Shown here: positions 1-39,690 of the stretch, piece after piece
Numbering within the stretch: position 1 is the stretch's first letter
How the letters are laid out: each line of letters opens with the position of its first letter
Assembly (NCBI GenBank): GCA_964547565.1
Contig: CAZJOG010000002.1
Span: 1 to 39,690 of the forward strand
DNA from: an uncultured Desulfovibrionaceae bacterium
Lineage (GTDB): Bacteria; Desulfobacterota; Desulfovibrionia; Desulfovibrionales; Desulfovibrionaceae
Length of the DNA: 39,690 bases
Direction of reading: 5' to 3'
Translations under genes and position numbers: made by a program
Notes under the pieces: generated by a model
What the model saw: only the letters and a program-made list of their open reading frames with translations
Databases searched by the model: none
Told to the model about the DNA's origin: nothing

Positions 1-622
1 CGCCATATAGCAACACAGTGGTGTTTGCATCCGCCACCACTCTTATTTGCCCCAGCACGCCCTTAAGACCTTTGCAACTCTCCATTTGGTCCAAAGGATG
101 CAGGGTTGTGCCCTCCGGCCAGGGAGCGAGAGCAGAAAAAGACTGACGGATAGCTTCCGCCATAGGAAGAAAAAGTTCCTGCAAAATCACGCTGTCAAAA
201 AATGTAATGCATCCCGCTGTATCTGCCGCCAAACCTATACAAAGTCTGTACGACCCAATAAAACCATAGGGTATGGTCAGCAGTGTCCTGTGGAGAGGAT
301 CAATATTTTGCAGCGAATTTTTTGCCTCTGCAAAGCTCTCCAAATCCTCCAAAAGAATGGGGAGCTGGTTTTCTTCTTCTGAAGCGCTTGTGTCCCAGCT
401 AAGGCTGAGCGAGTTCAGGTTATAAGGCATATGTCCTTCTGCGCAGTAATCCGCCAGTGGAACAACTGTGTAATTTTTTTCATACCGCAGATTAACAAAA
501 AGGCGCGTAATGGGTATATACTCCCGTATATGCGCAAACAAAAACTCCAGGGATTTTTCAAATCCTTCCTGGCGGAATAATTGCGCGGCTGGCTGCGCGT
601 ATCGAAGAAACGCTCTCTCCAC
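1..622 (-). CDS. sigma-54-dependent transcriptional activator (enhancer-binding protein), N-terminal sensory part; continues beyond left edge
   Basis: Not in the ORF track because it is open at the window edge. Minus-strand translation from GTG at 622 (TAA immediately upstream) has no stops: VERAFLRYAQPAAQLFRQEGFEKSLEFLFAHIREYIP...SCKGLKGVLGQIRVVADANTTVLLYG. The last residues are the lead-in to the AAA+ Walker A. They parallel ...KVRKVAQEETTVLIQGETGVGKE of the complete paralog at 5379..6935. Confidence 0.6.
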   Translation of the reverse strand, partial: MERAFLRYAQPAAQLFRQEGFEKSLEFLFAHIREYIPITRLFVNLRYEKNYTVVPLADYCAEGHMPYNLNSLSLSWDTSASEEENQLPILLEDLESFAEAKNSLQNIDPLHRTLLTIPYGFIGSYRLCIGLAADTAGCITFFDSVILQELFLPMAEAIRQSFSALAPWPEGTTLHPLDQMESCKGLKGVLGQIRVVADANTTVLLYG

Positions 623-810
623 TGTAGCCCTTTATGCGATAAAAAAAACAAGTGTCACGAAATATCGTTTCATTTATTCTTTACATAGAAGTATTCTTTT
701 GTAAACAAGTATATTATTAAAAAAACTCTCTCACGATATACAGTTGTATTAATCCGCGTGGCAGGTAAATATTCGCTATAATCAGCTTATTTTTATACTG
801 TTTTTATGGA

Positions 811-826
811 TGGCATATTGCTTGCT
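811..826 (+). promoter_or_regulatory. sigma-54 (-24/-12) promoter
   Basis: TGGCATATTGCTTGCT: GG and GC elements at exactly the consensus spacing (TGGCAC-N5-TTGCW). It lies 30 nt upstream of the sulfatase-like ATG and is divergent from an EBP gene. Confidence 0.7.
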
Positions 827-855
827 CTTCTTTGCACATAAACAAAGGAGGCAAT

Positions 856-2445
856 ATGCCAAAGAATGCTCTTGTTATTATGTTTGACAGTCTGTCCTAC
901 CGGTATGTCGGCGCTTACGGAAACACATGGATCAAAACGCCCAATATGGATCGCCTGGCACGAGAAGGTGTTCTGTTTGAAGAAATGTATATTGAAGGTT
1001 TGCCCACCATACCGTGCAGACGTGCCATGCTTACAGGCCGCTACACACTTGCAGGTAAAGGCTGGTCGCCTTTGGAAATGGATGATACCAGCATCGCAGA
1101 TTTATGCTGGGGACGCCCCATTGACACAGCCATGATTTACGACTGCCCCATGTACCAGTTGCCTAAATTTGGATACACCCGAGGGTATGATAAAGCATGG
1201 TTTATCCATGGCCAGCTTCCGGACCAGTTTTATGCCCATGACCCTCTCTATCACCGTGATCCGCACGAGTTTATGGAAGATCACATACCAGCCAAAGCCA
1301 AAGCTGTACACGGCACCGAAGGTGTGGCGGATTTTGCCCTGCAGGAAGCCCGGGAAATGCTGGGCGAACGCCAATACTGGCGCACGGAATACGAACGCCC
1401 TGTCCATAAAACTGTACGTAAGGCTATAGAATATTTAGAACAGGTTGACCGCAATAAACAATTCTTTTTATGGGTAGATAGCTTTGACCCGCATGAGCCC
1501 TGGGATCCCCCATCTGTTTATACCAAAACACCATGCCCGTATGACCCGGAGTACAAAGGCAAAAATATTCCTACCCCCATTATGGGGCCGGCGGCTGTGT
1601 ATACAGAGCCGGAGTTAAACCACATCCGTATGCTTTATGCGGAACTTATCACCGTGTGTGACAATGCGCTGGGTATCCTTATGGACGCTGTACGCAGGCT
1701 GGGCTTTGAACAAGACACCCTGTTTATGATGGTGTCCGACCATGGCGAACCTATGGGCAATGCAGAACATGGACACGGTATACTGGCCACGTGCCGCCCC
1801 TGGCCATACGATGAACTTTCACACGCCCCCATGCTGCTGCGTGCGCCAGGTATAAAGGCCGGGCAACGTATTAAGGCTTTTGTGCAATCGTGTGACATTG
1901 CCCCCACCATTTGTGACTGGCTGGGTATTGGCGTTCACCCGGATATGACGGGGCAATCCCTTCTTCCTTTATGCCGCGGCGAAGTCAGCAAAGTGCGTGA
2001 TTTTGCCATTTCCGGTTACTACAAAGCTTCCTGGGCTATTTATACCCAAGACTGGTGCTTCATACACTGGCTTTCCCAGGATAAAGTTTTTGTAGAAAAC
2101 GAAGACGCCAATAACATTGACCATCTCAAAAAGATGGACAAACTGGAAGTAACAGGCACAGCCGCCATGATGACGGGGCTTATCAGTGTGAACCCCTTAA
2201 ATGCCGCAGATACTGCACAAGATGACCTAAGCCCAAGCTACCAGGAACGCATTGGCTTAAAAGAAGGAGAAGAACAATGGACATGCGGGGGCAATGCCAA
2301 AATGGAAGTGCCCGAAGCCGATGAGCTGTATAACCGGAAAACAGATCCTTACCAGCTTAACAATGTTGCCAACCAGCATCCTGATATATGCAAGGAACTT
2401 TACGCCACCCTGCGTACATTCATGGCGGATTTAAAGGAAAAATAG
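856..2445 (+). CDS. sulfatase-like hydrolase/transferase (alkaline-phosphatase superfamily), Thr at nucleophile position
   Basis: ATG 856 is preceded by AAAGGAGG (844-851); the TTG at 832 in the track is rejected. Motifs: IMFDSLSYRY, PTIPCRRAMLTGRY (T-x-P-x-R-x4-TGR), DSFDPHEPWDPP, MVSDHGEPMGNAEHGHG. Confidence 0.8.
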   Translation: MPKNALVIMFDSLSYRYVGAYGNTWIKTPNMDRLAREGVLFEEMYIEGLPTIPCRRAMLTGRYTLAGKGWSPLEMDDTSIADLCWGRPIDTAMIYDCPMYQLPKFGYTRGYDKAWFIHGQLPDQFYAHDPLYHRDPHEFMEDHIPAKAKAVHGTEGVADFALQEAREMLGERQYWRTEYERPVHKTVRKAIEYLEQVDRNKQFFLWVDSFDPHEPWDPPSVYTKTPCPYDPEYKGKNIPTPIMGPAAVYTEPELNHIRMLYAELITVCDNALGILMDAVRRLGFEQDTLFMMVSDHGEPMGNAEHGHGILATCRPWPYDELSHAPMLLRAPGIKAGQRIKAFVQSCDIAPTICDWLGIGVHPDMTGQSLLPLCRGEVSKVRDFAISGYYKASWAIYTQDWCFIHWLSQDKVFVENEDANNIDHLKKMDKLEVTGTAAMMTGLISVNPLNAADTAQDDLSPSYQERIGLKEGEEQWTCGGNAKMEVPEADELYNRKTDPYQLNNVANQHPDICKELYATLRTFMADLKEK

Positions 2446-2629
2446 AGGCAGACAGGCGGTAAAAAAACATACATTTTTCACTCTTGCTGTGTCGTTTTAT
2501 CACAGGTTCTGGCATACTGCACCGCATATTTTTTATCCATATGCAGGGATTGCAGGTCATACAGCAACAAGCCTCAATTGGCAGACGGCACGGCAAGACT
2601 TTTTGTTACTTTTTTACAAGGAGAGCTGT

Positions 2630-3934
2630 ATGTCCACATCCATGGAAAACAAAACGCATGACGAATGGCCTGTTGGAAAAAGCAGTGCGTTTTACGTTTT
2701 TTTTATTGTCTTTGCTCTTGGGCTTTTTGATATGGTAGACAGACAAATACTGGCCTCACTTTTCCCTTATATCAAGGCAGAGTGGAATTTGACGGATACC
2801 CAGCTGGGTGGGCTTGTGTCTGTTGTAAATATCTCTATCGCTGCGCTTGTTGTCCCCACGGCGTACCTGGTGGATAAGTGGAGCAGGAAAAAGATGATTA
2901 CCATTATGGGCACTATTTGGAGCCTTGCAACAGGTGCATGCGCACTTGCGGGCTCCTATGCGCATCTTTTTCTGGCACGTTGTTTTATCGGTGCGGGCGA
3001 AGCCGGTTATGCCCCTGCTTCCCAAAGTCTGCTTGCTGCCAGTTTTCCTAAAAAATACCGTACTACGGCACTTAGTCTTGCCTCATTAGGCATGGCCATG
3101 GGGGCCCCCTTGGGTCTGGTGGCCGGCGCGTATATTGCCACACACTGGGGATGGCGGCATGCGTTTGGTGTTGTGGCAATACCAGGTTTTTTTATTGCCT
3201 TGTTTGCTCTTTTTATCAAAGACTATAAAACTGTAGAAATAGCGGAAACCAAACATCACGAAAACAAAAAAAATTCCCTGAAGGAAATGCTGGCAACTAT
3301 TAAAAGTTTGGTTAAAACGCCCACACTTGTTTGTGTGTATGTAGGCATGACCATGAACTTTTTCTTTGGCGGGGTTATGATGAACTGGCTGCCCAGCTAC
3401 CTGAACAGAGTGGCGGAATTACCCATGACACAGGCCAGCGGCATTAGCGCCATGGTGATGGTTATTTCCCTGGGCGCTGTACTTGTTATTGGGCCTCTTA
3501 TGGATTTTTTGCGTAAAAAGTTTGCCCGTGCCACTATCACCTGGCTTGCAGGCGGATTATGCAGTTTTGGCCTGCTTACCTTTGTGGCTTTTCTTTTACT
3601 CACTCCCGGCAGTAACACCCAAATTGCCTTGTTGATGCTTGCGCAGTTTTTGGGCGGAACATTTGCGCCTATAGTTTCCACCATTATTGTAGAACTTGCC
3701 CACCCCAGTGCCCGCGCGACTGGCCTAAGCTTATGTGTATTTTTGCAAAATATTCTGGGCTTTGCACTGGGGCCCTTTATAGCGGGTATTGTGTCCGACT
3801 ATGTGGGGCTTTCTGCTGCCATCACTATTCTGGCAGTGGTGCCTGTGATTGGTGGACTGATTTTTGCTATAGGCATTACCACCTATCACCGTGACCATGC
3901 CAAAGTTTCAGAAATAGAAATTAATTTTGCCTGA
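2630..3934 (+). CDS. MFS transporter
   Basis: ATG 2630 has AAGGAGA just upstream; the 5' extension of the track ORF (from 2489) is non-membrane and lacks an RBS. There are multiple hydrophobic helices. The N-terminus WPVGKSSAFYVFFIVFALGLFDMVDRQILASLFPYIKAEWNLTD is clearly paralogous to the MFS at 7392. Confidence 0.8.
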   Translation: MSTSMENKTHDEWPVGKSSAFYVFFIVFALGLFDMVDRQILASLFPYIKAEWNLTDTQLGGLVSVVNISIAALVVPTAYLVDKWSRKKMITIMGTIWSLATGACALAGSYAHLFLARCFIGAGEAGYAPASQSLLAASFPKKYRTTALSLASLGMAMGAPLGLVAGAYIATHWGWRHAFGVVAIPGFFIALFALFIKDYKTVEIAETKHHENKKNSLKEMLATIKSLVKTPTLVCVYVGMTMNFFFGGVMMNWLPSYLNRVAELPMTQASGISAMVMVISLGAVLVIGPLMDFLRKKFARATITWLAGGLCSFGLLTFVAFLLLTPGSNTQIALLMLAQFLGGTFAPIVSTIIVELAHPSARATGLSLCVFLQNILGFALGPFIAGIVSDYVGLSAAITILAVVPVIGGLIFAIGITTYHRDHAKVSEIEINFA

Positions 3935-4006
3935 TCCGGCACACACACTGGCCTCAGATAACAAAACTTTACAGACTGTTTACCTGGGGCCACTACCCGC
4001 GTATTT

Positions 4007-4180
4007 GTGTATTATTTGTCGCGTGCATGTTTAAACCTCAAAGGGCGCGATCCGGAAGGGATTGTGGAACCGGAAGAGTATAAAAAAGCCCAGCGGCAGG
4101 TTTGTGAAACCCTTTTGTTGTGTACCAGATTATGGAAAACCCGGACTGGCGTCCGTAACACGTTTACCATAAAGGCCATT
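4007..4180 (+). pseudogene. stub of an alkaline-phosphatase-family (nucleotide pyrophosphatase-like) gene
   Basis: The translation contains LNLKGRDPEGIVEPEEYKKAQRQVCETLL. This matches the recalled conserved INLKGREPxGIVxPxEY segment of that family. Only about 55 codons are present, with no N- or C-terminal remainder. Confidence 0.3.
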
Positions 4181-4200
4181 AAGCAAAAACAGCTAACAAG

Positions 4201-4232
4201 CCGGGGCACGCGTGGAGCGACACGTGCCCCGG
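4201..4232. repeat. GC-rich inverted repeat / hairpin
   Basis: CCGGGGCACG-N12-CGTGCCCCGG, 10-bp perfect arms. No canonical T-run follows on either strand. Confidence 0.5.
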
Positions 4233-4299
4233 CGTATGCAAAAAAAATTAGGTGTGTGATTCATAGACATCATTTTAATTTCTCGTTACTTTTCCCTTC

Positions 4300-4467
4300 A
4301 TGGAAAAAGAAGTCCAGCAACGTCTTCAATAGGTGAAGCTTTATGAGAAATCTGGAGATGCTGGTCTTGTTTGTCGGCGTTGTGGAATTTCTTGTCCAAC
4401 TCTGCGTAAATGGTGGAAACGGTATCAGGCCCAAGGCATTGAGGGCTTGAAGAGCCAAAGCCGTCGC
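4300..4467 (+). pseudogene. IS481/IS3-type transposase N-terminal HTH stub with in-frame TAG
   Basis: MEKEVQQRLQ-TAG(4330-4332)-VKLYEKSGDAGLVCRRCGISCPTLRKWWKRYQAQGIEGLKSQSRR. This is the typical transposase HTH_32-like leader (GIS..TL.KW.KRY...G..GL...SRR). No DDE catalytic part follows. Confidence 0.55.
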
Positions 4468-4539
4468 CTTGCTTTCTCTTTGGAGTATTCGCGCCTTAGT
4501 CAAATAAGGCGAAGTGAAATCAACTCAATAGATAGACAT

Positions 4540-5127
4540 TTATATATCTGTTTCTATAAAATGAACCACTGCATTATCCCAATACTTTTTATAAACTCTG
4601 CCGTCACTTCCATTAAGATTTAATTGGTACATCCTAAATGTAACCAAAAAATCTTTAGGTTGCCATTGTTCCTCATACGAATATTGGTATTTCATTCCCA
4701 ACTGCTTCATTACTGTTCCACTTCTCGGATTATTGATGTCATGTGTGGCTGTAATATATGGAACACCATCTTTTTTCAATTGTTCAATAACGGCTCTGCT
4801 TGCTTCTGTAACAATGCCCTTGTGCCAAAACTCCTTACAAAGTCCATAACCAAAATCATATCCCTCGCTCATGCTAACATTGACATAGCCAATGGGAAGG
4901 TTATTTTCTTTTAAACATATTGCGTAGTTATAGCCCCTCTTTTGGTTGTACTTGCATTCAAAGTGTTCCTTGTAAAAAAGTTTTGTTTCTTCCATGGTTC
5001 TTAACGGAAACCATGGTAAAAATCGGTTGACTTCACTATCACTAAAAATATTGTATAAGGCTTCCAAATCTTTTTTTGTAAACTTCCTTAAAATTATTCT
5101 GTCTGTTTTAAGTGTTGGTGTATTCAT
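4540..5127 (-). CDS. GNAT family N-acetyltransferase (RimJ/RimL-like)
   Basis: 195 aa. DRIILRKFTKKDLEALYNIFSDSEVNRFLPW... and GYGLCKEFWHKGIVTEASRAVIEQL...NPRSGTVMKQLGM match the Acetyltransf_3 pattern. The gene is visibly AT-rich relative to its neighbours. Confidence 0.8.
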   Translation of the reverse strand: MNTPTLKTDRIILRKFTKKDLEALYNIFSDSEVNRFLPWFPLRTMEETKLFYKEHFECKYNQKRGYNYAICLKENNLPIGYVNVSMSEGYDFGYGLCKEFWHKGIVTEASRAVIEQLKKDGVPYITATHDINNPRSGTVMKQLGMKYQYSYEEQWQPKDFLVTFRMYQLNLNGSDGRVYKKYWDNAVVHFIETDI

Positions 5128-5217
5128 ATTTGTATTCCCTCAAACTCGGATTTTTTAATACGCCTTTTCCGCCAAAGGCGAATTGAATAATCACATTATA
5201 TTGTCCGTATTTTTTAC

Positions 5218-5255
5218 AAAAAAGCGACATTTGGAACCCCAAATGTCGCTTTTTT
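5218..5255. terminator. bidirectional rho-independent terminator
   Basis: A6-GCGACATTTGG-AACC-CCAAATGTCGC-T6: an 11-bp perfect stem flanked by an A-run and a T-run. It lies downstream of the minus-strand EBP gene. Confidence 0.75.
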
Positions 5256-5378
5256 ATCTCTCAAAACAGCTTTTGCTAGCAAAATGATACAATTGCACAA
5301 AGGGAAATTTCCCAAAAACGGGTAATGTTTTGCAAAATATAAAGAAATTGTGCCGCCTCAGACAGGCACAACTTGCAT

Positions 5379-6935
5379 TTACGCGAAATTTTTTTCTTCT
5401 TTATGCGTATGCCGCCCAGCTATGCCATGGCTGGATATGCCAAGTTGCTTCATCCTGCTCCGCAGGGTGCTTGGGTGCATACCCAGAATATGCGCGGCCC
5501 CGTGCTCACCATTAATGGTGTGGTTTGTCTGGCGCAGAATGAGTTCAATATATTCTTTCTCCAGGTTGACTAAAGTCAGCGGTGGGTCCCGCAAAAGAGG
5601 CGGCGGGCATTCCTCCAGCATATCCTGCGCCTGGGGCAGAAAAAAACATAACGGTTCAACAGTATTGCCATTTTTGGCAAGCAGCAAAGCCTGCTCTATG
5701 CTGTGCTCCAATTCCCGCACATTACCAAACCAGTCATGGAAATAAAGACTTTCCAGCTCTGCCCGTGCAATATTGGGCAAAAGATCTACTTTGAGTTTCT
5801 GGCAAAGTTTGCGCAAAAAATATTGTGTCAGAATAGGGATATCGCGCCGGCGTTCCCGCAGGGATGGGATGATAACAGGAAATGAATTCAGGCGATAAAG
5901 CAAATCCGCCCGGAAAGTACCGTCCCTGACCATTTGGTTGAGGTCGCGGTTGGTAGCGGCAAGCACCCGGATATTGACTGAAATACAACGCGGGGAACCC
6001 ACACGCTGGATCTCCCCTTTTTCCAACACGCGGAGCAGGCGCACCTGCCCCATAGGAGACAATTCCCCCACTTCGTCCAGAAAAAGTGTACCCCCGTCTG
6101 CTTGTTCAAAATAGCCTTTTTGGGCCATAACCGCGCCAGTAAAAGAGCCTTTTTCGTGCCCAAAAAACGCACTGTCTATAAGATTTTCTGGGATAGCGCC
6201 GCAGTTAAGCCGCAAGAATACTTTATCGTGCCGCAAAGACAGGCAGTGCAAAGCTTCTGCAACCATTTCCTTGCCCACACCAGTTTCCCCCTGGATAAGG
6301 ACCGTGGTTTCCTCTTGCGCAACTTTACGCACTTTGTTCATAGTTGCGCTTAAGCCAGGGCACATATCAAGTAGCTCTATAACAGAATCCATTTTTCTGG
6401 ATTGTTCCAAAGAAACTTGTGGGTGCACACTGAACATTCTGGCGATAAGAAGACGCAAAGCCATAGTGATAGACAAAAAATCAGGCACCATTTCCGGATT
6501 AAAAAAGTCTACCTGCTGTGACATAAATGACAAAGTAATATTTAAGACACCTGATAACATATCCCCCACAGGCAGAATAAGAATACTTGAATATTCTGCT
6601 TCTGCCATATACATGGTGGTACCTGTTTTTCCTCCTGCAAGAGAAAGAAGAAAAACTGCATTAGCTGACCCAGGTACAAAAATTTTTTCTACAATAAATT
6701 GCTTTTTTGTGTAGTGGATAGTGTTTTTTGGATGTGTATTATCATGGTGGGCGCTTGCTATTTCAATAGTGCCACCATCAGGTGTAGCAAACGCGCAGAA
6801 AATACGATCCACAGGAAGCGCATTACGTATAAATGCTAAAAGATACGCAAGCGTGCTTTTAAGGCCGTACTGCCCTACCAGTTTTCCAAAGAGCACATTG
6901 TATTCCGCAAGAACTTTCTCTTCCCAAATTTGCAT
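5379..6935 (-). CDS. sigma-54-dependent transcriptional activator (EBP)
   Basis: 518 aa. GETGVGKE Walker A, GAIPENLIDSAFFGHEKGSFTGA (GAFTGA variant), C-terminal HTH AAHILGMHPSTLRSRMKQLGI. The N-terminal sensory domain is about 190 aa. Confidence 0.9.
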   Translation of the reverse strand: MQIWEEKVLAEYNVLFGKLVGQYGLKSTLAYLLAFIRNALPVDRIFCAFATPDGGTIEIASAHHDNTHPKNTIHYTKKQFIVEKIFVPGSANAVFLLSLAGGKTGTTMYMAEAEYSSILILPVGDMLSGVLNITLSFMSQQVDFFNPEMVPDFLSITMALRLLIARMFSVHPQVSLEQSRKMDSVIELLDMCPGLSATMNKVRKVAQEETTVLIQGETGVGKEMVAEALHCLSLRHDKVFLRLNCGAIPENLIDSAFFGHEKGSFTGAVMAQKGYFEQADGGTLFLDEVGELSPMGQVRLLRVLEKGEIQRVGSPRCISVNIRVLAATNRDLNQMVRDGTFRADLLYRLNSFPVIIPSLRERRRDIPILTQYFLRKLCQKLKVDLLPNIARAELESLYFHDWFGNVRELEHSIEQALLLAKNGNTVEPLCFFLPQAQDMLEECPPPLLRDPPLTLVNLEKEYIELILRQTNHTINGEHGAAHILGMHPSTLRSRMKQLGISSHGIAGRHTHKEEKNFA

Positions 6936-7195
6936 GCGCTTTTTTTTCCTCTATCATCTTTTTCCTTTAAAGCGCCTCGGTGCAGAAGCATTTACCCCGC
7001 AGTTTCGACTTGCCCCTGCACGCAGGTATAGGGGGGAATGGGGCTAATTGCAAGTGTACAATCGCAAATAAAAAGCAAAATGTACCAGCATGTTGGCGTA
7101 AATTTATCGTATAACAAATCACGAAATAACGCTAGTTATTTAATTATTATATTTCAAGGAATAAGGGAATTGATGGCCTATTCTTAAAAAAAAGA

Positions 7196-7218
7196 CTCTT
7201 TATTTCGAGAATAAAGAG
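7196..7218. promoter_or_regulatory. inverted repeat, candidate activator (UAS) site
   Basis: CTCTTTATT-TCGAG-AATAAAGAG, 9-bp perfect arms, 52-74 nt upstream of the -24 element at 7270. Confidence 0.3.
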
Positions 7219-7269
7219 CAAAGGAAATTTTTATACAAATAAAATCAGCATGTTCAAAATATCACATTG

Positions 7270-7285
7270 TGGTATGGAAATTGCT
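7270..7285 (+). promoter_or_regulatory. sigma-54 (-24/-12) promoter
   Basis: TGGTATGGAAATTGCT: GG/GC at consensus spacing. It lies about 105 nt upstream of the MFS ATG 7392 and is divergent from the EBP at 5379..6935. Confidence 0.6.
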
Positions 7286-7391
7286 CTAGTCAAATTGGCA
7301 TAACGCATTGACTTTTCGGTCTTAAAAAAGTGCCAATAATCAGAGTACGCAGAATTGTGTTTGACCCGTCAGAAACAAAAAGGAAGGTACC

Positions 7392-8750
7392 ATGGACCAA
7401 GAACAGGAAGAAAAAGTGGTATGGCCAGTTGGGAAAAAAACTGCCATGTTTACCGTGAGCATCGTATTTCTTTTGGCGCTGTTTGACATTATTGACCGCC
7501 AAATTTTAGCTTCTTTGCTCCCCTACATACGCGATGAGTGGAACCTGACAGACTTGGAAGTAGGTTCACTTGTTGGTATTATCAACATTTCCATCGCGCT
7601 TTTAGTTGTGCCATGCGGGTATCTGGTAGACAAATGGAGCCGTAAAAAAATGCTGGCTCTTATGGGTCTGGTTTGGGGTTTTGCAAGTCTGGCCTGCGCT
7701 TTTGCCGGCAACTTTGCACACCTGCTGATTGCACGTTTTGCTGTTGGTGCGGGTGAATCTGGTTATAACCCCGCAGCTAGCGCCCTGCTTACCGCACAAT
7801 TTCCCAAAAAGCACCGTTCTAAAGCACTGGCGATTGTGCAATTGGCCCTGACTATGGGCACACCTTTGGGCCTTTTTTTTGGTGGGTGGCTGGGCGCCAC
7901 AGTAGGCTGGCGTCACGCGTTCGGTATTGTGGCTATTCCCGGTATTTTGGTTGCTTTACTTGCTTTTCTTATCAAGGACTATAAGACCGTAGATATTTCC
8001 AAAGACACTGGCAAAAAAACTGCTACTGTCAAAGCACCCGTGGAAACAAAGCCTGTTGCCGCCGCACCTGCACCCGCTCCGCAGAAAAAAGTTACCTACA
8101 TCAGCACTATTGTCGCCTTGGCGGGAATGCCCACCTTCTGGCTTATTATTCTGGCTTCCATTGTATTCCAAATGGTTGGTGCCTCTGCCACAGCATGGCG
8201 TCCTATGTATTTTGTGCGTGTGGCCCAGTTCACCCCAGCTACAGCCGCCACCATTTCCGCCGGACTCATGCTTACCGTGCTTGTCTCCACAGCCATTGCA
8301 GGCCCGGCCATCGACTACATGCGCAAAAAGTTTCTGAGCGGCGCGGCAATCATCACATTCATCGTGCTTATTTGCCAGGCTGCTATGGCTATGACGGCCT
8401 ACAGTGGTATTGTGGCGCCAGGCAGCATTGGCCAGTGCGCGTTATTCCTGATTTCCGGCTGCTTTGGCGGGTTCGCAACTGTTGCCGGTATGACCATTAT
8501 CACTGACCTTGTTCACCCTGGGATACGCGCCTCTGCATTAAGCTTGCAAGTTTTTGCGCAAAACTTCTTTGGGATGGCCGTGGGGCCTGTGCTTATCGGG
8601 TGGATGTCCATGACATTTGGCTCGCTCCAGACCTCCCTCTTTATTGTCGGCTCCTTGAACCTGGTTGTGGCCTTCTTGTATATCCTTGTGGCCTTTATTA
8701 CCTATAAGCGTGATATTGTACGCAAAACAGATATGAAGATCGAATTCTAA
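7392..8750 (+). CDS. MFS transporter (paralog of 2630..3934)
   Basis: 452 aa. AAGGAAGG RBS, multiple TM helices. WPVGKKTAMFTVSIVFLLALFDIIDRQILASLLPYIRDEWNLTD parallels the first MFS. Confidence 0.85.
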   Translation: MDQEQEEKVVWPVGKKTAMFTVSIVFLLALFDIIDRQILASLLPYIRDEWNLTDLEVGSLVGIINISIALLVVPCGYLVDKWSRKKMLALMGLVWGFASLACAFAGNFAHLLIARFAVGAGESGYNPAASALLTAQFPKKHRSKALAIVQLALTMGTPLGLFFGGWLGATVGWRHAFGIVAIPGILVALLAFLIKDYKTVDISKDTGKKTATVKAPVETKPVAAAPAPAPQKKVTYISTIVALAGMPTFWLIILASIVFQMVGASATAWRPMYFVRVAQFTPATAATISAGLMLTVLVSTAIAGPAIDYMRKKFLSGAAIITFIVLICQAAMAMTAYSGIVAPGSIGQCALFLISGCFGGFATVAGMTIITDLVHPGIRASALSLQVFAQNFFGMAVGPVLIGWMSMTFGSLQTSLFIVGSLNLVVAFLYILVAFITYKRDIVRKTDMKIEF

Positions 8751-8775
8751 CCCCCCTCTCAATGTTTTTGGAGGG

Positions 8776-8847
8776 AAAACCCCCATCAGCCTACACAAAG
8801 GATAAACGCCTGAAAGGCCAAAACTTTGTCACCCTGATGGGGGTTTT
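8776..8847 (+). terminator. long-loop hairpin, possible terminator of MFS gene
   Basis: AAAACCCCCATCAG ...44 nt... CTGATGGGGGTTTT, 14-bp perfect arms, the second ending in a T-run. Confidence 0.4.
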
Positions 8848-9298
8848 GTCTACCCATGTTGCAAAAAGAAAATGTTTGGCTTCTGATGACCACTTACCAG
8901 CCTGAAAACCTGTGCAGAAGCAACAAAAAGCCTGGCTGAACATAACGGCACTAATAACAAGAAGTCACTATTTGTAGCAAAATAACGCAGAACTTAATTA
9001 ACAGTGTTTATCGTATTAATTAAAACTGCTTTTCGCGCTCCAGGGCGAAATGTGAAAATTTTTTTAGTGACGCGCAGGTATTTTGTGCCAACAAAACCGC
9101 TTCGCGTGTGCCAACACCGTCACCTGCTTAGTGAAGCATCTTTTACAGAAAAAACAACCTTTAGGTTTACGGGTGTATGTGGAACGCACGGCATAAAAAA
9201 AGGCCTCCTTCGTTTTTGTGACCACGTTTGTGACCAAAAACTTGAAGCAGACCATTGTAAGGCAACAACCAGCTATTTTTACTGGTATTTTTTTCATT

Positions 9299-9356
9299 TG
9301 GTACCGAGGGAGAGACTCGAACTCTCAAGGGGTTGCCCCCGGCGGATTTTGAGTCC
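9299..9356 (-). tRNA. 3' fragment (anticodon loop to CCA) of tRNA-Leu(CAA); att core copy, not a complete tRNA
   Basis: The reverse complement reads GGA-CTCAAAA-TCC GCCGGGGGCAACCCCTT GAGAG-TTCGAGT-CTCTC CCTCGGT-A-CCA. That gives an anticodon loop with CAA, a long variable arm, a T-arm, and an acceptor 3' strand plus CCA. The sequence 5' of it (9357+) is an AT-rich non-tRNA tract and no ACCGAGG acceptor 5' strand is present. Confidence 0.75.
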
Positions 9357-9426
9357 TAATATTAATATAATAAAATAAATATATTACAAGCATGCGTACA
9401 CTTAGTTTCAAGTGTACAGCCAAAAG

Positions 9427-9452
9427 CCCCGGCTTAGACCGGGGATTTTTTT
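9427..9452. terminator. rho-independent terminator at end of phage late operon
   Basis: CCCCGG-CTTAGA-CCGGGG followed by A-T7 on plus, and CTTTTGG on minus just after the tail-collar gene stop. Confidence 0.6.
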
Positions 9453-9465
9453 GTTTAAGTTTACC

Positions 9466-10188
9466 CTACACCTTCATAATATAAGCCAGAGCGTAATATG
9501 GAGGCAAATTCTTGTTTGCACCACTTTCACCCGCACTGTTTACAGTAATGGCATGAGCGTGGGAGCCAGCTGCAATATTAACCGTTTGGTACCATTTTTG
9601 AGATCCGTCATTTCCGTACTGGTAGACATTGTATGTGGGGCCATCCGCAAGACTGAAGACTCCCCAAGATGATACCTTACTACCGCGGTTTACATGGAAA
9701 CCACCGGTAATAAAGTTTCCTGGGTTACTTGAACTTGCGCCGTGCCCATGGCTTACAACCACGGCATCCTTGCTCCCTCCTTTTTGTGTGGCATTGCCTG
9801 TGATAGTGCTTTGTGCCTTACCATCGTGGTCGGAATGCGCACCAATAACAAACACGTTACGCAAATCGGGGGTATTATTCTGACCATCACATAATGCCCA
9901 GCCAGTGGGGATATTAACGATTGTGCCATTCCAAAGGGCTATTAGCCCTTTGGGTATCATGGCATCTGCTATCACGCTCCATATACCGTTTTCTGATTGT
10001 AATGTTTGTCCATCCGGTTGCCCCGCCGCTCCATTGGCCATAAGAATATTCAAATCTTGATAGAGCGAAGCCCACGCAGGTTTTTCACGGTCTGTAAAGC
10101 CTTGCTTCACGGTATCACCGTCTGGGTTTACATCTAAAATTGTTGTGGGGTCTTGATAGAAACGTTTTGTTGTGGGATTAAATGGCAT
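9466..10188 (-). CDS. tail fibre protein with phage tail-collar domain
   Basis: ATG 10188 has AAGGAG 6 nt upstream; the track start 10362 is rejected. LIALWNGTIVNIPTGWALCDGQNNTPDLRNVFVIG and C-terminal NLPPYYALAYIMKV are the classic tail-collar (MdpB-like) signature. Confidence 0.8.
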   Translation of the reverse strand: MPFNPTTKRFYQDPTTILDVNPDGDTVKQGFTDREKPAWASLYQDLNILMANGAAGQPDGQTLQSENGIWSVIADAMIPKGLIALWNGTIVNIPTGWALCDGQNNTPDLRNVFVIGAHSDHDGKAQSTITGNATQKGGSKDAVVVSHGHGASSSNPGNFITGGFHVNRGSKVSSWGVFSLADGPTYNVYQYGNDGSQKWYQTVNIAAGSHAHAITVNSAGESGANKNLPPYYALAYIMKV

Positions 10189-10282
10189 TTTATGCTCCTT
10201 TTTAGTTGTTTTACCACACCCTCTAATGCCTACTTTCCTTTTAGATTTACTCGTGGTATGGCTGAAAAAAAGGAGTGGGATT

Positions 10283-11029
10283 ATGAAAATTTTCTTTTTT
10301 ACACTGCTTGTTTTCATTTGGGTAGCTGGAGAAACAGAACTAGCTTTTGCTGTAGAAAACACACCTAATCAAATTATAGTATATGGTCTTGCGGACGAGG
10401 GGAAAAGGTTTGAAAAAATTATTGCACAGTGTTCAGCTATAAACGAAAATAAGCTCTATTGCTTTTTTGAATCCTCATATATCAGATTACACAACATGAA
10501 TACAACTCCAGTTCCACCGCCAGAAGAAATAAAAAAGTATGAATCTCAAAAAAAAGAGTTATGCAGCTATATAGATTCAGAAGAACTTAGGAATATAAAA
10601 ACTAATACATCACGCAACTATCAAACTGAGTATGTAAGCCAACAACTTGAAGTGTTATTAAAGTTCTGCGATGATCAAATCACAATGACCGAGTCATTTT
10701 CTGAGATCTCAGAGTTGAGTAAAAATGTTTGCACAGTAGCATCTGCAAGCTGGGAAGCGGAGTTTACAAAGAAAGCAAAAGGTATCTATGAGTATACAGA
10801 AATTTCTGATCTTTTTATGAGTGGGTTAAAGAAAGCTTCAGTTCATACAATATACCTTGACACTACGAGCAACAATAGCCTTGCATGGACTTTATCAATA
10901 GAAGTTAGCTACTTGGGAACACCAAGTGATGAATTACTATTTCCAACCCCATATAAGGACATATATTCATGGAAGAAACCTTCACCAGTAAAACTTCCGT
11001 GCCAATATGTTTCTCTTGAAATTCTTTAA
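10283..11029 (+). CDS. secreted hypothetical protein (prophage moron)
   Basis: ATG 10283 follows AAAGGAG. The N-terminus MKIFFFTLLVFIWVAGETELAFA looks like a Sec signal peptide. The gene is on the opposite strand to the virion operon and is visibly AT-rich. Confidence 0.6.
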   Translation: MKIFFFTLLVFIWVAGETELAFAVENTPNQIIVYGLADEGKRFEKIIAQCSAINENKLYCFFESSYIRLHNMNTTPVPPPEEIKKYESQKKELCSYIDSEELRNIKTNTSRNYQTEYVSQQLEVLLKFCDDQITMTESFSEISELSKNVCTVASASWEAEFTKKAKGIYEYTEISDLFMSGLKKASVHTIYLDTTSNNSLAWTLSIEVSYLGTPSDELLFPTPYKDIYSWKKPSPVKLPCQYVSLEIL

Positions 11030-11117
11030 CTAAAAGTTTCCAAAAAAATACGGCTACATAAGGCTTCGTGCCTTTCATACATAACCGTGAGTATCTTTGC
11101 AAATAGCTGGAGGCATT

Positions 11118-11357
11118 ATGGGCATACAAACTGAGTGCCAAAAAATAGAAACAACCAAATCACAAACTGAAACTTTTGCCTTGCAACAGCATGCAAAAAT
11201 AATGGAAACGCTCGTCAACATGGGATTTTCACCTAACCCGGAACAGTGTGTTGATATAAACTATGGACGTGGACAAGTACATAGTGAACCCAGCCAACAA
11301 AATGCTCTCTTTGATCATGACTTTTATGCATGCCAGCAAGAAAAGCATTACGTGTAG
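11118..11357 (+). CDS. small hypothetical protein (prophage moron)
   Basis: ATG 11118 follows GGAGG. 79 aa, same strand as the upstream moron, followed by the terminator at 11423. Confidence 0.4.
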   Translation: MGIQTECQKIETTKSQTETFALQQHAKIMETLVNMGFSPNPEQCVDINYGRGQVHSEPSQQNALFDHDFYACQQEKHYV

Positions 11358-11422
11358 TATCCACCCACGAGCCTTTTCCCCGTAGGCGGTTCAAATAATC
11401 TCTCTTCATTTCTCAAATAACC

Positions 11423-11444
11423 AAGGGTCGCAAGACCCTTTTTT
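11423..11444 (+). terminator. rho-independent terminator of the plus-strand moron pair
   Basis: AAGGGTC-GCAA-GACCCTT-TTTT. Confidence 0.7.
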
Positions 11445-14400
11445 ACGCCTTGGCGTACCCATAGCGCTTTAGCAAATCACCAAGCGGGTCTTGTATAGGC
11501 CTTGGTTGCTGTGGGGCAAAAAGGCTACTTTCCAGTCTACTTTCTATATCACGCATAATACGTTCAGGTTCATCCGGGAAAAGGGCGTTCAGGCTTTGCC
11601 GCAATGCGCCTTTTCTGTCTTCCTGGTCATTGACAACTGGCAGCATATTGCGTCCTTCAGAAAGTTCCAACGCCGTGGTGTGTTTTCCAAGAGATTGCTT
11701 AATGGCGTTTAGGTCAAGCTCTTGGCGGCTTCCCCAGCGTCCGAGTTTTTCCAAAGGACTACGCATACTCCCTTTCATCGCGTTTGTATTAGAAAGAAAT
11801 TTAGCCGCAATGCTTGGTTCAAGGACAGCATCTACAAGCATATTTTCGATGTTTTCATCGGCAAAATTAGTGAAGTGTCCAATAGTTTTGTTAAACGCAT
11901 TCTTCAAAAAACCACTTTTTCCAGCTTCATACCCATATTGCTTTATATCATTCAAAACCTTTTGTAATTGTGCAGTTGGAGAACCTATAACAGATGCCTG
12001 ATGGATTGTGGAATTGGCACGAGCAGCGTCTTGCTGCACGGCTCCTAATGCCTGCATTTCATCTGGGAAAAGTCCTGCCCCGTCAAGCGAAGGGTATTTT
12101 CCGTTCTTGTGGTTAAGCTCCCATTCTCCCACTCTATTTTGTTTGGCAATTCCAGCAAAAGCACTTTGTTGTCGTGCCGATAAATCAGCAGACGCTTGTG
12201 CCTTTACAAAAAGCCTACGCAGTGAAGGATCTCCCATTTCTTCAATGGCAGGCGCAAACCGGCGCAGGAATTTTCCCATTTTTTGCGCGTCCATAGTACC
12301 ATCAGGCCGTACACTTTCTGCCAACGCTTGCTGGATACTGTATTCGTGCATAGCTTCTTGGGCAGCAAAGGAGCGGGCAAAGGGGGCATTTTCTTCGCCC
12401 AGGGCCATTTTAGAAAGTGCTTGCATGTTTTCCGAAGCACCTTTGCCAGCCGTAAAAAAACGTCCAGGAATTTCAGATGTGTTTGTATTCGCCCCACCAA
12501 CATAATTTCCATGTTCCACCAAGGGAGCAACTGGCTTATTGCGGTAACGTTTTGCCATATCAGCCCACCCAGCCCTTGCTTCTTGTAACATCTGTGCATC
12601 AAATGCTTCAAGACCATGGGCATTGCTCAAATCATCTGCAATATCTTTTTTTGTTTGCCCAGAAAGAGCTTCATTCACTTTATCAATAGCCTTTCTGTAT
12701 CTCACATCGCCAGCTAAAATGCGACCGGCAAAATTGTCGAAGTCATACGCATTGGCTCCTTTTCCAAAACTTCCATTTGCAGGATCAAGGTGCGAAAAAT
12801 ATTCCCCTATTTGATCATACCCTACTCGGCCATTTTCCCGTATAAGCCCAGGAAAAACCTTGTTCATATCACGGATAAGGTCTTTCCCATACCGGTCTTC
12901 CAGATCAGGAGTGCGCCGAATACCAGCTTTTTGCAAATCCATAAGCGACATGGTAAATGGATCATTTTCGACCAAAGAGGTTGCATTTTGCTTTATGCTG
13001 TGTTGCGCTTGCGCGGTAAGATTGACATCCATGGGATCAACTTCCTTGCCGCGGAAATTATAAATAAAATCCTCCAGGTCTTGCTTCATAATACCAGCAA
13101 GACGCGCTGCATTACGGTCGGGGTTAGCACCATTGCCCGCATCGAAAGCAGCAGAGCCTATACGCTGCAAAGCTTTGTGCAAGCGTTCGTAGGGAATGGG
13201 TTCCTGCTTTTCCACAAAGGCATACAGCCTTTCAAATTCTTTACGCGCAAGCGGCGGCAAATCTTCCAGATCATCGGCATCAAGCTTCGCCATCCAACTC
13301 TCAAGAAGCTCTGAACCGTTAAAACGGGATGTTTTTTCTGGGTCAACCAAATCGTACCTTTCTTGCGCTTTTATTTTTGCCGCTTTTTCGGCATTTTTTA
13401 CTTCAGAAAGAACTATTTCCCCAAGTTCACGAGGAGAAGAATATGCCCTGTTCGGTGCTGCCGCACGTAAATCTTCCGGAATACCTAGCGCTTGTTCCTC
13501 TAAACGCTGACGGGCTGCATTAAGCACAGGAGTTATTGCCTCTTGCCGTGCTGCTTTTTGGGCATCCCACCGTGCATTCAGTTCTGCCCCACGCTTAGTT
13601 GAGTTCATGGCTTTTTCCAAAACTGCAAGCCCACCATTTTGGGAGAGCTGCGCAGTTGTTGGCACAGAACCGGGAACAATTTCCCCATTTCCTTGTTGAA
13701 GCAAACGTAATGTTTTTTCCAGTGAATTGTCAGGAATATCAGGAAAAAGAATTTTTCCATTTGTATCTACAAGACGTTTAGAACCTTGAGTAGCAAACTT
13801 TGTAAGAATATCACCCGCTATGCGCTCCTGGCCACTGTCGGTTAATCTGTCCAATAAGCTAATACTTTTTTTTGCACTTGCCAGCCCCGCATTCACGAGA
13901 CTTGCCCCGGCAAATGGAGTCGCCCCTGCAGCCAAACCAGCAAGCATCTGTACCGGAATTGGAGCATCTGCCTGTTGCGTTTTTTCCACAGCCCCACCTG
14001 CAGCCATACCAGAAAGAATTTGCGTTTTGGGCAATTCCGTAAAAGCTTTTGCTATTGTTGGTAGCTTACCAACCCCCTGCATAACTGCGCCTGCCCCAAG
14101 CGTTGGTAAAACACTAGCTCCACCTTCTGCAATGGCAGAATAAAATTTTTCCGTATCTGTTTCTGCTTTTGGCAAACCGATAAAATCGGCTATACCACTA
14201 CCGGGGTTTGTGCCAAAAAAGTTTGCCCCTGCACCAAGTTTTTCTGCACCATAATTCAGTAATGGGTATACCATGCCGGGAATGGCACCCACACCTTCCA
14301 GCACAGAACGTGTACCAAGCCCAAGATCACGCAATGCGCGATTGCTTTCAGAGCTTTCTATCTGCGGCATAGGAATATCTGGCTTTGCCACTTTGCCAAA

Positions 14401-14535
14401 GTCTAACGGCTGCCAACCTTCAGGAGAAAGGTAAAGCTTTTCCCCCTTGTCGTTTTGTGCAATACTAAGCTTTTGCCATTGACCATTTTGCAGACCCAAA
14501 TACTCCCCTGTTTCAGGGTTATGGGCTATTCTCAT
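11443..14535 (-). CDS. large (1030 aa) internal virion / DNA-ejection-type protein
   Basis: Last giant gene of the virion operon, with an ATGA overlap to the upstream gene. The N-terminal third has several Gly/Ala-rich hydrophobic stretches (GAIPGMVYPLLNYGAEKLGAGANFFG, LPTLGAGAVMQGVG, LAGLAAGATPFAGASLVNAGLA); the rest is long and helical. No enzymatic motif was recognised. Confidence 0.4.
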   Translation of the reverse strand: MRIAHNPETGEYLGLQNGQWQKLSIAQNDKGEKLYLSPEGWQPLDFGKVAKPDIPMPQIESSESNRALRDLGLGTRSVLEGVGAIPGMVYPLLNYGAEKLGAGANFFGTNPGSGIADFIGLPKAETDTEKFYSAIAEGGASVLPTLGAGAVMQGVGKLPTIAKAFTELPKTQILSGMAAGGAVEKTQQADAPIPVQMLAGLAAGATPFAGASLVNAGLASAKKSISLLDRLTDSGQERIAGDILTKFATQGSKRLVDTNGKILFPDIPDNSLEKTLRLLQQGNGEIVPGSVPTTAQLSQNGGLAVLEKAMNSTKRGAELNARWDAQKAARQEAITPVLNAARQRLEEQALGIPEDLRAAAPNRAYSSPRELGEIVLSEVKNAEKAAKIKAQERYDLVDPEKTSRFNGSELLESWMAKLDADDLEDLPPLARKEFERLYAFVEKQEPIPYERLHKALQRIGSAAFDAGNGANPDRNAARLAGIMKQDLEDFIYNFRGKEVDPMDVNLTAQAQHSIKQNATSLVENDPFTMSLMDLQKAGIRRTPDLEDRYGKDLIRDMNKVFPGLIRENGRVGYDQIGEYFSHLDPANGSFGKGANAYDFDNFAGRILAGDVRYRKAIDKVNEALSGQTKKDIADDLSNAHGLEAFDAQMLQEARAGWADMAKRYRNKPVAPLVEHGNYVGGANTNTSEIPGRFFTAGKGASENMQALSKMALGEENAPFARSFAAQEAMHEYSIQQALAESVRPDGTMDAQKMGKFLRRFAPAIEEMGDPSLRRLFVKAQASADLSARQQSAFAGIAKQNRVGEWELNHKNGKYPSLDGAGLFPDEMQALGAVQQDAARANSTIHQASVIGSPTAQLQKVLNDIKQYGYEAGKSGFLKNAFNKTIGHFTNFADENIENMLVDAVLEPSIAAKFLSNTNAMKGSMRSPLEKLGRWGSRQELDLNAIKQSLGKHTTALELSEGRNMLPVVNDQEDRKGALRQSLNALFPDEPERIMRDIESRLESSLFAPQQPRPIQDPLGDLLKRYGYAKA

Positions 14536-15854
14536 TGTATCACCTCAAAGCCGGCTGGAAGAGGAAATTGTGAACTGTACCGTTGTGGTTCATAGCCATA
14601 AAATGTACCATTGTCTTCATAATATTTACGTCTTGCCGTGGCATCATCGTATTGTCTTTTGCGTATGTTGTACGCAGTTTGCAAAACTTCCCTAAGACCT
14701 TGAGGAGACAATGAGGTTGAGCCTGCGGCACGCCGCATAATCTCTTGCTCTTTTTCAGATATAGCACCTTTCATAAATTCCGAAAGATTAAGACGGATAT
14801 ACTCCATAGAACTATCAAGTGTTTCCATATTCGCAAGAGTTTGCTGATCTCCAATTCCTAAATACTGGCCAACCTGCCTTGCTCCTTTTTCGATACCAAA
14901 CATTGGGCCAGTGTTTACCCCATCAAGCGCTTGCATAGCTGTTTCGGCCTGTCCCATAAAATTTAGGGCTGCTTCCGAAATTTCCTGATCTTTTTTGAGT
15001 TGGGCGGCATTTGCTTGTGTAAGGGCTGGGTCTGCATTCCGTTTGGTTGGTACTTCGCCGCCAACCTTGAAGAATTGTCCATTTTTTGAAGACTGCCCAT
15101 AGTATTCTTTTCCATTAACAAAAAGCTTTTCCTGCTTACCCCATGGAATATCTGAAGGAACTTGAGTAGGCACACCAGATGCGTCTACAACCATACCTGG
15201 CACTACCCCTTGATTATGCGAGGGTTGTGCGGCGTTATCAGAATAAATTTTAGATAAATCAAGGCCGACGCTGTTAAGTAAAGCTTGGATAGGTGTTTTT
15301 TCATTTCCCTGAGGCATTTTCTCTTGGGTTAAAGACGTAGATGCACTTTGCTCACCACGCTGAGGAGCTTCAAGCGCTTTTAAGCTTCCATTGCCGTATT
15401 CGTAATATACAGGCCGTCCGTATTCGTCTTGTCCCTGAACAAGTTGTGGCTTGTTGGCTGTTGCCCACTGCCTGCTTTCGGAAACCCTGCGCGAACGCAT
15501 AGCATCCTGCGTATCAAAATATTGACTGGCATTTCCCAAATACCTGCTTGCTTCTTCTGGGGAAAGCCCCATAGCATTTATGGCAAAATTATACGCACTC
15601 TTTATGTCCTGCGGGTTTGCGGCTGCTAGCTGCTCATAAAACTGTGTCCTATTTGTCTCTTGATTGGCTTCTTTTTCCATGCCAAGCTTTCTGTCCTGCA
15701 GCTGCATCCCCATACCTGCAAGTCCCAGCATATCCTTCATTCCGTTGTTTTGCTGGTTTTCCATAGCCATTGCACGCGACCAGTAGCCCTCCATAGCATC
15801 CCCTATGGGGTTTTGCGCGTATTGGCGTTGCGGTGCTTTTATCACAATAGGCAT
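14532..15854 (-). CDS. virion-associated protein (internal/ejection-type), hypothetical
   Basis: ATG 15854 lies 2 nt after the upstream stop (TAA-TT-ATG). 440 aa, Met/Gln/Gly-rich low-complexity N-terminus. Confidence 0.4.
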   Translation of the reverse strand: MPIVIKAPQRQYAQNPIGDAMEGYWSRAMAMENQQNNGMKDMLGLAGMGMQLQDRKLGMEKEANQETNRTQFYEQLAAANPQDIKSAYNFAINAMGLSPEEASRYLGNASQYFDTQDAMRSRRVSESRQWATANKPQLVQGQDEYGRPVYYEYGNGSLKALEAPQRGEQSASTSLTQEKMPQGNEKTPIQALLNSVGLDLSKIYSDNAAQPSHNQGVVPGMVVDASGVPTQVPSDIPWGKQEKLFVNGKEYYGQSSKNGQFFKVGGEVPTKRNADPALTQANAAQLKKDQEISEAALNFMGQAETAMQALDGVNTGPMFGIEKGARQVGQYLGIGDQQTLANMETLDSSMEYIRLNLSEFMKGAISEKEQEIMRRAAGSTSLSPQGLREVLQTAYNIRKRQYDDATARRKYYEDNGTFYGYEPQRYSSQFPLPAGFEVIQ

Positions 15855-15856
15855 AA

Positions 15857-16240
15857 TTATGCACCCCACCCATTCAGGTTATAAAACGGTGTGGCCTTTT
15901 TCAGAACACTATCAAGCAGATTTTGATTAATAGTTAAGCCTTGCCCAAAAGGAGGGACTGCCTGCGCGGGAGCCCCAGCACCCCCTGCCGTTGCTTGGAA
16001 TGGTGTAAAGGAAGGCATTCCAGACTGCCCAGTTTGTCCCGCCCCTTGCGGGTACATATTTTCCATAAGCCCCATCATTTTTTCCTGCATGGCTTTTTGT
16101 GCTTCGTTTTGCTCCTTGGCCATATCAAGCTGCTTTTTGCCCATATAGCTACTTGCAAAACCGTTAAGCCCTTGCCCAACTGCACCCAAAGTATCCGCCA
16201 AAGTATTACGTTTGTAGTTTTTTATACGTCTAGCAGCCAT
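15857..16240 (-). CDS. small Gly/Gln/Met-rich virion protein, hypothetical
   Basis: 127 aa ORF in the operon, ATG 16240. Low-complexity QGAGQTGQSGMPSFTPFQATAGGAGAPAQ. Confidence 0.4.
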   Translation of the reverse strand: MAARRIKNYKRNTLADTLGAVGQGLNGFASSYMGKKQLDMAKEQNEAQKAMQEKMMGLMENMYPQGAGQTGQSGMPSFTPFQATAGGAGAPAQAVPPFGQGLTINQNLLDSVLKKATPFYNLNGWGA

Positions 16241-16265
16241 GTTGCACCGCCCTTATGTTGAAAAG

Positions 16266-16898
16266 TTAGAAAAATAATCCACCAATAGAACCAATACCAC
16301 CAAGAAGAGAGCCCATTCCACCCTTTCCATCGTCCCCACTATCTTGCTCCACAACTTGCCCACTGCTAATCGCTGGTATAGAAACACCGAGAGAAGAAAG
16401 GTAGTTCGCCAGAATTTGCTGTTTCATGGTGTTTTCATAATTAACAGCATCCAGTTTGTTTTGATTTGCCCACTCCTGCCCCCTGGCAGAATTATAAAAG
16501 TCCATGGCTTGCGCATTTTGCGCTTTTACCTGTGCATCTGCCATACTGGTGGCGTAGTTTTGCCCGGCATTCGCAAGCGCTCCACTCATCATACCATTAC
16601 CAACGCTGCCATACATACCACGCGCACCAAAGAGGTTCTTGGTATCTGTAAGCGCCTGATCATAGGCCGCCTTTGGTGCAGCGGAAAAGGCGTCCAGATA
16701 GCCTTTGCCCTTCTCTTCTGAAAAAAGGCTTTTATACTCATCATACGGGTTTTTCATTTGTGGATACGGCTGGTAATTTTCCAGCTTGCCCATCCACTCC
16801 TGAAATTTGCCCGCGTTACTTTCACCAAACTTATCCAGCCACGGAGGGTTTGCGCTGTATACATCCACACCGCCACCACCATCATTTTTACTTCCCAT
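16266..16898 (-). CDS. Gly-rich virion protein, hypothetical
   Basis: ATG 16898 overlaps the upstream stop (TAATG). 210 aa. N-terminal GSKNDGGGGVD and a C-terminal glycine-zipper-like GGMGSLLGGIGSIGGLFF. Confidence 0.4.
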   Translation of the reverse strand: MGSKNDGGGGVDVYSANPPWLDKFGESNAGKFQEWMGKLENYQPYPQMKNPYDEYKSLFSEEKGKGYLDAFSAAPKAAYDQALTDTKNLFGARGMYGSVGNGMMSGALANAGQNYATSMADAQVKAQNAQAMDFYNSARGQEWANQNKLDAVNYENTMKQQILANYLSSLGVSIPAISSGQVVEQDSGDDGKGGMGSLLGGIGSIGGLFF

Positions 16899-17311
16899 TA
16901 TCCTATCTCCTTCCCATATGTTCTGGCTATTTCGGCCCATCCGTATTTTTTAAGTTCTCTCTCCCACCCCTTACGTCCTGAACAGCTTACATATTTACAC
17001 CCATTATAAACTGCGAAAGCTTCGACAAAGGGCACAATTTCGGGCAGCATGGCAAGTGCACCATGCCCGCCAATGGCGTATACATGGCATGTTCTGTGTT
17101 CGCTGTTTTGTTTTACCCCCATGCAGAGCCAGGCAATGCGGCCAACATCATCACACACACAGTACAGACGTTTTGTACCTTCCTGAATATCCGCCAGTAA
17201 ATCTTGTATGGGGTAACCTTGCCCACCGCCACGCCCAAATGCTTTTTGCATCCAGGGAGCAGCAAGCGACCACGCGAGAGCTATATTATTTTGTGTTATC
17301 GCATGTATCAT
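16898..17311 (-). CDS. hypothetical protein (possibly GNAT-like fold)
   Basis: 137 aa, ATGA overlap with the upstream gene. The ...VYAIGGHG...FVEAFAVYNGCKYVSCSGRKGWERELKKYGW pattern resembles an acetyltransferase core; this is weak. Confidence 0.3.
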   Translation of the reverse strand: MIHAITQNNIALAWSLAAPWMQKAFGRGGGQGYPIQDLLADIQEGTKRLYCVCDDVGRIAWLCMGVKQNSEHRTCHVYAIGGHGALAMLPEIVPFVEAFAVYNGCKYVSCSGRKGWERELKKYGWAEIARTYGKEIG

Positions 17312-19044
17312 TGGTTCCCCCAGTTGTAACTAAAACCTTTCGGCAAATGTTGTAACAACTCAAAACCTCTTTCCATATTTTCTATCCCCCAACCCAAACC
17401 GATTGTAGCCGGCGCATCCATAAGCGCGGCTCCTAAACCAGCGAGTATAGGTTTAGCAGCTGCTCCAATAGCACCACCTGCAAATGCAGCAGGTAAATCC
17501 GCTGGCGACCATAAAGGTTCCCTGAGGCCGGGCTCATTGATATGAAAATTTCCGTTGGCCCATTCACGTTCAAATTCTGACCAATCTTGCGCATAGCGTT
17601 GAGGTTGCTTTATACCTGCTCCTAAACTTCTTACTACAGATAGTATCTCTTGCAGCTCTCTACTGTTTGGTTGCATACTCCAGGTATGGCCGTGGCTGGC
17701 CTCTGCCCCTGAAGGCGCACCCAAAAGGCCAGCACCTGCTGCCCCAGTACCAAGGGTTAGAGGAGGTAAAAGGCTTTTAGGGTCTTTCTTGACGTTTTGG
17801 CCTAATTCCCTTATCCTTTTTTCCAGAGAGGAACTGTCAGCTGAGAATCGTGCTTGCAGCGAAAACAAACTATTGGGGTTATCCTCAAGAGTAAGGTTAA
17901 ACGGGATGTGCTGTACCCCCAGTTCCTCATTGTTTTGGCTCCTTAATTTATTAAGGAGCCTTTTTGTATCTACAGGATTTGCTTGGTATATACCGGCCAT
18001 TCCATTTTCTGGCTTAAGTGCTGCTGTAAATGATACGGGGTTTGAAACTGCGGCTACGCCATGCTGAAATGGTGGATTTCCTTGCTTATAAAAAACATTT
18101 TTGCCTTCCGTTATCCCCTTGAGTATTTCAATTATCTGTTCATTAGAAAGCGCATCTTTTCCCATACGGGAATCCAAATAGTGCTGAATATTAAACGGAG
18201 TAGAAACATATTCGGGGATAGAAAATTTTGGTTCTTGTTTATTAAGAATCTCGAAAACGTTGTCTTGTACAGGCCCATGCACAATCTTTTCCATGTTCAC
18301 TTCTTTTCCAGCCTTAAGCGCATCTAGCCACTCTAACATTTTAGCTAAATTTGGTTTTAGTCCCATATTCACCTTGTTATTTGCCTCTGCCCCTGAAGGC
18401 GCACCCAAAAGACCAGCGCCTGTTGCAGCCGTACCAAGGGCGAGTGGGGGTAAAACAGATTTTTTGCTATTCTTGACCTTCTCAAATATTTCCGCTAATG
18501 TTGTTTCCACAGCAGGCTGATTGTTGACAGCAGAAAGTCGGGGCCGCTGCGAACTAGTCCCTCCGTACGAAGTATTACGATGTAAACTAGATATGGGGAG
18601 TGCCCCGTCCCCCCAACGGTCAGGCTGTTTTTCCAGCATTCTTAAAATATTATCAAATTTATCTTCAAATATTGTGCGGACTTCTATCCCCCCGCTGCTT
18701 AAGGGCACAGCCGGTGCAAAGAGTGACACAGGGTCACCCGGAAGCCACAGTGCCTCATTAGCGGCTCTACCACCACCTGGTTTATTGGGTATACCCCGTA
18801 GCAGTTCCCCACTATTTAGAAGCTCTACAAGTGACCTTGCTGTTTCTTCCGGTTGCCAATTATCTTTTTGAAAACGACTTTCCATTGCATGTGTTGTTGT
18901 CATAGTATCTGGCGTCCGAAATGCGGGATTTAATTTATTCAAATCTTTCAAAGCACTTTGTGGAAGCTCTCCTATTAAGAATTTCTGCTTAGGTTGAGTG
19001 TTCTTGAGTAATTGTAGAATTTTTTCTAAACCAATGCTTGCCAT
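17308..19044 (-). CDS. modular virion protein: two nuclease-like modules + Gly/Ala linkers + glycine-zipper C-terminal domain
   Basis: 578 aa. Internal duplication: LPPLALGTAATGAGLLGAPSGAEA and LPPLTLGTGAAGAGLLGAPSGAEA. Two homologous modules (...NPAFRTPDTMTTTHAMESRFQKD...LVELL / ...EPKFSIPEYVSTPFNIQHYLDSRMGKD...IIEIL). The C-terminus is shared with the protein at 30949..32061. Confidence 0.5.
   Translation of the reverse strand: MASIGLEKILQLLKNTQPKQKFLIGELPQSALKDLNKLNPAFRTPDTMTTTHAMESRFQKDNWQPEETARSLVELLNSGELLRGIPNKPGGGRAANEALWLPGDPVSLFAPAVPLSSGGIEVRTIFEDKFDNILRMLEKQPDRWGDGALPISSLHRNTSYGGTSSQRPRLSAVNNQPAVETTLAEIFEKVKNSKKSVLPPLALGTAATGAGLLGAPSGAEANNKVNMGLKPNLAKMLEWLDALKAGKEVNMEKIVHGPVQDNVFEILNKQEPKFSIPEYVSTPFNIQHYLDSRMGKDALSNEQIIEILKGITEGKNVFYKQGNPPFQHGVAAVSNPVSFTAALKPENGMAGIYQANPVDTKRLLNKLRSQNNEELGVQHIPFNLTLEDNPNSLFSLQARFSADSSSLEKRIRELGQNVKKDPKSLLPPLTLGTGAAGAGLLGAPSGAEASHGHTWSMQPNSRELQEILSVVRSLGAGIKQPQRYAQDWSEFEREWANGNFHINEPGLREPLWSPADLPAAFAGGAIGAAAKPILAGLGAALMDAPATIGLGWGIENMERGFELLQHLPKGFSYNWGNQ
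17359..17427. repeat. 69-nt stretch identical to 30991..31059
   Basis: CTCAAAACCTCTTTCCATATTTTCTATCCCCCAACCCAAACCGATTGTAGCCGGCGCATCCATAAGCGC is read at both places. The flanks are only partly similar. Confidence 0.9.
17699..17756. repeat. intragenic direct repeat, copy 1 (linker-coding)
   Basis: GCCTCTGCCCCTGAAGGCGCACCCAAAAG... recurs at 18383..18440 with a few substitutions. Confidence 0.85.
18383..18440. repeat. intragenic direct repeat, copy 2 (linker-coding)
   Basis: 29 nt identical to copy 1, then about 80% similar. Encodes LLGAPSGAEA plus the Gly/Ala segment. Confidence 0.85.
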
Positions 19045-19047
19045 ATC

Positions 19048-20613
19048 TCACCTCAACACCGCAAATTCCGCTACAATGTTTTCCACAGCAATAACCCCAC
19101 CTGTTGTGCGTATCTGCAGGCACATTTCCGCCTTACGGACATTGGCTTTATAGTCAAAGTATTGTTTGGGTATTGCGTTACCTCCAAAAATACTCCAAGT
19201 AGAAAATGTAATTTTTGTTTCTGCGTCAAAAATCTTTTGATCTGCTGTACCAATAGCGGCGGTCTCCACTTGTCGTATTAAAAAACGTTCATCATTCGCT
19301 CCGCTCACAGCTTCAATATTGACAAGGGCTGGAGCCATTCGGAAAATATTGGCTTTTATTTGTCTAAGCAATAAATCGCCACCCATGTTTTCATAACGCC
19401 GAGTACGCAGGGTTGTGGAAACAAGAATAGCCTTACCTTCCGACCCGCCTAAAATGTCTACCCCCTCAACACCGGAAAGTTCGTACAAAACACCATCTGC
19501 CCCACCAAGCAGAATTTTTTCTCCTGTTTCACACAGCGCATACAAGGAAACGGGGAAATCTAATTCTGTCCAGGCATTATCACGCAAAGGATGCGCAAGA
19601 AATATTTTTACACTGTTGCCGCGGCGCACCATAAACCACACCTGGGCAAGGTTTTTGACAAAGACCACAAGGACACTGCTTGCCCCACTTGTTGCTGGTG
19701 CAGCCATTGCCTGTATTTTAGGTGTCATCTTGGCATCTATGGCAATATCCCCATACGCGCCGCCAGGTGAAGGGGCCACACTTTGTGGGCCGTCTGTATC
19801 CAAAAAAAAAGCTTTGTCAGCCACGGAAATAATGGCATTCTGGAAAGCTCCCGCGTTTGTGGCAGAAACTTGTGCGGCAAACCAGCTTGCGGGGGTTCCA
19901 GCTGTACTTACCATGTGCAGGCGCTTGGCAATAACATCACCCATCGCGTTTTTTTGTACCTTGGAAACAAGCAAGACATTGTACAGGGCAGCAAAGCCAT
20001 TTATTTCCATACCATCCCCAAATCCTGCCTGCACAATAAGAGCTGCTGCACCATCTATGGTGCTCCATTCATCGTATTGCTCAGGGCCCGAAAAAAACAC
20101 AGCATCGGGCGAAGACAGGGAATTGCATACCACCCTGTCCGCCACTGAACCAAGCACCGTAGGTTTTTGGGGACTTCCTGGTATGACCTTGGGTGTTTCT
20201 CCTGTTTGCAAATTCACTTCTATAAGACCCGCATCTCTGCCATCTGCCACAAGCAAAATCCAGTTAAATGAAAGAACAGAGGGTAGGAAGCACTGCAAAT
20301 CCAGCACTTTTTCCCAAACTTGCCCATCCAGTTTCCAAAGTTTAGAGCCGGAAACCGCCAGAATGTATGCCGCGCCATTTGGCAATACATGGTAATGGAG
20401 AAGATCAATACCGCCTTCAAGGACTGGCACCCCGTATGGCTGCAAACCAAAACGTGTTGAAATACCCTGTATAGCCGGATGGTACCAAAAATTATAAGCC
20501 CGTGTGAGGGCATTTGCGCCAATAGATGCTGGTGAAGCAGAAAGATCGAGGCCTTCCCCTGGAAACACCTGCACGACCTTTACCTGTGCGTGTTTGCGGC
20601 TTCGTTGTGGCAT
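19048..20613 (-). CDS. tail tubular/nozzle-like protein
   Basis: 521 aa, follows a 200-aa adaptor-like gene. The N-terminus GEGLDLSASPASIGANALTRAYNFWYHPAIQGISTRFGL resembles the N-terminal pattern recalled for T7 gp12-type nozzle proteins. The call rests on position and size only. Confidence 0.4.
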   Translation of the reverse strand: MPQRSRKHAQVKVVQVFPGEGLDLSASPASIGANALTRAYNFWYHPAIQGISTRFGLQPYGVPVLEGGIDLLHYHVLPNGAAYILAVSGSKLWKLDGQVWEKVLDLQCFLPSVLSFNWILLVADGRDAGLIEVNLQTGETPKVIPGSPQKPTVLGSVADRVVCNSLSSPDAVFFSGPEQYDEWSTIDGAAALIVQAGFGDGMEINGFAALYNVLLVSKVQKNAMGDVIAKRLHMVSTAGTPASWFAAQVSATNAGAFQNAIISVADKAFFLDTDGPQSVAPSPGGAYGDIAIDAKMTPKIQAMAAPATSGASSVLVVFVKNLAQVWFMVRRGNSVKIFLAHPLRDNAWTELDFPVSLYALCETGEKILLGGADGVLYELSGVEGVDILGGSEGKAILVSTTLRTRRYENMGGDLLLRQIKANIFRMAPALVNIEAVSGANDERFLIRQVETAAIGTADQKIFDAETKITFSTWSIFGGNAIPKQYFDYKANVRKAEMCLQIRTTGGVIAVENIVAEFAVLR

Positions 20614-21215
20614 TACAACCAGCCCCTTGATTTTTTTACGGAAGGTTTACGAGCAAGGGCCAGTGTTAAAAGGCTGTTTTCCATATCTGCCAGAAGCTGG
20701 GTATCTTGTGCAATCGTCATTTCATCATAATTTGCAAGCCTAAGGCGCACATAATCCGCTAAAAGAGAATCAAACACCCCTTCCCATGGCATAAAAGAGG
20801 CCAAGTCTCGCACTGGATCTGGCTCTTTCCAGTATCGCAATACAAGAGTGACCCTTTGGGGTGAGCTCGTTTTAAGAATGCCGTTTTTACCATCCACTGC
20901 CCAAACCGCAAAGGGCATAAAAGCTTGGATAGTTTCCCATGCTTCTGTGGAAAGCATTTCCACAAGACGTCCGCCATTGTAAAGCCCCACAACCCCGCGA
21001 AAATCAGCAGGCAAAGGGAATGCATCTTCCCCTGCTTCCAGAGTGATACAAGCACGCCCGTGGCCATAATCAATGCCATGTTTTTTAAAAAGCCCCAACA
21101 GGCGACCTGCCGCTTTGTTCAGCTCTTCGCAGATAAACGCGTCAGACCAACGCGTATTCTGCAAGTCACCCACGCTTTCACGGATATTGTGTACAATGGT
21201 ATTGGCAAGGCTCAT
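20613..21215 (-). CDS. head-tail adaptor-like protein
   Basis: 200 aa, lies between the capsid and nozzle-like genes, with a start/stop overlap downstream. Positional inference only. Confidence 0.35.
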   Translation of the reverse strand: MSLANTIVHNIRESVGDLQNTRWSDAFICEELNKAAGRLLGLFKKHGIDYGHGRACITLEAGEDAFPLPADFRGVVGLYNGGRLVEMLSTEAWETIQAFMPFAVWAVDGKNGILKTSSPQRVTLVLRYWKEPDPVRDLASFMPWEGVFDSLLADYVRLRLANYDEMTIAQDTQLLADMENSLLTLALARKPSVKKSRGWL

Positions 21216-21493
21216 ATATTCACCCGTGTTTGCCCTTTATTGCCTGTGTCCAGTGCGAAAACCGTGCGGAATTCTGGATGCTTTGCTAAATATTGGCGTA
21301 AATCCTTACCTTCCAGCACTTCCCCCCGTGCTTTTTTTTCATCCAAAAGGCGCAGGTATTCTGTAAGCGGAATTTCCCCAATTACTCTGTGGGTTCCTTT
21401 TTTGCTCATGCCATTACGGCTGTTTGCCTCCACTTCTTTGGCGTATGTATGCACATCTCGAAAAATAATTGCGTCCTGGCTGCAAATATCCAT
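21212..21493 (-). CDS. hypothetical protein
   Basis: ATG 21493 follows AAGGAAAG; the TTG at 21511 is rejected. 93 aa, ATGA-type overlap with the next gene. Confidence 0.45.
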   Translation of the reverse strand: MDICSQDAIIFRDVHTYAKEVEANSRNGMSKKGTHRVIGEIPLTEYLRLLDEKKARGEVLEGKDLRQYLAKHPEFRTVFALDTGNKGQTRVNI

Positions 21494-21533
21494 TCTCTTT
21501 CCTTTATACAACGGCCCCCGTACCGTTGTTTGA

Positions 21534-22499
21534 CTACGCCACTTTCACGCGGCTAAGTTTTTCAACAGATCCCACGCCCTTTTTAGTAGAGCATTTTAGC
21601 GTTTGCTCTGTGACAAGCATACGTTTGTCACTGTCACCGCTTTTTGCCAGCTGATCTTCCTTTATAGGACGCAAAGTGAGGCGTTCAAAAATATCCTTCT
21701 GAAACACTAAAAGTTTATCGTACTCTTTACCATTGTCTGTTTCTGGTTTAATAAAACGCTCTGCTACAATAGCTACAGTACCCATATCCGTTTCAATAAC
21801 ACGCACAGAAAGGGTGATTTTCTTTTCTGTTGCATTTTGGTTAATAGTAAGACGGCCTTTATCTGTAAAATCAGAAATTTTCCGCTTTTGGTTCATGGGG
21901 GCGAGCACAGTGTCCGCTTCACAGCCAACGTCCCAGATACCCTGCATAACATCTAAAAGAATATCTTCTGTGATGGTATTGGTATCTGCAAAACTGCCTT
22001 CAAAATCAAAGTAAGATTCCGTGGCTTTATCTACAAAAGCAAAAGCACCGTCCATTTTGCGGGGAGTGCTGCCGGTGCCGGCCTGACGGATACCGTTTAA
22101 AAACGCCCACTCCAAATCTGTAGCCAGTTCTTTTGTTTTCAGTTTGCGAAGACGCGCCAGTTCACCTTTACGACCATATTTATCCACAACTTCCGCAGTA
22201 CCCGAAACGGAAAAATCCTTTTCAAAAATCTGGGTAAAGTTATCAAAACGGTCTGGAGCCAGGCCTTCTGTTGTCACCACATCAAAACCTTCCACATGCG
22301 CATTTTCACCAGGAGGGTTAAGTTCGTCTTCCAACCATTCTTCCTTACGTTGCTTGGCTGTGGCATTGTCCAGCATAGCGAGAAAAGGGGTTTTAGTGGG
22401 GGAAAAAAGCCCAATTCGATCAGAAACAGACGGTTTAAGACTGTTGTCATACTTTGGAGAATATGTTGTTGTTACAACACTTTTTACTTCAGTACCCAT
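21534..22499 (-). CDS. major capsid protein (HK97-fold, SU10/DUF5309-like)
   Basis: 321 aa, directly after the scaffold-like gene. The N-terminal SPTKTPFLAMLDNATAKQRKEEWLEDEL motif is recalled as typical for this capsid family. Confidence 0.6.
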   Translation of the reverse strand: MGTEVKSVVTTTYSPKYDNSLKPSVSDRIGLFSPTKTPFLAMLDNATAKQRKEEWLEDELNPPGENAHVEGFDVVTTEGLAPDRFDNFTQIFEKDFSVSGTAEVVDKYGRKGELARLRKLKTKELATDLEWAFLNGIRQAGTGSTPRKMDGAFAFVDKATESYFDFEGSFADTNTITEDILLDVMQGIWDVGCEADTVLAPMNQKRKISDFTDKGRLTINQNATEKKITLSVRVIETDMGTVAIVAERFIKPETDNGKEYDKLLVFQKDIFERLTLRPIKEDQLAKSGDSDKRMLVTEQTLKCSTKKGVGSVEKLSRVKVA

Positions 22500-22525
22500 A
22501 GTGTTTTCCTTTTTTGTTTAGAGGG

Positions 22526-23491
22526 TTAGATTTGCATATCATACAAAGCGGAAAGCGCATTGGCATCCCCGGCAAGTGCCCGTTCCCACACATGGTTCAT
22601 ACTATCCACGTCCTGTGCGGCAGCTTTGCCAGACTCCAGCATAGGTGCACGCGGAACTACACGCACAGGTGTTTTGCTTTTAGCAGGTGTTTTTTCATCA
22701 GAAGTAGCAGAGGAAACAGGGGAAGCAGGGGAATCCAGAATCCCTTCATTTTTGGCTTGCGCTAAAAACTTTTTGAAAAGTGTAAAATGCTGGCCAAAAA
22801 AAACCGGATCATTGCGTAGTTTTTGCTCTGTAGCCGCGGCTTCCTGCATGGTCATTTTGTTATGGCGTACCTCTTGTACCAGCATGGCTTGCATAGCTCC
22901 CACAATATCCGGGTAATCCGGGTCAGCATGGTAGCGTCCAAACTCTTGTGCTAACCTCAACTGTTGCACTTCCTGCATAGTTTTGCTGACATCAGGGTTA
23001 TACTTTTCTTCCACAACTTTTAATAACTGCGGAGTAAGCAAGGCAATAAGGTGATCAAGTCCCTGCACCTCCTGGCTACCTTCGGGAAAAATTGTTTCCG
23101 CTGGTTTTGCTTCTTTTTTTGCAGGTTGTTTGCCTGACACATAATCCTGGATAACCTGTAAAAGACCAGGAGTATTCTGTACTTCATCCATAAAAACAAG
23201 CGCATTTTCAATTTTGCCCTTGTTTTGCATAAAGTACGCCCCAACCTCTGTAAGCTGGATAAGCTCATCCCCTTCCATTTCCGTATCTTTACCAAAAATG
23301 GGCAAGACGTATTTTTCCGGTTCGTCAAAATCCTCAGGCTCTTTTTTTTCCTGTTTGCTTTCTGACTTGACGGCTTCTGTTGCAGGAACAGGGGGCAATA
23401 ACTCTTCCTGAAACTCTGCGCCCACATTTTCTGTAGTATCCAACTCTGCATCAAGCAACTCTTCATCAAAACTCACTTCATTTTCCGGCAT
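22526..23491 (-). CDS. scaffolding protein
   Basis: 321 aa, very acidic N-terminus (EVSFDEELLDAELDTTE...), helical, immediately upstream of the capsid gene. Confidence 0.5.
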   Translation of the reverse strand: MPENEVSFDEELLDAELDTTENVGAEFQEELLPPVPATEAVKSESKQEKKEPEDFDEPEKYVLPIFGKDTEMEGDELIQLTEVGAYFMQNKGKIENALVFMDEVQNTPGLLQVIQDYVSGKQPAKKEAKPAETIFPEGSQEVQGLDHLIALLTPQLLKVVEEKYNPDVSKTMQEVQQLRLAQEFGRYHADPDYPDIVGAMQAMLVQEVRHNKMTMQEAAATEQKLRNDPVFFGQHFTLFKKFLAQAKNEGILDSPASPVSSATSDEKTPAKSKTPVRVVPRAPMLESGKAAAQDVDSMNHVWERALAGDANALSALYDMQI

Positions 23492-23500
23492 ATATCCTCC

Positions 23501-23905
23501 TTACATCAGCCCCATTTTATGGAGCAGGTTAAGAACAAATGTTTTTACAGCAGGGGCTAAAAGATTAGCCACCATAAGCATGGCTGTTACAATGCCACCC
23601 ATGATAACAGCCTTTCCCTTGCTGTACCCATGCAGAACATCACGCTTTTCTTTTATCTCCTGGTAATTTCTTTCCAGAGATGCAAGCCTTGGTTCTGTAA
23701 GCCTTGTATTTTCCTCAAGCGTATGCAGGCGCTGCTCTGTTTGGCCAATGCGTTCCCCGTGGCGATAAAAACGCTTTTCCATTTCTTCAAAACGCCTGTT
23801 TACATCGGCTGTAAGTGTATCAAGACTCTTTTCCGTGCGTTTTGTGCTTTCTAAAAGCTCACCAAGAGTTTTCTTGATTTCCAGCACATGATCGATTAAT
23901 TCCAT
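23501..23905 (-). CDS. coiled-coil protein with C-terminal TM anchor (lysis-cassette accessory)
   Basis: 134 aa, heptad-like charged repeats, then AVIMGGIVTAMLMVANLLAPAV. TAATG overlap with the holin-like gene. Confidence 0.4.
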   Translation of the reverse strand: MELIDHVLEIKKTLGELLESTKRTEKSLDTLTADVNRRFEEMEKRFYRHGERIGQTEQRLHTLEENTRLTEPRLASLERNYQEIKEKRDVLHGYSKGKAVIMGGIVTAMLMVANLLAPAVKTFVLNLLHKMGLM

Positions 23906-24210
23906 TAAAAGCCCAACCCTAACATCCCTAAAAGTAGCGTAGTGATTTCCTTAAGTACGGAGGGCGGCAAAATCACATCTGGCCAGTAAGTGGCGATTAC
24001 ACTGCGCCCAACCACCTCCCAGGCAAACACAAGCGCCAGCACCCAGCCAAGAAAACCCCTCCAGGCTTTCAAACGTGTGTGTCCAGAAGTAGAAACTTCC
24101 GCCTCATTTATCCTCGCTTGCGCTTCATTCACTTTGCTACGGTCAGGAAGTACACGGTCAAAAAGTTTTCCAAAGGCATTCATAATGCCACCGAGAATAG
24201 GTATATTCAC
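23905..24210 (-). CDS. putative holin
   Basis: 101 aa, directly downstream of the endolysin. Amphipathic N-terminus GKLFDRVLPDRSKVNEAQARI, then hydrophobic segments FLGWVLALVFAWEVVG and TTLLLGMLGLGF. This resembles the 3-TM holin type. Confidence 0.5.
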   Translation of the reverse strand: MNIPILGGIMNAFGKLFDRVLPDRSKVNEAQARINEAEVSTSGHTRLKAWRGFLGWVLALVFAWEVVGRSVIATYWPDVILPPSVLKEITTLLLGMLGLGF

Positions 24211-24224
24211 ATCCCAAAACCTCC

Positions 24225-24803
24225 TTATGCCGCCAGCATGGCTTTTTTCAAATTATTGCAACGGTTCAGCCAGCCTGTAAGAAAGATTTTTTGGCTAGGC
24301 TCTGCATCTGCAAGTTGACGGAAAAACTTTCGCCTTTCTTCCACCAAAAATGAAATAAGCCGAGTATCCATACGCAGAAGCTCTGTTTTTGTTTTGAGCC
24401 CAAGGATACCATCCACTACAAGTAATGGTCTATCCTCCAGCGTGTTTACAGCCTTTTGTGCCATTTTTACGGCAGTTGCCTTGCCATGATTCACAGAAGC
24501 GTCAAACAGAAAAAGCTGTATAGCAGAGGGCAAGTTTTCTATACTTGGTATAGTATTCCAGAAATATTCCCTGTAAATTGCTTCTGCCTGCTTTCCCGTG
24601 AGACTTTTTACTGTCGCAATAGTTGCCGGGAGTTCTACCCCAATAGAGGCAAACCAAGGAAATTCCTCCTTCTGTATACCTTGCAAAAAGCGCAGGCTTA
24701 TGCCGTAATTTGTTGCCCCACCTTTATCTTTGGGGTTATTTACATACCCGCCTTCTGCGGGTTTGGTAAAAGCGTAGGCTTGCTGAAATCCTGCTACTTC
24801 CAT
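24225..24803 (-). CDS. endolysin, GH108 lysozyme-like N-terminus + peptidoglycan-binding C-terminus
   Basis: FTKPAEGGYVNNPKDKGGATNYGIS is the GH108 signature (EGGY..DP.D.GG.T..GI). C-terminal VVDGILGLKTKTEL is PG_binding_3-like. Confidence 0.85.
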   Translation of the reverse strand: MEVAGFQQAYAFTKPAEGGYVNNPKDKGGATNYGISLRFLQGIQKEEFPWFASIGVELPATIATVKSLTGKQAEAIYREYFWNTIPSIENLPSAIQLFLFDASVNHGKATAVKMAQKAVNTLEDRPLLVVDGILGLKTKTELLRMDTRLISFLVEERRKFFRQLADAEPSQKIFLTGWLNRCNNLKKAMLAA

Positions 24804-25027
24804 ACACCCTCCATAATATCCCCTATACGTTTTGCAAAAATGGCCGCATCAGACATAAAGATAGAAAGCATCACAAGCGCGCATTCCTGTTGTTCGTTTG
24901 TTTCCATGCTGCCATCTTCCTTTATTGTGTTTGTTGTAAGTGGTTGCGACAGTTTACACACATCGCACTCTGCACCAAAGGGACAAATTTTTTGCGTTGT
25001 TTGGTTCATAGCTGCAGCATTACTCAT
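24794..25027 (-). CDS. hypothetical small protein
   Basis: 77 aa. The ATG overlaps the rSAM stop by 8 nt and the stop overlaps the endolysin start. No clear SD. Contains CPFGAECDVC. Confidence 0.35.
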   Translation of the reverse strand: MSNAAAMNQTTQKICPFGAECDVCKLSQPLTTNTIKEDGSMETNEQQECALVMLSIFMSDAAIFAKRIGDIMEGVWK

Positions 25028-26243
25028 ATTTTATTGCAAAAATCTCTTCTGGCTCTTCGCCCGTTACAAGCCAGAATTTATAAAGAAACCGAGGCATAGA
25101 ATACGCATAGGACTGAGAACAAAAGGAAGCATTCGGTTCAATGTAGCTCAGGAAACACCTGTTGCAGGTAGCCCTAAACAAACAATCATGACAAACCTGA
25201 CGCTCATCATAAAACTCATGCCGCATTTTTAGTCGTTCTTCCCTGAACTGTTTGCGTAGGAGGGGGATGTTTTCATTACCCAAAAATGAACCGAGCTTTC
25301 TATTTCCATCATACTCAGGGCCATTTAGACAAGGATATACGTCACCATTTATGTAACAATGGGTTTGGGTTTCCTTCAAAGCCGTACAACCTTTTTCCCC
25401 AATGGTAACTTCCATTCCTTTGGGTGCGCCTATCATCCCAGCAAATTCAGGGAGTATTTTAATATGGTTGCGAATGAAGTGAAAGTTTTTTTGCGCTTGT
25501 TTCCACCCTTCCTGTGCATCTAATATATAACTGTCATCAAGCAGTTCGCCCGTGAATGGTATCGCAAAGACAAAGTGCGTAAAGTAGATAAGATGCTCCA
25601 AATCACGTCCAATTTTGTCATAAATAGGTTGAATGATGGTTTCCCAGTCCATCCAGTGCGTACTCCAGGTGATATTAAAGTTTACCTTACCAGGTAGGTT
25701 TTTTAACAGTTTCCGTATGCAACGCACCACATTTTTATTGTCCAGTACATCTATATTTCTATGGAATTTTGTACTTACTCCGTCATGGCTTATTTTCACC
25801 TCCACGTTTTTTTCAATAAGCCAATCTGAAATTTCATCTGTCAATAGGGATGCGTTTGTAATTGTTGCATAACGTATAGACGGAATGTGTTTTCGTATCG
25901 AAACATCAAAGTTTTTCATATCCTCAAAATGTAACAGAGGCTCACCACCAAAAAAAACAACATGTTTCAAATCGGGTACTTGCGTTACTATGGCATCTAC
26001 AAGTTTTTCAATTTGATCCAGAGGCGTAGGAGTAATTTTTTCCTTTAAATGCAGATTTGGAAAACAATAATTGCAACTGAAGTTACAATTATCGCTAAAT
26101 TTCAATATAAGGCTTACAGGGCGCTCTTTTTTATGCTCTTGCATATTGACAGGAGTAAAAAGCTTACCCTTTTCATCATAAAAACTATCAGTTTGTGGGC
26201 TGTATTGATAAATTTTTTCCTTAGTCTTTATTCCATAGATCAT
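25020..26243 (-). CDS. radical SAM enzyme with SPASM-like C-terminal auxiliary-cluster domain
   Basis: ATG 26243 lies 1 nt after the upstream TAA and is preceded by GGAGGA. CNFSCNYC (CX3CX2C) is at 26064..26087, GGEPLL downstream. C-terminal GCTALKETQTHCYINGDVYPC...VCHDCLFRATCNRC (25155..25193) plus a further Cys. Confidence 0.85.
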   Translation of the reverse strand: MIYGIKTKEKIYQYSPQTDSFYDEKGKLFTPVNMQEHKKERPVSLILKFSDNCNFSCNYCFPNLHLKEKITPTPLDQIEKLVDAIVTQVPDLKHVVFFGGEPLLHFEDMKNFDVSIRKHIPSIRYATITNASLLTDEISDWLIEKNVEVKISHDGVSTKFHRNIDVLDNKNVVRCIRKLLKNLPGKVNFNITWSTHWMDWETIIQPIYDKIGRDLEHLIYFTHFVFAIPFTGELLDDSYILDAQEGWKQAQKNFHFIRNHIKILPEFAGMIGAPKGMEVTIGEKGCTALKETQTHCYINGDVYPCLNGPEYDGNRKLGSFLGNENIPLLRKQFREERLKMRHEFYDERQVCHDCLFRATCNRCFLSYIEPNASFCSQSYAYSMPRFLYKFWLVTGEEPEEIFAIKYE

Positions 26244-26244
26244 G

Positions 26245-26877
26245 TTATTCCTCCAATATTCCCTTAAATTTTTCAAAGCCACGTGCAATACGTAGTATTT
26301 CTGTAATATCATCACTCTCTCGAAATATAACGAGGTCGACTTCATCTTTTGTAGATGCGCGTTTTATCTGTTCTATGACGTCAAAAAAATCAACCAATAA
26401 AAAATAATGCGCTTGAAGTATCGCTTCTTTTTGTTTTTGATTATCTAAACTTTCTGATTCTATATCCAGTGTTGTAGCAAGTTTTTCAGCGCATACAGCA
26501 TATCCAAGCTCTTCAAATGTAGGAAACGCATCGACTTGTGAATGATTCAAAAGAATTGGAATATCTATCAAGTTAACCGCAAACTTGACCGTGTTATTAA
26601 CAGAATTGATTGCGTTCGTATAACTAAGGAAAATTTTGTAGAGTTTTTTTTCCTTATATGTGTCAATATCATCAGATATAGGATTATTAGTATTAAGACT
26701 AAAAGAGCGCAGCGGTAGCTCTTCAGTAGGTTCGGGTATTAATTCTTCTTCAAGAAAAAATCCTTCTTTCTCCATTAACTGTATATCTTTGTTAAAGCCC
26801 TGCCAGACATTACCCTCACTATCTGTGTAAACTTCTGGGGCTTCAACAGTATTTCCGTCAATAACCTTTTTGTACAT
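26245..26877 (-). CDS. acidic hypothetical protein (partner of the rSAM/Cys-rich pair, or fibre-assembly-like)
   Basis: 210 aa, GAGGA upstream. The N-terminus MYKKVIDGNTVEAPEVYTDSEGNVWQGF resembles the openings of tail-fibre-assembly/DUF4376-type proteins (recalled, weak). The rest is acidic and helical. Confidence 0.4.
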   Translation of the reverse strand: MYKKVIDGNTVEAPEVYTDSEGNVWQGFNKDIQLMEKEGFFLEEELIPEPTEELPLRSFSLNTNNPISDDIDTYKEKKLYKIFLSYTNAINSVNNTVKFAVNLIDIPILLNHSQVDAFPTFEELGYAVCAEKLATTLDIESESLDNQKQKEAILQAHYFLLVDFFDVIEQIKRASTKDEVDLVIFRESDDITEILRIARGFEKFKGILEE

Positions 26878-26894
26878 AATTTAGTTGATCCTCA

Positions 26895-27209
26895 TCAATT
26901 ACAGCAAGTACACGCGCAGTCACAATAACAAACACAAACACAGTCACACTGACAACAAGCAGTATCATCTACAACTTGTGTTAATGCTGGTTTTACAAGC
27001 CCTCTGTTCGTACAATCCCCGTCACCTGTATTTTCCCAATTTGCTTGATTACTTGTGCTTTTTTGGCATGTTGCTGTGCGGTGTTGATAGCGCTGGTTAG
27101 TATTACCATATGGATACGTTGTTCCCCCCGTACAAGCACCGTTCGCCCATCCACCCGTTACCCAGCGAACAGAAAAATTAAAAAGCATGAGCAATTCCCG
27201 TATATCCAT
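26895..27209 (-). CDS. Cys-rich small protein with C-terminal (Cys-X)n tail; candidate rSAM substrate
   Basis: AAGGAG lies 7 nt upstream of ATG 27209, right after the tail-fibre TAA. 104 aa ending DDTACCQCDCVCVCYCDCACTCCN (Cys tract 26898..26957). Confidence 0.65.
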   Translation of the reverse strand: MDIRELLMLFNFSVRWVTGGWANGACTGGTTYPYGNTNQRYQHRTATCQKSTSNQANWENTGDGDCTNRGLVKPALTQVVDDTACCQCDCVCVCYCDCACTCCN

Positions 27210-27221
27210 AAATATTCTCCT

Positions 27222-28487
27222 TTAGTGTCCACGGATTGCACCTACAGCCCATGAGCTTGCAGACCGTAAGTATTGCCAGATTAAAATGTAGTGATAATTG
27301 GCGGGAAATGATGGAAGCCCACCTGTCAGGTTATTGGGTGTTCCAAAGTTTATAGCTCCACCTTGATAATGCATGTACACAACAATTTGATTATCTATTG
27401 CGACATCAACAGCAGGCAAAGAAAATGTTGTTGTGCCATTTATTGTTACGCGGTTCACTGTGTTTGTGGCTAAAGGAATAGTTCCACTTGTTGCACCGAT
27501 AATGTTTATCGCATCTCTGGCACGCAGCTTACCTGCGGCATCTACAAGCAAACCATCACCAACAAGTATTGGCCCCAAATTACTCGCACTTGCCGGTGTA
27601 GTAGCTTTTGTATGAGCAGTGTCTGCTAAGTCATACGCTGTTTTGACAGCATGAGCTGTTGCTGCTTCTTCTATGGAAGTTGAACTCACGCTGTCATTAA
27701 GCAACACAATACCAGCTGATTCTGTTGTGGCAAATGTGTTTGCTTTTATATTAGCAGTATTTGCCAGTTCATACGCTACTGCGGCATCATTAATTCCTTG
27801 GCTTGCTTTTGCGTCAATTCCCTCTGCTATTTCTTTTGCTTCTTCTGCTGTTGCCACAGCAGAAGCGGCATCTTCCATAGCTTCTGTTGCCTTAGCGTCA
27901 ATCCCATTTGCCACAGAAAGTGCATTTTCTGCCGTTGTTTCTGCCCTATTGGCTGTTGCTTCAGCCAAATCCGATTTTTTAAATGATTGAGTTGCCTTAT
28001 AGTCAACACCCTCTGCAATTTTCTTAGCTTCTGTAGACGTTATAAACGCATTATTCGCTGATTCAAACGCCATATTGGCTGTACTTGCAATACCTGTGGC
28101 AGTGACATTTGCACTTTCTGCTATATTTTTTGCATCTATTGATGTGCTTACAGCGTCATCTGCTTTTTGCTCTGCCGCAAAACTTACAGCCCGTATTTCC
28201 TCAATCACAGTAGCAGGAGCGGCCCCTATCATCCCTGGAGTTAAAGGGTCCGTGCCATCTGCGGTGTTGTGCATGGCGGCATGAAATGCTGGGGGCATTC
28301 CAATCATGCCGTATGGTTCTCCATTGACATATAAAAAGCCGTCCGTATGTACGGCCAAAAGCACCTTATCACCAGCAGGCGTTAACAACTCCAGCTGCTC
28401 TGTGCCAGCAGCAAACACAGTGCCGGCACCTCCTGGCAGAGCCTTTTTCAGATCACCATACTGACTTGGTTTTGTAAGGTTGCGCAT
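27222..28487 (-). CDS. tail fibre protein
   Basis: ATG 28487 lies 1 nt after the upstream TAG. Repeated coiled segments (AKKIAEGVDYKAT / ANGIDAKATEA / AKEIAEGIDAKAS). The phage-fibre repeat ESAGIVLLNDSVSSTSIEEAATAHAVKTAYDLA is present, followed by a beta-rich C-terminal domain. Confidence 0.8.
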   Translation of the reverse strand: MRNLTKPSQYGDLKKALPGGAGTVFAAGTEQLELLTPAGDKVLLAVHTDGFLYVNGEPYGMIGMPPAFHAAMHNTADGTDPLTPGMIGAAPATVIEEIRAVSFAAEQKADDAVSTSIDAKNIAESANVTATGIASTANMAFESANNAFITSTEAKKIAEGVDYKATQSFKKSDLAEATANRAETTAENALSVANGIDAKATEAMEDAASAVATAEEAKEIAEGIDAKASQGINDAAVAYELANTANIKANTFATTESAGIVLLNDSVSSTSIEEAATAHAVKTAYDLADTAHTKATTPASASNLGPILVGDGLLVDAAGKLRARDAINIIGATSGTIPLATNTVNRVTINGTTTFSLPAVDVAIDNQIVVYMHYQGGAINFGTPNNLTGGLPSFPANYHYILIWQYLRSASSWAVGAIRGH

Positions 28488-28488
28488 G

Positions 28489-28854
28489 CTATGCCCCTTG
28501 TTTTCGGGCTTCCTGCTTTTTTGCACGTTCCCCTGCGTAAATATCACTATTTACTTGGGCAAAAAGCGCATTTATGCCATCCATTTCACTCAGGACATCA
28601 CGGTGACGCTCCAAATTACCTTTGGCAAGTGCCAAAATTTCCAGCTTACGCGCAGTGATTAACCGGTTTTTGGCATTTTCCAGATACACATATTCCACAG
28701 ACTTCTGGAATGCCATTGCTTCTTCTGCCTGCTCAATAAGCATTTCATTGGAGAGAGGCGTTAAAACTTCCGGCAAAACCTCCACCTGGGTTTTCGAGGT
28801 TTCTTCCATGTTGGTTTGAGTTTCCATCTCCACGTCCTTTTTCTGTTTCGCCAC
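28489..28854 (-). CDS. hypothetical coiled-coil protein
   Basis: GTG 28854 lies 8 nt after GGGAGG. 121 aa. The first 110 nt overlap the portal ORF in another frame. Confidence 0.45.
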   Translation of the reverse strand: MAKQKKDVEMETQTNMEETSKTQVEVLPEVLTPLSNEMLIEQAEEAMAFQKSVEYVYLENAKNRLITARKLEILALAKGNLERHRDVLSEMDGINALFAQVNSDIYAGERAKKQEARKQGA

Positions 28855-30763
28855 TTTGCGAACCTCCCTGCATAGCTGCCATTTGCGCCATTTGTTGTGC
28901 CTGGGCTGCCTGCATCATTTGCTTTTGTTGTTCTCGCATTTGTAATTCTTCCACAGGATAGTGGTAAGGTTCCATAGGCACATTAAGAAGCTGTCCCATA
29001 CGGTCAAGCGCTTTTGCCACATGCCCCATATTGGCAAAGCCAGCAGGAACAGCCACACTTGCCGCAAACTGTACATATTCTTTCAGCACAAGCGCCTGCT
29101 GCTGTTTTTCTTGCGGCCCTACGCCAAGTTCAATATTCACAGTAAAGTCATTGGCATAGTCCTCTACATCTATTTTATTACCTTTGCGCATAAAATAATC
29201 TATATATTCAGCACCAAACACTTTAAACTGAACAACCATATCTTCTATGGCGTCTTTGAATGTTTCTGCAATAACATTTGCCATATATTTTTGACGTTGT
29301 TGCGAAAGCGATGCTATTATACCAATACCTGTAGCAGTTTTATTTAAGCTGTTTGCATCAATACCCTGGTTATAGCGTGTAACGCCACTTATGCGTTCTG
29401 CTCTTCCCTCCAGCATTTCCATGCTTTTTATAATAGAAGCATCCAGTGGAGGTGGTTTTACAATATCATAAAGTTTTTGCTGCACAGTGGAAGCACCGGC
29501 TTTCAGAACATCCCCTATGTAACGTTCATCCCACTCATTAATAAGCACTTCATCTGAGGTAATAAGGTTGCCATACACACTCATGGCTGTTGCGTCATTC
29601 CAAAGACGTGTAAGCTGGGTATGCTCAATTTGTATGGGTTCCAGTGAGGCAGGATACGCTTTGCCTTCAAACTTAAAGCTGTCTTCAATAGCACGCGCCA
29701 CACGGAAAGGGGGTCTGCCATACGGATTTTCTTCTATGGCAAGCACAACGTCATGCGCCAGGCGGATAATGACAGGTTCTAAAAGGCCATCCCTGTCTAT
29801 ATCCAGCCCGGTATAGATCTCCCACAACTCTACGGGGGCAGACGGCCTGGTAAGACCTTCCTCGAAGTCAGGGCTTATTTCCACTTCCTCTTTTTGTGGG
29901 TCAGGCAGGCCAGCAGCGTCATACCGATAATCGTCGTCATCTCTTTCTTCGTCATGATCCACCCATTCCAGATTTTTGGAAATTTTGGCATAGCTGCCTT
30001 TTCTATAACGGCCGGAAGCTTCACCCTTTTTAATATCTTCCAGACGTTTGTGGCTTCTGTGGGCAACAATACGGCAATCGTCTAATTCCGGCCCATCTGG
30101 CGAATAAAAAAAGTCTTCCGGGTCAACTGCCAGAATACGTGGGCCAATAAACACTGGTTCCTGTTTTATAAGTTTCACGTTTTTGAGGCTCTGCACCACT
30201 TCGGTAGCTTGCCCCAAAGCATCCATTACGGACACACGTTCTTCTGTGAATTTTGCCAGCTCCCAACCTTCTGTAAGTTTCTGCTCCAGTATAGCAAAAT
30301 CTTGTGCAGAAACTGCCTCTATCCGCTCGGAAGCTGTACGCCTGTATTCTTCATCCCAAAAAACTTTCACCACTCCGTAATGGTATTTCAGACAGCAATC
30401 CAACCAGGTGCGTAGTTCCCTTGCGCCATACTGGGCTTCAAAAATATTCCAGCGCACAAGTTTACGAACTCTGTCACCGGCTTCTGGGTTATCGCCTATT
30501 TTAACATCAAAAAAATCCGGAGAGGTAAAAAGCTGGTCTAAGCCAACCTTCATACCTTCTACGGATTCAAACACAGTAGGAGAGACCACGCTGGAGAAAC
30601 CAGGGCGGTTCATGCCTTTTATGCCGGCTGCCTCTTTGCTCATGGAATAAAGCAACAGGTACTGCTTGCGCTGTTCGCGCAAAATATCCTGCCAATCTTT
30701 TGCCCGCTGCAAATCCGGCGTGATAATGTTTTTGATTGTATCGTCAGATATGGAAACTTCCAC
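28745..30763 (-). CDS. portal protein
   Basis: 672 aa, GTG start. Size, position near TerL, and an acidic/Gln-rich C-terminal tail (QQKQMMQAAQAQQMAQMAAMQGG) are typical of portals. No motif-level proof. Confidence 0.6.
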   Translation of the reverse strand: MEVSISDDTIKNIITPDLQRAKDWQDILREQRKQYLLLYSMSKEAAGIKGMNRPGFSSVVSPTVFESVEGMKVGLDQLFTSPDFFDVKIGDNPEAGDRVRKLVRWNIFEAQYGARELRTWLDCCLKYHYGVVKVFWDEEYRRTASERIEAVSAQDFAILEQKLTEGWELAKFTEERVSVMDALGQATEVVQSLKNVKLIKQEPVFIGPRILAVDPEDFFYSPDGPELDDCRIVAHRSHKRLEDIKKGEASGRYRKGSYAKISKNLEWVDHDEERDDDDYRYDAAGLPDPQKEEVEISPDFEEGLTRPSAPVELWEIYTGLDIDRDGLLEPVIIRLAHDVVLAIEENPYGRPPFRVARAIEDSFKFEGKAYPASLEPIQIEHTQLTRLWNDATAMSVYGNLITSDEVLINEWDERYIGDVLKAGASTVQQKLYDIVKPPPLDASIIKSMEMLEGRAERISGVTRYNQGIDANSLNKTATGIGIIASLSQQRQKYMANVIAETFKDAIEDMVVQFKVFGAEYIDYFMRKGNKIDVEDYANDFTVNIELGVGPQEKQQQALVLKEYVQFAASVAVPAGFANMGHVAKALDRMGQLLNVPMEPYHYPVEELQMREQQKQMMQAAQAQQMAQMAAMQGGSQSGETEKGRGDGNSNQHGRNLENPGGGFAGSFNASLQ

Positions 30764-30840
30764 GGGTCACCCTGTACCCGCACGTCCCCCGAAACCGTAC
30801 GCTTGGGGTCAGCACACCCCGTTACGTTCTTTATAAAATT

Positions 30841-30869
30841 CTTATATCTTGATATAGAAATATAGTCAA
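30841..30869 (-). promoter_or_regulatory. sigma-70-like promoter ahead of portal
   Basis: The minus strand reads TTGACT-17 nt-TATAAG, immediately after the terminator hairpin. Confidence 0.45.
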
Positions 30870-30871
30870 GT

Positions 30872-30933
30872 AAAAAGTTCCCCAGCCACGCCTACGGGGG
30901 AAGGCTTCAGGGTATGCTGCCCTGTGGCTGGGG
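30872..30933 (-). terminator. structured terminator after the 370-aa gene
   Basis: Minus strand: CCCCAGCCAC ...34 nt containing two small hairpins (CAGGG-N7-CCCTG, GCCT-N8-AGGC)... GTGGCTGGGG then AACTTTTT. Confidence 0.5.
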
Positions 30934-30948
30934 AAATATGGCAGGGGA

Positions 30949-32061
30949 TTACATTCCCCAAATATACCCTTGAGGCAGGTAGGGCAAAAGCTCAAAACCT
31001 CTTTCCATATTTTCTATCCCCCAACCCAAACCGATTGTAGCCGGCGCATCCATAAGCGCTGCTCCTAAACCAGTGAGTATGGGTTTTCCAGCTGCGCCAA
31101 TAGCACCACCGGCAAATGCTGCGGGTAAATCCATTGGTGACCATAGAGGCTCCTTGAGGCCGGGCTCCGTAATATTGCGGTTACCGTTATTCCACTCTCT
31201 TTCAAATTCCGTCCAATTGTTCGCTTGTTGCAAGGTGGGCTTTACCTGTTGGCTTACCTTCATGATCTTTTCAAGAGCTTTAAGCAATTTCTCTTTGCGG
31301 TCTTCCATACCCCAGTCATAGCCCGCACCTTGAGTAGCGGGCGCATTGTAAATACTTGCTGTCAGCAGGCCGCCCGCAAGAGGAAATGGCGGTAAAAAAG
31401 CCTTGACGTCTTCGGTGTCTTTCACTAAACTACTTTTATTCAAGGGTTCGACAGCAGAAAGCTGACGCTGCGTAAATTCCCTCCCGCCCTCGCGCGGTGC
31501 ATAGTTAGATGGTAGGTTTGCGTCTACCCAATCCTTGAGAGAAGATTTTTCATGGAACAAGCTTCCCAATTTACTGGGGAGCTTGTTTGTTTTTGGATCA
31601 TACGCAGTTTGAAATGCAACTTTACCACCTTCTGGCCTCAGTATACCCAAAAAACTTTCCCCACCATGTGGAACGAGCAGAGCTTCTGGATATTCTTTTT
31701 TCCCAGTTACAGTTCGAGCTCTTGTACTTGTTGTGAGGCTATTGAGTAATTCTCCAATCTCATCAACGCTCATTTTCTTTTTGGGATTAGGCTTCTCCAT
31801 TCTGCTTTTTTCCAAATGCCGTATATCATGCCCTTTCATCACATATTCAGGTGTGGTAAAATCTGGGTTGCGGCTCTGCAGTTCTTTAAATACACCTTCC
31901 TGAACCGCGCCAAGAGAAATATCTTTCGGCTTTTTCTTAACAAGTTCATCCATGAGAGCTAGTATATTTTTATTCCACGCCCCTTCCGCTTCATCAGGCG
32001 TTGCCACCCCCCCAGCCCCAAGTGCCGCCAATAAACCTGCCAAGCCTTTAATCACTGCCAT
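30949..32061 (-). CDS. modular virion-type protein, paralog of 17308..19044 (one nuclease-like module + linker + glycine-zipper C-terminus)
   Basis: ATG 32061 follows AAGGAG. 370 aa. The module ...NPDFTTPEYVMKGHDIRHLEKSRMEK...IGELL is homologous to the modules of the 578-aa protein. The C-terminal WTEFEREWNNGN..EPGLKEPLWSPMDLPAAFAGGAIGAAGKPILTGLGAALMDAPATIGLGWGIENMERGFELL is near-identical to that protein. Confidence 0.5.
   Translation of the reverse strand: MAVIKGLAGLLAALGAGGVATPDEAEGAWNKNILALMDELVKKKPKDISLGAVQEGVFKELQSRNPDFTTPEYVMKGHDIRHLEKSRMEKPNPKKKMSVDEIGELLNSLTTSTRARTVTGKKEYPEALLVPHGGESFLGILRPEGGKVAFQTAYDPKTNKLPSKLGSLFHEKSSLKDWVDANLPSNYAPREGGREFTQRQLSAVEPLNKSSLVKDTEDVKAFLPPFPLAGGLLTASIYNAPATQGAGYDWGMEDRKEKLLKALEKIMKVSQQVKPTLQQANNWTEFEREWNNGNRNITEPGLKEPLWSPMDLPAAFAGGAIGAAGKPILTGLGAALMDAPATIGLGWGIENMERGFELLPYLPQGYIWGM
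30991..31059. repeat. 69-nt stretch identical to 17359..17427
   Basis: Same string as at 17359..17427. It encodes the shared ...AALMDAPATIGLGWGIENMERGFEL C-terminus. Confidence 0.9.
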
Positions 32062-32087
32062 ATTGTTCTCCTTTCTTCGTGCAGTCT

Positions 32088-33506
32088 TTACACAACCCAT
32101 TTTTTGCGTTCTCTGTACTGCCTTTTTTCTGCCTGCCTGCTTATGCCCATAACATCCTGCCCGGAAGCCACCAAATACCGCAAGGCATCACATGCATGGT
32201 CATTTTCTTTTACAATACGGCCTTTTTCATCCCTGTGGTAGCTGCGTAGTTCCCGTATAAGGTTCTGGCAGTTTGTGAATATCTTCAACCTGCCTGTGGA
32301 CATAAGTGTCCACACCTGCATAATGCCACTTTCCACGCCATTATTGGCAGGGGTTAGATGCAAGCCTAATCCTCTGTACTCTTCCATAAGACTTGTGCCG
32401 TCTTTCTGGTTTGCACCCTGGCTGGCTGGATCAACAAGGCCGGGTATCCAATCCCCGCGTTGTTGAAGAGCGTGGCTGTTTTCGAGAGGTGTGGATTCTT
32501 TAGCGTAATGTTCCCCGTAAATATACCATGCCCCTGCATCCTTATCGTATGCGCCCCACACGGCAGCCGTGCAATTCCAGCCTACATCCAACCCGTACAC
32601 ACGCGGCCAGTATTCCGGCAATTCAAATGGCTGGGTAACGTACCTGTCCTGATCCACAGGGTATACTACCCCTGCTCCCATTTGCGGTATCCCGCGGGAA
32701 CGCGCCAGGCGCATAAAAGGCGGGTAAGCTGCCAGCATTTCTTCTTTGGCTTCTTCCGTCAGGTGCGGGGCATCGTCCCAGCTTGCCATGGTTACATGCC
32801 GGCCATTCACTTCCCCTTCATGCACATCCCCATCAGGAAAAAATGCGCTTACCACCTCGCTCATACCGCGTAATGGCGTAAATGTAAGCATGATAATACC
32901 GTTATTGGTCATGGTACGCGTAAGGCATTCTGTGTACACATCCATGGGAGGTTCTTCATCCAGCAGAATAGCGGCTACTTCTGTGCCCTGAAAAGCCTCC
33001 CGCCCCTGGTCATAACTTTTAAAAACCAGAGTAGAAATACCGCCAGTAATATGTTTTATTTTCACAGAAGAAAAACTGTCTGGTATAAAGCCTGCGCTTG
33101 TTTCTTTTACAAGGCTGGGGTGTACAAGTGCCAGATATTCAAAAAGTTTGCCTTTTTGCCCAATAATTTTGCGTTGTAGTATATCCCGTGCTGTTTCCCG
33201 TGTATCCCCACACGCCCAAGCATTTATGGGCTTTTCAAAACGCCTGCCTTGCCACCAATCCGGGTAACGCCCTGTAAGGTGCAGCGCCAGTTCATACCCA
33301 CCTGCACCTTCCGTTTTGCCCACACGGTTGCCAGCTAAAAAGAGCCGCTGCCTAAATGTCGCACCAGCCGCCATAAAGCCAATATGCTTGCCATACCCAG
33401 CCCGTATTTCTTCCGTTTGGTACATGCTATCCAGCAGGCAAGATTTTTTGTCCCGCTCTATGGCCTCCATAAGGCTCAAAAAACTATCCACACTGGCAGG
33501 TATCAT
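32088..33506 (-). CDS. terminase large subunit
   Basis: 472 aa. Walker A FLAGNRVGKTEG, Walker B AAILLDEEP, C-terminal nuclease-type DHACDALRYLV. ATGA overlap with TerS. Confidence 0.85.
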   Translation of the reverse strand: MIPASVDSFLSLMEAIERDKKSCLLDSMYQTEEIRAGYGKHIGFMAAGATFRQRLFLAGNRVGKTEGAGGYELALHLTGRYPDWWQGRRFEKPINAWACGDTRETARDILQRKIIGQKGKLFEYLALVHPSLVKETSAGFIPDSFSSVKIKHITGGISTLVFKSYDQGREAFQGTEVAAILLDEEPPMDVYTECLTRTMTNNGIIMLTFTPLRGMSEVVSAFFPDGDVHEGEVNGRHVTMASWDDAPHLTEEAKEEMLAAYPPFMRLARSRGIPQMGAGVVYPVDQDRYVTQPFELPEYWPRVYGLDVGWNCTAAVWGAYDKDAGAWYIYGEHYAKESTPLENSHALQQRGDWIPGLVDPASQGANQKDGTSLMEEYRGLGLHLTPANNGVESGIMQVWTLMSTGRLKIFTNCQNLIRELRSYHRDEKGRIVKENDHACDALRYLVASGQDVMGISRQAEKRQYRERKKWVV

Positions 33507-33847
33507 AGCTTGCTCCCAAACAATTCCTGCGCCATGCGCTTTGCTTCTGCTTCTTTTTCCTCAAGTGTCATATCCGCGTATTTTGCCGACAAATCTACTA
33601 CCACTTCCTTGGGGATAATTTTACCCACAAGCGCCAAGTAAGTTGAGGGCTCCGCAAGAGCGATGCCCTTCAGGTACTCCACCCCACCCACTTCATGGAA
33701 GGAAAGCTCAATCGCTTCCTTCAGCGTTTTGGTGAGTTTGGCTTTTGTACCCTTTGTCTTCCCACTGGGGTTTAGAGAAGGTTTCCCCTTCTGCATAGCA
33801 GGATTACCCCGCTTTTTTGGCAAATATTGGCTATTTTCCTTTTCCAT
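33503..33847 (-). CDS. terminase small subunit-like protein
   Basis: ATG 33847 lies 2 nt after the RusA stop. 114 aa. Basic N-terminus KKRGNPAMQKGKPSLNPSGKTKGTK (DUF5681/TerS-like GNP..G.P.G pattern). Lies immediately upstream of TerL. Confidence 0.6.
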   Translation of the reverse strand: MEKENSQYLPKKRGNPAMQKGKPSLNPSGKTKGTKAKLTKTLKEAIELSFHEVGGVEYLKGIALAEPSTYLALVGKIIPKEVVVDLSAKYADMTLEEKEAEAKRMAQELFGSKL

Positions 33848-33849
33848 GC

Positions 33850-34248
33850 TTACATCTCCCACACACGCACCAGCACAGCGCCGCCCTTTCGTATTTCGCC
33901 AAAACTCTGGTAAAGCTGCATCACCTGGCTGTCGTCTGACCACACCCCCGCCTTAGTTAGGCTATCCAGCGTGGCTTTGGTGTAATTATCCAGGTCACGC
34001 TTTTGTTTTGTGGGTGGGTACAGGGTAATATCCACAGCCACTTTGCCTTTGTAGGGCGTTTTAGGCAGTTCTTTTTGGGCCCGTTTAGCTGTGCAGATAC
34101 TCTCCACAGCCAGGTAGAAGATGCGGGCGTCTTCGGCAAGAATAGTAAGCGTGTTTCGCCCTTTGCCTACCCTGCGCCAAATGCGGTTCACAGAAGGCGG
34201 AAAAGGCAGCAGTAATTCCGCTATGGGTTTTCCATTTTTTTGTGTCAT
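33850..34248 (-). CDS. rusA: RusA-family Holliday-junction resolvase
   Basis: ATG 34248; the longer track ORF runs into the TA palindrome and is rejected. LPFPPSVNRIW ... QKRDLDNYTKATLDSLTKAGVWSDDSQV are the RusA motifs. Confidence 0.85.
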   Translation of the reverse strand: MTQKNGKPIAELLLPFPPSVNRIWRRVGKGRNTLTILAEDARIFYLAVESICTAKRAQKELPKTPYKGKVAVDITLYPPTKQKRDLDNYTKATLDSLTKAGVWSDDSQVMQLYQSFGEIRKGGAVLVRVWEM

Positions 34249-34281
34249 TTTGTTTCTCTGTTCCCGGCGGGCACGGGATGG

Positions 34282-34325
34282 TGTGTAAATATATATATGC
34301 TTAAGCATATATATATATTTACACA
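34282..34325. repeat. 44-nt near-perfect TA-rich palindrome
   Basis: TGTGTAAA(TA)nTGCTT|AAGCA(TA)nTTTACACA. The arms are identical except for one extra TA unit in the right arm. Confidence 0.9.
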
Positions 34326-34394
34326 TACACCAATTCCTGTGGTTTTTGAGGTTTATTTTTATTGTAACTTACTAAAATCATGTGTCTTTTTATC

Positions 34395-34480
34395 CTTGGG
34401 AACGCTTTGGGAATGGGAACGTGTTTTTCACAGTAACATATCGAATTTATTCACTCTAATGCTTGGGAACGCTTTGGGAA
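34395..34480. repeat. iteron-like direct repeats (TGGGAAYG x5; 19-nt unit x2)
   Basis: CTTGGGAACGCTTTGGGAA occurs at 34395..34413 and again at 34462..34480. The octamer TGGGAAC/TG occurs five times. Confidence 0.8.
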
Positions 34481-34487
34481 CGGCTTT

Positions 34488-34916
34488 TTACCAGAACTTT
34501 TGGAGTGGGGTAAACCCCGCTTCAATAATTCCCGTTCCATTTGCAAAATTCCCTGTCGGTACATCTAAGAATTTAGCCTGTGCCTTACCGTAGGTGCATT
34601 TCACAATGCGCCCTTCTTCAAGCATTTTTTGCGCCATATCTTCCATTCTATTCCGTGCAATAAGCATAAGCTCTGTTGGCAATTCTTCGCGTCTGTCATA
34701 AAGCCCTGTTCCCCCTGTTTTTGTAAACGGCCTGCCAACGGATGCCGCTTCTTTCACAATGTTCACAAGCAAGTCTTCCAAGAACCAAGACTGCTTTGCG
34801 CCATCTGTAAGATAGGTCTCCACTATACGCAAAAGGCCGCTTGTTTTGTCGCGTAACAGGGTTTTTGTGTTTGTATCTGCTGGGGCGTTGCTTTTCACCA
34901 CAGCACATTCAAACAC
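34488..34916 (-). CDS. hypothetical protein (early/late junction)
   Basis: 142-aa ORF, 22-nt overlap with the upstream primase-helicase end. No motif recognised. Confidence 0.45.
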   Translation of the reverse strand: MFECAVVKSNAPADTNTKTLLRDKTSGLLRIVETYLTDGAKQSWFLEDLLVNIVKEAASVGRPFTKTGGTGLYDRREELPTELMLIARNRMEDMAQKMLEEGRIVKCTYGKAQAKFLDVPTGNFANGTGIIEAGFTPLQKFW

Positions 34917-35995
34917 ATCTTTTCGATTATACCGTCTACATTTTTTTGCACACGCTTCATGGCTTCTGGGCTAGCCTGCCATATAGCAAGGGCACACCTT
35001 ACACCGTCCACCAGGGCAGAAGTGCCGCGTATAGCGTTTCGTGCCGCTTCTGGCCCTTTATCATTTTTGCTTGGCTTACTCATGTGGTGGGCAACAAGCA
35101 CACACGCCCCAGTTTCTTCTGCCAAAGAAGCTAACAAGGCATTGGTGTATTGCCCGGCTTGCGGGTCTGCGTTTACATCCACAGCCACAAAGGAAGCCAG
35201 AGGGTCAATGTTGATGAATTTTAGATTGGGTATACGTCTCAATTGTCTTTTAATACTCGTAAAGGTTTCTGTTTCACAAAAGCCATCCAGCCCTTTGTTG
35301 ACTACAAGCTGGATGGGGCCGCCAGCGTTGGGCAAGGGAATAATAAATAATCTGCCTTCTGCGTCTCTTCTCCTTTGTCCTGTAGGGTCAAGAGCCTGAA
35401 GGCGCTGGTGTATGCTTTCGCGGGAATCTTCCGCAGTAAAAATAACCGCCGCCCCGTGTTCGTTTACTTCTTTTCCCAGCCAGACATTATCCGCGTTAAG
35501 GTTTATGGGTGAAGCCTTCCCTGCTACTGTAAGGGCCAGATCAAGGGCAAGCATACCCTTGCCTGTGCCACCGCTTGCCGCCAGTAAACACGGCGCAGCC
35601 AGTGGAAGGGTTTCCTTTACCAGCCATTTTGTTTCCGGTGCTTCCCCGGAAAAAAGACGTATACCCCAATCCGCGATGCGTGGGCCTTTGCCTGCCACAG
35701 CGGCCTGTAAGCGCACGGCCTCCAAACCTTCTTTCTGGTGCAGGTCGTTAAAGTCTGTAGGGTTGCCAGACACATCTTTGAACTCTGGAAAAACCACCTC
35801 CGCACCCACCTCACGGGCGGTTTTGTAAGCGGCTTCCAGGCCTGGATTAAACGGCATCCCATTTTTTTTATTCCATTGGTCATTATCTGCGGCGATAACA
35901 AGGTGTGCCGCTGGCATGGCGCTGCGTATTTCTTGCGCTACCGGGGCAAGGTTGCCGCAATCCATAGCGGCAACCACGCTTGATCCCGTGGCCAT
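34895..35995 (-). CDS. primase-helicase, C-terminal part (Toprim + RecA-like/AAA_25 ATPase) of a frameshifted gene
   Basis: The frame continues upstream of the listed ATG as GEGDIVYICEGYATAASLY (Toprim E motif). Then IAADNDQWN (Toprim DxD) and P-loop LLAASGGTGKGMLALDLAL. Confidence 0.75.
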   Translation of the reverse strand: MATGSSVVAAMDCGNLAPVAQEIRSAMPAAHLVIAADNDQWNKKNGMPFNPGLEAAYKTAREVGAEVVFPEFKDVSGNPTDFNDLHQKEGLEAVRLQAAVAGKGPRIADWGIRLFSGEAPETKWLVKETLPLAAPCLLAASGGTGKGMLALDLALTVAGKASPINLNADNVWLGKEVNEHGAAVIFTAEDSRESIHQRLQALDPTGQRRRDAEGRLFIIPLPNAGGPIQLVVNKGLDGFCETETFTSIKRQLRRIPNLKFINIDPLASFVAVDVNADPQAGQYTNALLASLAEETGACVLVAHHMSKPSKNDKGPEAARNAIRGTSALVDGVRCALAIWQASPEAMKRVQKNVDGIIEKMCLNVLW

Positions 35996-36717
35996 GTACA
36001 GAGAGGCAGCCGTGGCGTATCCCTCGCAAATATAAACAATGTCTCCTTCACCTGTAAGCCAAAAAAATTGCCCTTCTTTTCCATGCCTGGCAAAAAGCGT
36101 TTTTCGCCACTTGAAAAAATTCTTTGAAGGCCGCGTAATTCTCCGGCTTTGTTGATAATCGGTACAAGAAGCGTATCGTCCTTGATTCTAAGCCCAAAGG
36201 AAGGTACGCCCTTCGCAGACAAATAGCTGTGCATCGTGGTCTTGGCTATTGGTACCGGCTGTGCTTCCGCCCAAGTGGCAACTGCGCTTTTGGCGGCTTT
36301 GTCTGCCTCGTCTCGTTTCTCCTTGGTCCGTGCCAACGCGGACTGCCCCAGATACTCACGAAACTTTTGTTCTGCTTCAAGTTTAATCGCGTTACTTTTG
36401 TTGCTCAGGGTTACATATTCTGGCATATCCCGAAGCGAAAAAAACGTATGCACTTCGGATTCTTCTTTCCAAGAACCAAACTGTCCACCTGGGAACGTGT
36501 CTGGAAAAAACACATACCACCCAGATTCTTTTCCCCACCGCTCATCTGCCAGTTGGAAGCGGTGAATTTTTCCATCCGCTAAAATTTCAGGTGTTCCATA
36601 GCCTGCTTCCGCAATACGAGAGCGGAAAGCCTGTATAGCCCTGAATAAGTCAACCTTTGGCGCAAGAGATAGCTGGTCTCCTGTGCCACCCTGCGGGACA
36701 TGATTGAGGTCGAGCAT
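35938..36717 (-). CDS. primase-helicase, N-terminal part (P4-type primase N-domain) of a frameshifted gene
   Basis: ATG 36717 follows GGGGAG, 10 nt after the upstream stop. ...ILADGKIHRFQLADERWGKESGWYVFFPDTFPGGQFGSWKE is typical of P4/plasmid primases. The frame is lost at the A7 run 36061..36067. Confidence 0.7.
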   Translation of the reverse strand: MLDLNHVPQGGTGDQLSLAPKVDLFRAIQAFRSRIAEAGYGTPEILADGKIHRFQLADERWGKESGWYVFFPDTFPGGQFGSWKEESEVHTFFSLRDMPEYVTLSNKSNAIKLEAEQKFREYLGQSALARTKEKRDEADKAAKSAVATWAEAQPVPIAKTTMHSYLSAKGVPSFGLRIKDDTLLVPIINKAGELRGLQRIFSSGEKRFLPGMEKKGNFFGLQVKETLFIFARDTPRLPLCTWPRDQAWLPLWIAATLPR

Positions 36718-36727
36718 GGCTCTCCCC

Positions 36728-37465
36728 TTATGCCCAGCAGGTCTGGGAATAGGAACACATACGGCACGAGAGGCTGGCCTCGCTTCCCGCGCCTGTGGGA
36801 ACCCATTCCCCATGCTTACAGGCTTCTAAAACACGCCTGCCACGGGTGATCAGCCCTTGGAAAGTATGCTCTTCAAAACCCACAAGCTCGTGGTGCAGCT
36901 CCAGAGTATCGGCATTAACAAAGGTGATCAGCCCTTTATCAAGGCCCATACCGCCCATATAAAGCTGCATTTGGGCAAAATATTTGGGGTACGCATGGCG
37001 CACCTTCTCTTTTACAACCTGCCGCCAGCCCTTGGCATTTACACATTTGTTTTCCCAGAGGGCAGGCAGGGGAAAAGGAGAAGCCTCAGCACCGCGCCAC
37101 AGGGCAAAGATACCATCTAAATGCCCTTGGATATTATTTTCGCAGAAGGAAACCTTAAACTGCGTGTGAGTGGCGGGATCTTCTGTAAGAAGCACAAAGC
37201 CGGCAGAAGCAAACCAATCGGCGGCACGGGCTTCCGCATCTACTCCCCGCGCAAAAATGCGGCGTACACGGGGCGGAAAATCATCTGGTATATCTATCCT
37301 GAACACGGTTTTCAGGGCTTCGTACTGCACGGCACGTTCGCACTCATGCCCAAGAATGGAACAACCAAGATAATTGCGCTTTTCTTCCGTTTTTTCAGCA
37401 ATAGCTTTATCAAGAAGCCAGTTTATCCTGTCCGACAAAGCTGTTGAGGAGTTCAAATTTATCAT
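36728..37465 (-). CDS. PD-(D/E)XK nuclease, Cas4/RecB-like with Cys cluster
   Basis: 245 aa. N-terminal GCSILGHECERAV, HLDG, WENKC (E-x-K), C-terminal C...CRMCSYSQTC. This is the Cas4-like 4-Cys arrangement. Confidence 0.65.
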   Translation of the reverse strand: MINLNSSTALSDRINWLLDKAIAEKTEEKRNYLGCSILGHECERAVQYEALKTVFRIDIPDDFPPRVRRIFARGVDAEARAADWFASAGFVLLTEDPATHTQFKVSFCENNIQGHLDGIFALWRGAEASPFPLPALWENKCVNAKGWRQVVKEKVRHAYPKYFAQMQLYMGGMGLDKGLITFVNADTLELHHELVGFEEHTFQGLITRGRRVLEACKHGEWVPTGAGSEASLSCRMCSYSQTCWA

Positions 37466-37637
37466 ACGATTTTTTCCTGTATGGGCATTGTTTGCATACT
37501 ATCGCACTCACTATTTTTGCGGTTCTGTCATTGTTGGGGCAGTGTTTACCGTCCACAACAGCGGGGTGTTTGCAGATTTTTACAGCATAGATAAGGCGGC
37601 TTTGTTCACCGTGCTGAACCCCAAACACACAGGGCAT
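37410..37637 (-). CDS. small Cys/His-rich hypothetical protein
   Basis: ATG 37637 lies 2 nt after the upstream TAA. 75 aa with C..H...C.....C..C pattern. Overlaps the nuclease start by 56 nt, so uncertain. Confidence 0.3.
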   Translation of the reverse strand: MPCVFGVQHGEQSRLIYAVKICKHPAVVDGKHCPNNDRTAKIVSAIVCKQCPYRKKSYDKFELLNSFVGQDKLAS

Positions 37638-37639
37638 AC

Positions 37640-37972
37640 TTATGGGCATGGTTTCCACTCTTCATTCAGAAAGCGGATACACGTTGCCACAACATCCAAA
37701 CACTCATCCCGCGCCCGTGCTTCATTAGCCTGGTCTATTTCCTTCTCCATTTCCTTTATTTCAGCGTAGATAACACCAAAGGCTTCCCACATGCCTTCTG
37801 CAAATACAGGGTGCTTTTTACGGGCATGTTTAAGGCGGTCTGTTATTTCTTTGGCTAGTCTTTCTTGTGGTGTAAGGTGCAACAGCGCTTTTTGGGGTTT
37901 ACATGCAAAGCAGTAGTTCCTGCTGGCGCGGTTCTCAAACTTTTTTTTGCACTTTTTGCAGGTGAGTATCAT
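37640..37972 (-). CDS. hypothetical protein with N-terminal zinc-ribbon
   Basis: ATG 37972 follows GAGGAAAG. CKKCKKKF...CFAC pair of CxxC motifs. 110 aa. Confidence 0.5.
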   Translation of the reverse strand: MILTCKKCKKKFENRASRNYCFACKPQKALLHLTPQERLAKEITDRLKHARKKHPVFAEGMWEAFGVIYAEIKEMEKEIDQANEARARDECLDVVATCIRFLNEEWKPCP

Positions 37973-37982
37973 GGAGCTTTCC

Positions 37983-38186
37983 TCATTTTTGTTTTTGCTC
38001 AGCAAAGTCTTCGCAATATGCCTTTAAGGCAAGTGCATGTTCTCCCCCTACACCTCGTTTCCCGCTTAAAAAAAGTGATAAAAGAGGCTGGGATACTCCC
38101 GTTTGTAAGGCTATATCTGTTTGTTTTAGACCTTCCCTTGCCATGACCCCCAAAAGGGTTTCTCGAAGCGATATTATCATTTCCAT
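37983..38186 (-). CDS. Cro-like HTH (XRE family) regulator
   Basis: LKQTDIALQTGVSQPLLSLFLSGKRG is an HTH. The gene is divergent from the CI-like repressor. ATG 38186 sits 6 nt after a TATTAT -10, so the mRNA may be leaderless. The TTG at 38204 in the track is rejected. Confidence 0.65.
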   Translation of the reverse strand: MEMIISLRETLLGVMAREGLKQTDIALQTGVSQPLLSLFLSGKRGVGGEHALALKAYCEDFAEQKQK

Positions 38187-38199
38187 GAAATGATAATAT
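38171..38199. promoter_or_regulatory. operator-like 29-bp palindrome
   Basis: ATATTATCATTTC-CAT-GAAATGATAATAT, 13-bp perfect arms. The 3-nt spacer is the Cro-like start codon. Confidence 0.6.
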
Positions 38200-38221
38200 T
38201 TCAAAAGAAAATTTTTTACAA
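38193..38221 (-). promoter_or_regulatory. sigma-70-like promoter of Cro-like gene
   Basis: Minus strand: TTGTAA-17 nt-TATTAT. The -10 lies inside the palindrome arm. Confidence 0.4.
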
Positions 38222-38241
38222 GTTAAAAGTTCATTTGAAAA

Positions 38242-38270
38242 GTGACATGGGGTATTTCAACTGATATACA
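38242..38270 (+). promoter_or_regulatory. sigma-70-like promoter of repressor gene
   Basis: GTGACA-17 nt-TATACA. It overlaps the imperfect palindrome GTATTTCAACTGATATAC (38252..38269). Confidence 0.3.
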
Positions 38271-38288
38271 GCCAGAAAAGGAGTTACT

Positions 38289-38942
38289 ATGGACATCACA
38301 ACTTTTTTACGCGAAAAAATATCTAGTGCCATTCCTCAACAATTCAAAAACATAGCTGAAATCGCAGAAAAAGCAGGTGTCAATCAGCCAAATCTGAATG
38401 CCTTTATTAATGGTGACAGAAAAAGTATGAAATTGGAAACCGCTTGGAAACTGATGGAGCTACTTGGTTTAAGCATCCAAGAAGAAAGCCATGGCGTAAT
38501 AAAGCGTATTGCCCCTTATGCTCCACAAGAAGAAGTTATCGGAAAAGATGTTGTTTACATTGATGTATTACGCGAAGTAGGGGCAGGGACTGAGGTGGAG
38601 TTGGTAGAAGAGTCTCAGGTAACACGAATTCCTGTTTTGCCAAGTTATGCAGGAAAAAATGTTTACGGATATTATGTTATTGGTGATAGTATGGAACCAA
38701 CAGTCAAGAAATTTTCGTATGTTGGCGTAGACCTTGGCGACAAAACCCTCCAAGAAGGGCAAATGTATCTTTTTGAAAACTCTGATGGCGGAATGATGAT
38801 AAAGCGTATAAAATTTGATAAGCGAGGAAAATATATGCTTTGCTCCGACAATAAAGAGTATTCTCCAATAGATTTTAACGCGATGAAAAAAAGTGGCATG
38901 AAAGTAACAGGGAGAGTTAGCTGGGTTTTATTAAGGACATAA
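38289..38942 (+). CDS. CI/LexA-like repressor (HTH + S24 peptidase)
   Basis: AAAAGGAG RBS. N-terminal HTH IAEIAEKAGVNQPNLNAFING, candidate Ala-Gly cleavage site in REVGAGTE, C-terminal VIGDSMEPT (Ser) and MMIKRIK (Lys) dyad. Confidence 0.85.
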   Translation: MDITTFLREKISSAIPQQFKNIAEIAEKAGVNQPNLNAFINGDRKSMKLETAWKLMELLGLSIQEESHGVIKRIAPYAPQEEVIGKDVVYIDVLREVGAGTEVELVEESQVTRIPVLPSYAGKNVYGYYVIGDSMEPTVKKFSYVGVDLGDKTLQEGQMYLFENSDGGMMIKRIKFDKRGKYMLCSDNKEYSPIDFNAMKKSGMKVTGRVSWVLLRT

Positions 38943-38981
38943 GAAAACAATTCCCGCCGCAGCGGGAAAAAGGGGGAGGAA

Positions 38982-39458
38982 ATGGAAGCGTATCACCTTT
39001 GTGGGACAAAACTTAGTGTAGGATCAGTAATTTTGCCAGGAAATTGGGGGAGAATAATTCATAAGTACCCTTTTCCATATATCGATCAGACACATGCAAT
39101 AAACATTACACAAGAGTATATATTAGAAAAAATTAGACTTGAGTACAACCCCGATTTACCAAGTAGACTAAAAAGCCTTTTTTGTTGCCCAAATGAGGAA
39201 TCCGCAAGAAATTTTTCACAATTGCGTTCCTCTGATATTATTTACAAAGTACATATCAACGATGAAAGTCTTCCACTATTCTATGGTTCATGGAGTCATG
39301 TATTACCTATACGAGTAGTTGAAAATCAAATGTTTTTGATTGCAGAGCTGGAGCAAAATGCAAAGTTATATTGGGAAACCGATTGGCTTACTACCTCCCC
39401 TACAACAGCAGAAATTATTACGCTTTCCCCTGTTACAATTACAGATATTTTATCGTAA
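38982..39458 (+). CDS. hypothetical protein (lysogeny-expressed cargo candidate)
   Basis: GGGGGAGG RBS, 158 aa, AT-rich, co-oriented with and 40 nt downstream of the repressor gene. No motif recognised. Confidence 0.5.
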   Translation: MEAYHLCGTKLSVGSVILPGNWGRIIHKYPFPYIDQTHAINITQEYILEKIRLEYNPDLPSRLKSLFCCPNEESARNFSQLRSSDIIYKVHINDESLPLFYGSWSHVLPIRVVENQMFLIAELEQNAKLYWETDWLTTSPTTAEIITLSPVTITDILS

Positions 39459-39690
39459 CGAGTCATAAAAATTTCTTTCTTCCTTAGTAGCCTTTCTATA
39501 GTGCTGCCACCCCTCAAATGTTGTCATAGGTTTCCAGCCGTATGCAGGGCCGCCACCAAGAGGAGACATTGCAGCAATATTGCGCACATTCGCCACATGA
39601 GAACCTGTTACCAATACTCTGTCAACACAAGAAAATAATAATTCCTGTGCATAATATTCCAATTCCTTCTTTTCTTCCTCACTAAGCCCC
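39450..39690 (-). CDS. hypothetical protein, C-terminal part (ORF open at right edge)
   Basis: The minus-strand frame is open from the window edge: ..GLSEEEKKELEYYAQELLFSCVDRVLVTGSHVANVRN...ERNFYDSLR-stop. No integrase motifs. Confidence 0.35.
   Translation of the reverse strand, partial: GLSEEEKKELEYYAQELLFSCVDRVLVTGSHVANVRNIAAMSPLGGGPAYGWKPMTTFEGWQHYRKATKEERNFYDSLR

Follow-up and report, generated by a model that had tools for sequence, protein, structure and literature searches.

The window analysed here, a 39,690-nucleotide stretch of DNA, contains a prophage in which three translationally coupled minus-strand genes occupy the interval between the tail-fibre gene and the lysis genes, as seen by inspection of the open reading frames and their junctions (Table 1). 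Every sequence statement made about these ORFs, their ribosome-binding sites and their motifs in an earlier note, which was based on the letters alone, was found to hold. The note placed the start of the cassette right after the fibre stop codon. The two genes indeed adjoin, with the 104-aa ORF starting 12 nt past that codon and AAGGAG lying 7 nt 5' of its ATG; a refinement is that both ORFs share the same frame and are split by a single TAA and four codons (...AIRGH*RRIFMDIREL). The 407-aa ORF starts 1 nt past the preceding TAA, with GGAGGA in front, and the 77-aa ORF overlaps the genes on either side, by ATGAGTAA and GTATGGAAGTAG. The cassette was also described as richer in AT than the flanking fibre and lysis genes, which was taken to suggest acquisition as a unit. 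The dip in GC content is real but limited to two genes, those for the 210-aa protein (0.343) and the radical SAM (rSAM) enzyme (0.380), against 0.451 for the prophage; the gene for the Cys-tailed protein, at 0.438, is phage-typical and does not fit the claim. Promoter and terminator signals inside the cassette showed no excess over shuffled sequence.

Table 1. Features of the interval between the tail-fibre gene and the end of the late operon.
Feature	Position	Strand	Basis or remark
Tail-fibre protein, 441 aa, no Cys	27222..28547	-	Pfam Phage_fiber_2 6.7e-11; PHROG tail-fibre families, best 2.3e-26
104-aa carrier, 14 Cys, predicted substrate	26895..27209	-	ORF and RBS
C-terminal tail CCQCDCVCVCYCDCACTCCN, nine alternating Cys, 12 Cys in 20 residues, up to stop codon	26898..26957	-	six-frame scan
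210-aa acidic orphan protein	26245..26877	-	pI 4.44; GC 0.343
407-aa radical-SAM/SPASM enzyme, predicted maturase	25020..26243	-	PF04055 3.5e-17; PHROG 1802 1.8e-26
77-aa ORF, four Cys (CPFGAECDVC...C)	24794..25027	-	overlaps rSAM stop and endolysin start
Lysis genes, operon end	23905..24803	-
GH108 endolysin	24225..24803	-	Pfam Glyco_hydro_108 3e-21, PG_binding_3
Holin	23905..24210	-	Pfam GTA_holin_3TM 2.3e-4

The most striking feature of the cassette is the C-terminus of the 104-aa protein, DDTACCQCDCVCVCYCDCACTCCN, whose alternating-Cys run ends two residues before the stop codon and about 650 nt upstream of the enzyme start codon. A run of nine alternating Cys is far beyond chance: in six-frame ORFs of 80 viral loci, away from the enzymes, at least four alternating Cys occur about 0.4 times per 100,000 residues. 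Among 5.8 billion proteins the 104-aa protein found only itself, and its N-terminus has no similarity to those of other proteins carrying such tails. Its tail is free of Asn, the residue that fills 51% of the X positions across the family described below. The carrier is a separate small ORF, and small stand-alone carriers of 65–113 aa with the same type of tail are present at no fewer than 11 related loci. The fibre of the window is weakly similar to that of one such locus (L010), where the fibre gene is followed by an 82-aa ORF with a Cys tail. The DNA of the tail is of low complexity, and by our own reading its +1 frame would encode a hydrophobic helix.

The 407-aa protein contains the cluster motif CNFSCNYC (CX3CX2C) at residues 53–60 and belongs to the radical SAM superfamily, scoring 63.5 bits on PF04055 against a cut-off of 29.5. 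Its assignment to the SPASM class stood in one respect and failed in another. The Pfam SPASM model PF13186 gave no match at E<0.01, only PF04055 and Fer4_12 being matched; the assignment is nevertheless kept because of the motif, the alignments and the fold. The seven-Cys SPASM motif is complete (C286-x13-G300-x4-C305, with an extra C296; C351-x2-C354-x5-C360-x2-C363; C375), and its residues are invariant or at least 90% conserved in 40 relatives. With motif and fold both present, we take the missing PF13186 match as divergence. In the AF2 model (pLDDT 85.9), for which the nearest solved folds are CteB and then anSME, the approximately 45 residues before the CX3CX2C motif are predicted to form a three-stranded sheet. 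The nearest curated families in NCBIfam are PapB (NF047865; 75.1 bits against a cut-off of 340), QhpD (TIGR03906; 58 against 453), CcpM (TIGR04068; 58 against 500) and SCIFF (TIGR03974; 44 against 425), while anSME (TIGR03942) scored 38 against 349. Since all of these lie far below their cut-offs, the type of reaction cannot be read from homology. Peptide maturases match the enzyme over its full length, whereas viperin and MoaA match the rSAM core only. A nucleoside or cofactor clade was thus rejected, and the earlier classification as a peptide-type SPASM enzyme was borne out; the enzyme falls within the cloud of SPASM enzymes that modify peptides and proteins.

A family HMM was built from 52 phage rSAM enzymes linked to (XC)n tails. 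The window enzyme scored 137 bits on it (E 6e-42), aligning to positions 58–417 of 450, that is, over the full enzyme length, as compared with 300–650 bits for typical members. When 1.84 billion proteins were searched without bias, its 149 best matches included 75 that themselves reached at least 200 bits on the family HMM. No close relatives were found: the best other match shared 37% identity over 28% of the query, and in the exhaustive search the next match after the query itself came at E 1e-24. Neither the enzyme nor the 210-aa protein, each used singly as the query, retrieved anything from IMG/VR.

The association of tail and enzyme was examined from both sides. In the forward search, viral contigs were queried with the aligned sequences of the window enzyme and of four enzymes from cultured phages, and an (XC)n or (N/D-C)n run was found in 56 of the 80 best viral relatives and in 52 of the 64 that had at least 2.5 kb of upstream sequence, on the same strand and usually <3 kb upstream. 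The same-strand zone from -3.5 to +2.5 kb held 65 runs, compared with four elsewhere, a 43-fold enrichment. In the reverse search, viral contigs were scanned for DNA encoding NCNCNC[N/D]C, and of the 57 matches that lay in an ORF and had at least 3 kb of downstream sequence, 49 had a member of the enzyme family on the same strand. Among prophages, 38 of 80 genome loci showed the pattern. The Cys-tailed ORF is therefore kept beside homologous enzymes, as the proposed precursor/maturase-type pairing demanded; the pairing holds in both search directions and is seen again in >100 viral contigs and prophage loci. The two-way linkage rules out that the tail is a chance simple-sequence ORF and supports the view that tail and enzyme would form a functional pair. 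The location between fibre and lysis genes, which had seemed odd, turned out to be the usual position of the system. Judged by its sequence, the window copy belongs, as a divergent version, to a gene pair that is widespread in phages; the pairing is not unique to this prophage.

The carriers found at the related loci point to the virion. In most relatives the tail ends a tail-fibre protein of 300–600 aa inside the tail module, and the long carriers were identified as tail-fibre proteins by PHROG (E down to 1e-48). The run is placed at the C-terminus of a tail-fibre or small fibre-adjacent protein, or otherwise immediately ahead of a Hint domain that cleaves itself: of 63 distinct runs, 43 are 12 aa or less from the stop codon and 14 directly precede a Hint-like domain. 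The window copy follows the pattern by which members are recognized, as its (X-Cys)n run of at least three repeats lies on the strand of the enzyme, within about 3 kb upstream of it and no more than 12 aa from the stop, in an ORF directly after a tail-fibre gene in the tail module. The Cys residues are invariant throughout, and the X positions are variable (N, A, D, K, Q, V, S, T, Y). Among cultured phages, the system is represented by Achromobacter phages JWF and 2-1 and by Ralstonia phages RP12 and RP31. In JWF and 2-1, a fibre with NCNCDCNC(NC)SC and then a Hint domain is followed by a 240-aa gene, the rSAM gene, annotated in JWF as anSME-like, and the lysis genes. RP12 encodes an unannotated 65-aa ORF ending in NCNCNCACTRGSL, followed by four rSAM genes, and Ralstonia phage RSP15 has the enzyme together with a fibre that ends in NCQCGN. 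In several related loci small stand-alone carriers are found, sometimes in tandem copies.

The 210-aa protein, which contains 41 Asp and Glu against 21 Lys and Arg residues, had been regarded as part of a trio. That unit did not survive comparison: the protein has no counterpart in any related locus, no match in Pfam, NCBIfam or PHROG, only itself as a match among 5.8 billion proteins, and no similarity by BLAST, HMM or hhalign to the accessory families of the related loci (F2, F3, F17, F52, F8 and F12). Its AF2 model from the single sequence was unusable (pLDDT 44.6). It lies outside the conserved system. The 77-aa ORF likewise had no family match and, by BLAST, HMM and hhalign against the accessory families, no relatives in the related loci. 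The recurring partners elsewhere are F2, a 2OG-Fe(II) oxygenase, and F3 and F17, of unassigned function, and no protein of the window matches their profiles. These families are common and not universal; locus L010 has no gene at all between carrier and enzyme. As for relatives of the phage itself, the major capsid protein (MCP) and portal led to a single distant viral contig and to two short contigs from metagenomes, with nothing among cultured phages, and megablast of 12 kb against cultured phages gave no match.

Building on the genes and motifs, their operon, the enzyme family, the two-way linkage, the C-terminal rule and the fibre identity of the relatives' carriers, we consider it on balance probable that a phage rSAM/SPASM enzyme modifies the C-terminal (X-Cys)n tail of a fibre or fibre-adjacent protein, the present cassette being a divergent member of this system. 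That the enzyme acts on the tail at all is highly probable; that the product is a virion component seems a good deal less certain, if still quite probable; and thioether formation as the likeliest chemistry is put forward tentatively, at somewhat less than an even chance. In such a scheme the late operon would make the 441-aa fibre, then the 104-aa Cys-tailed protein and then the enzyme, which would bind the tail, possibly as a β-strand on its N-terminal three-stranded sheet. Cleavage of SAM would allow hydrogen to be abstracted from tail residues, and the Cys sulfurs could then be joined to carbon atoms to give thioether bridges of the kind found in sactipeptides and ranthipeptides. What results would probably be a compact, reduction-proof, covalently stapled knot, built into or near the distal fibre tip before lysis. 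PapB links a Cys thiol with the carbon adjacent to the carboxylate of Asp or Glu, and also with that adjacent to the C-terminal carboxylate (PMC9413430, PMC12373016); PapB-like chemistry would explain why the tails are found at the C-terminus only. The window copy is atypical in its family score, its Asn-free tail, the missing F2, F3 and F17 genes, and its separate small carrier. On a wider scale, many phage lineages may rebuild or crosslink an alternating-Cys fibre C-terminus by a dedicated rSAM/SPASM enzyme, with Hint cleavage exposing the terminus in some and the 2OG oxygenase adding a modification in others, and with the window holding an Asn-free, split-carrier variant; this broader picture we regard as evenly balanced between right and wrong.

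Invariant Cys and variable X positions would also fit metal binding or another Cys-directed chemistry such as formylglycine formation. The tail could thus be mainly a metal- or iron-sulfur-binding element in the core of a trimeric fibre tip, comparable to that of T4 gp37, while the enzyme carries out another reaction on Cys (formylglycine formation as by anSME, or epimerisation) or prepares the site. The thiols would then be the functional groups, and the alternation would place all of them on one face of a β-strand; anSME, which acts on the Cys of a folded protein and has no RRE, is the second closest solved fold, and the JWF annotation points the same way. We nevertheless judge this unlikely, at roughly one chance in six: the anSME model falls far short of its cut-off, its target motif C/S-x-P/A-x-R does not occur in the tails, a dedicated enzyme is not required for binding metal, yet 86% of the tails have one, and the strict C-terminal position is better suited to carboxylate-directed thioether chemistry. 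The earlier note had offered two products, a released peptide and a fibre-tip virion component, and the tail-fibre carriers identified by PHROG favour the latter. In a classical RiPP the 104-aa protein would be a precursor, and its modified Cys-rich core would be cleaved off and set free, either on lysis or in the lysogenic state, as a bacteriocin, a signal or an anti-competitor peptide. A small ORF with such a core beside a SPASM maturase does resemble the CcpM, SCIFF and ranthipeptide systems, and the small, sometimes tandem, stand-alone carriers of several related loci also speak for this reading. However, no RRE, peptidase or transporter was matched in the cassette or its neighbours, and no RRE domain, leader peptidase or exporter was seen in the window or in the conserved synteny, which makes a released bacteriocin-like peptide unlikely and sets the cassette apart from a classical RiPP cluster. 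Moreover, the same tail ends a long tail-fibre protein in most relatives, translational coupling ties the genes into the late operon for structure and lysis, and the 104-aa ORF shares the frame of the fibre gene, so that we rate this product as improbable.

Least probable of all, and in our view barely worth entertaining, is that the adjacency means nothing, the enzyme acting on a nucleotide, a cofactor, an anti-defence substrate or the host sulfatase-like protein (832-2445), and the 104-aa ORF being a chance product of (TGN)n repeats. Weak N-terminal matches to viperin and MoaA, a sulfatase-family gene in the host flank and the low-complexity tail DNA with its hydrophobic +1 frame could be read in this way. 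Against this, linkage in both directions at >100 loci excludes chance, the viperin and MoaA matches are confined to the rSAM core, the ORF has a strong ribosome-binding site, and its Cys frame is the one conserved throughout the family. A role as anSME for the sulfatase-like protein was rejected on the anSME score and because that protein lacks C-x-P-x-R (it has CRRAM); it is also encoded 23 kb away, outside the prophage.

We found no description in the published literature that connects radical SAM enzymes to tail fibres, to Hint domains or to phage proteins with a Cys tail, and to our knowledge no radical-SAM modification of a virion structural protein has been known before. If the modification of the fibre-linked tail is correct, it would represent a new class of fibre-tip architecture and the first modification of this kind. 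Fibre tips decide host range and particle robustness, and a dedicated radical enzyme would add a layer to virion maturation. In phage engineering, fibres with such tails may not fold or work without the enzyme, and a role could be assigned to hundreds of phage genes annotated as 'radical SAM domain' or 'anSME'. For enzymology, the system would provide a large, naturally occurring family of SPASM enzymes that need no leader, are directed to the C-terminus and act on a minimal (X-Cys)n motif; such enzymes are of interest as peptide- and protein-stapling tools. Several cultured phages, namely Achromobacter JWF and 2-1 and Ralstonia RSP15 and RP12, lend themselves to a direct test of the hypothesis.

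Among known systems, PapB, the enzyme of the ranthipeptide freyrasin, is the best curated match (residues 44–361, from the rSAM core through the SPASM domain, E 5.5e-21). It also acts on a repetitive Cys-rich core, and the phage tails contain Asp and are C-terminal. Yet the phage motif is C-X-C-X-C, whereas that of PapB is C-X3-D, the score excludes family membership, and in place of a leader-bearing peptide the predicted substrate is a fibre or fibre-adjacent protein; the enzyme gene is also phage-borne and lies in a tail module. CteB, a sactipeptide thioether synthase (PDB 5WGG, 5WHY), is the closest fold to the AF2 model (Foldseek E 4e-14 to 1e-12, TM ~0.6) and the second sequence match in PDB. 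It has a full SPASM domain with two auxiliary clusters and forms bonds from Cys sulfur to the α-carbon of acceptors of varied residue type, which would tolerate variable X positions. The identity is 15–19%, however, and CteB has a full N-terminal RRE that binds the leader, where the window enzyme has only ~45 residues ahead of its CX3CX2C motif. The anSME enzymes (PDB 4K36-4K39; TM 0.67–0.70, normalised to the target) are SPASM enzymes that lack an RRE and modify a Cys in a protein, as is predicted here, but their recognition motif does not occur in the tails, and there is no sulfatase in the phage.

QhpD installs several thioethers between Cys and Asp or Glu inside a protein subunit. Together with the uncharacterised Cys-rich systems CcpM, SCIFF and CefB (Cys at every fifth residue), QhpD/QhpC is among the top NCBIfam matches and represents SPASM enzymes with Cys-rich, low-complexity targets; the scores are 38–59 bits against cut-offs of 425–600, and none of these systems is phage-borne or fibre-linked or has Cys at every second residue of a free C-terminus. 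On the side of the virion, the T4 gp37 fibre tip holds iron in His-X-His sites. There too the motif repeats at alternate residues and lies distally, at the C-terminus of a trimeric fibre, with His in place of the Cys seen here. Self-cleaving C-terminal chaperone domains are known from fibres and spikes, and the Hint-bearing relatives would similarly shed a C-terminal domain by self-cleavage and so expose the tail. Here, however, the domain is of the Hedgehog/intein-type Hint class, and the known fibre-tip systems need no dedicated radical enzyme.

The 104-, 210- and 407-aa ORFs, which the earlier note had taken for three coupled minus-strand genes, were borne out by their coordinates, ribosome-binding sites and spacing (see the table). 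From the fibre gene through the endolysin gene, neighbouring genes overlap or are separated by at most 17 nt, and promoter and terminator searches in this stretch gave no excess over shuffled sequence. The AT-richness that had been ascribed to the whole cassette holds for the 210-aa (GC content 0.343) and enzyme (0.380) genes in a prophage of 0.451, but not for the Cys-tail gene, which at 0.438 does not depart from the phage norm. Whereas most relatives combine fibre and Cys tail in a single protein, the window has two ORFs in the same frame, with one TAA and four codons between them; this junction could represent a split gene, a site at which readthrough yields a little fusion protein, or a coincidence to be expected one time in three. 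Among 5.8 billion proteins, the 104-aa and the 210-aa proteins each matched only themselves. The latter did not match the protein families F2, F3 and F17 of related loci; as none of these matches any window protein, it is lineage-specific, and its AF2 model was unusable. The 77-aa ORF that follows the enzyme gene has no family match and no relative among the related loci, and could be part of the cassette or of the lysis module.

Features of the cassette, its surroundings and the bacterial flank in the window
Feature	Position	Strand	Remarks
Bacterial chromosome	1 to about 9,000		Sulfatase-family protein, MFS transporters, GNAT acetyltransferase, sigma-54 activator
Host-flank sulfatase-family protein	832-2445	plus	IPCRRAMLTGR in place of canonical C-x-P-x-R formylglycine motif
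77-aa orphan ORF	24794-25027	minus	CPFGAECDVC and a fourth Cys; overlaps rSAM stop (ATGAGTAA) and endolysin start
407-aa rSAM/SPASM enzyme	26243-25020	minus	ATG 1 nt past preceding TAA; GGAGGA before it
N-terminal three-stranded beta-sheet of enzyme	26178-26243		Residues 2-22; pLDDT about 90 (AF2)
210-aa acidic protein	26877-26245	minus	pI 4.44
Tail-encoding DNA	26898-26960	minus	(TGN)n-like simple sequence; +1 frame hydrophobic, transmembrane-like (LVVSVTVFVFVIVTARVLAVI)
104-aa Cys-tail ORF	27209-26895	minus	C-terminus DDTACCQCDCVCVCYCDCACTCCN; AAGGAG 7 nt 5' of ATG
Fibre/104-aa junction	27209-27224	minus	...AIRGH*RRIFMDIREL
S24/HTH repressor	near 38.3-38.9 kb		

The 407-aa enzyme carries the rSAM cluster motif CNFSCNYC, followed by C286-x13-G-x4-C305, C351-x2-C354-x5-C360-x2-C363 and C375, a complete seven-Cys SPASM signature that is conserved across 40 relatives. 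Its earlier assignment as a SPASM rSAM protein is upheld by this signature and by a Pfam match to PF04055 (3.5e-17), although PF13186 gave no match in the Pfam search. Against the curated NCBIfam rSAM families, all scores fell far under the respective cut-offs, the highest being that of PapB (75 bits versus 340); PapB, lachnocin rSAM, CcpM and QhpD come nearest among the curated families in sequence, and the nearest full-length relatives are likewise unclassified SPASM proteins. The best non-self match among 5.8 billion proteins was 37% identical to the query and covered 28% of it; in 1.84 billion representative proteins, searched exhaustively with HMMER, the best E-value was 1e-24; and PHROG 1802 was matched at 1.8e-26. 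A family HMM constructed from 52 different enzymes encoded at viral loci with the motif, the window enzyme being left out, recognised that enzyme over its full length with 137 bits (E 6e-42), typical members scoring 300-650 bits. On the same HMM, 75 of the best 149 matches from an unbiased search with the window enzyme scored at least 200 bits (40 of them at least 300), so its sequence neighbourhood is the phage (X-Cys)n rSAM family. Judged by sequence, the window enzyme is a divergent member of this family. Its AF2 model is confident (pLDDT 85.9) and has, instead of a full RRE, three N-terminal strands that form a sheet; Tyr14 of this sheet is conserved across the cultured-phage enzymes, and in the model the sheet is a candidate dock to which the tail might add as a further strand. 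The closest solved fold is that of the sactipeptide thioether synthase CteB (E 4e-14), followed by anSME and then SuiB, ChlB and TigE, with MoaA, viperin, BtrN and DesII matching more weakly.

Of the trio sought beside tail-fibre genes in relatives, the tail and the enzyme recur as a pair in both viral and genome loci, whereas the 210-aa protein has no counterpart. Viral relatives were retrieved from IMG/VR with an alignment (A1) of the window enzyme and four cultured-phage enzymes, using preselection patterns derived mostly from enzymes of the type found in Achromobacter phage JWF. A six-frame scan of the best 80 of 301 confirmed relatives revealed an (X-Cys)n or (N/D-Cys)n run in 56 loci, and in 52 of the 64 loci, out of the 80, that have at least 2.5 kb upstream; nearly all of these runs share the strand of the enzyme. 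In these best 80 loci, 65 runs fall between -3.5 and +2.5 kb, where 360,000 residues were scanned, compared with 4 in 956,000 elsewhere, a 43-fold difference. The same pattern was seen in 38 of the 80 GTDB loci kept, mostly prophages of Burkholderiales and Alphaproteobacteria, together with one Bacteroidetes MAG and one Collinsella MAG. Conversely, IMG/VR was searched, blind to the enzyme, for DNA encoding NCNCNC[N/D]C, which yielded at least 120 stretches. Among the matches listed, 84 were in an ORF context, 60 of which had a same-strand family enzyme in the stored flank; among the 57 in-ORF matches with at least 3 kb downstream, the enzyme was present in 49 (86%). Since the forward and reverse tests agree, the linkage holds in both directions, the support for it being comparative throughout.

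The pair is also present in cultured phages. In JWF, found by tblastn, the enzyme, gp30, has tail-fibre genes on one side and lysis genes on the other, like that of the window, and the fibre contains an alternating Cys run (...KPRQNCNCDCNCNCSCFPAGTMV...) with a Hint domain directly after it; Achromobacter phage 2-1 has the same layout. The Ralstonia jumbo phage RP12 (AP017924.1) encodes an unannotated 65-aa ORF at about 82888-83085 (1867-2064 of locus L005), ending NCNCNCACTRGSL (...SHTHVFYDNYGSNCNCNCACTRGSL), between the annotated ORF074 and ORF075 and after fibre-like genes; 3' of it come a 295-aa gene and four consecutive genes with rSAM motifs (ORF076-079). ORFs of the form ...HTHIF(F/Y)DDYSTxCNCNCNC with several rSAM genes, resembling the RP12 arrangement, occur in loci L183, L191 and L247. 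In Ralstonia phage RSP15 the fibre ends in ...NTNCQCGN and is separated from the enzyme by two genes.

The long tail carriers are tail-fibre proteins according to PHROG (1e-40 to 1e-48 in loci L055 and L081, 1e-26 in L012, 6e-10 in L045), and the commonest gene order of the family is F4 (baseplate-hub-like), F6, F5, tail-bearing fibre, F3, F2 or F17, enzyme and holin/lysis genes. Stand-alone carriers of 65-113 aa, like that of the window, were found in at least 11 loci, some in tandem; the closest architecture is that of L010, in which a 408-aa fibre weakly similar to that of the window precedes an 82-aa ORF with the C-terminus GGACACDCVCDCACVCGNGG, the enzyme coming next. A Hint domain makes its cut at the first of its Cys residues. 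Of the 63 distinct runs with at least 4 Cys, 43 have no more than 12 aa between their end and the stop codon, 14 lie directly 5' of a Hint-like CF(P/L/T)... domain (with Pfam matches to Hom_end_hint and Vint in L012) and 6 are internal; both the C-terminal and the Hint-preceded runs would thus leave the Cys tail as a free C-terminus. In a further sub-type, F16 (L030, L041, L065, L074, L075, L083 and L084), the carrier is downstream of the enzyme, not upstream, and the run (...YNCNCACNC) precedes neither a stop codon nor a Hint domain but leads into a conserved domain of about 170 aa ('SKIICAKLYExG').

The X positions of the tails are occupied by Asn (51%), Ala (16%), Asp (14%) and, less often, other residues. 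With nine alternating Cys and no Asn, against a family median of five Cys, the window tail is long and atypical. Relatives that are otherwise nearly identical differ in repeat number (NCNCNCNCDCYC versus NCNCNCACDCCC, for instance), which suggests that tail length changes by slippage. Extreme tails were seen in a viral contig (L067, 1257-1415), where NCNC is followed by about 25 K-C repeats, and in a Treponema zioleckii contig (L145, 2363-2600), where a long Asp/Cys-rich repeat (DDDDCDDCNCDC...) lies beside an rSAM relative. In many viral loci (L007-L086), F2, a 2OG-Fe(II) oxygenase (PHROG 81, 1.3e-7; PF13759 weakly), and F3, of about 270 aa, are placed between fibre and enzyme; F3 and F17 drew no annotation. 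The mean Asn fraction of tails is 0.65 with F2 and 0.44 without it, and none of the seven loci whose tails lack Asn, of which the window is one, has F2. This association of F2 with Asn-richer tails is suggestive only, and hints at Asn/Asp hydroxylation as a second tail modification.

Beyond the bacterial flank, the remainder of the window is prophage, for which a search for close phage relatives found none. Its minus-strand order is primase/helicase, TerL, a 383-aa ORF (no family match), SU10-type portal, a 121-aa ORF, fibre (Phage_fiber_2), cassette, 77-aa ORF, GH108 endolysin, holin, a 134-aa ORF, putative scaffold protein, MCP and more structural genes. This order is unusual (22526-30763), since fibre, cassette and complete lysis module separate the portal gene from the scaffold/major-capsid genes instead of closing the block of tail genes. 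The sulfatase-family protein of the flank is unrelated to the prophage enzyme, and may not be a formylglycine-dependent sulfatase because CRRAM replaces the canonical motif.

These comparisons make it quite probable that the enzyme acts on the tail. The opposite reading, in which the genes are neighbours by coincidence, the host sulfatase-like gene is what the enzyme works for or the ORF is artefactual, appears very improbable given the two-way tail/enzyme linkage, and its host-sulfatase variant has the non-canonical motif of that protein against it as well. The modified product is probably a virion component. The tail could instead be a released RiPP, yet the carriers in relatives are tail fibres, and neither RRE, peptidase nor exporter accompanies the enzyme, which leaves little room for this explanation.

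As for the chemistry, PapB, QhpD and the SCIFF maturase, which make up most of the nearest curated group, join Cys sulfur to carbon. PapB bonds Cys to the carbon adjoining an Asp or Glu carboxylate, the surrounding sequence mattering little, and the carboxylate at the C-terminus can serve as well (PMC9413430, PMC12373016). A reaction directed by carboxylates, as in PapB, would explain why tails are found at a free or Hint-freed C-terminus. On the basis of these fold and family neighbours and this chemistry, we tentatively propose that the enzyme would bridge the tail of a fibre-tip component with thioethers prior to assembly. Alternatively, the tail may be a site for a metal or an iron-sulfur cluster, with the enzyme performing other Cys-directed chemistry, which we regard as unlikely.

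Full-text literature searches returned no description of this tail/enzyme system; it is a widespread one, and the window copy diverges in sequence from its other members. The closest known systems by function are the SPASM thioether maturases that act on Cys-rich cores, although the cassette enzyme stays under every curated family cut-off. Unlike them, the system described here is phage-borne, its proposed substrate is a structural virion protein, its motif places Cys at every second residue with a free C-terminus, and some relatives add Hint or 2OG-oxygenase modules.

Follow-up and report, generated by a model that had tools for sequence, protein, structure and literature searches.

The chemistry of radical-SAM peptide maturases has so far been associated with secreted natural products and a few enzyme cofactors. 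In ranthipeptide systems, such as PapB with its substrate PapA (freyrasin) and NxxcB, a radical-SAM/SPASM enzyme is paired with a Cys-rich C-terminal core in which Asp and Asn serve as thioether acceptors, and PapB is reported to use a C-terminal carboxylate as a recognition element (PMC12373016). The sactipeptide/SCIFF maturase CteB (5WHY/5WGG) forms thioethers from Cys in a Cys-rich C-terminal region, and carries an N-terminal leader-recognition (RRE) domain. The anaerobic sulfatase-maturating enzyme (anSME; anSMEcpe, 4K36-4K39) has no RRE and instead acts on a Cys in a full-length protein, whereas QhpD installs several Cys-Asp/Glu thioethers in QhpC, the small gamma subunit of quinohemoprotein amine dehydrogenase. 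A two-residue-periodic motif of a different kind is found at the distal end of a trimeric phage fibre, namely the H-x-H iron ladder of T4 gp37 in the long-tail-fibre tip, which needs no modifying enzyme.

In the locus examined here, a small prophage protein ending in an alternating cysteine ladder is encoded between a tail-fibre gene and a radical-SAM enzyme gene, and the same trio recurs in many unrelated phages, often with the ladder fused to the end of the fibre. This points to an apparently undescribed enzymatic modification of phage tail-fibre tips, although the modification itself is inferred from sequence and gene order alone.

The cysteine-ladder gene and its genomic context

The window, that is, the whole stretch of DNA analysed, is a complete contig of 39,690 nucleotides (CAZJOG010000002.1 of assembly GCA_964547565.1, from an uncultured Desulfovibrionaceae bacterium). 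Host genes lie on the left and include a sulfatase (832..2445), MFS transporters, a sigma-54 activator and a GNAT acetyltransferase, while a prophage lies on the right, from about 11.4 kb to a CI-like repressor at 38.3 kb. On the minus strand the order is large terminase, SU10-type portal, a 121-aa protein, tail fibre, ladder protein, a 210-aa orphan, radical-SAM enzyme, a 77-aa protein, a GH108 endolysin and a holin. The features of interest are as follows.

26895..27209, minus strand: gene for the 104-aa Cys-ladder protein, stop codon included
26898..26957, minus strand: ladder tract, codons 85-104, CCQCDCVCVCYCDCACTCCN
27216..27222, minus strand: Shine-Dalgarno sequence AAGGAGA, 6 nt before the ATG, overlapping the last base of the TAA stop of the fibre gene
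27222..28487, minus strand: tail-fibre gene, 421 aa from the ATG that matches the relative's start, whose distal ~215 codons (27222..27867) belong to a swapped module
26245..26877, minus strand: 210-aa acidic orphan protein, in the position held by non-homologous accessory proteins in other ladder loci
25020..26243, minus strand: radical-SAM/SPASM enzyme, 407 aa
24995..27867, minus strand: module absent from a related Desulfovibrionaceae prophage, comprising the distal fibre domain, the ladder gene, the 210-aa gene and the radical-SAM gene

The ladder protein translates to MDIRELLMLFNFSVRWVTGGWANGACTGGTTYPYGNTNQRYQHRTATCQKSTSNQANWENTGDGDCTNRGLVKPALTQVVDDTACCQCDCVCVCYCDCACTCCN. A preliminary description, made from the sequence alone, had reported a 104-aa protein with 11 cysteines in strict alternating register in its last 20 residues, three further Cys upstream (GACTGG, TATCQK, GDCTNR), a neighbouring fibre gene, and a tract that is coding rather than a slippage microsatellite. 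These observations are confirmed, with the refinement that nine of the 11 Cys are in strict C-X register and the remainder arise from a doubled Cys at each end. The DNA pattern (TGYNNN)8TGY occurs once in the window (26904..26954, minus strand) and in 0 of 100 dinucleotide-preserving shuffles. Tandem Repeats Finder detected only a weak 6-nt period (78% matches, score 30), so this is not a clean microsatellite. Further, the intervening codons differ, the Cys codons mix TGT and TGC, the ribosome-binding site is strong, and the annotated frame has the best codon-usage score of the six frames over the first 84 codons. A non-coding repeat is excluded. The fibre gene is identified by PF03406 (6.7e-11) and by tail-fibre PHROGs.

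The operon is tightly packed. The fibre stop is followed after 12 nt by the ladder gene, after a further 17 nt by the 210-aa gene, and after 1 nt by the radical-SAM gene, which overlaps the next gene. The radical-SAM gene thus lies 550 nt downstream of the ladder gene on the same strand. A promoter and terminator scan gave no excess of matches above chance. GC content falls to 0.31-0.35 at 25700..26900, across the 210-aa gene and half of the radical-SAM gene, against about 0.45 in the flanks. The ladder ORF is in the same frame as the fibre ORF, 4 codons after its stop, which raised the possibility of stop-codon readthrough fusing the two. However, only 3 of 6 loci with short ladder proteins, counting the window, are in frame, against 1 in 3 expected by chance, and readthrough is not claimed.

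The radical-SAM/SPASM enzyme

The 407-aa enzyme carries the CX3CX2C cluster motif (CNFSCNYC) and scores 63.4 bits against PF04055, above the gathering cutoff of 29.5, placing it in the radical-SAM superfamily. Its C-terminal region carries the seven-Cys SPASM pattern for two auxiliary clusters (canonically CX9-15GX4C ... CX2CX5CX3C ... C), reading C-x13-GDVYPC ... CHDCLFRATCNRC ... C. The residues C286-x13-G300-x4-C305, C351-x2-C354-x5-C360-x2-C363 and C375 are invariant in one alignment, and most are invariant in another, with one spacing differing from the canonical motif (x2 instead of x3). It should, however, be noted that the Pfam SPASM model did not fire on the window protein. Among phage relatives, the SPASM model TIGR04085 passes for three of four scanned together (30.5-34.5 bits; the fourth scores 26.7 against a cutoff of 27) and for the enzyme of a further viral locus, L123 (39.1 bits).

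The closest curated families are all Cys-directed peptide or protein maturases, namely PapB, lachnocin maturase, QhpD, CcpM, SCIFF maturase and anSME. None comes near its NCBIfam cutoff: the best, PapB, gives 74.8 bits against 340, and the same holds for five clade relatives. An AF2 model built on 33 sequences (pLDDT 68.5, pTM 0.75) best matches the sactionine synthase CteB (E 1.6e-12) and anSME (TM-score 0.64 normalised to anSME), followed by TigE, ChlB, SuiB and SkfB. Only about 50 residues precede the cluster motif, against about 100 in CteB, so a full leader-recognition domain appears to be missing. These residues carry a beta-hairpin-like motif (YQYSPQTDSFYDEKGKLF) that also aligns in clade relatives, and no separate PqqD-like protein was detected in the Pfam and NCBIfam searches. 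Nor was any leader peptidase, transporter or immunity gene found between the fibre and the endolysin with Pfam, NCBIfam or PHROG models.

Homologue searches and one related prophage

The ladder protein has no homologue in a word-index search of 5.8e9 proteins, in tblastn against phage genomes or in an exact-sequence look-up, and a full phmmer scan of 1.84e9 representatives gave only three repeat-protein artefacts matching residues 12-67. No Pfam or NCBIfam model, including any metallothionein family or curated precursor family, matched it. The 210-aa protein likewise has no homologue in the 5.8-billion-protein index. Profiles of the accessory-protein clusters of other ladder loci gave nothing convincing for it (best E 0.026 at 3.1 bits), hhalign against the family of gp029 of Achromobacter phage JWF gave a probability of 0.2, and a single-sequence AF2 model was too poor to use (pLDDT 44.6). 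For the distal fibre domain, only the generic fibre repeat matched in phage genomes and nothing matched in metagenome contigs. No near-identical DNA was found in phage genomes.

One related prophage (L002) was found, in a Desulfovibrionaceae MAG, with a portal 82% identical to that of the window. By blastn, synteny runs up to window position 27867, in the middle of the fibre gene, and resumes at 24995, the 77-aa gene. The distal fibre domain and the three-gene cassette are therefore one replaceable block. In its place L002 has a different fibre tip rich in H-T-H repeats (SHTHASAAHTHAFTGTAHTHTF). A tail-assembly chaperone and what looks by eye like a RelE/RelB toxin-antitoxin pair lie further downstream in L002, between the 72-aa gene and the endolysin.

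Coupling of the enzyme clade to C-X-C ladders

In contrast to the ladder protein and the 210-aa protein, the enzyme has relatives. A tblastn search of phage genomes identified a homologue in Achromobacter phage JWF, where the order is tail fibre gp028, 240-aa gp029, radical-SAM gp030, gp031 and endolysin. Here gp028 reads ...LVKPRQNCNCDCNCNCSC, followed directly by FPAGTMVLMADG..., a C-X-C ladder preceding a Hint domain whose first Cys is the last ladder Cys (Hom_end_hint starts at residue 308). Conversely, a scan of IMG/VR for the bare ladder DNA pattern gave 120 hits, of which 119 were microsatellites or off-frame. The only one with a radical-SAM neighbour, L123, was a genuine coding ladder, ...YYTNCNCNCDCNCNCTCGDSDTDG, lying after a fibre gene. 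As a way of finding ladders, the bare pattern was useful only as a negative control.

An alignment of the three enzymes retrieved 80 viral contigs. Of 83 loci in all, 45 have an ORF with a ladder of at least 4 Cys on the same strand within 5 kb upstream of the enzyme. Among the 53 loci with at least 3 kb of upstream sequence, 35 have a strict ladder at or near the C-terminus, and the count rises to 42 when other Cys-periodic or Cys-rich C-termini, such as CSYCSYCSYC, are included, against 0 of 53 for opposite-strand ORFs over the same span. The link is seen in 11 of 20 enzyme clusters defined at 50% identity, so it is not one lineage counted many times. In a phmmer search against the phage-locus enzymes and a set of cellular hits, the top 50 listed domain rows of the window enzyme all belong to phage-locus enzymes (86-68 bits, spanning the SPASM region), ahead of the best cellular homologue at 65.5 bits. 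However, the window enzyme is only about 25-30% identical to the clade.

The ladder proteins are tail fibres, or small proteins encoded directly after a fibre gene. The ladder protein of locus L202 is a 646-aa T7-type fibre with a Phage_T7_tail N-terminal domain, collagen repeats and a PTR repeat, ending ...NCNCGTFNCYTNCNCDCNCDCNCACND. That of L203 is, by eye, a collagen-like fibre, and that of L165 resembles the N-terminus of JWF gp028 and hits tail-fibre PHROGs. JWF gp028, which is T4 gp36-like, also hits tail-fibre families. In Ralstonia phage RSP15, gp048 is annotated as a side tail fibre and ends ...NCQCGN, followed by two accessory genes and the enzyme. A family of about 200 aa ends ...NCNCGSFNCRTNCNCNCACAC...; a search for isolates carrying it found none. 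Finally, short ladder proteins of 72-115 aa (loci L178, L143, L163, L183, L192 and L123) lie directly after a large fibre gene, the layout of the window. In the three tested with Pfam (L178, L143 and L163) that fibre ends in a Peptidase_S74 intramolecular chaperone domain.

Across 41 distinct ladder proteins, the ladder has 4-12 Cys and in most sits 0-7 residues from the C-terminus, the exceptions being one 21-residue tail and the roughly 180-aa self-cleaving Hint domains, with the last ladder Cys as their first Cys, that directly follow the ladder in three proteins. The X residues are N (83), A (73), D (31) and rarely anything else. Proteins that are 82-92% identical upstream of the ladder have 7 or 8 ladder Cys, and their X residues and synonymous sites differ, but no Cys is ever lost. 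Whether relatives keep the C-X periodicity while X varies had been proposed as a test in the preliminary description; relatives, defined through the enzyme, do so, and length changes come in whole C-X units, as expected for a selected coding feature.

Between the ladder gene and the enzyme, other loci carry non-homologous accessory proteins. One family without a recognised function occurs in 46 loci. Another weakly matches 2OG-Fe(II) oxygenase models (below the Pfam cutoff; PHROG phrog_81 at 6e-8), and two further families look similar by eye only. Extra radical-SAM enzymes and a gp029-like family also occur. No curated NCBIfam, Pfam or PHROG model covers any ladder protein, and no equivalog covers the enzymes.

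The window's ladder protein fits the module in its position. It has nine Cys in register with 2 residues after the strict ladder, lies directly downstream of a fibre gene, and is followed within 5 kb by a clade enzyme on the same strand. However, its X residues (Q, D, V, V, Y, D, A, T) are atypical for the family. By eye, YQHRTATC resembles YQSRTVQNC, and ELLMLFNFSVRWVTGG resembles DLYNLNYFRGRPRYVGG, of the NCNCG ladder family, the largest. Nevertheless, the first 84 residues scored no better against a profile of this family than 2000 shuffles, and the resemblance was rejected as evidence of homology.

Interpretation

The most economical reading, held with moderate confidence, is that the 104-aa protein is a divergent, free-standing version of a C-terminal fibre-tip module, and that its Cys ladder is the substrate of the radical-SAM/SPASM enzyme encoded two genes downstream. 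In this view, the three genes and the distal fibre domain form a receptor-binding-tip module of a prophage, probably of a Desulfovibrionaceae host, that is expressed with the late structural and lysis genes. The analysis establishes that the gene is real, that its operon is tightly packed, that the enzyme belongs to a phage clade systematically coupled to C-terminal C-X-C ladders, and that in relatives these ladders are the ends of tail fibres. In contrast, the enzyme-substrate relationship in this window, the chemistry, incorporation into the virion and any metal binding by the ladder remain inferences from sequence, with no experimental support in this or any other phage.

The proposed mechanism is inferred throughout from the nearest characterised enzymes. 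In an extended strand every thiol of the ladder would face one side. The enzyme, which appears to have at most a truncated RRE and is about the size of anSME, would thread the C-terminal strand into its active site. The 5'-deoxyadenosyl radical would abstract a hydrogen from an X residue, or from a Cys C-beta, and a neighbouring Cys thiolate held on an auxiliary cluster would close a thioether. Repeating this along the ladder, within a chain or between chains of a trimer, would give a covalently stapled tip resistant to reduction and proteases, which would cap or extend the fibre. Thioether formation, as in CteB, PapB, QhpD and NxxcB, is the preferred option because N, D and A are typical acceptor residues in such systems and QhpD is a precedent for stapling a small structural subunit. 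An anSME-like Cys oxidation is a second possible chemistry. The conserved placement of the ladder at a free C-terminus, natural or produced by Hint cleavage, may relate to substrate recognition.

Of the readings offered in the preliminary description, two are each half right, and its interpretation is partly supported. The core of a radical-SAM-modified peptide is supported by context, although this does not appear to be a classical leader-plus-core secreted peptide, as the cassette has no protease, transporter or immunity gene. A metal-ladder structural element next to the fibre, by analogy with T4, is supported by comparison as far as a structural element of the fibre is concerned, since in relatives the ladder is the C-terminus of bona fide tail fibres and L002 carries an H-x-H-rich tip at the same place; metal binding remains an analogy that is compatible with this module swap. 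The third, a metallothionein-like chelator, has no support beyond composition and would not explain the conserved enzyme partner.

A broader possibility, put forward tentatively and judged slightly less likely than not, is that many tailed phages build the distal end of their tail fibres with RiPP-type chemistry, a C-terminal Cys-X ladder, fused to the fibre or supplied as a small subunit, being covalently cross-linked or otherwise converted by a phage-encoded radical-SAM/SPASM enzyme. Literature searches found nothing that links tail fibres, Cys ladders and radical-SAM/SPASM enzymes, although most subscription journals lay outside their coverage and a prior description cannot be ruled out. 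If correct, chemistry so far associated with secreted natural products and a few enzyme cofactors would also be used by phages to finish a virion structural protein. This would add a new determinant of fibre assembly, stability and perhaps host range, which would need to be co-transferred when fibres are swapped in phage engineering. It would also define a large uncurated enzyme clade with a very simple, repetitive, leader-independent substrate, attractive for enzymology and peptide stapling, and could explain why radical-SAM genes annotated as sulfatase maturases or hypothetical proteins sit in the tail modules of isolates such as JWF and RSP15. Cultured phages carry the system, which makes it directly testable.

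Alternative explanations

The cassette could instead be a free-standing RiPP moron, the 104-aa protein being a precursor with a long leader and a Cys-rich core that is converted to a ranthipeptide or sactipeptide-like product, released at lysis or by the lysogen, and acting as a bacteriocin or signal; its position next to the fibre would then be incidental. The closest characterised enzyme families are indeed RiPP maturases, the cassette has a low GC content like a moron, and the ladder protein is here separate from the fibre, so that a diffusible product is not excluded. Further, the best cellular homologue of the enzyme (P0003) sits in a classical RiPP cluster with a 32-aa precursor also ending in a doubled Cys (...ACCNS), an ABC transporter and a C39 peptidase. 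However, the cassette of the window has no protease, transporter or immunity gene, lies inside the late structural and lysis operon, and was swapped together with the distal fibre domain. The enzyme also scores higher against phage enzymes whose ladders are fused to tail fibres of 200-650 aa, the precursor would have an 84-aa Gly/Thr/Asn-rich region unlike known leaders, and the enzyme appears to have no complete RRE. This reading is considered unlikely.

Similarly unlikely is a purely metal-binding element, either a metallothionein-like chelator or a metal-thiolate staple along a trimer axis analogous to T4 gp37, in which the ladder would not be covalently modified and the enzyme would do something else. 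C-X-C is the hallmark metal-thiolate motif, alternating residues place all thiols on one face of a strand, and the H-T-H repeats of L002 occupy the equivalent position. Nevertheless, this gives no reason for the conserved pairing with a radical-SAM/SPASM enzyme across 11 divergent enzyme lineages. As metal binding and enzymatic modification are not mutually exclusive, it partly overlaps the preferred reading. Least likely is that the enzyme is an auxiliary anSME-like gene acting on host proteins, with the ladder ORF unrelated or spurious. Although its predicted fold and size resemble anSME, the JWF homologue was once annotated as an anaerobic sulfatase-maturating enzyme and a sulfatase gene lies in the host flank, the NCBIfam anSME model scores only 37.8 bits against a cutoff of 349. 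The strong statistical coupling of the enzyme clade to ladder ORFs, the ribosome-binding site and coding frame of the ladder ORF, and the conservation of ladder Cys through synonymous change in relatives also argue against it.

Comparison with described systems

The pairing of a radical-SAM/SPASM enzyme with a Cys-rich C-terminal core is shared with the ranthipeptide systems. Asp and Asn, the acceptors there, are among the commonest X residues in the wider ladder family, and the use of a C-terminal carboxylate by PapB echoes the C-terminal position of the ladder. However, there is no CX3D repeat, and the substrate would be a 104-aa protein, or in relatives a full tail fibre, encoded in a phage late operon. 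CteB is the top structural match and the second-best PDB sequence match, but a full counterpart of its RRE appears to be missing and the SCIFF maturase model scores 43.8 bits against a cutoff of 425. The equal-best structural match, anSMEcpe, is of similar size, but the ladder contains no sulfatase CxPxR/CxAxR target motif. QhpD, among the top NCBIfam hits, offers the precedent of a small structural subunit as substrate, although its scores are far below the cutoff, no dehydrogenase genes are present here, and its substrate has no C-X-C ladder. The T4 gp37 ladder shares the two-residue periodicity at a fibre end, with His rather than Cys.

The nearest systems are uncharacterised phage loci: JWF gp028-gp030, RSP15 gp048-gp045 and about 45 IMG/VR contigs. 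These share with the window the gene order (a fibre with, or followed by, a C-terminal C-X-C ladder, then accessory protein(s) and a radical-SAM/SPASM enzyme, often then lysis genes) and a homologous enzyme. The ladder and accessory proteins of the window are not homologous to theirs, its X residues are more hydrophobic, its ladder is among the longest (second only to one 12-Cys ladder among the 41), and many of the other loci also encode 2OG-Fe(II) oxygenase-like proteins or extra radical-SAM enzymes. A radical-SAM/SPASM enzyme with a Cys-rich C-terminal substrate is already known, whereas the proposed biological setting (virion fibre maturation) and the proposed substrate architecture (a strict C-X ladder, apparently without a leader) appear to be new. 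Within that module, the example in the window is an orphan in every part except the enzyme.

Gene organization around the ladder cassette

The features of the window that bear on the organization of the cassette and its flanks are as follows.

832..2445 (+), sulfatase gene in the host flank
4333..4623 (+), transposase-like HTH ORF in the host flank
23501..30763 (−), tail fibre, ladder cassette and lysis module
24794..25027 (−), gene for a 77-aa protein
27207..27224 (−), junction between the fibre stop and the ladder start
34895..36813 (−), two overlapping ORFs matching a DNA primase family

The TAA stop of the fibre ORF and the ATG of the ladder ORF lie in the same reading frame, only four codons apart (...RGH, stop, RRIFMDIREL...). 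Readthrough of the single stop would give a fibre-ladder fusion like those in other phages. However, counting the window, 3 of 6 short-ladder loci are in frame with their fibre, against 1 in 3 expected by chance, so the arrangement is not significant.

Between the radical-SAM gene and the endolysin lies the gene for a 77-aa protein (CPFGAECDVCKLS...EC). As it is conserved (80% DNA identity) in the relative that lacks the cassette, it is not part of the module. The wider gene order is unusual, in that the tail fibre, the ladder cassette and the whole lysis module (endolysin, holin and a coiled-coil 134-aa protein) lie between the portal gene and the major capsid gene (21534..22499). Further, the two overlapping ORFs at 34895..36813, of 291 aa and 366 aa, match consecutive parts of the same DNA primase family (phrog_2249, positions 36-198 and 221-318), which could reflect a split or frameshifted primase/helicase gene. 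Although the product of the sulfatase gene in the host flank would need a formylglycine-generating maturase, no evidence was found that links it to the prophage radical-SAM enzyme.

Accessory proteins and ladder architecture in other loci

Relevant genes in other loci, designated here by L numbers, are as follows.

L123 2118..2827 (+); L132 2036..2419 (+) and 4604..4930 (+), small proteins with Cys-every-fifth repeats
L189 5946..6611; L179 5330..5953; L155 1206..2087; L205 5108..5938, proteins resembling 2OG-Fe(II) oxygenases
L003 1721..3172; L144 2023..2841; L167 5204..6007; L147 2..1438, ladder followed by a Hint domain

In L123 and L132, small proteins next to the enzyme carry Cys-every-fifth repeats (CNQVQCNQVKCSNVQCSQVHC, CTTVQCNECTLC) ahead of a short C-X-C end. 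No NCBIfam family, CefA-type or other, matched these proteins. L123 also has three radical-SAM genes in a row.

Many ladder loci encode proteins resembling 2OG-Fe(II) oxygenases between the ladder gene and the radical-SAM gene. This suggests a second, oxygen-dependent modification, perhaps Asn/Asp hydroxylation. It should, however, be noted that only the L189 family matched curated models, and weakly (PF13759 at 3.6e-5, below its cutoff; phrog_81 at 6e-8), while the others are read by eye. In several phages the ladder is followed by a Hint (intein-like) domain of about 180 aa that starts at the last ladder Cys, which implies autoproteolytic exposure of the ladder as the mature C-terminus.

Comparison with a related prophage and a cellular RiPP cluster

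Three features are relevant in the related Desulfovibrionaceae prophage (L002) and in the locus of the best cellular homologue of the window enzyme (L001).

L002 6774..8168 (+), tail fibre
L002 8919..9461 (−), putative toxin-antitoxin pair
L001 9838..9936 (+), gene for a 32-aa precursor

The pair in L002 looks by eye like a RelE/YafQ toxin and a RelB/DinJ antitoxin, and lies between the tail-assembly chaperone and the endolysin; the window has no counterpart. The fibre of L002 occupies the position that in the window holds the distal fibre domain plus the ladder cassette. Although no Pfam model matched this protein, it ends with H-T-H repeats (SHTHASAAHTHAFTGTAHTHTF), read by eye as a T4 gp37-style H-x-H motif. 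The best cellular homologue of the window enzyme, in turn, lies in a classical RiPP cluster with an ABC transporter, a C39 peptidase and Agr-like quorum-sensing genes, and the 32-aa precursor of this cluster ends ...GTSACCNS, which resembles the ...CTCCN end of the window protein.
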